Positions 1 to 64,000 of a DNA stretch of 64,000 nucleotides are shown here, piece by piece (within the stretch, counting starts at the first letter, position 1; every line of letters begins with the position of its first letter). The notes under the pieces were generated by a model, which saw only the letters and a program-made list of their open reading frames with translations, had not been told where the DNA came from and did no database searches. The stretch lies in assembly GCA_023261845.1 (NCBI GenBank), contig JALNJZ010000001.1, positions 188,197 to 252,196 on the forward strand, read 5' to 3'. Both the position numbers and the translations under genes were made by a program. This DNA comes from Candidatus Terraquivivens tengchongensis. Lineage in GTDB: Archaea > Thermoproteota > Nitrososphaeria_A > Caldarchaeales > Wolframiiraptoraceae.

Positions 1-1031
1 ATATTCATGGTGATATAGGCTGGGAATTTTGGTGTAAGGAGGGGAACCCGCTACCAGACAGGACGCTTAAGATCATAAAAGAGACGGATTGTGCGCTTTT
101 TGGTGCCATAACCTCTAAACCAAAGGAAGATGCTGAAAAGGAGCTCGCACCAGAGCTCCGAGGGAAAGGTTTTACTTACTATAGTCCGATAATTCGCCTA
201 AGGCAGGAGCTGGACCTTTATGCATGCGTTCGACCGTGCAAAGCCTTTTCAGGGAATCCCCTAAACTACAGAGATGGTATAGATATCGTGATATTCAGGG
301 AAAACACTGAGGGGCTTTACGCAGGTGTTGAGTTCTACCCGCTAAGTAGAAAGGTGTTCGACGCATTATGCGAGAACGTTAGGATGAAGGAGTTTGAAAA
401 GTTTGGCCTTGAAAACGTGGCGGTTTCTCTTCGGGTTATGACGAAACAGGCCTGTGAAAGGATCGTTAGGGCCGCTTTCGAGTATGCGAGAAAACACAAA
501 AGAAGGTCGGTCACGGTCGTTGATAAACCAAACGTGTTAAGGGAGACGGGTGGATTGATGCTGAGCGTTGCCAGAAAGATAGCGGCTGAGTATCCGGATA
601 TAGAATATAGGGAGGCGAACGTAGATGCAATGTGTATGTGGATGTTAAAGAACCCGCTCGAGCATGACATAATAGTAGCCGAGAATATGTTCGGCGATAT
701 ACTTTCAGATTTGGCGGCACAATTCGTTGGAGGTCTTGGATTCGCTTACAGCGGCAACATAGGTGACAATTACGCAATCTTCGAGCCAGTTCATGGTTCG
801 GCACCAAAGCACGCTGGCAAAAACAAGGCAAACCCAATAGCTGCAATAATGGCTGGTAAGATGATGGTTGAGTGGCTCGGCGAGGTTGAGGTGGCGCGGG
901 CCATAGAAGAGGCTGTAGCGGAAGTGATACTAGAAGGGAAGTTAAGGACATATGATATGGGGGGGCAGACTACTACTACAGAGATGGCTGAGGGCATAGC
1001 CTCAAAGGTCGCCAAAAAAACAAAAAGGTAA
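1..1031 (+). CDS. Isocitrate/isopropylmalate (beta-decarboxylating) dehydrogenase family protein, 5'-truncated by the window edge
   Basis: Frame is open from nt 3 (IHGDIGWEFW...LRQELDLYACVRP) into the ORF 288..1031. Motifs RENTEG, ENMFGDILSD, FEPVHGSAPK, ANPIA, TYDMGG. Substrate not assignable. Confidence 0.9.
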   Translation, partial: IHGDIGWEFWCKEGNPLPDRTLKIIKETDCALFGAITSKPKEDAEKELAPELRGKGFTYYSPIIRLRQELDLYACVRPCKAFSGNPLNYRDGIDIVIFRENTEGLYAGVEFYPLSRKVFDALCENVRMKEFEKFGLENVAVSLRVMTKQACERIVRAAFEYARKHKRRSVTVVDKPNVLRETGGLMLSVARKIAAEYPDIEYREANVDAMCMWMLKNPLEHDIIVAENMFGDILSDLAAQFVGGLGFAYSGNIGDNYAIFEPVHGSAPKHAGKNKANPIAAIMAGKMMVEWLGEVEVARAIEEAVAEVILEGKLRTYDMGGQTTTTEMAEGIASKVAKKTKR

Positions 1032-1129
1032 ATACGCATTCACATGTTTGGGTTCACGAGTTTTTAGTGTAGTACAATTGTATGGAATATCTGTCTTCTG
1101 ATCTTAATTTAAGAATTTCAGTTTAAATA

Positions 1130-4102
1130 GTGAATTGTAACATAAAAAATGCGAATAATATGTTGGCGCTATCACCTGAAAAAGTTGCTTCAGACTTGCG
1201 AAAGCGAATATCTGGTGATGTATTATCAGAAGCTTGGCAAAGAGCACTTTACGCATCAGACGCTAGTTCATATTTCATAATGCCCCTTTGTGTTGTGCTC
1301 CCAAAGTCGAAAGATGACGTTATAGAGGTCGTAAAGTATGCTTCTGAAAATGGAATACCCTTGACTGCGAGAGGCGGTGGTAGTAGCCTTCTGGGCCAAT
1401 CAGTTGGTGAGGGCATAATTATTGACTTTTCCAAATATATGAACAGGGTTCTAGAAATAAACCCTGATGAAAACTATGTGATTGTAGAGCCGGGCATCTA
1501 CAAATCTGTACTTGATAAGATCCTTGCGAAGTATGGTAAGATGTTTCCACCAGACCCCTCAAGTTCTGACTTCTGCACAATTGGTGGCATGATATCAACA
1601 AATGCTGCAGGCGCTCACACAGTAAAGTACGGCACCACAATTGATTATATAATATCCCTTGAGGTTGTTTTGAGCTCAGGTGAGGTAATAAGATGTAGAA
1701 GACTTAAAACAGATTCTGAAGAATGGAAAAAACTCATTTCAGAAAATATGCACGAAGCTAGAATATATGAAGGTCTAAGGAAGTTATTGGAAGAACATGA
1801 TGAGTTAATACGAGAAAGGTTCCCAAAGTTGAGCAAGAATTCATCCGGTTACAGACTTGACAAAGTATTCAACGATGGCTTCATAGATTTAGGGAAACTC
1901 TTTGCTGCCTCTGAAGGTACGCTTGGTATAATAGTTTCCGCTAAACTGAGAATTGTTAATAAGCCTAAACATACAGCGCTGGTACTCCTGAACTTTGATG
2001 ATCTTCACAAGGCTGGTGCAGCAGTCCAAGAGGTGCTTAAGCTTAAGCCTTCGGCCATCGAAATGGTGGATAGGAGCCTCATAGATTCTTCAAGAAACCT
2101 ATATCCAGAAATAAACGAATTTATACCGAAAAACACAACGGCGTCATTATACATTGAATTTGAGGGTGACGATTTAGGAGAGATTGAAAAGAGCATATCC
2201 GAACTAGAGGAGTTTCTTAAGAATAAAAACTTAGTGGTCAGTAGTTTTAGAGCATTTGACCTGGCCGGTATGAAGAAGCTTTGGTCTGTAAGGAAGAAGA
2301 GTCTTGGTTTCGCTTACAAATTCAAGCAAGACGGGAAGAGTGCAAACTTTACGTTCATAGAAGACTTAGTAGTTCCGCCGGATAGATTGGCAGAACTTGT
2401 GGACTCCGTCAGTAAAATATTGAAGAAGCATAACCTTAACTTCCTTATATCAGGTCACGCAGGGGATGGGAACGTTCACTTAAGACCTCTATTGAACCTT
2501 AACGATAAGAAGGACTTTGACCTTATACCGATTGTTGCGTCTGAGGTGTTTGAACTTACAAAGAGCCTTGGCGGAAGCATAAGCGGTGAGCACGGTGACG
2601 GAATGATTAGGGCGAAATACTTAAGGCTCCAGTATGGCGAAGAGCTTCTGAAAGTATTTTTGGACATAAAGCGCCTCTTAGACCCTGCTAATATAATGAA
2701 TCCTGGGAAGAAGCTTGGCTTAAATGATATAAAACTTGAGGGGTTAAGGACAAGACCAGACATACGTTTGAGGGAGTTTAAGACACAATTGCTTTGGGAC
2801 GGAAAGACAAGTAGTATCAGGAAGTTACTAAGCGGCTACGACAAAAAACCTTCCTTAGTAGAGGAGGTGGAGTTATGTGTAGGATGCGGTTTATGCAAAG
2901 GTGGCGCACTTGTTGGTACAAGCCGTATGTGTCCCATCTTTGCAGCACTAGGCGATGAGGTTGATAGTTGTAGAGGTAGGATAAACTTGTTGAGGTGGCT
3001 TCTTAGAACCGAGAACTCGCCTGAGAAGTTTATTTCTTCAGAGGTATATAAAGAGGTTGTCTACGAGCATTGCATACAATGTCGGATGTGTCTCCTTGAA
3101 TGTACCGCCAACGTTGATGTAGGTAAGATTATGGCTGAGATGCGGGCATGGTATTCAAGCGTCAAGGGTATACCTAAGGGGTACAGGTATTTTATAGAAA
3201 TAGATAAATACGCAAGGATTGGCTCAATGTTCGCTCCTATCTCAAATTGGATGATGAAGAGCAAATTCTTTAGGATTTTAGCGGAATACTTCATTGGGCT
3301 GGATAGAAACAGAAATCTCCCACCGTTTCATAGAAAAACTTTCAAGAAAATGTTTGAAGAGTACAGCAAGACGCATAATACAAATGGCAATAAACGCGTC
3401 GTTTTCTTCTATGATACATACATCAACTATAATGATCCGGAACTTGGAATCGCTATAGTTAAAATCCTTGAACTTAACGGTTTTCAGGTAATCGCACCCC
3501 CGCAACTTTCCAGCGGTCTACCAGCAATTAACGAAGGCGCTCCCTCTATAGGCAGGAAAATTGCTGAATTTAACGTTATGAATCTTGCACCGTATGCTAG
3601 AAACGGCATTCCGATAGTATGTTTCTCACCCGCGGCAAGTCTTGCATTAAAGCATGAATATCTTGACCTACTTGATACAGACGATGCCCACGTAGTTTCA
3701 GAGAACACATATGATATTCATGAATTCTTGTATAAACTTTATGAGGACGGTATGCTTAACAGAAACTTTCGTAGAGTACAAGAAGATGCTCATGTTCACC
3801 TTCATTGTCATACGCTCGTCCAGTGTATAAAGGACAAGGTTCTGGGAGTATTAGAACTCGTACCTGGCCTATCCATCTCAGAGCTTGAAGAAGGATGCTG
3901 CGGTTCTGGGGGCGCTTTCAGCTTTGTCAAAGGAAACTTTGAGAAGTCACTTAAGATTGGCTCTAGATTGTTTGAGGCTGTTAAGCAAAGTCATAGGCCG
4001 GTATATACGACGGGTGAACTCTGCAGACTTCAGATAGAGGCAGGTTCTGGAAAGAAGATAGGCTTAACCATTGACATCCTTAGGAAAGCCTACGGTGTTT
4101 AA
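1130..4102 (+). CDS. FAD-binding and Fe-S-binding oxidoreductase (GlcD/GlpC fusion, YdiJ/D-2-hydroxyacid dehydrogenase-like)
   Basis: ARGGGSS FAD motif, GHAGDGNVH, SGEHGDG, CVGCGLC and CIQCRMCLLEC clusters, C-terminal CCG domain. ATG at 1160 is the likelier start. Confidence 0.88.
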   Translation: MNCNIKNANNMLALSPEKVASDLRKRISGDVLSEAWQRALYASDASSYFIMPLCVVLPKSKDDVIEVVKYASENGIPLTARGGGSSLLGQSVGEGIIIDFSKYMNRVLEINPDENYVIVEPGIYKSVLDKILAKYGKMFPPDPSSSDFCTIGGMISTNAAGAHTVKYGTTIDYIISLEVVLSSGEVIRCRRLKTDSEEWKKLISENMHEARIYEGLRKLLEEHDELIRERFPKLSKNSSGYRLDKVFNDGFIDLGKLFAASEGTLGIIVSAKLRIVNKPKHTALVLLNFDDLHKAGAAVQEVLKLKPSAIEMVDRSLIDSSRNLYPEINEFIPKNTTASLYIEFEGDDLGEIEKSISELEEFLKNKNLVVSSFRAFDLAGMKKLWSVRKKSLGFAYKFKQDGKSANFTFIEDLVVPPDRLAELVDSVSKILKKHNLNFLISGHAGDGNVHLRPLLNLNDKKDFDLIPIVASEVFELTKSLGGSISGEHGDGMIRAKYLRLQYGEELLKVFLDIKRLLDPANIMNPGKKLGLNDIKLEGLRTRPDIRLREFKTQLLWDGKTSSIRKLLSGYDKKPSLVEEVELCVGCGLCKGGALVGTSRMCPIFAALGDEVDSCRGRINLLRWLLRTENSPEKFISSEVYKEVVYEHCIQCRMCLLECTANVDVGKIMAEMRAWYSSVKGIPKGYRYFIEIDKYARIGSMFAPISNWMMKSKFFRILAEYFIGLDRNRNLPPFHRKTFKKMFEEYSKTHNTNGNKRVVFFYDTYINYNDPELGIAIVKILELNGFQVIAPPQLSSGLPAINEGAPSIGRKIAEFNVMNLAPYARNGIPIVCFSPAASLALKHEYLDLLDTDDAHVVSENTYDIHEFLYKLYEDGMLNRNFRRVQEDAHVHLHCHTLVQCIKDKVLGVLELVPGLSISELEEGCCGSGGAFSFVKGNFEKSLKIGSRLFEAVKQSHRPVYTTGELCRLQIEAGSGKKIGLTIDILRKAYGV

Positions 4103-4222
4103 TAACGACTTTTCAGACTTTATCAAAGAGATTAAACGCTTTACTGTCGCAGAAATTGTAGATATGTCAAAATGATCACTCATAAGCTATATAAGTAAGA
4201 GGTGCCCTTTAAGAATTAGGTC

Positions 4223-5299
4223 ATGGCTATTAAGGCTACAGGAAAAGAGGCTCAACTGTTTGAGAAGTTACCTTCTGGCAGAATAAAGTGTAAAGCCTGT
4301 GCGAGGTATTGTCAAATAGGTGAAGGGAAGATAGGGTTCTGTGGTATAAGGGGCGTAGTTGACGGGAAGTTATACCTTTTTGTTTATGGGAGAATAATTA
4401 CTGCACACGTTGATCCGATAGAGAAGAAGCCAGTTATGCATTTCATGCCCGGAAGCAGAGTCTTCTCGATAGCCACTACCGGCTGTTCTTGGATGTGTGC
4501 CTACTGCCAAAACTTTGACATAAGCCAAAGGCGTAAGGTAGAGGGCACCGAAGTGACGCCTGAGAAGGTCGTGGAGTTAGCTCTTAAGTACAAGAGCCAT
4601 GGCATAGCGTATACGTACAATGAACCAATAATATTCATTGAATTTGCACATGATATCGGTGTACTGGCAAGAGAACGTGGTCTTTTTAACGTCTTCGTGT
4701 CAAACGGCTATGGTACACCTGAAAGTGTTGCTATGATGCAAGATTTCCTCGACTGCATAACCGTAGATTTCAAAGGAAACGGTGAGAGAGATTTTCTTAG
4801 ACGATACGTTGGGATACCTGAGCCGGATCCGATTTTTCAAACATTGTTAGAAATCAAAAGAAAGACTAAGACACATATAGAGATAACTGATTTGATCGTA
4901 CCTGAAGTGGGTGAAGATCTCAATGCTGCAAGAAAGCTTTGTAAATGGATATATGAGAACCTAGGACCTGATACGCCCATACACTTCCTTCGCTTCCACC
5001 CGGATTACAAGCTGATGCACTTACCTTGGACATCGATCGAGACGCTTGAAAAGCACTGCCAGATTGCAAAAGAGGAGGGGTTGAGGTACGTCTACATCGG
5101 AAACGTTCCTGGACATCCGCTTGAGCACACTTACTGTCCTGAATGTGGGAGCATAGTTGTTGAGAGGTACGGATTTGATATAGTGAGTTGGAACATGGAT
5201 GAGAAGAACAGATGTCTGAACTGCGGCTATACCATAGCGATCGTTGGAAATCTGAATCCTGCATCAAAAGAAAAACGCTTTGTTCCAGTATTCTGGTAG
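4223..5299 (+). CDS. amrS: AmmeMemoRadiSam system radical SAM enzyme (PFL-activase-like)
   Basis: N-terminal CKACARYC...[21 protein letters not shown] radical SAM triad, YTYNEP, RFHP, YIGNVPG, C-terminal CPEC/CLNC. Confidence 0.88.
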
Positions 5300-5301
5300 A
5301 A

Positions 5302-6729
5302 TTAAACTAGATATTTGGCATCTACGAGGCCTACTTTAGCCGTGAATAGTGACCATCCCATTAGTATTATGGAAATGCCGAACAGCAGAGCAGCGTCATA
5401 ATAATTCTCCGATAAATGACTCATTATACCAAATCCACCCAACACAAGGGCGAAGACTAGCAGAAGGCACGCTATCCACCAAACATTTTTTAATATAACT
5501 CTTACTGCATATGATGGGTTGTTGCCTAACTGTTGTTTTTGTATTTTCTTTGGTGGAATGGGCTTTGATGTAAGCCTAACTCCAACGTAACCCAGAACGA
5601 GTGCGACCGCTATGGTGAGAAGCAAAGCATTGAGTAAAGGAATCTGCTCACCCGGTGTAAGCTGACCGTATAAGAAAAGTACAATATACTCGCCCACGAA
5701 TATCAGACCATACGTTGTCGCTATCCTCCTATTCATCGGATGCCTAGAGTAGAGTGGATCAACCCAAGGCATAATGACGAGTATTAATAACCCTATGCTA
5801 GGTATGACAAGGCCCGCCAACACAGGGTCTATTCCTGTCTTTATCAAGGCATACATGGCCATTAAGTACCATTCGGGCTGTCCGACCGGAAGTTCCTCAC
5901 CAAAGACAAACTTGAAACCGAGTTCTGGTGGAAACACCGCTGAGAAAGTCATTAATGTTCCTATAGTCACCACAGCGGCCGCTAATTCCGTGAGTAGAAA
6001 GTTAGGGTAGAAAGGTATCACAGGCTCTGGCTCGCTACCGTCATATGGTGGCGAGATGTGATGGGCATGTATCATATAAAAGTGGAGCAAAAGGGCTATA
6101 GCGAGAAGACCTGCTACCCCTATGTGGAGAGCAAGAAATCGAGGAATTACTTCATCGAATGAACCTGAACCGAATATGAGAGAGTATAGCCAATTTCCGC
6201 CAGGTAGCTGGAGTACAAGGAACTGACCTATTCTAATAGCCTCCACGGATATATGGTCCATGCGGAGTGAATAACCAAGGAACGCTGAGGCTATCGAGAG
6301 TAAACCAGCCACTATCCCAATGACATAAGTAAGCTCCCTCGGTTTTGCATAAGCACCAGTAAAGTAAACCCTGAGGAAGTGCAGCATAGATAGTAATATC
6401 ATGAGTGTTGCAGCATAACTATGAATTCCCCTCACCACAAAACCGTAAGGAACAGACTCTGTGAAATGTCTGACACTTTCGTATGCAATGTTCTCCTCAC
6501 CGAAGGCTGGAACATAGAACATCAGCTGGATTATTCCCGTAAATGCTAGCAGGAAGAACATAAGTGATGCAAGGCCACCAAAGCTGTACATTGGATGGAG
6601 TGCGTGCCGTGGTATGATTATTTTCGTGAACTCACTGGCACCGGTTCTTTCTATTAACCATCTGACAAACTTTTTGATGCAACTTTCCTCAGACCCAGCC
6701 CTCTGCATATATATCACCATTCTCGTCAA
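5302..6729 (-). CDS. Cytochrome b of a Rieske/cytochrome b complex (b plus subunit IV fused, extra C-terminal TM helices)
   Basis: Heme-ligating His pattern RGIH...MLH and ALH...LLH, PRE, PFYP and the Qo-site PEWY motif. Highly hydrophobic. Confidence 0.9.
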   Translation of the reverse strand: MTRMVIYMQRAGSEESCIKKFVRWLIERTGASEFTKIIIPRHALHPMYSFGGLASLMFFLLAFTGIIQLMFYVPAFGEENIAYESVRHFTESVPYGFVVRGIHSYAATLMILLSMLHFLRVYFTGAYAKPRELTYVIGIVAGLLSIASAFLGYSLRMDHISVEAIRIGQFLVLQLPGGNWLYSLIFGSGSFDEVIPRFLALHIGVAGLLAIALLLHFYMIHAHHISPPYDGSEPEPVIPFYPNFLLTELAAAVVTIGTLMTFSAVFPPELGFKFVFGEELPVGQPEWYLMAMYALIKTGIDPVLAGLVIPSIGLLILVIMPWVDPLYSRHPMNRRIATTYGLIFVGEYIVLFLYGQLTPGEQIPLLNALLLTIAVALVLGYVGVRLTSKPIPPKKIQKQQLGNNPSYAVRVILKNVWWIACLLLVFALVLGGFGIMSHLSENYYDAALLFGISIILMGWSLFTAKVGLVDAKYLV

Positions 6730-7360
6730 TGCGTAATTTTACTTCAGGTAGAGGTTTTTTTGGAGGTCCACTTATGGCTTTTCCGTTTGTAGGGTCGAAA
6801 TATCCCGCATGGCATGGACAGAATAGCGCATCTTCTTCGCTTTTGTAACTGACTATACAGCCAAGATGCGTGCACACGGCGCTGTATGCCACAAATTCCT
6901 TGCCTACTAACGCAGCCTTATCCTCAGGAAGGTGTATTAGGACTGCTGGATGCTGGCCTGGTGAGCCGTCCGGATTTCGTCGTAACACAAAATAAATCTG
7001 AGAATCTGGAGGTATCTCTGTAATGTTTGCAATCTTGGGTGGAGTTTCTTGACCTGAGGAAATCTCGCCAGTAACTATTGTGCCCTTCCTGAGAAGTTCA
7101 AGCAACGGTAGTAAAAGTTGAACTACGATACCAGCCAAGGTTAGCGCAAAAATCTTGACTAAGAAATTTCTCCTATTATTTACACGTTCGTTGTTATCAG
7201 GATTATTATGTTTCGGTTTTAAGGACTTGATGTAAAAATAGTAGATTATCGTACTGATACCAACAACAAGTACCAGAAATAACAAAATGCCTAAACTCTT
7301 TAAATTCGTTAAAGAGAGTGCGGCAAGTAAATTTGTTAAGAGGTACCTTATGATGTTCAC
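6689..7360 (-). CDS. Rieske 2Fe-2S protein
   Basis: CTHLGC and CPCHAG boxes, GPP motif, Tat-like NRRNFL preceded by an additional N-terminal TM segment. Confidence 0.92.
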   Translation of the reverse strand: MNIIRYLLTNLLAALSLTNLKSLGILLFLVLVVGISTIIYYFYIKSLKPKHNNPDNNERVNNRRNFLVKIFALTLAGIVVQLLLPLLELLRKGTIVTGEISSGQETPPKIANITEIPPDSQIYFVLRRNPDGSPGQHPAVLIHLPEDKAALVGKEFVAYSAVCTHLGCIVSYKSEEDALFCPCHAGYFDPTNGKAISGPPKKPLPEVKLRIDENGDIYAEGWV

Positions 7361-7381
7361 GTGCCTACTTTTTTATTAAGT

Positions 7382-7397
7382 AAAACATAAATGTTTT
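7382..7397. promoter_or_regulatory. Inverted repeat in the divergent Rieske/sdhA promoter gap, possible operator
   Basis: AAAACAT-AA-ATGTTTT perfect 7-bp inverted repeat. The context is AT-rich, so a chance match is possible. Confidence 0.3.
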
Positions 7398-7420
7398 TTT
7401 AAAAAACGCTATAATAAAAA

Positions 7421-9181
7421 ATGTTAAATCAGGGTGGTCTATATCTTCAAAGATGTAGGGCGACTATCATGCTCGATAAGCTGGAGGCCGACGTTCTGAT
7501 TATAGGTTCTGGTCTCGCCGGCCTTAGAGCTGCTATAGAAGCTGCGAGTACCGATAATGATATCCAGGTGGCCGTGCTTACAAAGGTCCATGCAATGCGC
7601 TCGCACTCCGTAGCATATGCTGGCGGCACGGCCGCGGTCCTATATCCCGAAGAGGGGGATAGCTTTGATCTACATGCATTTGACACGGTAAAAGGTTCCG
7701 ATTACCTCGGAGACCAAGATGCGATTGAGTTAATGGTAAGAATCGCACCGCAGGAGATACTCAGGCTTGAACATTGGGGGATGCCTTGGAGCAGAAGGCT
7801 TGATGGTAGAATCGCTCAGAGACCCTTCGGAGGGCATAGCTTCGATAGAGCATGTTTCGCTGCAGATAAAACAGGCCTTTATGCCATGCAGACCTTGTAC
7901 AATACAACGCATAAGTACGATAATATAGAGATATTCCATGAATGGTATGTTACATCTTTACTAGTAGAAGATGGAGAGTTCAAAGGTGTGACGGCCATAG
8001 ATATGAAGAACGGCGAACTGCATGCCTTTAAAGCTAAGGCTGGGATAATCGCGACAGGCGGTGCTGGCAGACTTTACTCCTTCACAACATATGGACATTC
8101 AGCGACTGCTGATGGTCTAGCTATGGCGTACAGAGTTGGGATCCCACTGAAAGACATGGAATTCATTCAGTTCCATCCGACTGGCCTTGTTCCACAAGGC
8201 ATACTAATATCTGAGGCGGCGAGGGGCGAGGGGGGATATCTTAGAAACAACAAAGGCGAAAGGTTCATGAAGAATTACGCGCCTCAGAAGATGGAGCTAG
8301 CACCAAGAGACATAGTGTCTAGGGCCATGATGAAGGAGATATTAGAAGGCAGAGGTTTTCCAGGCCCAAACGGTTTAGACTATGTCTACCTCGATCTTAC
8401 ACACCTTGGTGAAGAAGTGATAGATGAGAAACTTACTGAGATAAAGATGATGGCCATTAAGTTTGGTGGCCTAGACCCTATTAAAGAACCGATACCTGTT
8501 AGACCCGTAGCCCATTACACGATGGGGGGTATTCATACGGACACGTATGGTAGGACGCCAATTCGAGGACTGTTCGCGGCTGGCGAAGCAGCATGTGTCA
8601 GCGTACATGGTGCGAACAGGCTCGGATGCAACTCTACAATGGAATGTCTTGTGTATGGGTATCTGACTGGTAGACAAGCGGCTGAATACGTGAAAGAGAA
8701 AGGTGAAAGTAATCCATCACTGGAACTCATACTGGCGGAAGAGAAGAGGATATTCGATGGTATACTGAGAGGCGGTAGTGGCGAAGATCCATATATGATC
8801 AAGAGAGAGTTGCAAAACACTATGTCAAAGCACGCCTACGTCTTTAGAGATGGCGAAGGGCTGAGCGAGGCGTTGAAAAAAGTCAGAGAACTCAAACAAA
8901 GGTTCGGTACAGGACATGTAGTAGATAAAAGCCGCAGGTTCAATCAGAACCTGATAAATGTCCTTGAGGTCGATATGATGCTTGAAGTTGCGGAAGTCGT
9001 GCTCGTATCAGCCATAGCTAGGACCGAAAGTAGGGGAGCGCATTATAGGCTTGACTATCCGAGAAGAGATGATGTGAATTGGCTTAAGCATACGTTAGCA
9101 TATAGGACTGTAGACGGGCCTAAGCTTGATTACATACCAGTCAGGATTACGAAGTGGCCTCCAGCAGAGAGGAAGTATTAA
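7421..9181 (+). CDS. sdhA: Succinate dehydrogenase/fumarate reductase flavoprotein subunit
   Basis: GSGLAG, RSHS covalent-FAD His, QFHPT, EAARGEGG, APRD, HYTMGG, GANRLG, RTESRGAH. ATG at 7469 is the likelier start. Confidence 0.95.
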   Translation: MLNQGGLYLQRCRATIMLDKLEADVLIIGSGLAGLRAAIEAASTDNDIQVAVLTKVHAMRSHSVAYAGGTAAVLYPEEGDSFDLHAFDTVKGSDYLGDQDAIELMVRIAPQEILRLEHWGMPWSRRLDGRIAQRPFGGHSFDRACFAADKTGLYAMQTLYNTTHKYDNIEIFHEWYVTSLLVEDGEFKGVTAIDMKNGELHAFKAKAGIIATGGAGRLYSFTTYGHSATADGLAMAYRVGIPLKDMEFIQFHPTGLVPQGILISEAARGEGGYLRNNKGERFMKNYAPQKMELAPRDIVSRAMMKEILEGRGFPGPNGLDYVYLDLTHLGEEVIDEKLTEIKMMAIKFGGLDPIKEPIPVRPVAHYTMGGIHTDTYGRTPIRGLFAAGEAACVSVHGANRLGCNSTMECLVYGYLTGRQAAEYVKEKGESNPSLELILAEEKRIFDGILRGGSGEDPYMIKRELQNTMSKHAYVFRDGEGLSEALKKVRELKQRFGTGHVVDKSRRFNQNLINVLEVDMMLEVAEVVLVSAIARTESRGAHYRLDYPRRDDVNWLKHTLAYRTVDGPKLDYIPVRITKWPPAERKY

Positions 9182-9195
9182 GGAGGTGAAGATGT

Positions 9196-9588
9196 ATGGC
9201 AATTTATGAAGAGAATAGAGAGGGCGTGAGCGGATGGTTCAGGATAACGCGCTACTCTGTTGAAAGGGCTCTCTACGTCATACAAAGGTTGAGTGGGATA
9301 GGTATCGTGATTTTTGCGTTCATTCATCTGTTGTATACGAGTTGGCATCCTGGTGGGTGGGGAGACGTTATTCTAGGAGTTCTCGTGACGTACCATACGC
9401 TAAACGGACTCAGGCTCGTGCTGACTGAACATGGCTTCTTGATAGGAAAACCGACTAGGGCCGTATATCCGTACCGAAAAGGCACACTCTATGGTTCGCA
9501 AAGGTACCTCACGATGGCGATCCTTGCCCTATTCGTGATATTCGTCCTTATATGGTCTTATGTAGCTTTAGTGATACCGGCGGGGTGA
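9196..9588 (+). CDS. sdhC: Succinate dehydrogenase cytochrome b membrane anchor subunit C
   Basis: QRLSG, FIH, YHTLNGLR motifs and three hydrophobic segments. GGAGGTGA ribosome-binding site upstream. Lies within the sdh operon. Confidence 0.8.
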   Translation: MAIYEENREGVSGWFRITRYSVERALYVIQRLSGIGIVIFAFIHLLYTSWHPGGWGDVILGVLVTYHTLNGLRLVLTEHGFLIGKPTRAVYPYRKGTLYGSQRYLTMAILALFVIFVLIWSYVALVIPAG

Positions 9589-9592
9589 TCAG

Positions 9593-9913
9593 TTGAAGGA
9601 GTCCAAAAGAATGTTCATACATTATATCTCCGGTCTCATAATACTAATAACGGGATTCATTCATCTAATAGCGAATAACCTTCCAAGTATTGGCACAATT
9701 GTACATGAAAGCATCTTTTATCCTGTGAACCTTATCATCCTATTGTCAGCACTTTTGTACCACATGTTAAACGGTGTCAGGGTCATACTCATAGAAGTAA
9801 TACCTGGCAAATGTGCTGCAAAGGCCATAACGTGGATAATGTTCTTGGTGGGCATAGCCCTATATATTTATGGTCTTCAAGTTTTCCTGAACTTATTCTG
9901 GCCAGTGGAGTGA
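9593..9913 (+). CDS. sdhD: Succinate dehydrogenase membrane anchor subunit D
   Basis: HYISG, FIH, YHMLNGVR motifs and three TM helices. Lies within the sdh operon. Confidence 0.78.
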   Translation: MKESKRMFIHYISGLIILITGFIHLIANNLPSIGTIVHESIFYPVNLIILLSALLYHMLNGVRVILIEVIPGKCAAKAITWIMFLVGIALYIYGLQVFLNLFWPVE

Positions 9914-9919
9914 GTGTAA

Positions 9920-10735
9920 ATGTCAACTGATAAAGAAATTGAAGTAAAGTTCAGAATTTTCAGGTTCAATCCCAAGACGGACTTTGCACCAAGATGGCAA
10001 GAATATAATGTAAAAGTGGATAAGAGTACGACGGTTCTTGATGCTTTGCTTAAGATAAAGGAAGAACAGGATCCAACTCTGACCATTAGATATTCTTGTA
10101 GGCAAGCTGTCTGCGGTTCATGTGGCATGATGATTAACGACAAACAAATGCTTGCTTGTTTCACGAGAGTCCTTGAGCTTAATAGTAACATTATAAAAGT
10201 TGCACCACTCAAGAACTACCGTATTGTCAAGGATCTTGTAACAGACTTTAGTGAACTTTTCCAAAAAGAAAGACAAGTGAAGCCCTATATAATCAGGCAT
10301 GATTTCGAGGAGCTTTTGAACCCGACCGGTACATACAAGCAGACAGAGGAGGAGCTTTTAGGATATATTCAGTTTGCCGACTGTATAGAGTGCGGAATGT
10401 GTAACTCTGCGTGTCCGGTCTCTGCAACAGACCCACTTTATCTTGGGCCAATGATTTTAAATAGGGCATACCGGTTTATCTCCGACCCTAGGGATCTCGG
10501 TTTTGAACAAAGGATCGAGGCCATAGATTCTGAGCACGGTTGTTGGAGGTGTCATTTCGCAGCTTCTTGCAGCACCGTGTGTCCTAAGGGCGTTGACCCT
10601 GCTAAGGCAATACAGCTTCTTAGAAGGCAGTTAGTTAAGAAGGCGGTGTTAGGTATTTCTAGTCCAAAGAAAGTGGAGTTAATACCTATGGCGCATGTAA
10701 AAGGCAAGCTCGAGCTTCCAAAGGGCTGGCAGTAG
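9920..10735 (+). CDS. sdhB: Succinate dehydrogenase iron-sulfur subunit
   Basis: SCRQAVCGSC...LAC (2Fe-2S), CIECGMCNSACP, CHFAASCSTVCP. Confidence 0.95.
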   Translation: MSTDKEIEVKFRIFRFNPKTDFAPRWQEYNVKVDKSTTVLDALLKIKEEQDPTLTIRYSCRQAVCGSCGMMINDKQMLACFTRVLELNSNIIKVAPLKNYRIVKDLVTDFSELFQKERQVKPYIIRHDFEELLNPTGTYKQTEEELLGYIQFADCIECGMCNSACPVSATDPLYLGPMILNRAYRFISDPRDLGFEQRIEAIDSEHGCWRCHFAASCSTVCPKGVDPAKAIQLLRRQLVKKAVLGISSPKKVELIPMAHVKGKLELPKGWQ

Positions 10736-10772
10736 GGCTTCCGTTATATTTTTTAGTTAGCCATATCTGGGA

Positions 10773-11042
10773 TTGTCTAAGATGGGCAAGGTAAGGACTA
10801 GGAAGGTCAAGAGGCTCGCCAGAGAGGTTTTAGAGCTTTACCGGGATAGGGTAAGCATGGATTTTGAAAAGAACAAACAACTCGTGCGGGAGATATTCGT
10901 GAGCGGAGTTTCTAAGAGGTTGGCGAACCGTATTGCTGGGTACATTACGTCGTTTATCAAACTACAGGCAAAAAAGGAGGCTGAATTGAAGGCAGAGAGC
11001 GCAACAGCTCAAACTGATACTGCTTCCGAAAAACCAAAATAA
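10773..11042 (+). CDS. rps17e: 30S ribosomal protein S17e
   Basis: MGKVRT...DFEKNK...SKRLANRIAGYIT signature. ATG at 10782 is the likelier start. Confidence 0.95.
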   Translation: MSKMGKVRTRKVKRLAREVLELYRDRVSMDFEKNKQLVREIFVSGVSKRLANRIAGYITSFIKLQAKKEAELKAESATAQTDTASEKPK

Positions 11043-11060
11043 GACCTGTATAGTTTTTAG

Positions 11061-11125
11061 TGTGTGATGAGGCTGACCTGCACCGAGAGCGCAAGCTCTA
11101 TGAAGAGCATACGCCTCACTGAAAT
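11061..11125 (+). ncRNA. Box C/D 2'-O-methylation guide sRNA
   Basis: Box C GTGATGA (11064-70), 12-nt guide, D' CCGA (11083-86), GAGC-GCAA-GCTC hairpin, C' ATGAAGA (11100-06), 12-nt guide, box D CTGA (11119-22). Wholly intergenic. Confidence 0.8.
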
Positions 11126-11151
11126 CCAACACTTATAGCGGTGTAGTTCCG

Positions 11152-11418
11152 ATGAAGGTGGAGTTGATAGGACATCTGAAGTCTGTTGTTGGTAAAGATG
11201 TGCTCGAGCTTAAGATAGAGGGTAATGTGCCGCTCTTGGAGGTACTAAAAATACTTCCCAAAGAATTAAAAGATATTTTGCTGAAAGATGGAAAGCTTAG
11301 GCCGGGCTTCCTCCTACTCCTTAATGGTTCAGACATTCGCTCGCTCAATAAGGATGTAAAGACGATAGTCCTAGATGGGGATGTGCTAACCATAATACCT
11401 ATAATACATGGTGGCTAG
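11152..11418 (+). CDS. MoaD/ThiS/Urm1-type ubiquitin-like sulfur carrier (SAMP)
   Basis: 88 aa beta-grasp pattern with LLNG..I and DGD, ending IHGG. Confidence 0.88.
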   Translation: MKVELIGHLKSVVGKDVLELKIEGNVPLLEVLKILPKELKDILLKDGKLRPGFLLLLNGSDIRSLNKDVKTIVLDGDVLTIIPIIHGG

Positions 11419-11986
11419 TTTGAGCCACTTTATGGCCACATCTGATTTACTTGTCGGAGTCTACGAAACCAAGATAGAAAGGCAGAACTTGAGAACACTT
11501 CTAGAAAAATTAAATGAGGTTTACGAATTGTTAAGACCATCTATTTGTCAGTTTTTCAACGCTGATAGAGTAATATCTGCTCTTTATGTAACCGCTGCAG
11601 TAACTGCAGCGATAATAGCATGGGAATCTAAAATGAACATTGCCAAACGACTTGAGGTAGAATTTCTTGTTAGGTTATCAGCCCAAGATCAAATAAGCAG
11701 GGCGATAGAACTTGTAGGCATATCTTATGAGACTGAAAGGATTGGTGTCTGCATCGTATCAAAGAGTGTGGAAAGTCTCGAGATGGCAAAATCACGGCTT
11801 GAGGCATTATTGGGTTGTAAATTGATACCATTTGTTGATAACCGGAGCACTTATATACTTAATGAATTGTCAAAAATTTATGATGTACCTGAGCAGGCCT
11901 TGAAGCTCATTCAAGCCGATAGTGAATTCAAGGCCCTTGAGCTTTTTTTAATAGAGAAAATTGCAATCTCACTCATATCCAGATGA
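11408..11986 (+). CDS. cgi121: KEOPS complex subunit Cgi121-like
   Basis: QFFNADRV, NIAKRLEVEFLVRLSAQDQISRAIELVG and LIEKIA match the Cgi121 pattern. Confidence 0.8.
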   Translation: MVASLSHFMATSDLLVGVYETKIERQNLRTLLEKLNEVYELLRPSICQFFNADRVISALYVTAAVTAAIIAWESKMNIAKRLEVEFLVRLSAQDQISRAIELVGISYETERIGVCIVSKSVESLEMAKSRLEALLGCKLIPFVDNRSTYILNELSKIYDVPEQALKLIQADSEFKALELFLIEKIAISLISR

Positions 11987-12619
11987 TCACATAAGTTTTA
12001 CGTTGAGTCTTGCCATTACAATTCTATCCTTTATTGCATTTAAAGATATGGCACCCTCCCTTAGCACTTTTACTATACCTCCCTCTATTTTTACAACCGT
12101 TGAAGCTATACAATGTAGACACTTTCCTCCGTCCAACACTATCTCGACACCTTCTGCTATATGTTTATCCAGTTCTGAGGTATCACAAGCTGGTGACATT
12201 CCGCTAATATTTGCGCTAGTTCCAACAATTAGACCTCCTGAAAGTCTTGCAAGCTCTATCGCTACTTGGCTTGCCGGAACCCTTACAGCAACCGTTGGAC
12301 TTCCACAGGTTACCTTTTCGAGCGACAACTTCTTCGGTAGGACTACTGACAATGCTCCTGGCCAAAATGCAGAACAAAATTCATAAGCGACGTCATCAAA
12401 CTCCGCTACCTTCTCAAGACTTTCTATAGAATCGCCTAATATCGGAACTGGGATGTCTTTACGTCCTTTTAAGGAGAAAATCCTAGAAACTGCTGCATCA
12501 TCAAACGGGTTACATCCTAAACCATATACCGTATCGGTAGGGTATACCACAAGACCGCCATCTTTGATTATTACAGAGGCAAGTCTTATCGCTTCTCTAC
12601 TAACTTTTAGCAACCGCAT
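11987..12619 (-). CDS. sua5: L-threonylcarbamoyladenylate synthase (YrdC/TsaC domain only)
   Basis: YPTDTVYGLGC, KGR, FWPGA, VRVP, TSANISG, STVV, LREGA. Confidence 0.92.
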   Translation of the reverse strand: MRLLKVSREAIRLASVIIKDGGLVVYPTDTVYGLGCNPFDDAAVSRIFSLKGRKDIPVPILGDSIESLEKVAEFDDVAYEFCSAFWPGALSVVLPKKLSLEKVTCGSPTVAVRVPASQVAIELARLSGGLIVGTSANISGMSPACDTSELDKHIAEGVEIVLDGGKCLHCIASTVVKIEGGIVKVLREGAISLNAIKDRIVMARLNVKLM

Positions 12620-12790
12620 ATACTACGCACCTAATTTAGTTCATTACAACGACGAAATTTTTGTAGCTTTAAACACATTATAGCCATGTAATCAGCGTTT
12701 TGCTTACACGATTTATAAGCCTTATGGAAACATAGTTTAGCTGACGAGTCTGAAAACTTAAAAATTAGCAATTGAGTGAAACAATACTAG

Positions 12791-12885
12791 GGGACCGTAG
12801 CTCAGCATGGTTAGAGCGTTCGAGCCGTAAAACGGCAACGAAGCTGATAACCGAAAGGTCGTGGGTTCGAATCCCACCGGTCCCA
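12791..12885 (+). tRNA. tRNA-Ile(GAT) with a 20-nt intron (12823-12842) at position 30/31
   Basis: GGGACCG/CGGTCCC acceptor stem, GCTC/GAGC D stem, spliced anticodon arm TTCGG-CTGATAA-CCGAA, GTGGG-TTCGAAT-CCCAC T arm. A bulge-helix-bulge motif flanks the intron. CCA is not encoded. Confidence 0.93.
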
Positions 12886-12905
12886 TCATCCCTAGTTAAC
12901 AAGTA

Positions 12906-13130
12906 TTAACCTTTTTTCTTCTTGGTAGTTAGTTCTTTAAATTTGACTATTATGATTTTTTTCTCCTTGGGTTCTATGCTGATCTTTACCTTTTCACCAA
13001 CCTTGAAAGGGTACTGACTATCCTCCGAAATAGCTCTAGGTATTGCTATCACATGATATTCGTACTTTTTCCCGGTCCTTTTATCATAGGCTGGCTTCCT
13101 TTGAATTTTCGTAATGCTTGTAAGAGTCAC
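12906..13130 (-). CDS. Small AbrB/MazE/SpoVT-like DNA-binding protein
   Basis: 74 aa, basic. YHVIAIPRAI...FKVGEKVKISI...KIII resembles the swapped-hairpin fold pattern. GTG start. Confidence 0.6.
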   Translation of the reverse strand: MTLTSITKIQRKPAYDKRTGKKYEYHVIAIPRAISEDSQYPFKVGEKVKISIEPKEKKIIIVKFKELTTKKKKG

Positions 13131-13306
13131 ATAAAATTTTTAGCAAAGACGGTATTTAACCTTTAGTATAATATTTTCCCAAAATAGCGTTCATTATTTT
13201 GGTGTAAAATAACGTTAAATTCGTTACAAATATTTGGGCATAAAAGCACATATTTCAAAGGGCTATTGTGTAAAAGGATTAATAAAGCCTTTACGAATAA
13301 GACCTT

Positions 13307-13381
13307 GGGGCCGTAGTCTAGCATGGTTATGACACCTGGCTTGGGCCCAGGAGGTCCTGGGTTCGAATCCCAGCGGCCCCA
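13307..13381 (+). tRNA. tRNA-Pro(TGG), intronless
   Basis: GGGGCCG/CGGCCCC acceptor stem, CCTGG-CTTGGGC-CCAGG anticodon arm, CTGGG-TTCGAAT-CCCAG T arm. Confidence 0.96.
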
Positions 13382-13562
13382 CTAACACTTTCTCGGAAAA
13401 GTGAATCGAGGATTGAGGAAAATGATTTATTAAGGGGACAGTTAGTTCGTCCATATTTCATATGTTTTGCCGGCAGTTCTAATGGTTATGTAGTGCTCCA
13501 TAAAAATGTTATAATATAATGTTGTTAAATGTTATATATACGTATACAAATGTGAGGTATTC

Positions 13563-14297
13563 ATGCTAAGAAAAAACGTACCCAAACTTGTCGTGTTTGA
13601 CTGCGATGGTGTTCTAGTTGATGGATACGTATCTATTTTCGTTGCTAAACATCTTGGTTTCGGTGATAAACTTATATCACTATATAAAGACCTCTTAAGT
13701 TCAAGGATCAGTTTCGAGCAAGCAATGGAAAAAGCGCTAAGATTATTCATCGGTATTAAGGAGGGTGAAGTTAAAGATTTGCTTATGCGGGTCCCTCTAA
13801 TGCGTGGTGCAGAAGAGACTATAAGGATTATGAAAAACAAGGGCATAGTTGTAGGAATCATAAGCACCGGTGCATCTCAGTATTTTCTGGACATTTTAGG
13901 GGAGATGTTCAAGCTTGATTTTTTTGTTGGTACACGTGTAAGAATCGAGGATGGTGTGTTTGTTGATATAGAGCACCCTATAGTTAACTTCGAGAATAAA
14001 GGCAAAATTCTTTCCGAAATAGCATCGCGATATGGTATTCCACTTAGCGAATGTGTTGCCGTTGGAGACGATACTTCTAACATACCGCTCTTTAAACTTG
14101 TAGGTATGAGTATAATGTTTGACTCAGGATGTTTAGAGCGCGAACTCCTGGGATTAAAATTGAATATTTTTGAATGGACAAGATTGCGTTTAATACTTTG
14201 GCTTGCAAAAAGACGTGTGAAGAAAAATGCTCACTATGTCGTCAAGTCTAGAAACCTTATGGATATTTTGAATATAATTGGTGTCATCCAATCTTAA
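13563..14297 (+). CDS. HAD-IB phosphatase (phosphoserine phosphatase-like)
   Basis: FDCDGVL motif I, ISTG motif II, NK motif III, VGDDTSN motif IV. Amphipathic basic insertion near the C-terminus. Confidence 0.85.
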   Translation: MLRKNVPKLVVFDCDGVLVDGYVSIFVAKHLGFGDKLISLYKDLLSSRISFEQAMEKALRLFIGIKEGEVKDLLMRVPLMRGAEETIRIMKNKGIVVGIISTGASQYFLDILGEMFKLDFFVGTRVRIEDGVFVDIEHPIVNFENKGKILSEIASRYGIPLSECVAVGDDTSNIPLFKLVGMSIMFDSGCLERELLGLKLNIFEWTRLRLILWLAKRRVKKNAHYVVKSRNLMDILNIIGVIQS

Positions 14298-15732
14298 GTT
14301 CGAATACACATTCATCATGTCCAGTAGCTTTGCACTTTATCTCTTTCGCATATGCCGGTTCTTTGAATATTACGGACGCAGCTCCTGAAAGCGCTCCAGT
14401 GATAGCAGAACAAATTGGAATTTCTGATGAAGTATCCTTACAAAGGAAGCAATCTGGAACTCTTACCCTGAAAACATTATTGTTGACAGTTTCTACGTCA
14501 CATTTTAACCTAAATCCAAAGTAGAGCGTTAACTTCATTATTTTTGATACATACTTCATATCAAGTTTAATTAGGGGATTTTCGCCTATCTCTTGAATTG
14601 CTTCTAAGGCCCTCTGTCTGCCTATTATCTGATGAAATTCTTCCTTAATCTTAAGGAATTTTTCAATCGCTTCCTTATATTCGGCTTCTGTATAACCGAA
14701 CATGTTTTTTAGGAATTCGAACATGAGTTTTCTCTCTCTATTATAGATGCTACCTGGAATCCTTGCACCTTCTTTTATGCCCAGAATTCTAAAGAAAAGC
14801 CACGAAGGCATGTTTAAGGCAAGCTTTGTCTTAAAACTTATCTGTTCTTTCTTTATCTGTTTAATATTTTTAATCGGTTTTTCTTCAACTTCAACGACGC
14901 GTAAATATCCTTGTAGTTCCCAGACGGCTATTTTCTTTAATAAATCATTAAAACTCTCGGGAAAAAGTAATTTAATATTTAGAAGAGTTTTATCATCAAA
15001 ATGCGAGAAAAACCATAAATATTCTGTAAGGGGTTTTGTTAACTCTTTATGGCTTATTTTTAATTTTAAACCCGTAAGATTCCTCTCATAATATCTTATT
15101 CTTTCGTCCACCAATTCAGGTGAAAGTTGTATCAATCTATCGGTCATTTCACCATACCATTCAATCAAAACTCTATTATCCTTGTATTCATATTTTACAG
15201 GTCTTAAGTTCCATTCTGGATGGCAACATTTTATGGGTATGAATTCACAAACATCTAACCTTTTTGTCTGTAACTTTCTGACTTCCAGACCTCCATCAAA
15301 AATCGCTAGAATCTTTTTCTCCATTTCAGGAAATGTTCCTTTTGGTAGCAAGTAGAACTCAATAGTCCTGTTGTTTCGTATTTCATACTTCCAAGTTTCC
15401 AGTAATTTCAAGATGACTTCATGTTCATATTTTATTAAAAGGTCCGCTAAATATTCATGAATAAGCACACTCTCTTGAGCACTCCTCCTTAATTCATTAA
15501 TTGTTATGCTTATGTCGTTCAGAGTCAACGGTGTTATGAACACTACTTCTTTTGTCGGCGAACGGTTCCATTCGAATATCAACCTCATTGGTCTTTGAGT
15601 TTTTATCAAGTTCATGAGGAAATGTAGTGCTTCACCGTATCCACCATCTAAAACAAGTAGTGCAGAGCCATAATAAATGTCAACTATTTTATCGAAAATT
15701 TCGTGTCCTGTTAAAAATTTTTCTTTTTCCAT
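14284..15732 (-). CDS. V4R-domain protein with an N-terminal degenerate KaiC/RecA-like domain
   Basis: C-terminal DCFLC...PIC...GALSG...EIKCKATGHDECVF is a V4R pattern. N-terminal TGHEIFDKI...GSALLV and IFDGGLEV resemble KaiC-like ATPases, but there is no GKT Walker A. Confidence 0.75.
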   Translation of the reverse strand: MEKEKFLTGHEIFDKIVDIYYGSALLVLDGGYGEALHFLMNLIKTQRPMRLIFEWNRSPTKEVVFITPLTLNDISITINELRRSAQESVLIHEYLADLLIKYEHEVILKLLETWKYEIRNNRTIEFYLLPKGTFPEMEKKILAIFDGGLEVRKLQTKRLDVCEFIPIKCCHPEWNLRPVKYEYKDNRVLIEWYGEMTDRLIQLSPELVDERIRYYERNLTGLKLKISHKELTKPLTEYLWFFSHFDDKTLLNIKLLFPESFNDLLKKIAVWELQGYLRVVEVEEKPIKNIKQIKKEQISFKTKLALNMPSWLFFRILGIKEGARIPGSIYNRERKLMFEFLKNMFGYTEAEYKEAIEKFLKIKEEFHQIIGRQRALEAIQEIGENPLIKLDMKYVSKIMKLTLYFGFRLKCDVETVNNNVFRVRVPDCFLCKDTSSEIPICSAITGALSGAASVIFKEPAYAKEIKCKATGHDECVFELKIG

Positions 15733-15795
15733 CCTATAGTATAAAGGATTTGGTAAGATTTATCTCTTTAATTAAATTTGTGCATGAATTGCTTT

Positions 15796-17145
15796 TTAAT
15801 GACACACTTGTATTAATCGTTCTCTTAGCATGTTCCATATCGAACCCAAGTCTTCCGGCATCGTAGTGAAGGGATTTGGTGGTCTTATAAATGTCAGTAA
15901 CTGACGGAGATTCTTCTCCCTTATCAAATATTTTCTTATAGAAAAGAGTCGAAGGAAGTTGCATACACTTATGAGCGCCTCACTGTCTATGAGTTGACCA
16001 ATTCGGTATTTCAAACCATCCCTTATCATGTTCAGACCCGCTACATGCAGTGCATCACCCAACTTAATTATATCGTTAAAGATACCAGCTTTTGAAAGTA
16101 TTTTAAAGGTCTTTACTGGTTCGATTTTATGGAGATCATCATATGATAACAGACCCCTCTCTATAGCGAGAAGTATGGCGCTATTAACAGAGTTTGACAT
16201 TATATCCTCATAGGCGTCCACGACGTCATCGTATACTCCTGCTGCCTTGAACACTAATGAGACACCTTGCTTCACTAACATAATCGACGCCATCTCATCC
16301 GAGGTCAAGTCACCCAAACTATTCTCGAAGAAGTAAAGATCTATATCAAACCAAACATCGCCTATGTTCTTCTCCAATATATATTCCATGTAATCAGCCA
16401 TCGTAGGAAGTTTATTCCTTTTCTTGTCTTTATGCAATAAGGAATCTATTTGTCCCATTATCAATTTTCTGACGTCTTTGACGTATAATTCAAACGTGCC
16501 GTATAGTTTATTTTCGTTCACATTGAACATCTTATATACCCAAGTTCCGATCTCTAACGCAGAATTTTCAGCTCTTGCTACCTTATCCTTACCTAAGTTT
16601 GGTTCGTATGTGCCCGTGGTATAGGCAGATATTAGATTTCTTAGAGAGGTAAGAGCGGCATCTAAATCATGAATGTTGTCGTTCAAGTTGTCGAGTAGCT
16701 TTACGCTAGTACCAAAAGATGTTTTCGCTATGGCTGCATGAATTATTTCCTCGTAAGAGCTAATCTTATGTAAGATCGGCAGAGAGCTTATTAGACCAAT
16801 GTAGGTAGCATATACCCAGTGCTTCCGCTTCATGTAGCCCAGTCTAAGGAGTTCCTCATAATCTAAGCAAAGAGGATTCTTAGATAAGTTATGTAGCATT
16901 TCCTCATATGTGTCTAAGAGCTTTAGGAGAGTTAATACGGTGTTCTTTATCTTAAGTGAGGGGTATTTATTTAAATTAATTAAGAAAGCTAAGGCCGAAA
17001 GTTTATAGAGAAAGTTTAGACCTTCTTCTCGGCACTTTTTCTCTATCTGTAGGGTTTTATACTCTTTATAAGTTAGATTCTGTTTAAACTTAAGAGTGTA
17101 CTTTTTGATTGTTTTACATTGTTCTGTCATAATATTAATTTTCAT
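15796..17145 (-). CDS. Class I isoprenoid synthase-fold protein (prenyltransferase/terpene synthase-like)
   Basis: LLDNLND (first Asp-rich motif variant), GQIDS (GQxxD-like), Y....EK, YDDVVDAYED (second DDxxD) appear in canonical order. Sequence looks all-helical. Confidence 0.75.
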   Translation of the reverse strand: MKINIMTEQCKTIKKYTLKFKQNLTYKEYKTLQIEKKCREEGLNFLYKLSALAFLINLNKYPSLKIKNTVLTLLKLLDTYEEMLHNLSKNPLCLDYEELLRLGYMKRKHWVYATYIGLISSLPILHKISSYEEIIHAAIAKTSFGTSVKLLDNLNDNIHDLDAALTSLRNLISAYTTGTYEPNLGKDKVARAENSALEIGTWVYKMFNVNENKLYGTFELYVKDVRKLIMGQIDSLLHKDKKRNKLPTMADYMEYILEKNIGDVWFDIDLYFFENSLGDLTSDEMASIMLVKQGVSLVFKAAGVYDDVVDAYEDIMSNSVNSAILLAIERGLLSYDDLHKIEPVKTFKILSKAGIFNDIIKLGDALHVAGLNMIRDGLKYRIGQLIDSEALISVCNFLRLFSIRKYLIREKNLRQLLTFIRPPNPFTTMPEDLGSIWNMLRERLIQVCH

Positions 17146-17152
17146 AACGGTT

Positions 17153-17182
17153 ATACATAGGTATTATGTATGAGTTATGTAT
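17153..17182. promoter_or_regulatory. Operator-like repeats immediately upstream of the isoprenoid synthase-like gene
   Basis: ATACATA-N5-TATGTAT inverted repeat (17153-17171) plus a second TTATGTAT copy (17175-17182). Confidence 0.35.
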
Positions 17183-17248
17183 AGAATGGTCAACGATGTG
17201 ATTTGCAGAAGGTTATATTAGTTACCTTTTAGAGGTTTTGAACTAACT

Positions 17249-18370
17249 ATGTTTAACGAGCTTGAAAGGATGGCAGCTGAGAAGGCTAAGGAGGCAGTTT
17301 ACTTAGATAAGATAGGCGCAAGGGAAAAAGCCTACGTAAAGTACAAGGAGGCTATTGACATTCTAACAAAACTTTACTTCATGACAGAAGACGATACGAT
17401 ACGCTCAGTATATCTTGAAAAGATTCGTGAATATCAGAGAAGGATTCAGCTTATGGATACAAAAAGGGTCGTGATTTCCGAAGGGGATGCTAAAACTACT
17501 GGTATTGAAGAAGGGACTGAATGGGTACTTAAAGACAGGCCCAGGGTTAACTGGGAGGATATAATAGGGATTGATGAGGCTAAGAGGGCAATAAGAGAAA
17601 GTATAGTATACCCAAAGATGAGGCCAGAATTATTCCCCTTAGGCTGGCCTACCGGTATACTGTTGTTCGGACCCCCTGGCTGCGGTAAGACACTCATAGG
17701 CGCTGCCGTTGCTAACGAAATAGACGCCGCGTTCTTCTACGTGGATGCTGCAACCGTCATGTCAAAATGGTTAGGAGAGTCTGAGAAAAATATAGCACAG
17801 CTTTTCGCAACGGCTAGGACCGCATGTAAAAAACAGGGTGCGGCCATAATCTTTATCGATGAAATAGATTCGTTGACATCGGTTAGATATATTGAAGTGG
17901 GTGGTGAAGCTAGGGCGAGGAATCAACTACTAAAAGAAATGGATAGTTTAACCGAAAAGGGCAAGAGGGAGTACCTATATGTGATAGGAGCAACAAACAA
18001 GCCTTGGATGCTCGATGAACCTTTCATAAGACGCTTTCAGAAGCGAATATACGTTCCTTTACCAAATCTTAATGCGAGAGCAGCCTTGTTTTCTTATTAT
18101 ACCAAAGACCTTAAGCTTGGTCAATCTGTTGATACATGGCAACTTGCCGTTATGACAGAAGGATATTCAGCGGCCGATATCCATGATATTTGTATGGAAG
18201 TTCAGCTGAAGGTCACCAGAGAATTTTTTGAAGAAGGGAACGCCGAAAAGACGGAGCCCAGAGTGATAGAAATGCAAGACTTCTTAGAGATTATTAGTAA
18301 GAGAAAATCATCAATAATTTTAGAAAATCTCAAGAAGTTAGAGGAGTGGGCAGCCAAGTACGCAACTTAG
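17249..18370 (+). CDS. cdvC: Vps4/CdvC AAA+ ATPase with N-terminal MIT domain
   Basis: MIT helices (A..AV..D..G...AY..Y..AI), FPLGWP, GPPGCGKT, IFIDEID, MSKWLGESEK, ATNKPW.LDEPFIRRF. Confidence 0.92.
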   Translation: MFNELERMAAEKAKEAVYLDKIGAREKAYVKYKEAIDILTKLYFMTEDDTIRSVYLEKIREYQRRIQLMDTKRVVISEGDAKTTGIEEGTEWVLKDRPRVNWEDIIGIDEAKRAIRESIVYPKMRPELFPLGWPTGILLFGPPGCGKTLIGAAVANEIDAAFFYVDAATVMSKWLGESEKNIAQLFATARTACKKQGAAIIFIDEIDSLTSVRYIEVGGEARARNQLLKEMDSLTEKGKREYLYVIGATNKPWMLDEPFIRRFQKRIYVPLPNLNARAALFSYYTKDLKLGQSVDTWQLAVMTEGYSAADIHDICMEVQLKVTREFFEEGNAEKTEPRVIEMQDFLEIISKRKSSIILENLKKLEEWAAKYAT

Positions 18371-18376
18371 AAGTTT

Positions 18377-19159
18377 TTATGTCATCTCGGCACTTTGTAC
18401 CTCTATTAACCCTTTTTCTTGAAGGCTACTTATAACAACTTTTACTTGTGATATATTAAGTCCAAGTTCTGACGCGCATTTTGCTATGTCCAACTCATCA
18501 CCACACTTCATAATATAGGAGTAAACCATACGCTCCTCTTCTGTCAGAACTGGTACCTCTGGGAAGTTTTTCCTCACCTGCTCTGCCGCTATCCTTCTTG
18601 CTTCTTCTAGGATTCCTTCCGCGTCTTTATTGATCTCGATATTACCAGTTGATGTTGTATCAACATATGCTGAAGATGAAGATGTGAAGTCTTCTATCGT
18701 TTCTGCTAGTTCTCTGAGACTATTTGATGCTTCAGGAACGACAAGCGATACTTCCTTCTCAACCGCATCTATGATTGATGTTAAGGGAACTATTAGGCCC
18801 ATTACTTCACCTAGCTCTAGTATCGTTTCAAGCCTAACCTTTATCTGTTCAAGGACTAGACAGCACCTCATAACTATGTCTGCTAACCTTTTTATCTCAG
18901 CTATTTCAACTGCATACATTTTGGCCCTTTCATTATCCTTAGCAATTAAAGCATCTATGCATCTTTCGAAGTATTCTTTGCTTCTAGATAACATGTTCTG
19001 ATATCTTATCCGTAACTTGTCAACTTGGACGGATAAGTTCGTTAAAGAGTCCTCAATCTTCTGTACCAGAGTATCATAGTTTTGAGTAACTATATTGCCT
19101 TGGCTTTCGGATTTTGGGACGAGTTTCTCTTGAATACGCCTTAAGGAAAACCTTACCAA
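18377..19159 (-). CDS. cdvB: ESCRT-III/CdvB-like protein with C-terminal winged helix
   Basis: Snf7-like core (RAKMYAVEIAEIK, LEQIKVRLETI, ILEEA), MIM2-like FPEVP, C-terminal wH (VYSYI...CASELG...LQEKGLI). Adjacent to Vps4. Confidence 0.85.
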   Translation of the reverse strand: MVRFSLRRIQEKLVPKSESQGNIVTQNYDTLVQKIEDSLTNLSVQVDKLRIRYQNMLSRSKEYFERCIDALIAKDNERAKMYAVEIAEIKRLADIVMRCCLVLEQIKVRLETILELGEVMGLIVPLTSIIDAVEKEVSLVVPEASNSLRELAETIEDFTSSSSAYVDTTSTGNIEINKDAEGILEEARRIAAEQVRKNFPEVPVLTEEERMVYSYIMKCGDELDIAKCASELGLNISQVKVVISSLQEKGLIEVQSAEMT

Positions 19160-19397
19160 TCCTACGACCCAGAAAGAAAGGATTCAGCAGAGACTAATAC
19201 CTTTTTACCAATCCTACCGTTGCATAGTTTGCACGTTATACCCCAATAATCTTGTGAATCTACCATTTAGGCGCCTGAGAGATAGTTTCTAGTTTATCGA
19301 ATGATGCATGAAAGGTGCTAGAATTTTTTTAAAATTTATTCTAGTAGGTTAAATATAAGTAAGCTTATCAACTTCTGGAAAATTTGATATACGAAAC

Positions 19398-21218
19398 ATG
19401 TGTGGTATAACGGGTTGCGTGACTGAGGACAAGGTTGTAGCAGGCATACTTTACAAGTCGCTTAAACGCTTAGAGTATAGGGGTTACGACTCGGCTGGTA
19501 TGGCCACGATATTTAACAGAACCCTTTACGTAAAAAAAGATCAAGGGAAAATAGACGAAGTGAATGAGCGGCTGAATTTCAACAACATGCCCGGTAACAT
19601 AGGCATAGCCCATACAAGATGGGCAACGCATGGTGCTCCATCAAAAATTAATGCTCATCCGCATACAGACTGCGACAATAAGCTGGCAGTGGTGCATAAT
19701 GGTGTGATAGAGAATTTTCTTGAACTTAAGAAAGAGCTACTTGACCTCAATCATAAGTTTGCATCAAAGACCGATACGGAAGTTGTTGCTCATCTTTTAG
19801 AAGAAAATTTGAAGAAGGGAGAGAATTTTTTCTCGGCTTTTATTAACACAATTAGGAGGTTAAGTGGGTCTTATGCTATTGCTACTATATACGTTGGAGA
19901 GCCTGATAAGATTTTGGTTGCTAGGCAGGACATGCCACTCCTAATAGGCGTAGGTGATGAATGTATGTTTGTTGCTTCCGATGCCGCTGCCTTCATAGAC
20001 GAGACTAACAAGGCAGTTATCCTTCAGAATGGAGAGGTCGCTGTTGTTACTGCAAAATCTTACGAAATTTACCGTGTTAGGGATGGTGCAAAGGTTGCAA
20101 GGAACCCGATAATTCTCAACTGGACTTTAGAGATGGCTGAAAAGCAAGGCTTCCCGCACTATACTTTAAAAGAGATATTCGAACAACCCCTAACTATAAA
20201 GAGCGCCCTCAGATTGCAAGATGCTTATGTTGACCTCCTAACTGGGTTCTTGGATAGAGGTGAGAAAATTTTCCTGCTAGCAGCCGGGACTTCCTACCAT
20301 GCTTGCCTTGCTGCCTCTTACATGTTCTCAAAGCTGGCCAGACTCACGACGTATCCGGTTGTGGCATCAGAATTTATAGAAAATTATGGTCATTCTATAG
20401 ATATAGGGACAGTTATATTAGCGGTGAGCCAATCCGGCGAGACTGCTGATGTTTTAAATGCGCTCGAGTTCGCTAGACTGAGGGCGGCAACTATACTTGG
20501 AATAACAAACGTCGTTGGATCGACTTTGACAAGAATCTCTAGGGCTTACTTGCTACAGAATGCTGGACCAGAAATTGGCGTTGCGGCGACCAAAACGTTT
20601 ACGTCGCAACTTATTGTGCTTGCACAACTTGCTCTAAGGTTAGCAAAGAAAAGGGGGAAGATGGCGCAATATGAGATGGACGAGTTTAGGGATAAGTTAT
20701 ACGAAATGCCTGATGTGGTCTCGCAAGTTCTTGAAATGGTTAGAGAACCCATGCAAGAGTTAGCAAAGAAATACGCTAAAGAGAGGTTTTTCCTATTTCT
20801 TGGAAGGGGTATAAGTACTGCGACAGCATTCGAAGGTAGGCTAAAGGTCATGGAACTTTCTTACATACCGTGTATAGCATATCCTGCGGGTGAGAGTAAG
20901 CACGGACCTATAAGCATTATAGAAAAAGGCGTACCCGTATTTTTTATATGTCCAAAGGATGAAACCAGGAAGGCCATCATTGGAAATATAGAGGAGATGA
21001 AAGCTAGGGGCGCAAAGATAATAACCATAGGTAACAAGGATGATGAGGAGTTGATGGAAATATCGGATGATTACGTTGGGTTGCCAGACGTTCATGAATT
21101 GCTAAGTCCAATAATTTACACGTTGCCGTTCCAGCTCTTAGCGTATTATTTAGCAATTGAAAGAGGTTTAGATCCAGATAAACCTAGGAACCTCGCAAAA
21201 TCTGTTACAGTCTTATGA
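19398..21218 (+). CDS. glmS: Glucosamine-fructose-6-phosphate aminotransferase
   Basis: MCGI, LEYRGYDSAG, HTRWATHG, SQSGETAD, VAATK, KHGP, PRNLAKSVT. Confidence 0.97.
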   Translation: MCGITGCVTEDKVVAGILYKSLKRLEYRGYDSAGMATIFNRTLYVKKDQGKIDEVNERLNFNNMPGNIGIAHTRWATHGAPSKINAHPHTDCDNKLAVVHNGVIENFLELKKELLDLNHKFASKTDTEVVAHLLEENLKKGENFFSAFINTIRRLSGSYAIATIYVGEPDKILVARQDMPLLIGVGDECMFVASDAAAFIDETNKAVILQNGEVAVVTAKSYEIYRVRDGAKVARNPIILNWTLEMAEKQGFPHYTLKEIFEQPLTIKSALRLQDAYVDLLTGFLDRGEKIFLLAAGTSYHACLAASYMFSKLARLTTYPVVASEFIENYGHSIDIGTVILAVSQSGETADVLNALEFARLRAATILGITNVVGSTLTRISRAYLLQNAGPEIGVAATKTFTSQLIVLAQLALRLAKKRGKMAQYEMDEFRDKLYEMPDVVSQVLEMVREPMQELAKKYAKERFFLFLGRGISTATAFEGRLKVMELSYIPCIAYPAGESKHGPISIIEKGVPVFFICPKDETRKAIIGNIEEMKARGAKIITIGNKDDEELMEISDDYVGLPDVHELLSPIIYTLPFQLLAYYLAIERGLDPDKPRNLAKSVTVL

Positions 21219-21262
21219 CTGCCAAAAATTTTAAATATCCTTAACTATATATTTGGAACTTT

Positions 21263-21718
21263 GTGGTAAATTATTGGATCCTTATAGCCAAGGATCATAA
21301 TTATGATGGGTCTATTGTTTCGGCGATAACTATCATTAAAAACAGGGTTGAACATAAGTTTTGGATACTTAATAAAAACACACCCGGAATTAAGAGACTT
21401 AAACCAGGAGATAAAGCTGTCTTCTATGCTGCGAGTTTTGAAGGGAAAGGTTTCTGTGGTTGGGGAGAGCTGTCCACAGAGCCTCATCCGCTTACACCGG
21501 ATCAAAGGTTTTATGCTTTTGGTAAACCTTCAATGTTATTCGATTTTGCCGTGGACTTCAAGATAGCCGAGTTCTGGCCAAAGCTAAAACCAATAGAAAA
21601 GCTCGCCTCCGTATTAAGTTTCCTTAAGGATAAATCTAACTATATAAGGTGTTTTAGAGGGAGCATAAGGGCCATAACTCAAGAGGATTTCGAGCACATC
21701 ATTTCCGCGCAAGTGTAA
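21263..21718 (+). CDS. EVE domain-containing protein
   Basis: NYWILI, FW...LKPGDKAVFY...GFCG and C-terminal I.QEDF..I fit the EVE/PUA-like pattern. Confidence 0.75.
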   Translation: MVNYWILIAKDHNYDGSIVSAITIIKNRVEHKFWILNKNTPGIKRLKPGDKAVFYAASFEGKGFCGWGELSTEPHPLTPDQRFYAFGKPSMLFDFAVDFKIAEFWPKLKPIEKLASVLSFLKDKSNYIRCFRGSIRAITQEDFEHIISAQV

Positions 21719-22514
21719 CGGGGATGGGTGGTATCGGTATAGGTAATCTTTTATGCTCGCTTCTTTTTATCATCATAAGAATCTTCTTCGCTAGTTCTGT
21801 TTGTATGTTAACTAATTTTGATGCGGTTTCAACGTCTATGCCCAAATCACACAGGTAATATAGAAGTAAATCGAGTTGCTCGTACTTTAAGCCTATCTCA
21901 TCTTCATCTGTCTGACCTTTCCAAAGCCCAGCCGTTGGTGTCTTCCAAACTATACTTGACGGTATTCCTAGATGTTCTGCTAGTTGCCTTACCTGTGTTT
22001 TGTACAGATTGCCAATCGGCAGACAGTCAACACCACCATCTCCGTATTTTGTGTAATATCCAATTAGGAGCTCACTCCTATTCCCCGTCCCAGCTACCAA
22101 TCTATTTAATATGTTTGCATGGTAATATAATATGGTCATCCTAACTCTGGGCTTTATGTTGCCCTTAGCCAAGACTGATGCCTGAGATCCGTGTTTGCAT
22201 ATATTGGCCAAAGAATCTGAAATCCTCGTAATATCCATGATTTCATATTCTATACCTAGAATAGATGCAATACGTTCGGCATCTAATACGTCTTCTTGGG
22301 GCGTTGTATCAGATGGCATTAAAAGGCCCAAGACTTTTTTCCGTCCAACCGCTTCAACACAAAGTTTTACCACGACCGACGAGTCAACACCTCCGCTCAG
22401 ACCCAAGACATAACCATCTGCTCCGGACTCCTCGATTAGTTTCCTTAGAAATTCAAGTATTATTGCTTTGGTCTCGTTTACATTAATCTTTAACACTTCA
22501 ACAGCAGACATCAT
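21699..22514 (-). CDS. nadE: NH3-dependent NAD+ synthetase
   Basis: LSGGVDS, NIKPRVRM, GTGNRSE, GYYTKYGDG, LYKTQV, PTAGLW.GQTDE, HKR. Confidence 0.96.
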   Translation of the reverse strand: MMSAVEVLKINVNETKAIILEFLRKLIEESGADGYVLGLSGGVDSSVVVKLCVEAVGRKKVLGLLMPSDTTPQEDVLDAERIASILGIEYEIMDITRISDSLANICKHGSQASVLAKGNIKPRVRMTILYYHANILNRLVAGTGNRSELLIGYYTKYGDGGVDCLPIGNLYKTQVRQLAEHLGIPSSIVWKTPTAGLWKGQTDEDEIGLKYEQLDLLLYYLCDLGIDVETASKLVNIQTELAKKILMMIKRSEHKRLPIPIPPIPVTLARK

Positions 22515-22566
22515 GCTCGCCGATTATTGTATTATACGTACTATTAAAAACATTATTTTTAAATAA

Positions 22567-23559
22567 TTATGGTGAGTAGATTCCTGCCACCTTTGGGTAA
22601 GGCCTCGCTTCCCAAACAGTTCTCAAGCCACACACAAACCTAGTGAGTCTCTCCACACCTATTCCAAAGCCGGATGTAGGTGAGATGCCTTCTCGAAGCA
22701 TTTCAAGATACCATCCATACTTAGCAGGATCCTCACCGTTCTCATGCATCCTTGCCACTACCTTTTCGTAAATGTATTCACGTTCAGCCCCAGAGACCGC
22801 CTCGCCGTAACCCTCAGGGTAAAGTAGGTCAAAATCCCTAAGTATCCCAGGTCTCGCAGGATCCTCCATATCATAGAAACCTCTTGAACCCTTTGGGTAA
22901 TCCATTACAAAGAATGGCGTAGGCATTAACTTTGATAACAGTTCCTCCTCTTCCCAAGGTATTTCGACGCCATATTTGATTGTATGCCCCTTCTTAGCGA
23001 GTATTTCTAAAACTTCAGCGTAAGTCAGCCTAGGATAGGGCGGTTTGTATACCTTTAAATCCCTGCCCAGCTCCTCGAGTTGTCTGGAACAAGCATCTTT
23101 AACATAACCGAGCGTATGTGCCAATAGTCTCTCTGCCGTCCTCATCGCACCATGATAATCAACATATGCTTCTTCAATGTCTACCTGAACAAACTCAACG
23201 AGGTGTCTACCGGTGTAAGCCGTCTCGAGTGGTTCGAGTCTAACATTGGGTGAGAAGAAGTATATCTTCCCCAGAGCGGTTGCCATCATCTGTTTGTAAA
23301 GTATTGCGCTACTCATCACTTTGTACTCTCTACCGTAAAAGTCTATCGTAGCCTGCTTGGCACCCCTTATACCAGGATCTGTAACTGGACCTATTATTGG
23401 TGGTAGAAGTTCTGTGAAACCTTCAGAATCTAGATAATCCCTTATTCCTTTGAATATCTCAGCCTGTACCTTCAGCACAGTCTTCATTTTTTGAGTCCTC
23501 ACGATGAGGTAAGACTTTTGCAACATCTCTAGTTCAACCGAGGTTAGCTTCTCCATCAT
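22567..23559 (-). CDS. asnA: Archaeal asparagine synthetase A (AsnRS catalytic-core paralog lacking the anticodon domain)
   Basis: VTDPG, SSAILYKQ, SPNVRLE, RHLVEF, GYGEAVSGAERE, GFGIGVERL, with no OB fold. ATG at 23559 preferred over 23625. Confidence 0.85.
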   Translation of the reverse strand: MMEKLTSVELEMLQKSYLIVRTQKMKTVLKVQAEIFKGIRDYLDSEGFTELLPPIIGPVTDPGIRGAKQATIDFYGREYKVMSSAILYKQMMATALGKIYFFSPNVRLEPLETAYTGRHLVEFVQVDIEEAYVDYHGAMRTAERLLAHTLGYVKDACSRQLEELGRDLKVYKPPYPRLTYAEVLEILAKKGHTIKYGVEIPWEEEELLSKLMPTPFFVMDYPKGSRGFYDMEDPARPGILRDFDLLYPEGYGEAVSGAEREYIYEKVVARMHENGEDPAKYGWYLEMLREGISPTSGFGIGVERLTRFVCGLRTVWEARPYPKVAGIYSP

Positions 23560-23976
23560 ATTACCCCTTGTTATTATGTCAATAAAATGGCTTATTATTA
23601 AGCATTTATACAAAATACATATCATTTTGCCGTTTTTTTAAATTATAAACCATGTTTTTTCGTCAATTAGACGTATAAATGCCATGCATCCCACACTACC
23701 CTAGCGTAGGGCATGCGGCGGTCGCCAACTTTTCCAAAAGCATACAAAAACCCTTTTGTAGTTTGTAAAATTGAATAATTACTACTATTTTGGGTTACTA
23801 CAATACACTAAGCCTAAATGTGTCGTTTTTCCACATACGTGTATTTCGAGTCCACACCACTATGGTTGTTATCGTGCTGGTTTGTGAAAAACGTGCCAAA
23901 AGAGGGCGAGTGCCAGCCTATTTTTACCCACTAAACATAAGGAATGCTTTAAATAGTATAACTTTGTAAAAAAGTC

Positions 23977-24243
23977 ATGGAAAGTATCAGGATAGCCCGG
24001 AAGGGTACGGCATTAAGGGATGAAGAGGGAAAACTGCTACTAGTTAACGAAGACAACGAAGCCTACATTGCTAACGAAATTGTTGTATACATTTGGAATG
24101 TATGCGATGGTAAAACGTTAGACGAACTTACCAAAGAGATTGCAGAAGCCATGAATAGGGATACGGGAGAAGTAAAGGAGGCGCTCTCAGAATTAATCGG
24201 TAAGCTTAAGGAGGCTAAGTTGGTAGAATATACCGCTCCTTAG
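23977..24243 (+). CDS. PqqD family (RiPP recognition element-like) protein
   Basis: Beta-rich N-terminus followed by NE....IW..CDGKT..E...L....LV, the PqqD pattern. 88 aa. Confidence 0.75.
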   Translation: MESIRIARKGTALRDEEGKLLLVNEDNEAYIANEIVVYIWNVCDGKTLDELTKEIAEAMNRDTGEVKEALSELIGKLKEAKLVEYTAP

Positions 24244-24388
24244 GTTTATCTATTAATTCTTAGAGTGTCCTCTTTTACGTATCCGCAAAACCAATGACGT
24301 AGGTAGTCGATTGGGTCAGCTGTTATTATAAACGTACGTTAATCAGGTAATTAAAGGTAAAATAGGCTATAAGTTCTTAAAGTTTTGG

Positions 24389-25081
24389 TTGCTCGGGATG
24401 CCACTAGCTGCTAAGATCTTCAGAGTTAAGGTCGATACATCGTTAGAGGAGTTAGCAGATAAATTAAGGGATTATAGGTCCGTTGAAATTCAGAAAGAAG
24501 GTGAAGAAGAGTTCGAACTACTCATAGAGGTGGGAGATCTCAAAATCGAGGGTGAACATTTATCGGGCATAATAAGCAAGGATAAGCTGATCTTTGTAAA
24601 CCAACGCGGCAAGCTTAAACCTGTACTGAAGACCGTAGACGCTAGAATAATTTTCAGCAAACTTAAGGATAAGTTACTACTTACTGTAGTTCAAGAAAAG
24701 CATTTTGCGAACGCAATAGCATCCATGCTTAGTCAACTACTATTCTTATCCTATAAGGCAATCGTAGAGGCAAACATTAAACCTGAAACGCTTCAGGAGT
24801 TCCACGAAAGAAATCCTGAGGGGACAAAAGTCATATACTTTGATAATATAGACATACCCTCCGTGAACAAGCTTGCGCTTTATGGTGATGCGCTTAAGAA
24901 CTCACCCCTATACGAAGAGTATCTAGCGCATGGAAAGATATGGTATATAGTTTTTACAAGTAGAAGGAATGGTGCAGTAATGGGCCTGACACGAAACTGT
25001 GTGGTTACCTCATTTACTAAGATGCCAGAAGAAGATTTCGTGCAATGTATATTCGAAGAAGTTTACCCCCTTATCAGCTAG
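24389..25081 (+). CDS. Conserved archaeal hypothetical protein
   Basis: Long ORF with typical composition. No motif recognised. Confidence 0.7.
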   Translation: MLGMPLAAKIFRVKVDTSLEELADKLRDYRSVEIQKEGEEEFELLIEVGDLKIEGEHLSGIISKDKLIFVNQRGKLKPVLKTVDARIIFSKLKDKLLLTVVQEKHFANAIASMLSQLLFLSYKAIVEANIKPETLQEFHERNPEGTKVIYFDNIDIPSVNKLALYGDALKNSPLYEEYLAHGKIWYIVFTSRRNGAVMGLTRNCVVTSFTKMPEEDFVQCIFEEVYPLIS

Positions 25082-25269
25082 CTGATGAAACCTTTGCTCT
25101 CCGTATCTATCTTTGATGTTTCTATAAGCTTCGTCCTTCCGGTCTTTGACTTTTTGATGACATTGAAGCCACAATATGGGCATCTCGTCTCAGAAACTTT
25201 TGATAATTTGTCCTTTTCGAATACCCTTCTACACCAGACACATTCGTACAATATACGTTGCTCAGACAT
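25078..25269 (-). CDS. rpo12: DNA-directed RNA polymerase subunit Rpo12 (P)
   Basis: YECVWC...RCPYCGFNVIKK zinc ribbon. ATG at 25269 preferred over 25326. Confidence 0.85.
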   Translation of the reverse strand: MSEQRILYECVWCRRVFEKDKLSKVSETRCPYCGFNVIKKSKTGRTKLIETSKIDTESKGFIS

Positions 25270-25390
25270 ACTCCATTGCCCGCGAAGTCTTAGAGGACAG
25301 GTTCTCGATAAATGTTTCTGAAACATAAAATCTTTCGGACATGTAAACTTATATAGGCTGTAGGGGATTGCGAGAAAAGGTTTCGTTTAA

Positions 25391-26083
25391 ATGGTGAGCC
25401 GTGGTTTGTCCAAAGAAACCTTAATCGTGGTTTGGGAAGGTACCGATGGTTCTGGGAAGACGAGTTTGATATGGGCTGTGAAAGATTTGCTCTTAAAAAA
25501 AGGCTACCGCGTAGGGACTTATAAGACACCGGGAGATACAAGAACGGGCAGGTTTGCTTTAGAATATGGAAACATGCAAGGGATTGATGGATTTACTAGA
25601 ATGCTTCTATTCGCCGCTAACACCGCCGACGATTCTAAGCTTATACGAGCGCAAATAGATAACTTGAGACCGCATTTCGAGTTTATAGACAGATATTACT
25701 TATGTTCGATAGTGTATGGGGTTGCAATATTAAAAACCAAGCATAAAAAGACAGTGGGTGTTGAAGATGTTGAAACCCTTCTTAAGTTGTTTGAAAGGTT
25801 AGGTCAGGACATATTTGTTAGACCTGATGTATACGTACTTGTTGACGTAGAAGAAGAAGTGAGGTTAAGACGCGCCATATCAAAACACAGTAAGACACAT
25901 TCGGCTGACCTATCCTATGAGCTTGATTCACGTTTGCAAGAGGAGGTGAGGGAAATCTATAAACTATTGATGGAAAGGGAAATCATAAAGGCCATTTGGG
26001 TTAATAACGTAGAAAATAAACTTAAGGAGAACGCCATAATATTAGCAGATAAATTGGTAGAACTGCGTAGAAGTATGTTGTGA
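25391..26083 (+). CDS. tmk: Thymidylate kinase family protein
   Basis: EGTDGSGKTS P-loop, LLFAA, DRY..S..Y, PD. Confidence 0.8.
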   Translation: MVSRGLSKETLIVVWEGTDGSGKTSLIWAVKDLLLKKGYRVGTYKTPGDTRTGRFALEYGNMQGIDGFTRMLLFAANTADDSKLIRAQIDNLRPHFEFIDRYYLCSIVYGVAILKTKHKKTVGVEDVETLLKLFERLGQDIFVRPDVYVLVDVEEEVRLRRAISKHSKTHSADLSYELDSRLQEEVREIYKLLMEREIIKAIWVNNVENKLKENAIILADKLVELRRSML

Positions 26084-26086
26084 GGT

Positions 26087-26665
26087 ATGCGTATGAATTC
26101 ACAAGGTTTAATCAGGTGCTTCATAGCAGTCGATGTATGCGTTCCTACAATCGTTGAAAAAATACTAGACATTCAATCTAAACTGGAGACGGTTGGTGCT
26201 GACATTAAGTTCGTTGAACCACATAACCTTCACTTAACACTTTGGTTCTTAGGGGAGATAACGGAACAAAAGCTTCGACAAGTTATGGAAGCAGTAAAGA
26301 AAGTAAAATTTAGTAAGTTTAACATAAACCTGAAGGGCTTAGGATACTTTCCGGGAGGCGGAAGAGTTAATGTAATATGGGTAGGTGTGGAGGATCCTAG
26401 TGATACATTAAGGTCAATATACTTACAGCTTGTGAAGTTATTAGAGCCAATAGGCTTCAGAGCAGAAGAAAGGGAGTTTACACCGCATCTTACGATAGGC
26501 AGGGTTAAATCTGTAAAAGATAAGACAAGACTCCTATCATTAATCAAGGATGTAGCGCATTTGGATTTTGGTGTACAACCCGTGGATAGGTTATTCCTTA
26601 AAAGAAGCGTATTAACGCAAAAAGGCCCTATTTACAGTAACCTCTTAGCAGTCGAGGGTGAATGA
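26087..26665 (+). CDS. thpR: RNA 2',3'-cyclic phosphodiesterase (2'-5' RNA ligase, 2H family)
   Basis: RCFIAVD, two HxT motifs (HLTL, PHLTIGR), GPIY. Confidence 0.93.
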   Translation: MRMNSQGLIRCFIAVDVCVPTIVEKILDIQSKLETVGADIKFVEPHNLHLTLWFLGEITEQKLRQVMEAVKKVKFSKFNINLKGLGYFPGGGRVNVIWVGVEDPSDTLRSIYLQLVKLLEPIGFRAEEREFTPHLTIGRVKSVKDKTRLLSLIKDVAHLDFGVQPVDRLFLKRSVLTQKGPIYSNLLAVEGE

Positions 26666-26668
26666 GGT

Positions 26669-28090
26669 TTGAAAAATGTAGAAGAGGTTACGGCAGAGGT
26701 TTTACTGAAGATAAGACCGTCGCTTGTAGAATCGGAGAAGCTTATGCAACTAGCTAATGAACTGCTGGAGGCAGTGAAGAAAATATCGAGTAATTATGAG
26801 GGAATAATTGATGCCAGGCTCGAGGGGTCAGTGGCTAAAGGTACATGGATAAGGAGTAGAGAAGAAGTTGATATATTCGTTCAGTTCTCGAAAGATGTAG
26901 ATAAAGCTAAGCTGGAGAAGACAATCCTAGAAGTTGGCAACACTGTTATTAAGAAGTTTGGTGGAAAAACGGAGGTCAGATACGCTGAACATCCGTACGT
27001 AGAAGGTATACTTAACAGTGTGAGAGTCAACATCGTCGCATGTTACAAAGTTGAGCCCGGCATGTGGTTAAGCGCCGTTGATAGAACACCTTACCATACT
27101 GAGTACATTAAATCAAAACTTACTGGAACGCTCGTGGATGATGTTAGATTGATGAAGTCGTTCATGCTTGGTTGTGGCGTATATGGGGCTGAGTTGAGGG
27201 TAGGTGGTTTTAGTGGTTACCTTGCGGAAATTCTCACGATAAACTACGGCAGCTTCTCTAACACCATTAAAGCCGCTTCAAACTGGAGACCTCCTGTATA
27301 TATAGACATTGAAGGGCACTATGCTGATAAAAGAGAGGCTTTGGAGGCTTTTGGTAGACCATCCATCCTAGTTATCGATCCTGTTGATAAAAAAAGAAAT
27401 GTAGCTGCTGCCGTAACCGATACGAAGTTATCAGAATTTATTCTTGCATCGAAGTTGTTTTTTGATTCACCAACTGAGAAGTTCTTCTACATCCCCGGAT
27501 GCGTTAATAAACGCATAACTATGACAGAAGTTAGAAGAATACTAAGGGGTAGATGCATACTAGGGCTAAGGTTAAAAGTCCAACAAAAACCACCGGACGT
27601 TCTTTGGGGTGAGATAAAACATACTTTGAAGGGAATATGTAGAGCTTTAGAGCACGAAGATTTTAAGGTATTTAGATATGATGCATGGTACGAAGGCAAT
27701 ATATGCGTTATGCTCTTTGAACTTCAGGAATTAAATTTACCTACCTGTTATATCCACATCGGTCCACCGACACACCTTGACAATGCGTTAGAGTTCGTCA
27801 AAAAGCACTCCGATGCACAAGATACGGTTGCTGGTCCATGGGTCAGTGGTTCAAGACTTTATGTACTTAAATCAAGAGATAAGACTTCAGTTAAGGACAT
27901 AATTAGAATGAGGCTAGCAAGAGGTGATATAAGTGTGTCGGCCGGACTTATGGAGGCTGTTAAGGGTGCGAAAATATACAAATCTGGTGAAGAACTGGCC
28001 AAGTTTGCCTCAAAGAACACCAGCTTTCGTCAGTTTCTCTTTGAATTCTTGGAGGCGAGGCCACCATTCTTAGCCAAGCACGTCCAATAA
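26669..28090 (+). CDS. cca: CCA-adding tRNA nucleotidyltransferase (class I)
   Basis: GSVAKGTW...EVDIF, YAEHPYV, SAVDRTPYH, GFSGYLAE, DPVD..RNVAAA, H.GPP. Confidence 0.95.
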   Translation: MKNVEEVTAEVLLKIRPSLVESEKLMQLANELLEAVKKISSNYEGIIDARLEGSVAKGTWIRSREEVDIFVQFSKDVDKAKLEKTILEVGNTVIKKFGGKTEVRYAEHPYVEGILNSVRVNIVACYKVEPGMWLSAVDRTPYHTEYIKSKLTGTLVDDVRLMKSFMLGCGVYGAELRVGGFSGYLAEILTINYGSFSNTIKAASNWRPPVYIDIEGHYADKREALEAFGRPSILVIDPVDKKRNVAAAVTDTKLSEFILASKLFFDSPTEKFFYIPGCVNKRITMTEVRRILRGRCILGLRLKVQQKPPDVLWGEIKHTLKGICRALEHEDFKVFRYDAWYEGNICVMLFELQELNLPTCYIHIGPPTHLDNALEFVKKHSDAQDTVAGPWVSGSRLYVLKSRDKTSVKDIIRMRLARGDISVSAGLMEAVKGAKIYKSGEELAKFASKNTSFRQFLFEFLEARPPFLAKHVQ

Positions 28091-28134
28091 GTCTAAAACA
28101 ATTACTTAAAGAGCACATACATTTTGCATCTATC

Positions 28135-28818
28135 TTGCATTATCCATCGTGTAATTTAGAAGAAAGTATGAGAAGGGTTAGAGAATTGGAGTCCTTAGGC
28201 ATCGATTCATTAATGACGACGGAAAACGGTTTGCTACTTATTGGAAAGGGCTTCAGGAGTGTGGTCCTCGTTGGTACGTTGGATAACAAGCTTGTTGCCA
28301 TAAAGGTGTTGAGGAGTGATTCGCCTGTTAAGTCCATGGAACATGAGGCGAAAATGCTTGAGATCGCCAACAGCGTTAACGTAGGACCTCGCCTATTCTT
28401 TTACACAAAAGGTTTCATAATTATGGAATATATCCCTGGTTCTGAAATAAAATCGTGGATTTCTTCTTTAAGTTTTGAGTCTTCCGAAAAATTAAGGAAG
28501 GTCCTCAGGTCATGCTTCGAGGATTGCTTTAGACTTGACAGCATAAGTCTAGATCACGGTGAACTCTCTGATGCATCTAAGCATGTGATAATCAGCGAGG
28601 GGTTGAAACCCGTCATCGTAGATTTCAGTAATGCTAGCACCACCAGAAAGGTATCAAACGTTACGTCGTTCCTTAGCTATATAATGTATGGCAAGGTTGC
28701 ACAAACCATTAGGCAAGTTTTAGGGATAAGGATGCAGAACATTGATATTGTAAGAACATATAAGCAGCGTATTTCAGAGGAAAACTTCAACCAGTTGATG
28801 ATAAGCCTCGGGTTATGA
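28135..28818 (+). CDS. Archaeal Ser/Thr protein kinase (RIO/Bud32-like fold)
   Basis: IGKG..SVV, VAIK, E, VGPRL, MEYI.G, DHGELS, IVDF. Start codon uncertain. Confidence 0.8.
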   Translation: MHYPSCNLEESMRRVRELESLGIDSLMTTENGLLLIGKGFRSVVLVGTLDNKLVAIKVLRSDSPVKSMEHEAKMLEIANSVNVGPRLFFYTKGFIIMEYIPGSEIKSWISSLSFESSEKLRKVLRSCFEDCFRLDSISLDHGELSDASKHVIISEGLKPVIVDFSNASTTRKVSNVTSFLSYIMYGKVAQTIRQVLGIRMQNIDIVRTYKQRISEENFNQLMISLGL

Positions 28819-28850
28819 ACAACATTTATTAGCTACATTGTTGTAAAATT

Positions 28851-29219
28851 TTGGTGATGTCTGTTAAAAGTAGCGATAGTATAGGATGGGAAATCGTTTC
28901 TGATGCTGTTAAAACTGAGATGAAGTGGCTGATAAGTAGGCACGATGGTGCTGAAAACTTCGAGATGAGGAAGTTTGTGATAAAGGCCGGAGGACGGATG
29001 CCAAAGCACATACATCCGGACATGGAGCACGAGCAGTATGTATTAAAGGGGAACTATTTGGTGGGCATAGGTGATACGACATACAGAGTCAAACCTGGAG
29101 ATGTTATATTCATACCACCGAACGTGCCACACTGGTACTCGAACCCTGGACCTGAAGATGCTGAATTCATATGTGTCATACCCAAGCGTGAAACCATCAG
29201 GACAATAAAGCTGGAATGA
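28851..29219 (+). CDS. Cupin domain protein
   Basis: PKHIH...EHEQYVL.G and PGD..FIP...PH metal-binding motifs. Confidence 0.9.
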   Translation: MVMSVKSSDSIGWEIVSDAVKTEMKWLISRHDGAENFEMRKFVIKAGGRMPKHIHPDMEHEQYVLKGNYLVGIGDTTYRVKPGDVIFIPPNVPHWYSNPGPEDAEFICVIPKRETIRTIKLE

Positions 29220-29438
29220 AAAACGACGCTTTGTAATCGTTCAACGTCAGAATGACTCGCAGAAAAACACCTATGCAAACATGAAACCTTCAAACTTGTT
29301 ACGTTATTACGTTCAATTATTATTGTAGTTTTTTAGTGGTTCAAGATCAAGTGTCAAAACTAATGAGGAAGTACCAAAGTCTCCAGCGTAAATGTTTTTG
29401 TCCTGATTAACGTCAAAGTATGGTATGGGTAGTGTTAT

Positions 29439-30167
29439 ATGTGCGTAAATGCATCAAAAGACGAAATAAGAAAAACCATATGGAAATTGCTTGAAGAGAA
29501 GGGTGTAGCGAGGTTTCCAAAGCCCATATTTGGAAGAATTCCAAACTTCGTTGGTTCAGAAGAAGCAGCACATGTATTATGTCGTACGTCCATATATAGA
29601 AAAGCCGAAGTCATAAAGGTGAATCCAGATTCGCCCCAGCTTGAGGTCAGACGTGCAACGCTTAGGGATGGAAAGATGCTTCTGATACCAACACCGAGAT
29701 TAAGTGCAGGTTTTCTGTTACTTGACCCGAGGAGGATACCTAGCAGCAGTTTAGATGAGGCAGCCACTATAAAGGGCAGCTTTAAGTTTGGTAAGCCGGT
29801 ACTACCCTCGGAGATTCCTAACGTAGACCTAATTGTCTTGGGTTCGGTAGCTGTATCCCGGGAAGGTTGGAGACTTGGTAAAGGCGAAGGGTATGGTGAA
29901 ATAGAATACGCTATATTGAGGGAGTTTAAGAAGGTTGATGATAACGTTCCTGTTGTAACAACTATTCATGAGCTCCAAATTGTCGAATGTGTACCGCATG
30001 ACCGCTATGATGTGCCCGTTGATTACATAACGACCAGAAGCAGTTTCTATGAAGTTAAGCCACGTAAGGCAAAGCCCAGCGGCATATATTGGGAGTGCTT
30101 ACCAGCCGAGAAAGTAAAAGAAATACCCATACTCCAACAACTTTTGAAAGATAAGAGGCGGGTTTGA
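29439..30167 (+). CDS. 5-formyltetrahydrofolate cyclo-ligase family (MTHFSD-like)
   Basis: RIPNFVG, KVNPDSPQ, PTPRL, GSVAV...G.RLGKGEGY, DVPVD.I.T. Confidence 0.88.
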   Translation: MCVNASKDEIRKTIWKLLEEKGVARFPKPIFGRIPNFVGSEEAAHVLCRTSIYRKAEVIKVNPDSPQLEVRRATLRDGKMLLIPTPRLSAGFLLLDPRRIPSSSLDEAATIKGSFKFGKPVLPSEIPNVDLIVLGSVAVSREGWRLGKGEGYGEIEYAILREFKKVDDNVPVVTTIHELQIVECVPHDRYDVPVDYITTRSSFYEVKPRKAKPSGIYWECLPAEKVKEIPILQQLLKDKRRV

Positions 30168-30168
30168 T

Positions 30169-31155
30169 ATGGTAGAACTGATCTTGGCCGCGGATATCGG
30201 CGGTACGGTGATAAGGGTAGCCATTGCTGATTTGCAAGGACATATACTTGAGAAGGCAAGCACACTCGTCCCAAAAGGTCCTGACGCTAGAGCAGTTCCT
30301 TTGAAGGTGCTCGAACTCTGTGATGCTTTATCTACTAAATACGGTGGCAGACGTTCGATATCTAAGGTATCCATAGCGGCAATAGGTCCTTTGGATATGA
30401 CAAAAGGGGCGATAGTTCGACCCGCTAATATGCCATATGACGTTGTCCCTATAATGGACGTTCTTTGTAATTACTTTGATGCTACATTTATTCTTTTGAA
30501 CGATTGCAATGCAGCTGTGATAGCTGAAAAACGTGCTGGAGCTGGAAAGTATGTGGACGATGTTGTTTACATCACTATAAGCTCTGGGATTGGTGGCGGC
30601 GCAATACTCGACGGTAAGCTAATTTTAGGAAAGGATGGAAATGCCGCCGAGATAGGACATACCGTTGTGGACATGAGCATTGGTATGGTGTGCGGTTGTG
30701 GAAAAAAGGGACATTGGGAGGCTTATTGTGGTGGAAACTCTATGCCTAAGTTCGCAAAGTTTCTTGCAGAGAATAAATACAATAACATAAATTCAACGCT
30801 TGCCCGTAGGTTGCGAGAGGGTACATACAACATTTCGGCTAAAGACATATTCGATTACGCGAGATGCGGCGATGAATTTGCGCTTATATTTATCGATACA
30901 ATTTCTGAGATAAATGGAGCTGGTGTTGCAAACGTTGTGGATGCATTCGACCCGTCTATAATATCAATCGGCGGCAGCGTAGCCCTCAACAATGTTGACC
31001 TTGTGGTAGATAAGCTTAAGCCATTCGTGGAACAATACGCACTTAACCGTGTCCCAGAGATAGTTCCTACACCGTTGGGTCACGATGCACCCCTCATAGG
31101 AGCTATATTAGCGGCGATTGACCCGCCTCCCAAATCAGTTTTTAAGACTCTTTAA
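30169..31155 (+). CDS. ROK family sugar kinase (glucokinase-like)
   Basis: DIGGT, NDCNAA..AE, SSGIGGG, AEIGH, CGCG..GHWE, IGGSV. Confidence 0.92.
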   Translation: MVELILAADIGGTVIRVAIADLQGHILEKASTLVPKGPDARAVPLKVLELCDALSTKYGGRRSISKVSIAAIGPLDMTKGAIVRPANMPYDVVPIMDVLCNYFDATFILLNDCNAAVIAEKRAGAGKYVDDVVYITISSGIGGGAILDGKLILGKDGNAAEIGHTVVDMSIGMVCGCGKKGHWEAYCGGNSMPKFAKFLAENKYNNINSTLARRLREGTYNISAKDIFDYARCGDEFALIFIDTISEINGAGVANVVDAFDPSIISIGGSVALNNVDLVVDKLKPFVEQYALNRVPEIVPTPLGHDAPLIGAILAAIDPPPKSVFKTL

Positions 31156-31199
31156 GCCATAAAAAATTTGAAATATAGCTAAAAGGAACTATGCCACCA

Positions 31200-31303
31200 G
31201 GGGCCGTGGTCTAGCATGGTCTATGACTCCGCAGAATCACTGCGGGGTAGAACACTCCAGCCTGGGGCGCTGGAAATCCTGGGTTCGAATCCCAGCGGCC
31301 CCA
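31200..31303 (+). tRNA. tRNA-Pro(GGG) with a 28-nt intron (31226-31253) at position 23/24 in the D arm
   Basis: GGGGCCG/CGGCCCC acceptor stem, CCAGC-CTGGGGC-GCTGG anticodon arm, CTGGG-TTCGAAT-CCCAG T arm. BHB with TCTA/TAGA helix and TGA/ACA bulges. Confidence 0.92.
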
Positions 31304-31321
31304 CTAACACGTTTGTGGTTC

Positions 31322-32611
31322 TCAAGATTCTTCAGTAGCTTTACCATATTTTGTAAGCCATTTAAACTTCAGCTTCGCAGTTAAGATTTTCTCCGTAGCG
31401 AAGAGCCGGGAAGCTGCATACATGAGAACTACTGTGAAGAAAAAGACATAAAGTATACCAATGACTGGTGTCACATAATCGCCCATTACGACCGCTTTTG
31501 ACGCTATTATTGGATGGCTAAACGGTATTGCATATAAAATCAGCCTAACTGCATAGGGCAATGCACTAATGTCTATGTACATCAAAATAAAAGTTGGAAT
31601 GAAAATTATGGGATAAATATTTCCAACAAGTGATTGTGCACCTCTAACATCCCCTGCAAAGGCTGAAAGAATAACGGCCAAGGCTAAAGCTGAAAGTATT
31701 GTGACAAAAAGTAATGTACCTAAAAGCACATAACCCAAGAAGGAAGGGACTAATCCTAGCGAGGCCAAATCCATAACAAAACTCGGAGAAGCTCTGCTGA
31801 TTAACGATTGCATAAAATACGCATAACCTATTATATATGCTGCCGCACCAACAGCTGCAATTATCATGGAACCTGCGAGCTTACCGAAAAGTATTGTAAG
31901 ACGGTCTATTGGTAACGTTAAAAGGGTTTCTAAAGTTTTTTCTTCCTTCTCTATCGCCACGGATGTTGCAGCTATTTGTATAGAATAAAGCAAAAGGATC
32001 ATTATGGCGATAGGTAAGACGATAGATTGGGACATCATTAATCCTGACACGACAGCAGGGTCAACGTTATGTTTAATCTCTCCTTTAATTATTGTTGACT
32101 TTTTAACGTTAAGGATGTCGGGTGCCAGCGCTCTGTTAAATTGTGCAACTACAGCATCTATTGGTAGGGATCTGGCAGCATCAAAAATGTTTGTGGTTGT
32201 AATATGTGCATAAAATTTAACAGAGGCCATTATGTTAGGATCTTTGGTATGTGTTGTTACATTCATACTGAAACCACTTGGAATTTCTAAAACCTGAGTT
32301 ACATTGTACTTTGACAAAAGCTCCAAGAGCTTATCATCACTTAACTTAACATTTTCTTCAATAAATATTCTGGCTCCCGAATTTAAAAGGAATTTTATAA
32401 AAGCATAAGACCATTCTCCGCCGTCATTGTTTATAACAACAAAGTTAGCTTTTGCTGCACTCTCCTCCGCGGACTGTATAACATAACCCATTACACCACC
32501 TAAAACTGGAAATAGTATGAGTGGTGCGATAAGTATTCCTAGGAGTATTTTCGGGTCTCTGGCAAGTTCCTTAAGTTCTTTCAATAAAAAGTTTCTAAAT
32601 CCTTTAAGCAA
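31322..32611 (-). CDS. ABC-2 type exporter permease (NatB-like)
   Basis: KELKELARD, EKEEKTLETLLTLP...GK, multiple TM helices. TTG at 32611, overlapping the ATPase stop, preferred over 32656. Confidence 0.88.
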   Translation of the reverse strand: MLKGFRNFLLKELKELARDPKILLGILIAPLILFPVLGGVMGYVIQSAEESAAKANFVVINNDGGEWSYAFIKFLLNSGARIFIEENVKLSDDKLLELLSKYNVTQVLEIPSGFSMNVTTHTKDPNIMASVKFYAHITTTNIFDAARSLPIDAVVAQFNRALAPDILNVKKSTIIKGEIKHNVDPAVVSGLMMSQSIVLPIAIMILLLYSIQIAATSVAIEKEEKTLETLLTLPIDRLTILFGKLAGSMIIAAVGAAAYIIGYAYFMQSLISRASPSFVMDLASLGLVPSFLGYVLLGTLLFVTILSALALAVILSAFAGDVRGAQSLVGNIYPIIFIPTFILMYIDISALPYAVRLILYAIPFSHPIIASKAVVMGDYVTPVIGILYVFFFTVVLMYAASRLFATEKILTAKLKFKWLTKYGKATEES

Positions 32612-33359
32612 GTCTGACCACCTTGGCAAAAACCTCCTCCAAGTTTTCACTTTCAAATTTTTCCTTGAGCTCTCGTGGCGTTCCCTCGGCTACTATCTTG
32701 CCCTTGTTTATCAAAGCGACTCTATCACAAATATGCTCGACCTCAAGCATGTTGTGACTCGAAAGAAGGACCGTTACCCCATATTCTCTAACATATTTCT
32801 TTATTGTTTCCCTAACATGATAAGAATGAATGACGTCTAAACCACTGGTGGGCTCATCAAGTATGGCCAGCTTCGGCTTGCTCATAAGTGCCCTTGCCAC
32901 CAAAAGACGGCGCTTCATACCTTTGCTGTAAGTGCTCGTTTTATCCTTTAACCTCTCGCCCAGTCCGGAGATTTTGGCAGCTTCCTTAACCATTTTACGT
33001 ATCTCTTCCTCATTCTTCGTGTAAAACTTAGCCATGAACTCTAAGTATTCCCAACCCGATAGGTATCTGTAAGCACCGGCTTCCTCCGGAAGATAGGAAA
33101 TGATTTTGCGGACTGTGTCAGCATTTTTTACAACATCTAGCCCAAAAACCCTTACTGTACCATAAGTGGGTAGGATGAGTGTTGAAATTATCCGTAAAGC
33201 TGTCGTCTTTCCTGCCCCATTGGGGCCTATAAGCCCAAACACTTCTCCAGGCTTCACTTCAAAGCTTAATCCATCTAAAGCACGAATATTACCAAAGATT
33301 TTTGTAACCCCTGAGACCTCTACGGCCATACTTGCAACAAAATTCACGGCTTCCATCAT
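32604..33359 (-). CDS. ABC transporter ATP-binding protein
   Basis: GPNGAGKTT, YSKGM, ILDEPTSGLD, SSH. Confidence 0.95.
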   Translation of the reverse strand: MMEAVNFVASMAVEVSGVTKIFGNIRALDGLSFEVKPGEVFGLIGPNGAGKTTALRIISTLILPTYGTVRVFGLDVVKNADTVRKIISYLPEEAGAYRYLSGWEYLEFMAKFYTKNEEEIRKMVKEAAKISGLGERLKDKTSTYSKGMKRRLLVARALMSKPKLAILDEPTSGLDVIHSYHVRETIKKYVREYGVTVLLSSHNMLEVEHICDRVALINKGKIVAEGTPRELKEKFESENLEEVFAKVVRLA

Positions 33360-33517
33360 AGTGTTGCTTGGATTTAAATTTAAGTAATAGATTAGACAAA
33401 CAGGCTACATTATGTAAACAATTGCTGAGCTAAAACGTCGTAAAAAATAGCTAAAATTTATTACGACATCTTAAAATCCAGCGATATCTTTACATGTAAG
33501 GTTGATGATGTTTTGGT

Positions 33518-34129
33518 ATGGATTTAAGGGTAGTGGACGGTCGTCGATATCTGACTCTAAGCTGGTCCGATATAGAGGTACTTATTGACAAGTTGGCTGA
33601 GCAAATCTCTTCTATATACGAGCCTAACATGCTCATAGGAATTCTTAGAGGGGGAGCGATAGTTGCTAGCATGCTCTCCGACGTTTTGGATATGCGCGAA
33701 GTCTACACGATAGGTTGCAGGTCTTACACAGGGGTCGAAGAAAGGGAGACGGTCGTAATATATCAACCCCTCTCGTTAAACTCTTTATGGGATAAGAATG
33801 TTCTCATAGTTGACGATGTGGTTGATACTGGTGAAACTATGAAACACATAGTCCAGCATATTAAGGGGTTTAACCCGAGAAATGTTAAAACTGCAACGTT
33901 GCATATCAAACCTCATACTTCCTTCGTTCCTGACTTCTACGTTGAAAACGTCAATGCTTGGATAGTTTACCCTTGGAGCACTAATGAGTTTGTAAGAAAC
34001 TTAGCATCAGAGATGGTCCCAAGGCTCGGAATATCTAGAACTTTCGAGGAGATTAAAAAAATAGTTTCGAACATAGACGTAATAAGAAGAAATTTACCAA
34101 GTGAGAAAATAAAGGACAGAGAACGGTAA
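33518..34129 (+). CDS. Type I phosphoribosyltransferase (purine PRT-like)
   Basis: LRGG, VLIVDDVVDTGET PRPP loop, WIVYPW. Confidence 0.9.
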   Translation: MDLRVVDGRRYLTLSWSDIEVLIDKLAEQISSIYEPNMLIGILRGGAIVASMLSDVLDMREVYTIGCRSYTGVEERETVVIYQPLSLNSLWDKNVLIVDDVVDTGETMKHIVQHIKGFNPRNVKTATLHIKPHTSFVPDFYVENVNAWIVYPWSTNEFVRNLASEMVPRLGISRTFEEIKKIVSNIDVIRRNLPSEKIKDRER

Positions 34130-34186
34130 GGCCCAAGTGTTCTGATTTCTAGAAATAAATGTTTCTTTGATTAGTAAAATTCTGAG

Positions 34187-34948
34187 GTGAATGGCATGGA
34201 TGTAAAAGCCGGTACACGAGATGTAATTGTCTATACTGTTTTAGGTCTGCTGGCCGCAGTCGCAATAATTGCCATCATAATGAACGTGCTTGTCATAGCG
34301 AGCGGTGGAGAAACATACATTCAGCAACAAAAAGAGGAGGAGAGGCTCGTAACAATCACAGGTTCTGCTAAGATATACGCAGTACCAGATATGTTCACAG
34401 CCACACTTGGTGTTGAGACTTTTGCAAAAACCGCCATGGATGCTGCCAATGAAAATGCTAAAATAATGAATGGAGTGATGTCTGCACTGAAAAGTATAGG
34501 TCTGGCAGATAATGAAATCTCAACATCAACATATAATATATATCCTGTATACGACGAAAATGGCAGAGATGTGATCGGTTTCAGGGTAATTAACATGTTG
34601 ACAGTCACTACCAATAAGTTGGACATAGTTGAAAAAATTGTTGATGAATCTATCAAATCCGGGGTTAACCGAATATATGGTTTGAACTTTTACCTTTCTG
34701 AACAGAAAGGGAAGCAACTTAAGCTTGAGCTCGTAGAAAGTGCACTGAAAGATGCTAGAGCTAAGGCTGATGCACTTCTTAAACCGCTCGGTCTTAACAT
34801 CGCGGGGGTCAAGACAGCCTCTATAGTTGAATGGTATGAGCCGATCTATAAAGCAGAATATTCAACATCAACAGCTGGGACTCCGATCGCACCTGGTGTG
34901 ACAAGCGTAGCTGTAAGTGTTCAGGTGACGTATATCATCGAGACATAG
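34187..34948 (+). CDS. SIMPL (DUF541) domain protein, membrane-anchored
   Basis: N-terminal TM, ITG......PD, A...N, I.P.Y, A..DAR.KA, PI.PG...V...V.V.Y. Confidence 0.88.
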   Translation: MNGMDVKAGTRDVIVYTVLGLLAAVAIIAIIMNVLVIASGGETYIQQQKEEERLVTITGSAKIYAVPDMFTATLGVETFAKTAMDAANENAKIMNGVMSALKSIGLADNEISTSTYNIYPVYDENGRDVIGFRVINMLTVTTNKLDIVEKIVDESIKSGVNRIYGLNFYLSEQKGKQLKLELVESALKDARAKADALLKPLGLNIAGVKTASIVEWYEPIYKAEYSTSTAGTPIAPGVTSVAVSVQVTYIIET

Positions 34949-35098
34949 GCACTATTAACTCAAACTTTATTGTCTATAAACTGATTTTGCTGTTTAGACT
35001 TTATTCCTTAATCTTTGGAATGCTTTTTTTGTTTTAAAATAAGCAGTGGATGAAAAACAATTTAAATATTACTTAATTTTTTAATTTAATTTAAGTGA

Positions 35099-35416
<318 letters not shown>

Positions 35417-35507
35417 TAACTTCGCATAAATTAACGTGTAAATTTTCCTATCATCTTTCTTTTTATGTTTAAAGTTTTTCGATATATAATGTTCGAAAGG
35501 AGTAGCC

Positions 35508-36398
35508 ATGGATTCTCGGCGTTTTCGGTTTAGAGAAGTTAGAGGAGTCTCGTTGGTTGAAGCACTATTTGCTGGTATGCTCTTTGGCACCGCCTCTATA
35601 TTCATAAGATTCCTCCCAATGCTTGACGCTCCCACCATAGGCTTTTACCGATTAACGATAGCTGCTGCCTTCTTGACGATGATTAATTATGTACTCTTTA
35701 GACCTCATGGCTTAGAGCTTGTATCATATTTTAAACATTCCGTGCTGCTCGGCATACTCCTAAGCCTCCACTTCATTTTCTTTATATCAGCTGTTAAAAA
35801 TACAACAGTAATGAATGCAACAATCTTAGTGAATACGACGCCCATATTCGCTACGATCATAGGTTTAGTGTTCTTTGGTATAAAACCGACTTTTGTAACA
35901 CTAGTAGGCATACCTATCAGCTTCATTGGAACATTCCTAATCGCATTATCGACCGCTTCTTTAGTTCCCGGAAATTTCAGAGGTGATTTGGAGGCATTAG
36001 TGGCCGCCTTCCTTTGGGCGCTTTATCTGAACCTAGGAAGACCTCTGAGAAAAAAAGTTCCGCTACTTGTGCTCATGCCATTCGTATACATTGTCGCTGC
36101 TGGAATAATGTTTCTACTTATTTGTTTATATGGTAACAATCTTTATGTCCCTAGCCCTTCCGAATTCGCGGTCTTGTTGGTCCTGGCACTCCTGCCTACT
36201 GCATTGGGTCACACACTACATTTTTCTTCTTTGAAGGGCCTGACACCTTTTCAGGCTGCTACGACTGCCCTACTCGAGCCCGTGGTGGCCTCCTCCCTTG
36301 CAGCTTTACTCTTCTCGGAGATACCACACCCGGTTTTTGTCGTAGGGGCAATTGCCACTCTCATTGGAATATTCTTAGTCTCGAAAGAGATAGCTTAG
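35508..36398 (+). CDS. DMT/EamA family transporter
   Basis: About 10 TM helices, two EamA repeats, GD..AL, LEPV. Confidence 0.9.
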   Translation: MDSRRFRFREVRGVSLVEALFAGMLFGTASIFIRFLPMLDAPTIGFYRLTIAAAFLTMINYVLFRPHGLELVSYFKHSVLLGILLSLHFIFFISAVKNTTVMNATILVNTTPIFATIIGLVFFGIKPTFVTLVGIPISFIGTFLIALSTASLVPGNFRGDLEALVAAFLWALYLNLGRPLRKKVPLLVLMPFVYIVAAGIMFLLICLYGNNLYVPSPSEFAVLLVLALLPTALGHTLHFSSLKGLTPFQAATTALLEPVVASSLAALLFSEIPHPVFVVGAIATLIGIFLVSKEIA

Positions 36399-36511
36399 TA
36401 GTACCAAGATATGATCTTCGCTAATGTGCATCGTAAGCAGATATAAAAATATATTAAAGAAGTTTTTATTTTAAAACCTTAGCAAACCTCTGCGGCAAAT
36501 GGTGCGTATGG

Positions 36512-36763
36512 TTGGAGACAAAATACTTAGTGAAAGTTGAACAGTTAGAAAAACCTCCAAAACCATCAAAGGAGAGTCTAGAACTTCTAAAAGGCACTAT
36601 TAGCAAGAAGATGCTGTCTAAGATGAAGAAAGAATGTATCAATTGTCCTATCGTCGGTCGCTATGTTCCTTTCCTAGACTGCTTTGTATGCGTTTCGTTT
36701 ATAAGGAGGGTAAAAGGCGAAGTTCACTGCGCTGGCATAGAATTTAGGCTCAAAACCCAATAA
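36512..36763 (+). CDS. Small hypothetical protein, possibly Zn-binding
   Basis: 83 aa with C..CP...C..C...HC. Fills the intergenic gap. TTG start. Confidence 0.6.
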   Translation: METKYLVKVEQLEKPPKPSKESLELLKGTISKKMLSKMKKECINCPIVGRYVPFLDCFVCVSFIRRVKGEVHCAGIEFRLKTQ

Positions 36764-36769
36764 ACACAT

Positions 36770-38560
36770 CTACGTTTTGAATACCTTTATTTTCTTTCCA
36801 GTTGTTAGGGCATTCATCAAAGCTTTACCGCTACTGCTATACTTTGAGACTTTTACCTTACCCCTTTTGCCTACTATGGCAGTTAGTATGTGTTCACCGT
36901 CTACGTAAATATTTACTGTCTTACCTATTATATTCTCGTCAAAAAGTATATCAACAGTTTTTCCAGATTCGACGACTTTGAATTGTACTTCTTCACCTGT
37001 TGTCGGAGTAAGCAATTCCACATCTAATCTTATTCCAAGCTCTTCTTCTAACTTCTTGATCGTCTCACCCCGCCTTCCTATAAGTCTCGGCATATTCTCA
37101 CTACTTACCCTCACTATCGCCCTATCTGTTGATATGACTTCTACTTGGGCGTCTGGATCAAAACGGCTTACGGCTGCCAATATCCTATCCTTTATATTGC
37201 TCAGCTTTCGCTTAACATCCGATACCGCGACTATAACGTTTTCATCGCCAAACGTATATATCTCGTACTCTAGCCTTCCAGTCTCGAAGTCTCTTACTTC
37301 AACTACCGGTCTCGCTAAGTCTGCTTCAACCATTCCCGTCGGGACCCTGACCGTGAGACTCAACTCATAGACCTGCTTCACTTCCCCATCTTTCAAGAAT
37401 ATCACTGTATCAATTATATGCGGTATCATTCCTAACTCAACTCTTCCTATGAAGCGTTGTATAGCATCAACTGTGTTGCTGGCATGGACGACACCTATCA
37501 TACCAACACCAGCCAACCTCATATCAGCAAATATCTGAAAGTCCTTTTCCTTTCTAATCTCGTCAAATACTGTATAATCTGGTCTCACAAGTAACAATAT
37601 CTCTGCCGTCTTCTCGAAGTCACCCTCTAACGGCCCATATTGGGTAATCTCAGGGCCTACTTGTAAGTCCCTTGGCGATTCGAGTGTCTTCACTATTTTC
37701 CCTTGTCTTGCATAGAATTCTGCAAGGCTGGAGGCAAAGGTCGTCTTTCCACTACCAGGCTGGCCTGCTATGAGTATACCCTCAGCCCTGTTCTTTAACC
37801 TTTCCATAAGCTTCTGGGAGAGATGATAATCTTCTAGCGTAAGCTTCACGATTGGACGAACTATCGTCACTTCTAGACCGTCAGAGAACGGTGGTCTTGC
37901 GATTGCTATTCTATAAGGACCCATTTGTATGACGAGGGCACCACTTCTAACTATCTCTACGCTACCATCTTCCCTCGATCTAGCAGCCTCGATTATCCCG
38001 TTTATTATCTCGGATATTTCTTGCTGAGTGCACGGTTCATCCCTAAGCTTAACCAACTTTAAGTTTCCCGGTTTTCCTACTTTAGCCATAGGTGGTGCGT
38101 CTTCCTTGAGATGAAGACTTAGCGTATCGGGTGTGAAGTATTTTTCGAATAAGAGTTCAAATTTCTTTGGCTCGGTAGGTATATAGCGCACCGGTATTCC
38201 TTCGGCTTCGGCTACTAAAGCTTGCACGTAATCCGACGTAAAGAGTGTTGCACCCTCATTCTTGGCAACATCCCTTATTAGCGCATCTATCCTGCCACTC
38301 CTTGCCAGCTTTATATCCTCTAACGATGGTCTTTCACCGGAAAATCTTATGGGTATATTTTTTTCTGCGCAAATCTCTCTAATCCTTTTAAGTTCATTCA
38401 GACCGATGAAGCCAGGTTCACGTTTCTTTGATGCCTGAGCTTGGAGCTCATCCACGACTGCGATGGGAATTATAACTTCGCACTCCTTCAGCTCCCCTGA
38501 CTGAAGATGTTCCGTAAGTTTGCCGTTTATCACTATGCTAGTATCAGGCACGATTTTCAT
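36770..38560 (-). CDS. PIN-domain/KH-domain ATPase (PINA, PINc/VapC family ATPase)
   Basis: N-terminal PIN (VPDTS..., DALI), GQPGSGKTT, ESPRDLQ, RPDYTVFDE, GVVHA, KH motif LIGRRG. Confidence 0.92.
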   Translation of the reverse strand: MKIVPDTSIVINGKLTEHLQSGELKECEVIIPIAVVDELQAQASKKREPGFIGLNELKRIREICAEKNIPIRFSGERPSLEDIKLARSGRIDALIRDVAKNEGATLFTSDYVQALVAEAEGIPVRYIPTEPKKFELLFEKYFTPDTLSLHLKEDAPPMAKVGKPGNLKLVKLRDEPCTQQEISEIINGIIEAARSREDGSVEIVRSGALVIQMGPYRIAIARPPFSDGLEVTIVRPIVKLTLEDYHLSQKLMERLKNRAEGILIAGQPGSGKTTFASSLAEFYARQGKIVKTLESPRDLQVGPEITQYGPLEGDFEKTAEILLLVRPDYTVFDEIRKEKDFQIFADMRLAGVGMIGVVHASNTVDAIQRFIGRVELGMIPHIIDTVIFLKDGEVKQVYELSLTVRVPTGMVEADLARPVVEVRDFETGRLEYEIYTFGDENVIVAVSDVKRKLSNIKDRILAAVSRFDPDAQVEVISTDRAIVRVSSENMPRLIGRRGETIKKLEEELGIRLDVELLTPTTGEEVQFKVVESGKTVDILFDENIIGKTVNIYVDGEHILTAIVGKRGKVKVSKYSSSGKALMNALTTGKKIKVFKT

Positions 38561-38638
38561 GACGCTTCTCTCTGTCTGGAAAATCTTAACGGCAATATAT
38601 ATTTGAGTTAACCAAGACTATTTGAGGGGCGTTCCGCT

Positions 38639-39106
38639 ATGGGTGAAAGATTAACAGCATATACAATAGGTCATGGTAGCAGGAGTAGAGAAGCCTTCCT
38701 AAACCTCCTTAAAAAGCACGCTATTCAGGTTTTGGTTGATGTCAGACGCTGGCCGACCTCAAAAACAGAGCACTTTAAGCTCGATTATCTTAAGGAATGG
38801 TTACCGAAGGCTGGCATAGAATACATATGGCTTGGCGATCATCTCGGCGGGTATAGGAAGGGCGGCTATCGAAGTTATACCGAAAGCGAGGCGTTTAAAG
38901 AAGGGTTAAAGTCTTTGGTAGAGCTTGCAAAGAAAAGCAGGGTTTGTATTATGTGTCTTGAAGTGAGCCCTTCGGGCTGTCATCGCCGATTCATAGCTGA
39001 AAAGTTGCTCGAAACCGGTTGTGATGTTGTCCATATAATCTCTGAGAAAAAATGTATAAAGGTTGGCGATACTTCGCAATCAAACCTTGATTATATAAAA
39101 ATTTAG
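38639..39106 (+). CDS. DUF488 family protein
   Basis: YTIGH, LVDVRRWP.S, LGG.R, MCLE.....CHR. Confidence 0.88.
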   Translation: MGERLTAYTIGHGSRSREAFLNLLKKHAIQVLVDVRRWPTSKTEHFKLDYLKEWLPKAGIEYIWLGDHLGGYRKGGYRSYTESEAFKEGLKSLVELAKKSRVCIMCLEVSPSGCHRRFIAEKLLETGCDVVHIISEKKCIKVGDTSQSNLDYIKI

Positions 39107-39111
39107 AGTTG

Positions 39112-39804
39112 TTATTGGAGAATGTTTAGAAGTTCGGATAAGGACTTTATGATAAAATCCGGTTTCTTCTCAACCAGCACGTCTTCCGAATGAATCCCTC
39201 CCAAGACCGCTATGGATTTGATACCCACGCTCTTTGCAGCCTCTATATCGTATGTACTATCACCAACGTAAACTGTCTCCTCTGGAGATGTTCCAAGCAA
39301 GCTCAGCGCCCTCTTCAGTAGATCGTTTGCTGGCTTAATTCTTTCAACATCATCTCTAGTTACCACTACATCAACATAGGCAAGCATACCGCATTTCTGG
39401 AGCACTAAGAATGAGGCCTTCCTACAGCTGTTTGTCGCCACAACCACCATGATGTTCATAGATTTTAGACTCTTAAGGACTTTTAGCGCATCGTTCCTAG
39501 GTGATGGAGCCGATGCTGCCTCAAGCTCAAACTTTTCCATAATTTTGAAAACCTCAGACCTAATGAGTTCATTAAGTGTTCTATCTATGACCCCATTTAC
39601 GCTCATCACTTTTGAGATTATTGTTTGTATCGAGTCCTCCGGTGATAAGTTCCCTGGGTCGAGTCCTAACTCTTTTAACCTTGAAATTATTTCATGCTTC
39701 GCATCATTAATCCTCAACTTGAACTCGACTAACGTACCATCTAAGTCAAAAATTACTGCTTTTGCATGGATTCGTTTCCCTTTGTCATTCATGAAACACA
39801 CCAA
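39112..39804 (-). CDS. HAD-IA hydrolase (phosphoglycolate phosphatase-like)
   Basis: FDLDGTL, ATN, KP, YVGDSTYDI. Confidence 0.9.
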   Translation of the reverse strand: MVCFMNDKGKRIHAKAVIFDLDGTLVEFKLRINDAKHEIISRLKELGLDPGNLSPEDSIQTIISKVMSVNGVIDRTLNELIRSEVFKIMEKFELEAASAPSPRNDALKVLKSLKSMNIMVVVATNSCRKASFLVLQKCGMLAYVDVVVTRDDVERIKPANDLLKRALSLLGTSPEETVYVGDSTYDIEAAKSVGIKSIAVLGGIHSEDVLVEKKPDFIIKSLSELLNILQ

Positions 39805-39846
39805 GAACAGTGGCGAGGTTTCTTCATTAATGAAGTTTGTCTGACT

Positions 39847-41094
39847 TTAACCCCTCCTAGTAGTTGACACTATTGATAGAACGTCTCTATCCTTGAGTTG
39901 ATAGTCGGCAGGCAGTCTCAGACCAGTTCTAGCATCTACTGCGTATAGGAGTCCCTTTGCCAACTCGCTATGTATTTCTTTTGCTAGGTCTGCTACAGTG
40001 GAACCACTTGGAAGTAGGTATGCATCGGGTAAGACGTTCCCATGCCTATCTGTCAATTTTGTTACATCATATACCGGATAAATTGTATTCATTTTTAGGA
40101 GTTTGAAAACCGCTACATTTATTGCAAACTGAACACCTGTCCTCATATATTCCTTTAGGACTTTATCTCTGATAAATTCCAAAGCCCAACGTTGTTTGTC
40201 CGTTAATGAACTCTCCTGAATTATCTCGAAAGTTTCTTCACCCGGTAAATATCTTATGTAACCCTTTTGTTCGGCTCTTCTTAACAATAACTCCGCCTCA
40301 GCACTACATGGAACGACTATCTTATCAGAAAACTGATCTCTTAATAACTCAAAGTTTTTGGATGCCGTTTCTATATCTATTTTGTTGGCAACTATTATAG
40401 TAGGTTTCGAAACTTCTCTTAGTTTCTCTACAAATTTTTTATCATCCATTCCAGTCCAGTTCTCAAAATCTTTCTTATCTAGACCGCTTTGCTTTAACGC
40501 CATCCTTACATGCTCAGCTGTTATCTTGGCTCCCCTTAAAATCTCTGCTATACTTTCTTCCAACGATTTTCCAGACCTTATGTCTTTAAGTATTCTGTTC
40601 TCAGATTTATCTAGGAGCTTAAGAAACCACATAACCAACTCTTCTTCAACATCATAAACGTCAGCTATCGGATTTCCCTGACCTGGTTCTGTTAACCTAC
40701 CCTCTTCATCAACACTACCGGACACATCAACAACATGTAGTAAAGCATCCGCTTCCGATGCTATCGCCAAAAATTGGTTTCCAAGCCCCTTTCCCGCCCA
40801 TGCACCCTTTATTAGGCCAGGCAGATCTATCAACTCAATCGGTATGTGTCTCCAGCCGTCAATGCATCTTGAGTTTTTAGGATTATCCTTTACATTAAAC
40901 TCCTTACAAACACAGAGGGTTATGGCATTCGCTATTCCGTAATTTGGCCGCTTTGTCGTGAAAGGGTATGTAGAGACCTCAGCCGACTGGAGTGTGGCCG
41001 CATTAAAAAACGTCGTCTTGCCAGTGTTCGTCTTACCTATAAGTCCAATTTTTATGGACACCTTACCACCACCAAGTAACCCTTCGTATTTCAA
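39847..41094 (-). CDS. ychF: Obg-family YchF/Ygr210-type translation-associated NTPase with TGS domain
   Basis: GKTNTGKTT, YPFTT, DLPGL, GLGNQFL, NKID, C-terminal TGS domain. GTG at 41061 is the likelier start. Confidence 0.9.
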   Translation of the reverse strand: MKYEGLLGGGKVSIKIGLIGKTNTGKTTFFNAATLQSAEVSTYPFTTKRPNYGIANAITLCVCKEFNVKDNPKNSRCIDGWRHIPIELIDLPGLIKGAWAGKGLGNQFLAIASEADALLHVVDVSGSVDEEGRLTEPGQGNPIADVYDVEEELVMWFLKLLDKSENRILKDIRSGKSLEESIAEILRGAKITAEHVRMALKQSGLDKKDFENWTGMDDKKFVEKLREVSKPTIIVANKIDIETASKNFELLRDQFSDKIVVPCSAEAELLLRRAEQKGYIRYLPGEETFEIIQESSLTDKQRWALEFIRDKVLKEYMRTGVQFAINVAVFKLLKMNTIYPVYDVTKLTDRHGNVLPDAYLLPSGSTVADLAKEIHSELAKGLLYAVDARTGLRLPADYQLKDRDVLSIVSTTRRG

Positions 41095-41212
41095 AAAAGC
41101 GACCGGTGATTAAAAGGTTTTGATTTTTTCTATATTATAAAGGCAGCATGTATTATGGCATAAGGGTCAAAAAGTATATAGAGTAAGATGTTTTGGTTTG
41201 CTGTAAAATGCC

Positions 41213-42496
41213 ATGATAGACATCAAGATAATCAGGGATAATCCGGAACTCGTCAAGGATATGTTGAGTAAGAGAGGTCTGAACCTACCAATTGACGAGC
41301 TCTTGGAATGGGATAAAGAAAGGAGGAGGCTCATGGTAGAAGTACAGAATTTACGGCATAGAAAGAACGTTGTCTCTTTGGAGATAGCTACTATGAAAAA
41401 AGAGGGTAAGGACCCGTCAACCCTCATGCAAGAAATGAAGACCCTTACGGACGATATAGCAAGGCTAGAGGACGAAATTGCTGAGTTAGAGAACAAGATA
41501 AACTATGTGATGATGAGAATACCAAACATACCTCATGAATCGGTTCCGCTCGGTACCAGTGAAGAGGATAATGTTGAGGTTAGGAGGTGGGGCAAGATAC
41601 CGGAGTTTGACTTTGATGTGAAAGATCACGACGACATCGCAATATCTCTCGGCTTATTAGAGATAGAAAGGGCTAGTAAAGTCGCTGGGGCAAGATTTTA
41701 TTATATCAAGAACGAGCTCGTCAAGCTCAATCTAGCCCTAATAAGATTCGCTTTAGACTTACTTGCAAGCAAGGGCTTTGAGATCTATCAGACGCCATAC
41801 ATGCTTAGAAGGTGGGTTGTCGAAGGTGTCACGAGTTTGCAAGATTTCGAGGATATGATATACAAAATTGAAGGGGAGGATCTTTACCTTATCGCGACTT
41901 CAGAACATTCACTTGCAGGCCTTCATGCTAATGAGATACTTGATGGAAGGTGTTTACCCCTTAGATACGCTGGAGTAAGCCCGTGCTTTAGGAAGGAGGC
42001 TGGTGCGCATGGGAAAGACACCAAGGGAATATTCAGAGTCCATCAGTTCGAGAAAGTCGAGCAGTTTGTATTTTGCAAACCAGAGCAGTCTTGGGAAGAA
42101 CATGAGTTCCTGCTCTCAAATGCCGAGGAAATCTATCAAAAACTTGGTCTCCCTTACAGGGTGGTGAACATATGCTTAGGTGAGTTAGGGGTTGTTGCTG
42201 CGAAAAAATACGATATAGAGGTATGGATGCCGGCGCAGAGGAGGTATAGGGAGATAGTGTCATGTAGTAACTGTACGGATTATCAGGCAAGAAGGCTCAA
42301 TATCAGGTACAGAGAGGCACCTCATGATGAGAAGACGCGATATGTGCATACACTGAACAGCACAGCGATAGCAACTGAGAGGACTATCGCCGCTATACTC
42401 GAAAACTATCAGCAAGAGGATGGTTCTGTAGTCATACCTAAAGTTTTACAGCCTTATATGGATGGGATAGAGGTTTTAAAACCCAAAAAGAAGTGA
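41213..42496 (+). CDS. serS: Serine-tRNA ligase
   Basis: N-terminal coiled coil, IPN, ATSE, FRKEAG, RVHQFEKVE, EIVSCSNC, HTLNSTA. Confidence 0.97.
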   Translation: MIDIKIIRDNPELVKDMLSKRGLNLPIDELLEWDKERRRLMVEVQNLRHRKNVVSLEIATMKKEGKDPSTLMQEMKTLTDDIARLEDEIAELENKINYVMMRIPNIPHESVPLGTSEEDNVEVRRWGKIPEFDFDVKDHDDIAISLGLLEIERASKVAGARFYYIKNELVKLNLALIRFALDLLASKGFEIYQTPYMLRRWVVEGVTSLQDFEDMIYKIEGEDLYLIATSEHSLAGLHANEILDGRCLPLRYAGVSPCFRKEAGAHGKDTKGIFRVHQFEKVEQFVFCKPEQSWEEHEFLLSNAEEIYQKLGLPYRVVNICLGELGVVAAKKYDIEVWMPAQRRYREIVSCSNCTDYQARRLNIRYREAPHDEKTRYVHTLNSTAIATERTIAAILENYQQEDGSVVIPKVLQPYMDGIEVLKPKKK

Positions 42497-42501
42497 CCTA
42501 C

Positions 42502-43839
42502 TTACCTTATTTGTACATATGAGTATGCCTCAGTCTTCGAAGTAAAGCAGTAATGAACCTTGTTGAAAGGTCTCTTAAGTTCGGAAACTTCTTGTGCAAC
42601 CTTTGATGGGTCCTCGCCCTTTACTATTACTTTGGCTATAAGTTCAGCTATCCATTCCATTTCGCTCTCTCTCATACCTAGCCTTGTAACCTCCTGCGTT
42701 CCAAGCCGTATTCCGCTCGGTGTTCTGTAGTCGGTCTTAAGCCTATAATCCTTCGGAATAAGATTCCTATTGATTATTATTTTAGCCTGCTCTAGCTTTT
42801 CTTCCGCTTGCTTACCGTTCATATACTTACTTACATCAGCCACTATCGTATGGGATTCCGTAAAGCCCCTATGCTCGTATAATACATCCACGCCCCTTTC
42901 GTAAAGAGCTTGAGCGAGGGCCTTAGCGTTTCTCACTATCTGCCTGCTGTAATCCTTATAGAACGCTATAGCTTCCGCGAGACAAATAGCTACACCAGCC
43001 ACAGCATGAAGGTGATGGTTACTCAATATGCCCGGAAAAGCGGCTTTCTTTAGAGCCTCTTCGTACTTAGCCCATGAACAAAGCATTCCATGTTGGGGGC
43101 CTGCGAGGGTCTTATGCGTACTCATTGTCATCACATCAGCACCTTCTCGTAGTGGGTCTTGAAATATTCCGCCAGCAATTAGACCTGCAACGTGTGCAGC
43201 ATCGTATACTACCCGTGCATCGAATTCTTTTGCCATCTCTGCTATCTCTCTTACTGGGTGTGGAAAGAGAAAGACACTTGCTCCTAGCATGAAGATTTTT
43301 GGCTTTTTGCCCTCAGATGCTAAAGACTTAAGCTTTCTACGGGTCGCATCTAAATCAATTTCATAGTTATACTCATCAAATTCATAATGCTCAACGACTA
43401 AACCCCTGACAGCACCTGCTGTTCCTCCCCAACTTCGCTTGCTATGACTAATGTGACCACCGTGTGGTATGGCCAAAGACATCACGATGTCGCCGGGTTC
43501 TGTAAAAGCTGTGTATGTTATCAAATTCGCGACAACACCTGATATCGGCCTAACGTCAACGAACTCTGCTTTGAATAACCTTTTACCGAGCTCTATCGCT
43601 AGAAGCTCGACCTCATCTATATACTTGCAACCAGCGTATATCCTCTCACCAGGCCACCCTTCCGCATATCTGTTACCAAAGTCCGATGCTAAAGCCTCTC
43701 TTACCGCTGGACTTGGCACGTTCTCGCTAGCTATCAACACTATTGAATCGCTGATGAAGCGGTGATGCTCTTCTAAAAGGCTAAGTATATGTTCATATGC
43801 TGTCTTCGCATATGTTAAGCTATCCTTCTCAGACGACAT
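42502..43839 (-). CDS. glyA: Serine hydroxymethyltransferase
   Basis: LIASEN, YAEG, GGHISH, DAAH..GLIAG, STHKTL.GP, SGIRLG. Confidence 0.97.
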   Translation of the reverse strand: MSSEKDSLTYAKTAYEHILSLLEEHHRFISDSIVLIASENVPSPAVREALASDFGNRYAEGWPGERIYAGCKYIDEVELLAIELGKRLFKAEFVDVRPISGVVANLITYTAFTEPGDIVMSLAIPHGGHISHSKRSWGGTAGAVRGLVVEHYEFDEYNYEIDLDATRRKLKSLASEGKKPKIFMLGASVFLFPHPVREIAEMAKEFDARVVYDAAHVAGLIAGGIFQDPLREGADVMTMSTHKTLAGPQHGMLCSWAKYEEALKKAAFPGILSNHHLHAVAGVAICLAEAIAFYKDYSRQIVRNAKALAQALYERGVDVLYEHRGFTESHTIVADVSKYMNGKQAEEKLEQAKIIINRNLIPKDYRLKTDYRTPSGIRLGTQEVTRLGMRESEMEWIAELIAKVIVKGEDPSKVAQEVSELKRPFNKVHYCFTSKTEAYSYVQIR

Positions 43840-43962
43840 TTATCTCTTTGCAAAATCAGGACTTAAATAAATATTTTTAAGCCATGTCGAACCTTATATA
43901 TTTATTTAGGGGGGCTAAATTAAAAAGTGATAAAAACATGTTAATTTAGGTGGAGATAAGAG

Positions 43963-44208
43963 TTGGGCGATAGAGAAAGCAAATCTGACAGCAAAAGATG
44001 CATCGATCCGCGTCTTGTCATAGAAGACATCATAGGAGAGTATGGGAAAGTGATGGAGGAGTATGGTGGGTACCGGGTAGAAGTTCTTGATCATATGATG
44101 TTTCCATGGGCTAATGTGTTCAAACTATTGCTTAGACTAGGGCACGAAGTATGGGTTGATATAGACGGTGAAAAGTTAATTATTATATCAAAGCCAAAAC
44201 CAGATTAG
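43963..44208 (+). CDS. Small hypothetical protein
   Basis: 81 aa ORF with a GGTGGAG SD-like element upstream. Fills the gap and overlaps the convergent stop. Confidence 0.55.
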   Translation: MGDRESKSDSKRCIDPRLVIEDIIGEYGKVMEEYGGYRVEVLDHMMFPWANVFKLLLRLGHEVWVDIDGEKLIIISKPKPD

Positions 44209-45602
44209 CTGGGCATAAAAGGTAGCTGAATATATAACAGTAGAAGAGCAACAGGGAACGTTACTAAGGACACTATAGCGCCCGGTACTATCCATTCGCG
44301 AAAACTAACGTGACCGAGTTTCTGCCTCTCGACCATGCCCACCGCTACGATGTTAGCGGTGCTTCCGATCATTGTCAAATTCCCCATCCAAGTAGCACCA
44401 AACAGCATACCCCACCAAATTGGGAAAACGTTAAGACCAGCACTGCCGATGTCAGCTACTATTGGGATAAAAGTAGCTACTGCAAGGACATTGTCCATCA
44501 AAGCTGATAGAAGTCCAACGACCAAACCGAACAGAAACAACGTTGAAAGTTGATCACCACCTGTGAGTTCCAATAGGACTTTAGAGATTTGTGTTGTTAC
44601 ACCAGTATACTTAAGTGTGCCAACAGATGAAAAGAAGATTAGGAAGAACATCAACGTCCACCAATCCACTCGTCTCTCAACAAGGTCCCTCGCTTTATCC
44701 CTCATGCATAAAAGCGCAATGGCAGCTGAGATTACTGCAACACCTATAAGCATCGTGTTTTTCTCCAATTTAAGATAACTTTCTATCTGACTATGCATAA
44801 CTAAACCCACTAAAGTCCCTACAAATAGAAGAACAGAAATTATGTCAAATTTTGTCTTAGTATTCTTCTGAACTTCGGTTGTTTGTCGTCCTAAGTTAAC
44901 CATGGCATCATTCATACCCTTTATGTATCCTTTAAAATAAGTAAAAGACAAAAACATACAAAGACCTAGACCTACTATTGCAATAGGTGTTGCCCATCTT
45001 ATAAAGTCCGTAAAAGTAAGTTTTGCCTTCATCGCTATCATGACTCCAACGGGATTCCCGACAACGGTTGCGCTACATCCTATATTCGTTGCAAAAACTA
45101 GCATCATCATCAAGGGCACTATTGAGAGATTGAGTCGCGCAACAAGGCGAATTGCCGTCGTCATCATGAATAGAATAGACGTTACTTCGTCAACAAGAGC
45201 TGCAGACAATGCTGCCATTAGCATAAGCAAAGATATCGTCTTTATTGCACTTCCCTTAGCAAAAGTCATGATACGTTCAAGCAATGCTTCAAAGAATCGT
45301 CTCTCCTCAAGAAATCCTATAACAATCATCATTCCTACTAGAAAGACTATTATGTCTAAGCTAGCGAATTCAATGAAGTGTGGTAAATCCATCACACCAG
45401 TAGCTAAAAGTATACTTAATCCTGCTAAAGCAAAAGCTAACCTCATCCTCCAATAGAACAATATACCTGCGATTATGCCTGAGAAAACAACTAATGACGT
45501 AGTCTGAGCTGCTGACATACCGAAAGTCGAAGAGAGCACTCCTGCAAGCAGAACTATACTAATATAAACCACTGGTTTTGAGAGTTTCCGCATATTATTC
45601 AC
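44205..45602 (-). CDS. ArsB/NhaD/SLC13-type ion transporter permease
   Basis: SAALVDEVTS, ATNIG..T.VGNP, DWWTL.FF, SALMDNV, GNLTMIGSTAN. Many TM helices. Confidence 0.9.
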   Translation of the reverse strand: MNNMRKLSKPVVYISIVLLAGVLSSTFGMSAAQTTSLVVFSGIIAGILFYWRMRLAFALAGLSILLATGVMDLPHFIEFASLDIIVFLVGMMIVIGFLEERRFFEALLERIMTFAKGSAIKTISLLMLMAALSAALVDEVTSILFMMTTAIRLVARLNLSIVPLMMMLVFATNIGCSATVVGNPVGVMIAMKAKLTFTDFIRWATPIAIVGLGLCMFLSFTYFKGYIKGMNDAMVNLGRQTTEVQKNTKTKFDIISVLLFVGTLVGLVMHSQIESYLKLEKNTMLIGVAVISAAIALLCMRDKARDLVERRVDWWTLMFFLIFFSSVGTLKYTGVTTQISKVLLELTGGDQLSTLFLFGLVVGLLSALMDNVLAVATFIPIVADIGSAGLNVFPIWWGMLFGATWMGNLTMIGSTANIVAVGMVERQKLGHVSFREWIVPGAIVSLVTFPVALLLLYIQLPFMPS

Positions 45603-45605
45603 CTA

Positions 45606-45695
45606 ATCCACGTCCATGTGAACTAATGGTCGGTAAGCCTGAGAGCAAAACCTTTCCCTTCACATTTAAGATCCACGTCCATGTGAACTAATGGT
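45606..45695. repeat. Perfect 25-nt direct repeat (2 copies) separated by 40 nt
   Basis: ATCCACGTCCATGTGAACTAATGGT at 45606-45630 and 45671-45695. Confidence 0.95.
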
Positions 45696-45755
45696 TTAAA
45701 ATAAACGTTTTCTAAGTGATAGCATTTTTTAACTGTGAAAGCGTCATAACATAAT

Positions 45756-46427
45756 ATGTATGAGTTCGATGTGTTGACGTTTGATTGTTATGGCACACTT
45801 GTAGATTGGGAAAGTGGTGCGAAACAAGTCTTTATTAGGATTCTTTCGAAAAAGAAAAAGAACATCCCTGTAGATGAATTATTGTCTAGGTGGCTTGAAG
45901 AGGATTTTAGACAAGTCCAAGGACCATACAGACCCTATAAAGAAATTTTAAAGATTAGTCTAAAACAAGTGATGGATAGTTTTGGTATGGATTACTCTGA
46001 GACTGATGGTGAAGAATTCGTCTCATCAATCAAATCATGGAAACCTTTTCCAGACGTTGAACCTGCATTAAAAAGTCTGAAACAAAAGTATAAACTCGCG
46101 ATAATCTCGAATATTGATAACGACATCATAACCGAATCGGTAAAGTTAATGGGTATAGATTTTGATTATATAATAACTGCTGAGGATGCACGTGCCTATA
46201 AACCCTCAAGGAAGATATTCGAATATGCCATAGAGAGATTAGGTCTCAAAAAGGATAGGATACTGCACGTATCCTTCAGTCCAGATTACGATCTAATACC
46301 CGCAAAGTCGCTTGGCATGTATGTTGCATGGCTCGATAGAAAAGGTGTCAGTGGAAAAAGCCAATTCGAGTATGATTATAAATTTAAAGACCTACTTCAG
46401 CTTAGGGACGTACTAATGAGGTGGTAG
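45756..46427 (+). CDS. Haloacid dehalogenase type II-like HAD hydrolase
   Basis: TFDCYGTLVDW, PFPDV, ISN, YKP, LHV...D. Confidence 0.88.
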   Translation: MYEFDVLTFDCYGTLVDWESGAKQVFIRILSKKKKNIPVDELLSRWLEEDFRQVQGPYRPYKEILKISLKQVMDSFGMDYSETDGEEFVSSIKSWKPFPDVEPALKSLKQKYKLAIISNIDNDIITESVKLMGIDFDYIITAEDARAYKPSRKIFEYAIERLGLKKDRILHVSFSPDYDLIPAKSLGMYVAWLDRKGVSGKSQFEYDYKFKDLLQLRDVLMRW

Positions 46428-47515
46428 AATTGGTAAGAGTTATTGGCGTTGATCCTGGAACAAAAAGCTTTGACATTTGTGGCTTAGAAGACCTTAACGT
46501 TTTCTATGAGAAGTCGATACCGTCAGAAACTATAGCTAAGAGACCGGATGTCTTACTTGAGATATTCAAAGAGGTTGAACCTCTTGATCTTATCGCCGGC
46601 CCATCCGGCTACGGTTTACCACTCGTTAGTTTGGAGGATTTAACGGAAGAACACATCTCCCTCATGGTCCTCGTTAGGAAAGAAGATGTAAAGATACCTG
46701 TCCTTGTAGGACTTGCTGAGGCTGTTAGACGTCTCAAACGCTCTAACCTGAAGGTATATTTCTTACCAAGCATCATACACCTTCCAACTGTCCCGGAGTA
46801 CAGGAAGTTCAATACTATTGACATGGGAACTGCCGATAAGCTTTGTTGTGCTGCACTTGCTGTACATGATTATTCATCAAGATATAAGATTCCGTACGAG
46901 GAATGTACGTTCATATTAGTAGAGATTGGCTTCGGATATAACGCTATAATCGCAATAGAATCTGGCAAGGTTGTTGATGGAATAGGTGGCACAAAGGCAG
47001 GTCCCGGTTTTTTGACATCTGGTGCGTGGGACGGTGAGGTGGCATACTTGACCGGCAAGATAAGCAAGTTAGACTTGTTCAAAGGAGGTGTAAGATCGAT
47101 CGTCGGTGATGAATCAATTATGCCAGAGGACTTTCCTGAAAGGGCTAAGAAAGATAGGAGGGCTGCGCTTGCTTGGGAGGCATTCATGGAAGGCATTGAG
47201 AAGCGCGTCTGGTCCATGAAAGCAATTGTAAAAAAACCGCAAGTCATAATGTTATCGGGAAGACTTAGTAGGGTTCCGGGTATATATTATGAACTCGAGA
47301 AGAGATTATCAGCCATAGCACCCGTTGATAAAGTACAGGGCTTCGCGAAAAGTGTGAAAGAGGCGGCACAAGGAGCGGCACTCATAGCTGATGGTTTAGC
47401 TGGTGGCAAAATGCGTGAACTCGTAGAACATATGGAGATACGTCGCTCCTATGGCACAGTTTTAGATTATATTTATATCAATAACGTAAAAGAGAAATAC
47501 CTTAGAAAGGGATGA
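46421..47515 (+). CDS. DUF1464 family ASKHA-fold protein (predicted butyrate kinase-like)
   Basis: GVDPGTKSFD, GPSGYG, N.IDMGTADK, DGIGG, DGEVAY, AAQGAALIADG. Confidence 0.82.
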   Translation: MVELVRVIGVDPGTKSFDICGLEDLNVFYEKSIPSETIAKRPDVLLEIFKEVEPLDLIAGPSGYGLPLVSLEDLTEEHISLMVLVRKEDVKIPVLVGLAEAVRRLKRSNLKVYFLPSIIHLPTVPEYRKFNTIDMGTADKLCCAALAVHDYSSRYKIPYEECTFILVEIGFGYNAIIAIESGKVVDGIGGTKAGPGFLTSGAWDGEVAYLTGKISKLDLFKGGVRSIVGDESIMPEDFPERAKKDRRAALAWEAFMEGIEKRVWSMKAIVKKPQVIMLSGRLSRVPGIYYELEKRLSAIAPVDKVQGFAKSVKEAAQGAALIADGLAGGKMRELVEHMEIRRSYGTVLDYIYINNVKEKYLRKG

Positions 47516-47524
47516 GTTGGGTCT

Positions 47525-47938
47525 ATGCAGAAAACGCGCAATCTTAGTAAAGTGGAACAAACTGCTGAAAGATTCTTCTCTAAAAACGTAACGGCCAGGG
47601 AGAGGTGCGCTTTCGAAGCAGGCATAGCCCTTGGTGCTGTTGCTCATCAGTTCACAGGTATACCGATAATAGGTAATTTGCGAAACCTTAGAAGACTTGA
47701 AAGGGTGATCGAGGACGCGATAAAGCTTCAACCGTACAAGGTAGATGCGAAAGTAAGGATAAGAATGCGTGGCTTAAGTGCTCGAAAACGTCATCAATTC
47801 GATTACAGAATCTTGGGTCCTGACATGATGGATGTTGAGGTCTATGTTAAGTATGGTAAAGCAAGAGTTAAAGCGTGTATGAAGGCTATAAAATCTCTTG
47901 GGAACTACCCCCTTATGTACATCTCAGAGATCGTCTAA
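47525..47938 (+). CDS. mptD: Archaeal dihydroneopterin aldolase (MptD family)
   Basis: [25 protein letters not shown]. Confidence 0.85.
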
Positions 47939-49044
47939 TCCTTAAGCAACTTTCTTTCTTCTTCTATAAAACGTCTCTCCAGATTATATAATTGCTCGTA
48001 TAACCTCCTATGTTCATGAGATAACTTCTTTGGTATAACTACCTTAAGTCTTACCTTCAAGTCCCCTCTGCCGCCTTGCATACTAGGCATACCTTTACCC
48101 TTAATAGTGATAATGTGTCCAGGCGGTGTTCCGTTAGGTATATTTATCTCTACCTTACCATCAAGCGTAGGAACCATAACCTTTGAACCGAGAGCAAGCT
48201 CGGATATCGATACAGGAAGGTCAATATAAAGGTCGTCGCCTTTTCGTATAAAGGTTCCGTGAGGTTTAAGTTTTATGACTAACAGAAGATCACCAGGCTG
48301 ACCTCCTGCATACCTCTCACCCATTCCAGGAACTCTTAACACTAGCCCATCATCAGCGCCCCTCGGTATCTTTACAGATATGTTCTTCATTGTCTCAACG
48401 TAGCCCGAGCCTTTACATGTTGAGCATTTCTTCTCGATAAACCTCCCAGAGCCGCCGCATGCTGGACACGTTGTAACAGAGGTAAAGAAACCAAACGGTG
48501 TCTGTCTACTGTCAACCTTTTGACCCGTTCCACCGCACACCCTACATGTCTTGAGGCCGCCAGGTGCCGCACCGGAACCTCCACATGCATTGCAAACTTC
48601 TGATACCGGAACGCTCACAATCTTCTCCGCACCATTAAAAGCTTCTTCAAGCGAAATTTCTAAGTTCATGACGACATCCCTCCCTCTCGGTGGACCTCTC
48701 CTAATACCGAAGAACCTTTCGAATATTGAGTCAAGGTCGAAACCAAGGTCTCTGAATATCTCGTCAAAGTCGAATGTGCTTGTCTTGAATATGTCTTCTT
48801 GTGTATAAGCTCCGCTTAAGCCAGCATGTCCATACATATCATATATTCTTCGCTTTTCATCATCAGAAAGAACAGCATAGGCCTCGCTTATCTCCTTGAA
48901 CTTCTCCTCAGCATCCAGCGATTTGTTCCTATCTGGATGATATTGTAGCGCAAGCCTCCTGTATGCCCTTTTTATCTCTTCCTTTGTCGCGTTCCTAGGC
49001 ACTCCCAGTATCTCGTAATAGTCTTTCTTCACCCTGCTTGACAT
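47935..49044 (-). CDS. dnaJ: Chaperone DnaJ
   Basis: J domain with HPD and four CxxCxGxG repeats. Confidence 0.97.
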
Positions 49045-49098
49045 ACTCTAAAAACTATAAGCGATCGAAATATATCAACCTACAACTAAGACGTCATT

Positions 49099-50943
49099 TT
49101 AGCCCTTGTTATCGTTAACAACCTTGTAATCTGCGTTGATTGTCTTTGAATTTGAGCTACCGGGGCTTTGTTGTGTAGATTGCTGTGATTGTTGGTATAT
49201 GACTGTTCCCATCTCCTGCGCTACTTTCCTCAACTCCTCCATCCTGCTCTTTATTTCTTGAACATCTTTGCCTGCTAGAGCGTCCTTTAGTTTCTTTAAT
49301 GATTCCTCAACTCTTAACTTAACGTTACTCGGTACTTTATCTCCAAACTCTTTGAAACCTTTCTCGATTGTGTAAATGAGCGATTCTGCCTCATTCCTAA
49401 GCTCTGCCTCCTCTTTTCTCTTCCTATCCTGTTCAGCATACATTTCAGCCTCCTTTATCATTCTATCTATTTCTTCCTTAGAAAGCCTATGCGGTGCAGT
49501 TATCTTTACGCTGACATCTCTACCCGTACCTAAGTCTTTTGCTGTGACCGTAAGTATTCCATTCACATCTATGTCAAAAGTTACCTCAATTCTCGGAACA
49601 CCCCTAGGTGCAGGCGGTATACCATCAAGCACAAACCTACCGAGCGATATATTATCTGCTGCCATAGGTCTCTCACCTTGGAGGACGTGTATCTCGACGC
49701 TCGTCTGGAAGTCGGCAGCTGTTGTGAATATCTGACTTCTCCTGACAGGTATTGTTGTATTCCTCTCTATGATCTTCGTGAATATGCCACCCAAAGTCTC
49801 TATACCTAACGATAGCGGCGTAACATCTAACAGGAGTACATCCTTTATTTCACCCGCTATTATTGCACCTTGGATTGCTGCACCCATAGCGACACATTCC
49901 ATCGGGTCTATGCCTCGCTCCGGCTCCTTTCCCATGAAATTCTTAACAAATTCCCTAACGATTGGCATCCTCGTCGGACCACCTACTAAGATGATCTTAT
50001 CTATGTCCTCCGGTCTAAGCTTTGCGTCAGCGAGTGCCTGTCGCATTGGGCCTGCACATCTCTCGACTATCGGTCTTACAAGCTCTTCCAATTTTGCCCT
50101 CGTGAGTGTCATGGTTAAGTGCTTAGGTCCTGATGAGTCTTGGGCTATGAATGGAAGATTTATTTCAGTCTCGTAGACCGTAGATAACTCTATCTTGGCT
50201 TTCTCGGCAGCCTCTCTCACCCTATTTATCGCCATCGGGTCTTTTGTGAGGTCAATGCCCGTATCCTGCCTGAATTTGTTGACGATATAATCCACTAAGA
50301 CTTTATCCATATCTGTACCTCCCAGCTGCGTATCGCCAGAAGTTGCTTTAACCTCGAAGACACCACCACCAAACTCAAGTATCGTCACGTCAAGCGTTCC
50401 ACCACCAAGGTCGAAGACCATAATTCTCATCTCCTTATCTTGTTTGTCAAGACCGTATGCAAGGCTGGCGGCAGTTGGTTCATTTATAATCCTGACGACC
50501 TCGAGGCCAGCTATCGTGCCAGCATCCTTTGTAGCCTGTCGCTGATTGTCGTTGAAGTATGCCGGAACCGTTATGACCGCTTTCTTCACAGGTTCTCCTA
50601 AGAAGGCCTCAGCATCCCTCTTAATCTTCTGGAGTAAGAATGCAGAAAGCTGTTGTGGTGTGAATTCCTTACCATGTAATACGTATTTATAATCGGTACC
50701 CATCTTTCGCTTGAAGGCGGTCACAGTTCCTTCTGGATTCATCACTGCTTGACGTCTGGCGGGCTCACCGACCAGAAGTTGCCCATCTTTCGTTATGGCC
50801 ACATAAGATGGGAATGCTTTGCCGTAAAGCGTCACACCCTCTGAGCTTGGTATAATTACTGGTCTTCCACCTATGACGACAGCGGCAGCAGAGTTGCTCG
50901 TTCCTAAGTCTATACCTATTATTTTCTCAGGCATGAACTCCAC
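49099..50943 (-). CDS. dnaK: Chaperone DnaK (Hsp70)
   Basis: [34 protein letters not shown]. Confidence 0.98.
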
Positions 50944-51025
50944 CTCCTAAACAAATGATAAGCATTATTTACTGAAACCAATGTAGCAAGTGTTAGAGGC
51001 AAAAATTAAACCTTACGTCAAAGAT

Positions 51026-51277
51026 CTAGCGAGTAAGTCTTTTTGTTAAAATAAAGGCTAAAAATCCTGCTATTAGCCCCGGAACGATTATGGATGTGAT
51101 CGTAATTATGGCTGGTGGTTCCAGACTTTCTGCAGAATTCCTCGTAGACTCCATCTCACCAAACGTTTTCATAACAACATCCTCCTTTGAGAGTAACATC
51201 GGTAACAATGTCAACGCGACGCCAAAAGTTACTGCCACAAATGTTAACACTACAACCTTTGTCACTAAGGCATTCAT
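51026..51277 (-). CDS. Small two-TM membrane protein
   Basis: 83 aa with two hydrophobic segments. Co-oriented with its neighbours. Confidence 0.6.
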   Translation of the reverse strand: MNALVTKVVVLTFVAVTFGVALTLLPMLLSKEDVVMKTFGEMESTRNSAESLEPPAIITITSIIVPGLIAGFLAFILTKRLTR

Positions 51278-51334
51278 TCCGCATCATCCTATTAATTTTT
51301 ACAATATAATTCTAACGCTTAGAACGGTTGATGC

Positions 51335-51772
51335 TTATAATCCAGATTCTTTCCAAACCCTAAACGTTTCATACCAGAGTATTATGCAGCCGACTAATCC
51401 AAATATGAGGGCTACGATGTTGTGGCTCGAGAAATTCTGTGGGTATAACAAAACATAGACTAGGAGCATCGTGGTCAATAAAACAGAATAAAAGGCATAC
51501 CTAGGCATTAAGAGTCTACCTATCTTGACAAAGTTCTTTAGCATACCAACTTTAACTACTTCGACGACTTCATATTCACCTCTTTCGGTTCTCTTCACGA
51601 GTCCCATACTGACAAGCTTCTCCAGATGGTAGTGGGCTATGCTTGGACTGCTGAAGCCTAAAACTCTTTGGACCTCCCTGACACCAATCGGCATCCCTGT
51701 GTGCTTTATCAACAACATATAAACTTGGGCGGTCTTTCCTTTAAGTTGATATTCAGTATTTCCTTCTGTCAT
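51335..51772 (-). CDS. Winged-helix transcription regulator with two C-terminal TM helices
   Basis: LKGKT..VY, GVREVQR.LGFSSPS.A.YHL.KL...GLV HTH, followed by two hydrophobic helices. Confidence 0.85.
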   Translation of the reverse strand: MTEGNTEYQLKGKTAQVYMLLIKHTGMPIGVREVQRVLGFSSPSIAHYHLEKLVSMGLVKRTERGEYEVVEVVKVGMLKNFVKIGRLLMPRYAFYSVLLTTMLLVYVLLYPQNFSSHNIVALIFGLVGCIILWYETFRVWKESGL

Positions 51773-51775
51773 GCT

Positions 51776-52573
51776 TCAACACTTCAATATCGTGTACTTC
51801 TCAGCACAAGTTTTAAGAAGCGCCCGGGTTCCTCCGGCCTCGCTCACAACCCTTAGCATCTTTTCGACGTCCGTTATCCTTATACCACCGACGGCAGTTA
51901 CACCACGCTTAAAAAGCAGATCAGGTAGCATGCTAGCTGTTGGACCAACGACCAAAACCTCCCTTGTATTGCTCGAGAGCTCGAGGAGCCTTTCTATTGT
52001 CTTATTCACAAATGCTGAACCAGTAATTATGGCGACCGAAGCATTTTTCAGGGAATTTTCAAGGCTTACGTCGGGCTCCGTTGGCAGGCCCAGCTCCATC
52101 AACACCGACTTGTTATCATCGAAGACTGTTAAGCTTTTTACATTTTGCCTTAACCTTTTAACATAAGGTGGAAAGGCCCCTATCATGACTACCCTATCTG
52201 AGGGATTTATGCTAATTATGTCTAGAGCATCATGACCAACGATAATATTGTAACGATCTTTCATTTCGCCGAATATTAACGATTGAGACGCTGCATTTAT
52301 TGTAGCTATACCGATTGTTGCCGATATCACATCCTCTTCTTCTGCCAACTTAAGGGCATCTTTAACACCCATACCGGCAATCTCACCAGCCATGGGAACT
52401 TCTGGACAACATACAGTCTCTGTGGAAGATCTCGTCATAGTATAAGACACACCACCATGGCCTGTGCTGAGCTTCACACCCGTATAAAATATTCCGATCC
52501 TTACGTCTTCCAAGCGCTCGTTCTGGAACTTGTCGGAAAGCGCCGCAATAAGTTCATGTATTAATCCAGTCAT
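51776..52573 (-). CDS. DUF364 (Rossmann-like, putative heavy-metal chelation) protein
   Basis: G.FYTGV, GIATINA, MIG.F.P, ITGSA.VN.T, VGPTAS, GG. Confidence 0.82.
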   Translation of the reverse strand: MTGLIHELIAALSDKFQNERLEDVRIGIFYTGVKLSTGHGGVSYTMTRSSTETVCCPEVPMAGEIAGMGVKDALKLAEEEDVISATIGIATINAASQSLIFGEMKDRYNIIVGHDALDIISINPSDRVVMIGAFPPYVKRLRQNVKSLTVFDDNKSVLMELGLPTEPDVSLENSLKNASVAIITGSAFVNKTIERLLELSSNTREVLVVGPTASMLPDLLFKRGVTAVGGIRITDVEKMLRVVSEAGGTRALLKTCAEKYTILKC

Positions 52574-52613
52574 GCACGGTTTAATGCATCTCCTAAGAAT
52601 TAATAAGTGTTCG

Positions 52614-52973
52614 CTAAGTCTTAAAAAATAACCATCCTATCTTTGTTTTTAACAAAACGTATTTTCCTTTAAGCTTGGAACCATTTAATATGCAAACGAT
52701 CTTCTCATCTGGAACGTATTCCAAGATTTCATAATCACCCTTATCCCATATGAGTACCTTCCCAGCACCATATCCCTCCGTTATTTCACCTTCGAATGAT
52801 GCATAATCAAGATCATGGTCTTCCTGTTGTATGCCGAGTCTCTTCACACCTTTTTCCGTTGATGGTTCTTTCCTAAATGCCCAAGATTTCAAAACACCAT
52901 TCATCTCTAGCCTCAAGTCGTAGTGAAGGCCTGCTCTTTTAGCATGATGTTCATGGACGACGAATATCGGCAT
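52614..52973 (-). CDS. Stand-alone LigD 3'-phosphoesterase (PE) domain protein
   Basis: FVVHEH.A...HYDLRLE..GVLKSWA, EDH...Y..FEG.I..GYGAG.V.IWD.G. Confidence 0.92.
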   Translation of the reverse strand: MPIFVVHEHHAKRAGLHYDLRLEMNGVLKSWAFRKEPSTEKGVKRLGIQQEDHDLDYASFEGEITEGYGAGKVLIWDKGDYEILEYVPDEKIVCILNGSKLKGKYVLLKTKIGWLFFKT

Positions 52974-52980
52974 ACAATCT

Positions 52981-53490
52981 TCACGTCTTCTTACTCTTAG
53001 CTACCTTTACCTTGGGAGGTTTCAAAACCTTATCGTCAAGCATGTAACCTTTTGTGACTTCTTCTATGATTACACCATCCTCTACGTCGTCCATCTCGAT
53101 GTGCTCTACCGCTTCGTGAAGAAATGGGTCAAATTTTTTTCCGATAGTTTCCATCCTCTTTACGCCCGAATCTTCTAGAATTTTCAGAATATCCTTGCCG
53201 ATGAGCTTCAATCCCTCAAGTAAGGGTGATTGTTGCTCACCATAATATTCTGTAGCTTTCTCTATTGCTTCGTAAACGTTTATTAACTTTATGAGTAAAC
53301 TCTCAATAGCAGCTCTTCTTGTTCTCTCTATCTCCTTTATCATGTATTTCCTAAGATTGTCCAGCTCCGCCGCTAAGTACAGATAATCGTTTCTTAATCT
53401 CTCGTTTTCCTTCTCAAGGGTTTCCAACTTCTCTCTAAGAAGCTCTAATTCTTTTGATGCCTTTTCCTCGGACATCTTTCTTTCTAACAA
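52981..53490 (-). CDS. grpE: Nucleotide exchange factor GrpE
   Basis: AELDNLRK, G..FDP..HEAV, KGY.L...VL.P..V.V. Confidence 0.95.
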   Translation of the reverse strand: MLERKMSEEKASKELELLREKLETLEKENERLRNDYLYLAAELDNLRKYMIKEIERTRRAAIESLLIKLINVYEAIEKATEYYGEQQSPLLEGLKLIGKDILKILEDSGVKRMETIGKKFDPFLHEAVEHIEMDDVEDGVIIEEVTKGYMLDDKVLKPPKVKVAKSKKT

Positions 53491-53526
53491 TCTTTATGTC
53501 TTGTAAATTTATACTTTATAAGGTCT

Positions 53527-54111
53527 TTATGGATTCTCGTTGTTTTTACAATCCATGGGACAAGTTTCTGGGGTTTCTGGGCAAGGACAACCGACGGCCA
53601 TACAGACGATCTCTTGACAAACACCATCACCGCACATATTATTACAAACTTTTTCGTTTCCAATAAATACCTCTCCAGCCCATCGTAACGTGGGTTCTTG
53701 ATCGTAAAACTCCACACCCCATATCTGAACGAGGTACTTCCCTTCTGACAACGGCCCAATCTGAATGTCAATGATGTATTGGCATATACATCTGCACATC
53801 TCACCCACATTCTTCTCTTTGATTACAATTACGCCCTCTCTAAGAAGTTCTTCGTTAAGAACGACATTAAACTTCGCACAACAGGGGTAGAGTACAACGT
53901 GCTTTAAGTAGATGTGGTTCTCCCTAACTTCCAGCGAGACTTGGTCAGCTTCAACATCTTCGTATGAGGTTGGACAACATACTGAACTGACACTATATTT
54001 TATTTGTGGTTTAGTTACCGTAATCGGTAAAGCACCACCTATATATAACATGACTGCTGTTGCCACGATGACTACTGGAATCATTACCTTCCAGACATGC
54101 TTCAACACCAA
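53527..54111 (-). CDS. Exported or membrane-anchored Cys-rich hypothetical protein
   Basis: N-terminal TM or signal, CC...CRCIC core, C-terminal CGDGVC...CPCPE....CP.DC module. Confidence 0.75.
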   Translation of the reverse strand: MVLKHVWKVMIPVVIVATAVMLYIGGALPITVTKPQIKYSVSSVCCPTSYEDVEADQVSLEVRENHIYLKHVVLYPCCAKFNVVLNEELLREGVIVIKEKNVGEMCRCICQYIIDIQIGPLSEGKYLVQIWGVEFYDQEPTLRWAGEVFIGNEKVCNNMCGDGVCQEIVCMAVGCPCPETPETCPMDCKNNENP

Positions 54112-54194
54112 ACACCAACTTATGTACTGAAAGGGCTCGTTTATATTTCTAAAAATTTGAACACAATCATCAACGATTTTGAGCCGTAATATTT

Positions 54195-54554
54195 TTAGTC
54201 ATATAGTTGGGGTCGTATTATCTGTGACTTTGTGCAATGTACTACGACTTTGTAGTCGCCAGCTTGGACCGCATAGAGACCCTGTGATGGGACTACGAAA
54301 AACTCTTGGGAGCCAGCAGGTATTCTCGGGAGCATATGTAACGTTAATGACCTGTTATCCAATATCTTGACGTTCTCTAAATCCTTCCCAGCCGTGATGA
54401 TTATCGCCATATCGGAGCAGTAAGCTGTGAGGGGCGGCGGCTGCCTGACAAACTGTGTTAGATACATATGCATGACGAGCGATGCTATGATAATAGCCGA
54501 TATACCTATCAAAAGGATGCCTATCCTCATCAGGTCACGAAATGCACTCATCAT
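54195..54554 (-). CDS. Hypothetical membrane-anchored protein
   Basis: N-terminal TM followed by a small beta-rich domain with two Cys. Confidence 0.6.
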   Translation of the reverse strand: MMSAFRDLMRIGILLIGISAIIIASLVMHMYLTQFVRQPPPLTAYCSDMAIIITAGKDLENVKILDNRSLTLHMLPRIPAGSQEFFVVPSQGLYAVQAGDYKVVVHCTKSQIIRPQLYD

Positions 54555-54842
54555 TAAAATAGATGTCCAATGAATTACTAAAACGTTTTTGTTTTAAGCA
54601 GTTGGAACATATATTCTATGTGTTTAGAATTCAATTAATTTGACCCTTAGAAATTTAATCTTTCTACTTCTTGTGAGCATTATCTCTAAGTTATTCAGGT
54701 TTTCATTAGAGCACATGCTCCAAGAGGCTCTGATATTGATTCTAATCACCTTCAGCTCATCCTCTCTTAAAACTAAAAACTCTAGTCGGCATAAACAGTG
54801 AGAGAATGAAAAAGTTACAAAATCATCTGATGTACACTTATA

Positions 54843-55171
54843 GGTGGCGGCAGCCCCCAGCGGGTAGCAGAGGGTCCGTCAGGCGCACTCGCTAGAAGCA
54901 GGATCAGGTACGGCACTACGCAGCGGCGCCGTCGCGCCTTAGTGCTGCTCTCTCCCGAGCCTGACACGGTTCGGCGCGCAAGGGATGCCTATCCCCTCCC
55001 TACGGAGAGGCTGCATCCCTCCGGGACCCCACGTAGGCGCACCCTCACGCCCCCTTCTAGCCTGCATTCCTGCCAAACCCTCCACACCCCGCCAGGTTAT
55101 CTGGCCCTCGCATATAGCCCGTTTCGAGCTAAGGGGGAAGGGCTAGCTCCCCAGCCCTACCTGCCGCCACC
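54843..55171 (-). ncRNA. ffs: Signal recognition particle RNA (archaeal 7S)
   Basis: GC-rich 329-nt stretch with terminal helix GGTGGCGGCAG/CTGCCGCCACC. The minus strand has the helix-8 motif GAACCGTGTCAGGCTCGGGAGAGAGCAGC. Confidence 0.93.
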
Positions 55172-55453
55172 ATATAAAGAAAGTATTTTGTCCGATAAAG
55201 GTTTTTACTAGTTAAACTCGTTTTGGGTACCTACGAATTTTTTAGGTATGTTTCTTTTATCTCTATTTTGAGGTCCTCACTAAAAAGCTTGATACTCTTC
55301 AGGTGTTGAGCGCTATTAAAAGCAGAATGTCAAGAATCTCGAGAAACAACCCAAAGAATGGAGGGTTTATAAAATTTTCGCATATAACCGATCCTCGTCT
55401 CTACAAGAAGTTTCCACATAATAGAACCATGGTCGCTATAATCTGAGCTTTAG

Positions 55454-56512
55454 CTAGGGTTGAGCTGAACGATAAAGCTCCATAAGGCGAGTTGGCTCAT
55501 ATATTCCCTTCTCCGTGATGATTGCTGTTATAAGTTCGGGTGGTGTCATGTCAAAGGCTGGGTTTATGGCTTTAACACCCTTCGGTGTTATTCTCGTTCC
55601 ATCAACATAGTGCACTTCATTCTCATCCCTAAACTCTATGACAACATCTTCCGGATCACTCTCAAAATCTATTGTAGAAGTAGGTGCAGCAACATAGAAT
55701 GGTATACCAAAGTGCTTGGCTACTACGGCTATCGTGAACGTACCTATTTTATTTACAACATGGCCGCTTTTTGCTAGAATTCTATCGGCTCCGACCACGA
55801 CTTTGTTAACTAGGCCTTGCTGCATAACATAGCCCACCATACCATCCGTGATGAGCTTAAATGGGACACCCATTATCTTCAGCTCGAAAGCGGTTAATCT
55901 TGCACCCTGCAACTTAGGCCTAGTCTCCGTAGCTACGACTGAAAAAGATTTTCCTTCTTCGAGCGCAGCCCTTATCACCCCAAGGGCCGTTCCATATCCA
56001 ACAGTTGCAAGGGCACCCGCATTACAATGCGTCAGTACAGCATCTCCATCATTTATTAGAGTCGAGCCGTATTTTCCTATCGCTTTATTTGTTTCCACAT
56101 CCTCGTCTGCCATCTTCTTCGCTTCATCCAGCACACTCAGAACAACTTTCTTGGCATCTCCACTCTTAGCTGCCTCCCTTGCAACTTTCATTATTCTTTC
56201 GAGTGCCCAGTAAAGGTTTATGGCCGTAGGTCTTGTTGATGCCAAAACGTTTTTTGCCTTCTCCAGTTCCGACATCAACTTTTCTACATTCTTACTTTTT
56301 ACACTCTTAGCCGCCAATGCCATACCCATCGCCGCAGCTACACCTATTGCCGGCGCACCTCTAACTGTCATGTTTTTGATGGCTTTAGCGACCTCTCTGT
56401 AATTTTTGCAGCTGATATAGACTAACTTGGATGGAAGCCTTCTTTGGTCTATGAGCTTAACTTGACCATCTTTCCAAAGAACTGTCCGTAATTCTTTGGA
56501 CATAAAAACCAC
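55454..56512 (-). CDS. mtnA: Methylthioribose-1-phosphate isomerase
   Basis: DQRRLP, VRGAPAIG, RPTAINL, THCNAGALAT, ETRP.LQGARLT, NKIGT, NPAFD.TP. Confidence 0.95.
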   Translation of the reverse strand: MVFMSKELRTVLWKDGQVKLIDQRRLPSKLVYISCKNYREVAKAIKNMTVRGAPAIGVAAAMGMALAAKSVKSKNVEKLMSELEKAKNVLASTRPTAINLYWALERIMKVAREAAKSGDAKKVVLSVLDEAKKMADEDVETNKAIGKYGSTLINDGDAVLTHCNAGALATVGYGTALGVIRAALEEGKSFSVVATETRPKLQGARLTAFELKIMGVPFKLITDGMVGYVMQQGLVNKVVVGADRILAKSGHVVNKIGTFTIAVVAKHFGIPFYVAAPTSTIDFESDPEDVVIEFRDENEVHYVDGTRITPKGVKAINPAFDMTPPELITAIITEKGIYEPTRLMELYRSAQP

Positions 56513-56533
56513 TTCCGTGCTCGCGCATAAACT

Positions 56534-57517
56534 TTAGATGGTTATTGTCAGCTCCTTATCTTTAAACTCTTCTAAGTTCACAACCTTACCAATTTTCATG
56601 GATTCGAGTATAGCCTCCGCAATGAGTGTAGCCTTTAACCCTTCAACTTCACTTACCAGTGGTTTCTTGCCGTTTCTAATGCAATTTATAAAATGCTGTA
56701 CCTCTGCCATTAATGGTTCAACCTGCTTCACCATAGGAGATCTGCTACCTTCAGCTTTTTCCACGACTATATCTCTTGAAAGAAATTGTATGCTAATGAC
56801 GCCCTCTTCGCCAGTTATATGCATTTCACGCTTCTTCCTAGGCGTGAGCCAATTAGCTTCTATCAGCGCGCTCCTATCACCTTCAAACGACAAAACAGCT
56901 TGGACGTGGTCCTCGAGTTTATGTTTTATAGAGCCTCCCTTAGCATATACGGTGACTGGTTCAGCGTTAAAGATGTACATTGCCAAATCTATGTCATGTA
57001 TAGCAGTATCTTTTACGACACCTATATCACCTATTCTCTCAGGCCAACTGCCTATTCTTTTGCTGTAAGATAGTATGATATTGCCTATCTCGCCATTTTC
57101 TATTAATTCTTTCCCTAGTTCGATTGCTGGATTGAACCTTTCTATAAAACCGACCATCACCACGCTCTTATTGCATCCCGCTTCAGTGACAATGTCCTCT
57201 GCCTGCTTTATCGTAGTGGCCATAGGCTTCTCTATTAGAACGTGCCTCTCCTCTCTTATAATCGTAAGGGCTATCTCAGCATGAGTAGTTGACGGCGTAC
57301 ATATGATAAACGCATCAACATCGTCAGATAGCGCTTCCTTGTAGTCTGTCGTATATTTTGGAATTCCGTACCTCAAAGCCAGCTCCTTTGCCCTGTTTAT
57401 ATCTATATCGCAAACGTAGGTTAAATTAACACCGGGCATCTCTTTAAGTACCCTTGCATGATTCTTGCCCCAAAAACCTGCACCGATTATTGCTACAGAG
57501 ATCTCTCGCATGTCCAT
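56534..57517 (-). CDS. Gfo/Idh/MocA oxidoreductase (nucleotide-sugar 3-dehydrogenase-like)
   Basis: GAGFWG.NH, EKP, GFIERFNP, D.AIHDID. Confidence 0.9.
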   Translation of the reverse strand: MDMREISVAIIGAGFWGKNHARVLKEMPGVNLTYVCDIDINRAKELALRYGIPKYTTDYKEALSDDVDAFIICTPSTTHAEIALTIIREERHVLIEKPMATTIKQAEDIVTEAGCNKSVVMVGFIERFNPAIELGKELIENGEIGNIILSYSKRIGSWPERIGDIGVVKDTAIHDIDLAMYIFNAEPVTVYAKGGSIKHKLEDHVQAVLSFEGDRSALIEANWLTPRKKREMHITGEEGVISIQFLSRDIVVEKAEGSRSPMVKQVEPLMAEVQHFINCIRNGKKPLVSEVEGLKATLIAEAILESMKIGKVVNLEEFKDKELTITI

Positions 57518-57601
57518 TGACCCAGCTATTTTCTGGATGCTTACTTTTTAAGTATTATTCATTCGAAGAGTAGAAGATGCATTCTACATTTTTGGAATAG
57601 T

Positions 57602-58768
57602 TTAAATGGATAAAATGTAGCCCAAGTTTATGAACTTTGCTTCCTCTTCCAACTTACGCACCGTCTGCTCGGAGATGCTTTGGGATCGTGCTGCTAAAAT
57701 TATTAGATTGACACCAAATGGAATAACTCTTTCTATACCCGCATTAACCTTTGACTCGACTTCATCTATATTATAAAAATGGACCCTAACCCCCTTCTTT
57801 GGTAATATGATGTTCATTAAATCTTTGTCAGATTCACGTTCTAATATACATGCAACTCTCAAATCCTTACCCTTACGGGATGCTGACTTAATTTCTTGCT
57901 TAAGTCTTGCGGCAATTGTCTCTAACAACATCCTCCTCATTCTAACGATATTACGCATTAGCGTCAACCTTCGCGGCAGTCTACCCTCTTCAGATACCAA
58001 GTAGTTTATCACCATCTCGGATAGTGGATCATCTTCTATTGCTGTTGCTGCTTTACATTCAGAAAGGCACAATGCATCTTTGAGGTTAACATCCACTTGT
58101 TTAAACATCAGCAAAGCATATGATGACAGTGCCTTTATGATTGCCCGTCTTGCTATAAGCAATAAGTTAGCCACCTCTGCTTCTCTAAATGTGTTATGTA
58201 ACCTTACTGCGCTTGATGGGACAAAAGCTGATATGAATTTCTTTACAATGTTGGCCGCTTCAAAGTTGGGTGAACATATAATGCATGTTTCTGTTTGTGC
58301 ATCCAAAGGTGTAATTAGGGTTACATTGATGTCCTTCCCTATATTGAGCCGTGAATACTTGTCAAGCACACTTATTATTTCTTCCATTGTTCCTGGAGGT
58401 GTAAGCCCGCTGTAGATTAGTAAAGAGTTTGGTGTAATATGCGGCGCTATTTGCTTAAAGAGGTTTATCACCATATTTATTTCTTCTTCATTTCCTAGAG
58501 CATGAGTTGTTACGAGTATTGTCTTTGACAGCGCTAAAGCACTTTCTAAGTCTGTCGTTACTGTAAGCCTTCCTTCCAAGAAGAGCTTCGTGAAAATCGA
58601 TTTAGGCACTCTGTGTAATGATGGCCTGTACTCTTTTAGCTGAGATGCGACGTAATCATTAGTTGTTGCAAAAGCAACATTATAACCTGAACTGGCTATC
58701 TTGATAGCTATCGGTATGCCGTTAACGGAAACGTCAACTTGAACTATCGTTCCCCTTGGATCCTCCAT
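57602..58768 (-). CDS. Degenerate UDP-glucose/GDP-mannose dehydrogenase-family protein (likely inactive)
   Basis: G.P.A...A..G..V, EGRL..TTD, PPGT.E and AE....L scaffold retained. GxGxxG, catalytic Lys and catalytic Cys motif are absent. Confidence 0.7.
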   Translation of the reverse strand: MEDPRGTIVQVDVSVNGIPIAIKIASSGYNVAFATTNDYVASQLKEYRPSLHRVPKSIFTKLFLEGRLTVTTDLESALALSKTILVTTHALGNEEEINMVINLFKQIAPHITPNSLLIYSGLTPPGTMEEIISVLDKYSRLNIGKDINVTLITPLDAQTETCIICSPNFEAANIVKKFISAFVPSSAVRLHNTFREAEVANLLLIARRAIIKALSSYALLMFKQVDVNLKDALCLSECKAATAIEDDPLSEMVINYLVSEEGRLPRRLTLMRNIVRMRRMLLETIAARLKQEIKSASRKGKDLRVACILERESDKDLMNIILPKKGVRVHFYNIDEVESKVNAGIERVIPFGVNLIILAARSQSISEQTVRKLEEEAKFINLGYILSI

Positions 58769-59033
58769 GTCCTTTATCCCTCCTCAAAACCCTGTATAAC
58801 CAGAACGTCGCAAGCCTATGCCATACGATAACCCAAACTGTAAGGATCAGGAAAGTCGCACCTATCCTATATATTGAAAGTAGTAAAGGTTCGCGTGACG
58901 GTGCGCCTAGTGGGATTACAAAAACCGACGCCAGATAAAGTACACAAAGGAACATACCCCACACGATCAGCAAGAAGAGAACGAGCATACATACCGTGAA
59001 AATTTTATCATTCACATTTGACATCGCGTTCAT
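58734..59033 (-). CDS. Small two-TM membrane protein
   Basis: 99 aa with two TM helices. Starts 1 nt after the aglH-like stop. Confidence 0.6.
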   Translation of the reverse strand: MNAMSNVNDKIFTVCMLVLFLLIVWGMFLCVLYLASVFVIPLGAPSREPLLLSIYRIGATFLILTVWVIVWHRLATFWLYRVLRRDKGHGGSKGNDSSS

Positions 59034-59034
59034 C

Positions 59035-60033
59035 TCACTTTATGAAGAAAAACTCTGTGATGAGTGCAAGAGCTGCGGAAATTGTCGAAATTATAACAAG
59101 CATTTTTACTGCTTCATTTTCCGATAAGCTACATCTAGATGTAAGCATTCTTACAAGTGTTAGGGGAGCTTTTTTTGATGGGTTTGCGGATAGCATACCA
59201 TTTTCTACAAAAACAGGTCTTTCCAATAAATTCTTTGCAGACCTAAAACCCCTCATGGAGCATATTATATGAAACTCGTTTGTGATTTGGGGGAGTATAG
59301 CTATAAGCAATGCTATCTCAACACTACCTATTATTGCTATGGATATTAGGCAGGCACCGACATATAAGCTACCTACGTTTCCAGGAAAAAATTTCGCAGG
59401 ATACTTGTTATAATAAGCGAAGACCGCTAAAGAGCCAAGAAGTGAAATACATAAATAGGCTGGAAGAACGTTATATTTCATCAGATTTATCAGAAAAATT
59501 GTGGACGTAGCTATGATTGACGTGAACGTCATAGAACCATTGAGTACGTCCATGCTGTTAATGGCATTTGTCACTATCGTGAAGGCTATGGGCACGAGTA
59601 TCGGGTAAAGTATCGTCAACATTCTTTTACCGACAAAAGGTAGGTTCGGATATGGATAGTAAGCGCCCATGAAAACTATCGGAAGTCCGGCCAATGCCAA
59701 CAACACTGGCTTTAAAATCGGGTTCAGCTCTCTAAAGTCTTCCCATAAACCCACAATCGCTGCTAGCCCAGTCGAAATGATAAACGCTAAAACTCTGTTA
59801 TCCACCATGTTAAACAAAAAAGACGTGATCATAACAGATGTTGTAACACCAATAAAAACAGATAAACCGCCTATCTTCGGAACTAATGGTCTCCAGCTTT
59901 TGTGAACATCAATACCAAATAGATTAACCTTCCTGGCCAAACTCTTTACAAGAGGCATTAATACATAAGACAGGATAGCAGACAAAATAAAAGAAGTAAG
60001 CAGTAATAATATGGTAGACATGTTATCGTTCAT
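59035..60033 (-). CDS. aglH: UDP-GlcNAc:polyprenyl-phosphate GlcNAc-1-P transferase (MraY/GPT family, AglH-like)
   Basis: G.DVHK...VP..GG, GLWED, NAINSMDVLNG, YNKYPAKFFPGNVGS. About 10 TM helices. Confidence 0.82.
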   Translation of the reverse strand: MNDNMSTILLLLTSFILSAILSYVLMPLVKSLARKVNLFGIDVHKSWRPLVPKIGGLSVFIGVTTSVMITSFLFNMVDNRVLAFIISTGLAAIVGLWEDFRELNPILKPVLLALAGLPIVFMGAYYPYPNLPFVGKRMLTILYPILVPIAFTIVTNAINSMDVLNGSMTFTSIIATSTIFLINLMKYNVLPAYLCISLLGSLAVFAYYNKYPAKFFPGNVGSLYVGACLISIAIIGSVEIALLIAILPQITNEFHIICSMRGFRSAKNLLERPVFVENGMLSANPSKKAPLTLVRMLTSRCSLSENEAVKMLVIISTISAALALITEFFFIK

Positions 60034-60125
60034 TCGTCCCTAACCTATTAATTTTTCTTCATTCTTAGGTAAGCGTTATTACCCACGTTTCTCATATTTG
60101 TGAACAGTTAGGAGATGAAAAATTC

Positions 60126-61184
60126 TTGAAGGTATGGTTTGATATATTAACACCTAAGCAATTTTGGTTTTTTACATCAATCGAAAAGGAATTGAGAGAA
60201 CATGGTGTGGAAGTGTTACTTACATCCAGAAGATACGAACAGCTTACACCAATACTGGAAGATGTTGGTCGTAAGGACATTATTGTCGTTGGAGAATTTG
60301 GTGGTGGATCCCTTCTTGGAAAGCTTAAGGCGAGCGTTAGGAGGACGGTTGAACTTGTTAATCTCATCGAAAACTATTCGCCTGATGCTTGTATGTCAAG
60401 CGGTTCGCTTGACATGACGAGGATCTCCTTCGGTTTAGGTATTCCGCATATCCTTCTGTCAGACACACCAGAATCTCCGGTTAACAGATACTGTGTTCCA
60501 CTTTCAGACTATGTTTTCACACCATGGATAATTCCAAAGGACAAGTGGATAAAGCATGGGATAAGTAGCCATAAGGTATTAAAGTATAAAGCGTTAGACC
60601 CTGTAGCCTGGTTGGATGGTTTCAGACCAAGTAAACGAATACTAGATGGACTTGGTCTTGAAGAGTTTAATTATATTCTCCTGAGAATGCCTGAGATACA
60701 GGCATCTTACCTTATAGGAGTTGATGCAGAATATGTAACCAGGCTTGCGGAGAAATTAACATCAGAGCTTAGTAGTACTAAGCTAGTGGTATTGCCAAGG
60801 TACGGTGAGCAGACAGCGGAGCTAAAAAGTTTGAGCAAAAATGCCATTGTACTTGACAGACCAATATCGGACCACAGTATATTACACTACGCATTGCTTT
60901 TCATAGGCGGTGGTGGAACAATGACACAAGAGGCTGTCTTGATGGGCGTACCTACGATATCAGTTTATCCGGGAAAGCTTCCAGTTGTCCACCGTTATCT
61001 TATAAACATTGGTGCTCTAAAGCATTTTAAGAGCTGGCAAGGTGCGTTGAGGGAAACCTTAAGGATGCTAAAACATGCTGATGAGGCTAGGAGTGCACAA
61101 ACAAAACTTGCTGATAGATTGAGGCGAAAGATGGTCAACCCTGCAAAAGTCATAGTTGATTGGTTAAAAATGCAATTATCTTAG
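60126..61184 (+). CDS. DUF354 family GT-B-fold protein
   Basis: KVWFDILTPKQ..FF, VG..GG...KL..S, IGGGGTM..EA...GVPTIS. Confidence 0.85.
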   Translation: MKVWFDILTPKQFWFFTSIEKELREHGVEVLLTSRRYEQLTPILEDVGRKDIIVVGEFGGGSLLGKLKASVRRTVELVNLIENYSPDACMSSGSLDMTRISFGLGIPHILLSDTPESPVNRYCVPLSDYVFTPWIIPKDKWIKHGISSHKVLKYKALDPVAWLDGFRPSKRILDGLGLEEFNYILLRMPEIQASYLIGVDAEYVTRLAEKLTSELSSTKLVVLPRYGEQTAELKSLSKNAIVLDRPISDHSILHYALLFIGGGGTMTQEAVLMGVPTISVYPGKLPVVHRYLINIGALKHFKSWQGALRETLRMLKHADEARSAQTKLADRLRRKMVNPAKVIVDWLKMQLS

Positions 61185-62810
61185 GGATGCTTCTATATCC
61201 CTTATTATCTCTATTATTCTGGATGTGAGTGATGAAACATCCTTTGTATATTCTCTTATTATCCTTTCATATGCTGCTTTTCCTATTCTCCCCAGCCTGA
61301 AGTCTTCTATTGTCCTGCTTAATGCTGTCATGGTGCCCAATAGTTCCGTAATCTGTACTTCAAGGGGACTGAGTTTCGCCATAATATCTGGAAAACCTCC
61401 AAGCTTCTTCTTTATTGCGCTAACTTTATCCGCATCCCTTTTTATGCTTGCAAGTTCGCTTTCATAAGCGCTTCTTGACCACTTACTTAATGACTTTTTA
61501 TCTAAAGGAATCGAAGAGGCTAGCTTCTCACAATCCCTTACCATACCGAGTACGCCAGAGGTCAACGTTTTGAGAGCTTCTTTAAGTTCTTCTGGGGGCG
61601 CTGGTGCTTTGGGTTTACGGGAAAGTTTGTACGTTATGGTCGACATTAAAAGTACACCGAACGTTGCTACCCATAAGTACGGAAGGTATGGTATGAGGCT
61701 CATACCTGTAACGTAATCAATAATTATGGTAGATTTTGGTTGGATGGTCGCCACGTTTCTGCTAATGTAGGTGAGCATTGTAGTGCCGCTCTGGTCCCTA
61801 ATGAGCTCTTCGGGTTCTGGCGAAGATACCTTAAGTTCGTAACCAGGCGGTAAAACAACTTTTAAGACGTATTCTCCATATACCACATCCAATAACGACG
61901 GATAGCTCAAAACGCGAGTATCTTCTGGTTCCTGAACACTAGGCCCGAGGTACTCGACCGTGAACGATACTTTCTCTCCACTCTTGACTTCCCATCTTGT
62001 TTTAACTATTAACGTGCTATTTTCCCGTATATAGTTATATGATAATGTACCAAGACTATCCTTAACATTGAGTAAGGCTGCATCTTTTGGTAACAGTAAT
62101 TTGATCTCGTTTATAGACGATTTGCCATGGTTAACTATCTTGAGGTAGAAGGATACATATCTTTGGTTTCCAAGAGAAACTGTGACACCAGCTCTTTCAA
62201 CAGATAATATTGAGAATTTATCGTTCTTAAACTTCACAGAAACACCCGTAGGTGAAAGTAAGTCCACATCTTTGGCTTCCATGAAGATACCATCTTTTGT
62301 AGTAGTGTAGTTAAAGCCCGGTCTTTCAGGAAGCTCTACTATACTCCCAATCGGAAAGCGTGTTACCATATAGAAGGATTTCACAGTTTTCCTGAGTACG
62401 GGCAACATTGGCACATTTACCACGAAAGTTTTGGAATCCTCTTCGGTTACTAAGTTCTTGAAAACAGTTACTAAACTTGCCCTGATCGCTTGCTCACCGA
62501 CGTTCTTCATCTCTATAAAGAATAGAGATTGTAATTGTTCTTCCTCCACGTATCTTGTCTCGATTGTAGCTTGTTCAGTATAAAAAGCTACGAGTTTATC
62601 CTTTAAAGCCATATCAAACCCGACTCTTATCGTTTTACCTGGCTCGATGTACATGCTGTCCGAGACGTAAACCAATCCACCATCCTTCACATTGACGGTC
62701 CTGACAACTTCGTAGACTTCTTCTTCAGAAGATACAACAGTAAATTGTGCTAACACCGTGCAGGCGAGTACGATCAGTATCGTAATAACCGCTAGCTTCT
62801 TCAAAGCCAA
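61176..62810 (-). CDS. Type I membrane protein with ribophorin I/Ost1-like motifs
   Basis: Signal peptide, beta-rich exported region with LP..A.....D..G, R....G.K..F...Y..PS and V.LP.G motifs, one TM, about 150 aa helical cytoplasmic tail. Confidence 0.6.
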   Translation of the reverse strand: MALKKLAVITILIVLACTVLAQFTVVSSEEEVYEVVRTVNVKDGGLVYVSDSMYIEPGKTIRVGFDMALKDKLVAFYTEQATIETRYVEEEQLQSLFFIEMKNVGEQAIRASLVTVFKNLVTEEDSKTFVVNVPMLPVLRKTVKSFYMVTRFPIGSIVELPERPGFNYTTTKDGIFMEAKDVDLLSPTGVSVKFKNDKFSILSVERAGVTVSLGNQRYVSFYLKIVNHGKSSINEIKLLLPKDAALLNVKDSLGTLSYNYIRENSTLIVKTRWEVKSGEKVSFTVEYLGPSVQEPEDTRVLSYPSLLDVVYGEYVLKVVLPPGYELKVSSPEPEELIRDQSGTTMLTYISRNVATIQPKSTIIIDYVTGMSLIPYLPYLWVATFGVLLMSTITYKLSRKPKAPAPPEELKEALKTLTSGVLGMVRDCEKLASSIPLDKKSLSKWSRSAYESELASIKRDADKVSAIKKKLGGFPDIMAKLSPLEVQITELLGTMTALSRTIEDFRLGRIGKAAYERIIREYTKDVSSLTSRIIEIIRDIEASLR

Positions 62811-63021
62811 CCCTACCGTGGCTAAGTTTAACCTCTAACGAGGGTTATTATACTCTTCTCTTTTAAAACCTTTATATTTGAAAATCTTCATAAATTCCAA
62901 AAATGCGTTGTGTTTTAATATCGCCTTTTCTCTTAATAAGAGATTGACTCAAAACTTAATCTATTAGACTAGTCATTCACAAAGGTTAATAATCATGCAC
63001 AAGTAACATAACGAGAATTGT

Positions 63022-63981
63022 ATGGAAAAAAAGAAGATCGCTGTCATGATGCTTACGCTCAATAGTGAGAAATACTTTAGGGTAGGCGTACTGGATGCCG
63101 TTGAGAAGGTTCTGAAAGATTACGAGTATGAGTTAATAGTGGTTGATGGTGGTTCATCTGATGGTACAGTGAAGGTGTTGCGTGAAAAGTTTGGGGAGAA
63201 ATTGAAGCTTGTTCACTCTCCTATAAAGAATTTGGCTCTATGTAGGAATTTAGCTCTTAGTAAAGCTTCAAAGGATTCTAACTACTATTGCTTTGTGGAT
63301 TCGGACATAATTTTGCCAGATGACTTTTTCAAGAGATTGCTTCCGCTCTTGGAAGATCCTAAAGTTGGAACCGCAGAATTAAGAGCTGTCCTAGGACATC
63401 CAAAGAAAAGTTTCGTTTCACAGTACTATCTAATGGTAAAAACTGCTCAAAGTACCGGTGTACGAGAGGCCATAGGTGGAGCGACAACCTGTATAGTGAT
63501 TAAGCCAGAAGTTGCCGCGAAAATTCGGCTTGATGAGAGGTTTAAGAGGGCTGGTGAGGATGTTGACCTCCACCTGCAAGTCAACGAGTTAGGATACAAA
63601 ACTGTCGTGGATATGAATGAGCCTCATGCCATGCATGTTAGGGAGCCATCGTTACTGGAAGAGCTTAAGAGGATGTTTTATAGAGGTTATGCTAGGGCCT
63701 TAAACCTAAAGCTCCATAGAAGCATTCTTAACGAGTGCGTTGAAAGAGCGGTCTTAGTTGCCATCGCGACACTTTTATGTTGGGCTTTGGCATTCGTCGG
63801 AATAATATCTTCAGTTTACATAATGCTGTTACCGTTTGTCCTACTAATAATTAGGCACATGCTAAAATTAACGAAGCCCTACAGGCTTGATCTCGCATTC
63901 GTTGGTCTGTTAATATCGTCTGCATACCTTTTAGGCCTTTTAGGCGGTGTTCTAAAGTTTTGGGTCTTCGAACGTAGATAA
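63022..63981 (+). CDS. Family 2 glycosyltransferase with C-terminal TM helices
   Basis: ELIVVDGGSSDGT, RN, FVDSD, GEDVD, C-terminal hydrophobic segments. Confidence 0.92.
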   Translation: MEKKKIAVMMLTLNSEKYFRVGVLDAVEKVLKDYEYELIVVDGGSSDGTVKVLREKFGEKLKLVHSPIKNLALCRNLALSKASKDSNYYCFVDSDIILPDDFFKRLLPLLEDPKVGTAELRAVLGHPKKSFVSQYYLMVKTAQSTGVREAIGGATTCIVIKPEVAAKIRLDERFKRAGEDVDLHLQVNELGYKTVVDMNEPHAMHVREPSLLEELKRMFYRGYARALNLKLHRSILNECVERAVLVAIATLLCWALAFVGIISSVYIMLLPFVLLIIRHMLKLTKPYRLDLAFVGLLISSAYLLGLLGGVLKFWVFERR

Positions 63982-64000
63982 CAATTCTCCGATTTCGTTT

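Follow-up and report, generated by a model that had tools for sequence, protein, structure and literature searches.

Three genes of Candidatus Terraquivivens tengchongensis, packed into an AT-rich block within the 64,000-nucleotide stretch of DNA analyzed here (the window), probably form an undescribed isoprenoid module, because the genes for its enzyme and its sensor-like protein travel together in several archaeal lineages. The recurrence of this pair also means that the gene arrangement is not a matter of chance. The block would represent a gene module common to archaeal lineages, with a core consisting of the enzyme and V4R genes and a third partner, here a HAD phosphatase. An earlier note on this DNA had recognized an isoprenoid-synthase fold, a KaiC-like domain, a V4R domain and a HAD phosphatase, and profiles and structure models agree with all four calls. 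Table 1 lists the features.

ORF calling orders the genes from the tRNA as HAD, V4R protein and synthase-like protein, the first on the forward and the other two on the reverse strand. The earlier note had placed the synthase directly after tRNA-Pro(TGG), which is incorrect: the HAD gene holds that place, and the synthase lies at the opposite end of the block, adjoining cdvC. The two intervals it gave are right, with 63 nt from the synthase stop to the V4R start and a 14-nt overlap between the 3' ends of the V4R and HAD genes (14284-14297). The block is visibly richer in AT, as the earlier note had said: the GC profile gives 36.0% GC against 45.0% for the genome, a value at the 0.26th percentile among 3.6-kb segments (n = 1960), and all three genes are in the lowest 0.3-1.3% by GC among 794 long ORFs. 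A repeat of the tRNA-Pro(TGG) 3' end was looked for at the opposite border and not found. Genes for UbiA or KaiC are absent from the AT-rich block in the 64-kb window.

Table 1. Features of the AT-rich block and its tRNA border (positions in the window).
Feature	Position	Strand	Remarks
tRNA-Pro(TGG)	13307-13382	+	ARAGORN; Rfam RF00005, 67.9 bits; left border of the AT-rich block
HAD-IB family phosphatase, 244 aa	13563-14297	+	PF00702, 1.2e-13; SerB-like
Sensor-like protein, 482 aa	14284-15732	-	N-terminal KaiC/RecA fold without Walker A; helical middle; C-terminal V4R
V4R domain region, residues 375-482	14287-14610	-	C428, C431, C441, E464, C467 and C475 invariant
Inactivated KaiC-like domain, residues ~1-200	15133-15732	-	Walker A position reads GSALLVLDGGYGEA, no GKT
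Spacer, 63 nt	15733-15795	-	Between synthase-like and V4R genes; AT-rich, TATA-like stretches
Unclassified archaeal family protein, 449 aa, class I isoprenoid-synthase fold	15796-17145	-	AF2, Foldseek, profile
Second acidic motif YDDVVDAYED, residues 305-314	16204-16233	-	D306, D307, D310 and D314 invariant
First acidic motif KLLDNLND, residues 149-156	16678-16701	-	K149, D152, N153 and D156 invariant

Synthase-like protein: Neither Pfam nor NCBIfam has a match for the 449-aa protein even at E<=10. It belongs to a rare archaeal family that comprises 61 clusters at 50% identity in a set of 1.84 billion proteins. Its AF2 model (pLDDT 87.3, pTM 0.87) is an all-α bundle like those of solved class I isoprenoid synthases. 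A Foldseek search with this model gives probability 1.00 and E-values from 2e-4 for class I terpene synthases and an archaeal GGPP synthase, with TM-scores by target of 0.48-0.66, and the family profile (A1) matches GGPP-synthase domains of PDB entries (E 6e-4); the isoprenoid-synthase fold proposed earlier is recognized by structure and weak profile matches only. Weak PF00348 matches occur in 10/35 family members (best 1.9e-5), and PF19086 matches one of the 35, at 0.015. Across the 35-sequence alignment, the acidic and basic residues do not vary; in a set of 46, K141, D152, D156, D269, D307, D314 and R404 are invariant, and most other such columns are at least 90% conserved. The protein is distinct from a housekeeping GGPP synthase, as the genome has two canonical PF00348 genes elsewhere. 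Three UbiA genes are also located elsewhere in the genome.

One close comparison is with the trans-isoprenyl diphosphate synthases (PF00348), which are commonly paired with UbiA-family transferases. Both groups share the all-helical class I fold, two acidic motifs ~150 residues apart, and a common order of the GQ and Lys landmarks. Aligned by hhalign with 25 canonical polyprenyl synthases (P 0.0052, with a low probability of 6.9%), the family shows Region I, FARM, GQ, K and SARM lining up in sequence, with the first acidic motif on the FARM and the second on the SARM. The second motif has the DDxxD form of a SARM (D306-D307-x-x-D310, invariant in n=35), whereas the first is an invariant D152-N153-x-x-D156 in place of DDxx(xx)D and is not followed by RRG. 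Since Asn replaces the second Asp and RRG is missing, chain elongation is doubtful. The family differs further in a conserved N-terminal region of ~100 residues and a WxDIDL motif, and at 449 aa the protein is longer than the canonical PF00348 copies of the same order (~280-390 aa). The canonical class I terpene synthase signature, DDxxD plus NSE/DTE, does not describe the protein either, the first motif being DNxxD and the second of the DDxxD type.

KaiC-like/V4R protein: The AF2 model of the 482-aa protein has a pLDDT of 85.8. Its KaiC-like part is recognized by structure alone, through a Foldseek match to KaiC at E 1.7e-8 and a TM-score of 0.64 normalized to the KaiC C1 domain, and the fold is RecA-like. 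It shares this fold with the KaiC-like ATPases and iKaiC domains of archaeal signaling ('iKaiC' is the term for inactivated KaiC domains in a table footnote of PMC5847659), but differs from KaiC ATPases in matching Pfam KaiC (PF06745) not even at E<=10 and in lacking the Walker A sequence GxxxxGK(T/S), with Lys-Thr in 0/24 of its homologs (alignment A3). The C-terminal region is a V4R domain above the Pfam cut-off (PF02830, residues 422-480, 2.2e-14, 53.7 bits versus 31), and the A3 profile matches MJ1460 (2osd) at 6.4e-5. It has the conserved Cys/Glu columns of known V4R sensors (MJ1460, the MopR/PoxR phenol sensors, MsvR), with the 23-3-8 spacing of the MopR zinc site. Unlike those sensors, in which V4R is combined with AAA+/HTH or plain HTH domains, the protein carries it fused to a dead KaiC domain, and it has an extra invariant CxxC. 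The helical middle part may be a winged helix, as residues 213-301 bear a weak likeness to winged-helix models, with TM-scores of 0.27-0.31 that lie below 0.5 and offer a lead at most; none of the HTH families gives a match at E<=10.

HAD phosphatase: The 244-aa enzyme is a HAD-IB member (TIGR01488, 71.1 bits versus a cut-off of 45). It has HAD motifs I-IV with the nucleophile Asp, and an alignment of 11 orthologs shows no variation in the catalytic residues D13, D15, S101, K146, D169, D170 and N173, the last three within the signature G-D169-D170-x-S-N173. Four HAD motifs and an IB cap are shared with SerB, from which the protein departs in motif I (DCDGV) and in a conserved C-terminal extension of ~55 aa; its distribution, unlike that of SerB, tracks the synthase/V4R pair. 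HAD-IB is present in 6/6 relatives within the genus, and no ortholog was found among 54 other relatives searched, which gave two weak matches of 26-28% identity.

The trio occurs in 7/7 genomes of the genus, the source genome included, with the three genes side by side in 6/6 relatives, and in seven loci of a Methylarchaceae-like lineage. The third partner of the pair varies by lineage: it can be HAD-IB or a HAD of a different kind, and elsewhere a UbiA prenyltransferase or KaiC ATPase. A HAD is found in 18/35 synthase loci and falls into two unrelated subfamilies, HAD-IB (13) and HAD_2 (5), and UbiA is adjacent in 11/35, in three separate sequence clusters; HAD and UbiA never co-occur in one of the 35 loci. 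In two lineages HAD-IB stands by the pair without exception (13 loci), with a membrane-protein gene between in four to six of them. In four of the six lineages having the pair it was not found beside it; in one of the four a different HAD takes its place, and the HAD within the Methanomethylicia cluster is an unrelated one. Clade A, the Theionarchaea-type loci and the groundwater loci yielded no HAD-IB. A true KaiC ATPase (PF06745, 2e-55), single-domain in form, adjoins in 11 loci, and the closest relative of this partner KaiC in the source genome is G000:C2:152560-153318, at 47-50% identity, the other KaiC paralogs being ~30% identical. The recurrent UbiA and stand-alone KaiC partners had escaped the earlier note.

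The proposal that the pair makes and senses a molecule is supported in part. The V4R gene adjoins the enzyme gene in 25/35 loci from six lineages, and the two gene trees agree. Two patterns speak against a strict pairing: Theionarchaea-type loci have the synthase without a V4R protein, and in three related genomes the V4R and KaiC genes persist with synteny retained, although the synthase and UbiA cassette is missing. Within one family, UbiA and enzyme genes lie between the V4R and KaiC genes in six loci, and neither is present in the other three.

The distribution of the block is patchy, and a search of 28 further genomes from the source organism's family did not turn it up. The enzyme and V4R trees display the same split, with the Terraquivivens copies apart from a family (f4) of their own order; both place the Terraquivivens block with another lineage, and in the V4R tree the Methylarchaceae-like set is its sister (98 SH-aLRT). 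Low GC, the negative search of the 28 same-family genomes and both trees fit the earlier suggestion of an acquired system, and the block looks like one shared by transfer between archaeal lineages. Within the genus, the three genes diverge unusually fast, with 43-81% identity against 80-96% for flanking genes.

We tentatively favor, at somewhat less than even confidence, a reading in which a special prenyl diphosphate comes from the enzyme and is then dephosphorylated by the HAD or transferred by UbiA, and the V4R protein binds the product or a related ligand. The divergent class I enzyme would hold a prenyl diphosphate via Mg2+ at DNxxD (152-156) and DDxxDxxxD (306-314), with many invariant Lys/Arg residues available for diphosphate binding. 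It would act in the manner of a trans-prenyl diphosphate synthase and pass its product on with the diphosphate kept. In the source genome and the Methylarchaceae-like lineage, HAD-IB would then strip the phosphate to yield a prenol-type lipid, and in other lineages the UbiA prenyltransferase would move the prenyl group onto an acceptor. UbiA is a partner requiring a phosphorylated prenyl substrate, and we count its presence beside the enzyme gene in favor of a diphosphate-retaining enzyme. The second protein, with its inactivated KaiC domain and putative Zn/Cys-type V4R ligand pocket, would be sensor-like: the V4R domain would bind the prenol-type lipid or a related hydrophobic ligand, and the dead KaiC domain could couple the ligand state to KaiC-type ATPases, which one clade encodes beside the pair.

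The 449-aa protein may instead be a terpene synthase acting in the class IB manner (BalTS, B. subtilis YtpB; DUF2600), ionizing a long prenyl diphosphate and freeing a hydrocarbon or alcohol; the V4R domain would bind the terpene, and the HAD and UbiA would act on other substrates. We regard this as possible, though on the unlikely side. The likeness covers the fold class, parts of both motifs and their similar spacing: against DYLDNLxD and DY(F,L,W)IDxxED, the class IB motifs given in PMC5939612, the family's KLLDNLND fits LDNLxD, and DDVVDAYED fits D-x3-D-x2-E-D (D306-x3-D310-x2-E-D314). A protein language-model search (Atlas) has the PF10776/DUF2600 clusters (tetraprenyl-beta-curcumene synthase) as the nearest named ones, with a score of 0.90 and 172 shared features, and together with the motif fit this would suggest a terpene synthase that removes the diphosphate. 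The best Foldseek matches are terpene synthases and RRG is absent after the first motif, and the first archaeal terpene synthases have come to light only recently (preprint 10.1101/2024.01.29.577750). On closer comparison, however, an invariant Lys stands at the first Asp of DYLDNLxD, and the hydrophobic positions of the second motif are unlike the class IB pattern. In an hhalign comparison with 25 DUF2600 proteins, both motifs line up within an alignment of 230 columns, but the result is non-significant (P 0.071, with a low probability of 0.8%) and weaker than that for the polyprenyl synthases. PF10776 matches neither the protein, nor the 35 family members, nor the genome at E<=10, and recovers its positive control (alignment A4; 25/25 metagenome ORFs carrying both motifs). 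The class IB group is bacterial, whereas the family here is archaeal. BalTS is absent among the matches listed by Foldseek (35, ranks 1-50), and a phosphate-retaining product would fit both the concerted gain or loss of the enzyme and UbiA and the lack of any locus with HAD and UbiA together.

The two partners admit separate explanations. The 482-aa protein could be an MsvR/MopR-like transcription or redox regulator of neighboring genes, cued by an aromatic ligand or thiol oxidation rather than by the enzyme's product. An NCBIfam MsvR match on residues 381-478 (6.5e-10), an A3 profile match to the MopR phenol sensor (0.029), the five invariant Cys, the faint winged-helix likeness and the persistence of V4R and KaiC genes without the enzyme are compatible with such a role, as are the UbiE/COQ5-type methyltransferase and TrmB-family regulator that flank the V4R gene in nine loci of family f4. 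We nonetheless consider it improbable: the MsvR match reaches 39 bits, far under the cut-off of 220, the winged-helix likeness stays below TM 0.5, HTH families give no match, and a functional tie is needed to account for the linkage to the enzyme gene, and the matching trees, in six lineages. Similarly, the unit might consist of the enzyme and V4R protein only, with the HAD a phosphoserine-phosphatase-type housekeeping enzyme carried along with the block. TIGR00338 (serB) is its best NCBIfam match (1.5e-30), no second SerB-like gene was found in the genome, and frames for PGDH-like dehydrogenases are present (three, of which one contains an internal TAG), so the HAD could serve serine synthesis; its gene is convergent to the V4R gene, hence on a different transcript from the pair, and three of the groups with synthase loci yielded no HAD-IB. 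Yet it falls short of the SerB equivalog cut-off, with 106.5 bits against 144.15, and of that of the archaeal PSP-like model, with 82.5 against 151.9; the 28 same-family genomes, which would need the same housekeeping step, yielded no ortholog, HAD-IB keeps its place by the pair in 13/13 loci, and the Methanomethylicia cluster contains an unrelated HAD. A housekeeping role is also unlikely in our estimate.

Returning to the favored reading of a diphosphate-retaining enzyme with a ligand-binding partner, its most far-reaching extension is archaeal isoprenoid signaling, in which the enzyme with HAD or UbiA would make a diffusible prenol or prenylated molecule and the dead-KaiC/V4R receptor would relay the signal to KaiC ATPases. 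We give this extension only a slim chance. If it were true, genomes with receptor and KaiC but without the synthase cassette would be 'listeners', and the fast divergence within the genus would reflect signal and receptor diversifying together. To our knowledge, archaeal isoprenoid chemistry beyond membrane-lipid synthesis is almost uncharted. The synthase-like family is rare, well defined and outside all curated models, combining the class I fold with intact metal-binding motifs of unusual form, which makes it a concrete target for enzyme discovery, and its gene partners, which switch from lineage to lineage among UbiA, two kinds of HAD, KaiC and V4R, are informative. The block is a clear case of a small gene block common to thermophilic archaeal lineages, and it may give a first handle on the cues of archaeal V4R and inactivated KaiC domains.

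In the source genome (1.22 Mb, 99.4% complete), whose closest relatives belong to Candidatus Terraquivivens in the family Wolframiiraptoraceae, phylum Nitrososphaerota, three genes form a compact block that encodes a 449-aa enzyme, a 482-aa V4R protein and a HAD hydrolase. The 63-nt spacing between the enzyme and V4R genes and the 14-nt overlap between the V4R and HAD genes, both reported in the earlier note, are exact by the ORF coordinates. An AT-richer block opening with the synthase directly after tRNA-Pro had also been described: the low GC content is real (36.0% versus 45.0% for the genome, the 0.26th percentile among 1960 windows of equal size), but the gene next to the tRNA is that of the HAD hydrolase.

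Features of the block and of its flanks, in window positions
Feature	Position	Strand	Remark
cgi121 (PF08617) and sua5 (PF01300), KEOPS/t6A genes	11408-12619		back to back; the tRNAs lie just to their right
tRNA, 95 nt	12791-12885	+	anticodon not nameable by ARAGORN; Rfam tRNA 56.2 bits
tRNA-Pro(TGG)	13307-13382	+	left of the HAD gene
HAD hydrolase, 244 aa	13563-14297	+	
V4R protein, 482 aa	14284-15732	-	
Enzyme, 449 aa	15796-17145	-	
cdvC/Vps4	17249-18370	+	MIT and AAA domains, 3.2e-36
cdvC/Vps4 with adjoining 260-aa gene	17249-19159		260-aa protein has a C-terminal TrmB-like winged helix

A mobile-element reading of the block is unsupported, as the 3' end of the tRNA has no copy at the far border and the block carries no integrase. 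Comparison of the window with eight genomes of other genera did not yield a demonstrable simple insertion site. In all eight, which are of the same family, synteny ends at cdvC, precisely on the flank where the block adjoins it; cdvC has cdvB beside it in six and glmS in two, and none of the window genes upstream of cdvC was found in these genomes. A role in defence was dropped because PADLOC models match none of the three proteins. Among the flanking features, the 260-aa neighbour of cdvC is probably CdvB, and the 95-nt tRNA is probably intron-bearing and perhaps another Pro isoacceptor, since over its 3' 30 nt it shares 90% identity with the adjoining tRNA-Pro(TGG).

The 449-aa protein has no match in Pfam or NCBIfam, even at E ≤ 10, and HMMER, run exhaustively over 1.84 billion cluster representatives, recovered only 61 related clusters. 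Its named relatives in a large-collection search are all annotated as 'hypothetical' and come from Nitrososphaerota, Methylarchaceae, Theionarchaea and Methanofastidiosia; the family also extends to Methanomethylicia and Bathyarchaeia. The profile of the broader family alignment (A2) matched nothing outside the family in a large protein collection at E ≤ 10, and gave only a chance match in the PDB (E 1.5). The recorded protein for this gene (P0001) is 367 aa long and starts 82 residues further in. Because residues 40-100 are conserved family-wide and modelled with confidence, the longer frame is probably right, with M1 or M6 as its most likely start.

Across 35 enzyme sequences, two acidic motifs are invariant, D152-N153-x-x-D156 and D306-D307-x-x-D310-x-x-x-D314, together with seven lysines (K106, K108, K141, K149, K259, K300, K405) and G231-Q232, D267, D269, R399 and R404. 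An AlphaFold2 model built from the family alignment is all-helical (pLDDT 87.3, pTM 0.87). Foldseek matched it in the PDB to bacterial and fungal class I terpene synthases, with an archaeal GGPP synthase at rank 5 (E from 2e-4, probability 1.00, TM by target 0.48-0.66), so the class I isoprenoid-synthase fold that had been assigned to this protein stands.

Its position within the superfamily was assessed against two branches, the prenyl diphosphate synthases and the class IB 'large terpene' synthases (BalTS/YtpB, DUF2600/PF10776). On the prenyl diphosphate synthase side, the family profile picks out fungal bifunctional enzymes through their GGPP-synthase domains (E 6e-4) and an archaeal GGPP synthase (E 0.26), and weak PF00348 matches occur in 10/35 family members. 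Alignment of the family with 25 canonical synthases of the same order by hhalign (P 0.0052) placed all landmark motifs in order. Unlike chain-elongating synthases, however, the enzyme has Asn in place of the second Asp of the first motif and lacks the RRG. On the class IB side, PMC5939612 gives the motifs as DYLDNLxD and DY(F,L,W)IDxxED; the enzyme has KLLDNLND and DDVVDAYED at the corresponding positions, and a protein language model places DUF2600 nearest to it among the named clusters (score 0.90). A class IB comparison set was drawn from metagenome DNA fetched by the back-translated first motif; among these 80 loci, 40 hold an ORF with both motifs, and PF10776 matches all 25 aligned complete ORFs. 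The hhalign comparison of the enzyme family with this set aligned both motifs over 230 columns, but only at P 0.071, and PF10776 has no match in the enzyme, its family members or the genome, even at E ≤ 10. The archaeal terpene synthases described in preprint 10.1101/2024.01.29.577750 carry a canonical DDxxD motif. The tests placed the enzyme in neither branch and, judged by its sequence, it represents a separate, divergent family. Elsewhere the genome has three UbiA genes and two canonical PF00348 genes; because of the latter, the enzyme is not the housekeeping GGPP synthase, an identity that the earlier note had named as fatal to its proposal.

Pfam recognizes only the V4R domain in the 482-aa protein (residues 422-480, 2.2e-14). 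The model of the full protein, built with 24 homologues (pLDDT 85.8), matches KaiC at E 1.7e-8 (TM 0.64, with the KaiC C1 domain as the reference for normalisation). At the Walker A position the sequence is GSALLVLDGGYGEA; because GK(T/S) is missing there, as it is in every homologue, the N-terminal domain is, on sequence grounds, an inactivated KaiC. Residues 213-301 weakly resemble winged helices (TM <0.5). The V4R part has invariant C428, C431, C441, E464, C467 and C475, and C441/E464/C467/C475 have the 23-3-8 spacing of the MopR zinc site. Matches of the family profile include MJ1460 (6.4e-5) and the phenol sensor MopR (0.029). A second paralogue family, found at second loci in eight relatives (G037, G040, G043, G046, G048, G052, G056, G058), has only the dead-KaiC part in common (residues ~4-280), with a different C-terminus and open frames of 448-518 aa.

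The search for recurrence of the trio that had been proposed found it kept in all six other genomes of the genus, in the order glmS-cdvB-cdvC-enzyme-V4R-HAD-orf74-sua5-cgi121. Identity within the genus (loci L015-L021 against the window) is 80-96% for the flanking genes versus 43-81% for the trio genes, which form two deep subtypes. A survey of 60 relatives by genome found the enzyme in 6/11 genomes of a second family of the same order and the V4R protein in 9/11; neither was found in 28 other genomes of the own family. The HAD-IB gene was found in 0/11 of the second family and as one weak match (28% identity, in an 898-aa frame) among those 28. The V4R protein adjoins the enzyme in 25/35 enzyme-bearing loci; the ten others comprise three at a contig edge, six of Theionarchaea type and one from a groundwater genome.

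The remaining partners vary. HAD-IB is adjacent in 13/35 loci, all from Terraquivivens or a Methylarchaceae-like lineage, and an unrelated HAD_2 occurs in five, all Methanomethylicia. A UbiA prenyltransferase, in three sequence clusters and four lineages, is present in 11/35, as is a real single-domain KaiC (PF06745, 2e-55), and HAD and UbiA occur together in 0/35. Three second-family genomes keep DUF996-TrmB-UbiE-V4R-KaiC-presenilin-CitG intact, with the UbiA and enzyme genes jointly absent. At the nine second-family loci L022-L027 and L260-L262, which come from one family and hence are not independent, a UbiE/COQ5-type methyltransferase and a TrmB-family regulator always precede the V4R gene; with UbiA, these resemble a portion of a prenylquinone-type gene set. 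In Methylarchaceae-like loci, the V4R and HAD genes are separated by genes for membrane proteins (~5 predicted TM segments) that match no Pfam family; these proteins fall into two families (L034:4545-5108, L035:6034-6768 and orthologues) and may act with the module at the membrane. The KaiC of the source genome that comes closest to the cluster KaiC (G000:C2:152560-153318) is 47-50% identical to it, and neither this gene nor that of the UbiE-like methyltransferase has isoprenoid neighbours.

The enzyme and V4R trees share the same split, with Terraquivivens on the Methylarchaceae-like side and not with the family of its own order. These two are sisters in the V4R tree (98 SH-aLRT), and the enzyme tree has a fully supported clade of Terraquivivens, Methylarchaceae-like, Theionarchaea-type and groundwater loci. 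The data support a functional tie and a common history of enzyme and V4R protein, a tie of the enzyme to UbiA as well, and a block common to this genus and another lineage; they also support that HAD follows the enzyme/V4R pair within the family of this genome.

The HAD protein passes the HAD-IB subfamily model (71 bits, cut-off 45), its catalytic residues do not vary among 11 orthologues, and a conserved stretch of ~55 aa extends its C-terminus. It fails the SerB equivalog model (106.5 against a cut-off of 144.15). Its gene is the sole SerB-like one in the genome, and it could be a serine-pathway enzyme. The HAD orthologue of one species of the genus (G004:C22:102753-103478) has an in-frame TAG, which could come from recoding or a sequencing error, or mark a pseudogene; a PGDH-like dehydrogenase frame in the source genome (G000:C6:42167-43357) also has one internal TAG.

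The donors of UbiA enzymes are prenyl diphosphates, HAD enzymes remove phosphate, and the two partners never occur together, so the simplest scheme is one in which the product retains its diphosphate. The enzyme would pass on this product, one partner, HAD or UbiA, would then process it, the V4R pocket would bind this lipid or a related hydrophobic ligand, and the dead KaiC domain would communicate with KaiC ATPases. This scheme, drawn from the varying partners, is held tentatively, at somewhat less than an even chance. Three points count against it. V4R and KaiC genes persist without the enzyme, so the sensor does not depend on the enzyme; the HAD could belong to the serine pathway; and the changed first motif, the lack of RRG and the resemblance of the motifs to class IB favour a terpene synthase, a reading that we consider rather unlikely. 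No description linking V4R to prenyl enzymes was found in the literature searched. From sequence and structural models, we rate the 449-aa enzyme and its relatives as a putative new family of the isoprenoid-synthase superfamily that has an apparently undescribed partnership with a KaiC/V4R protein.
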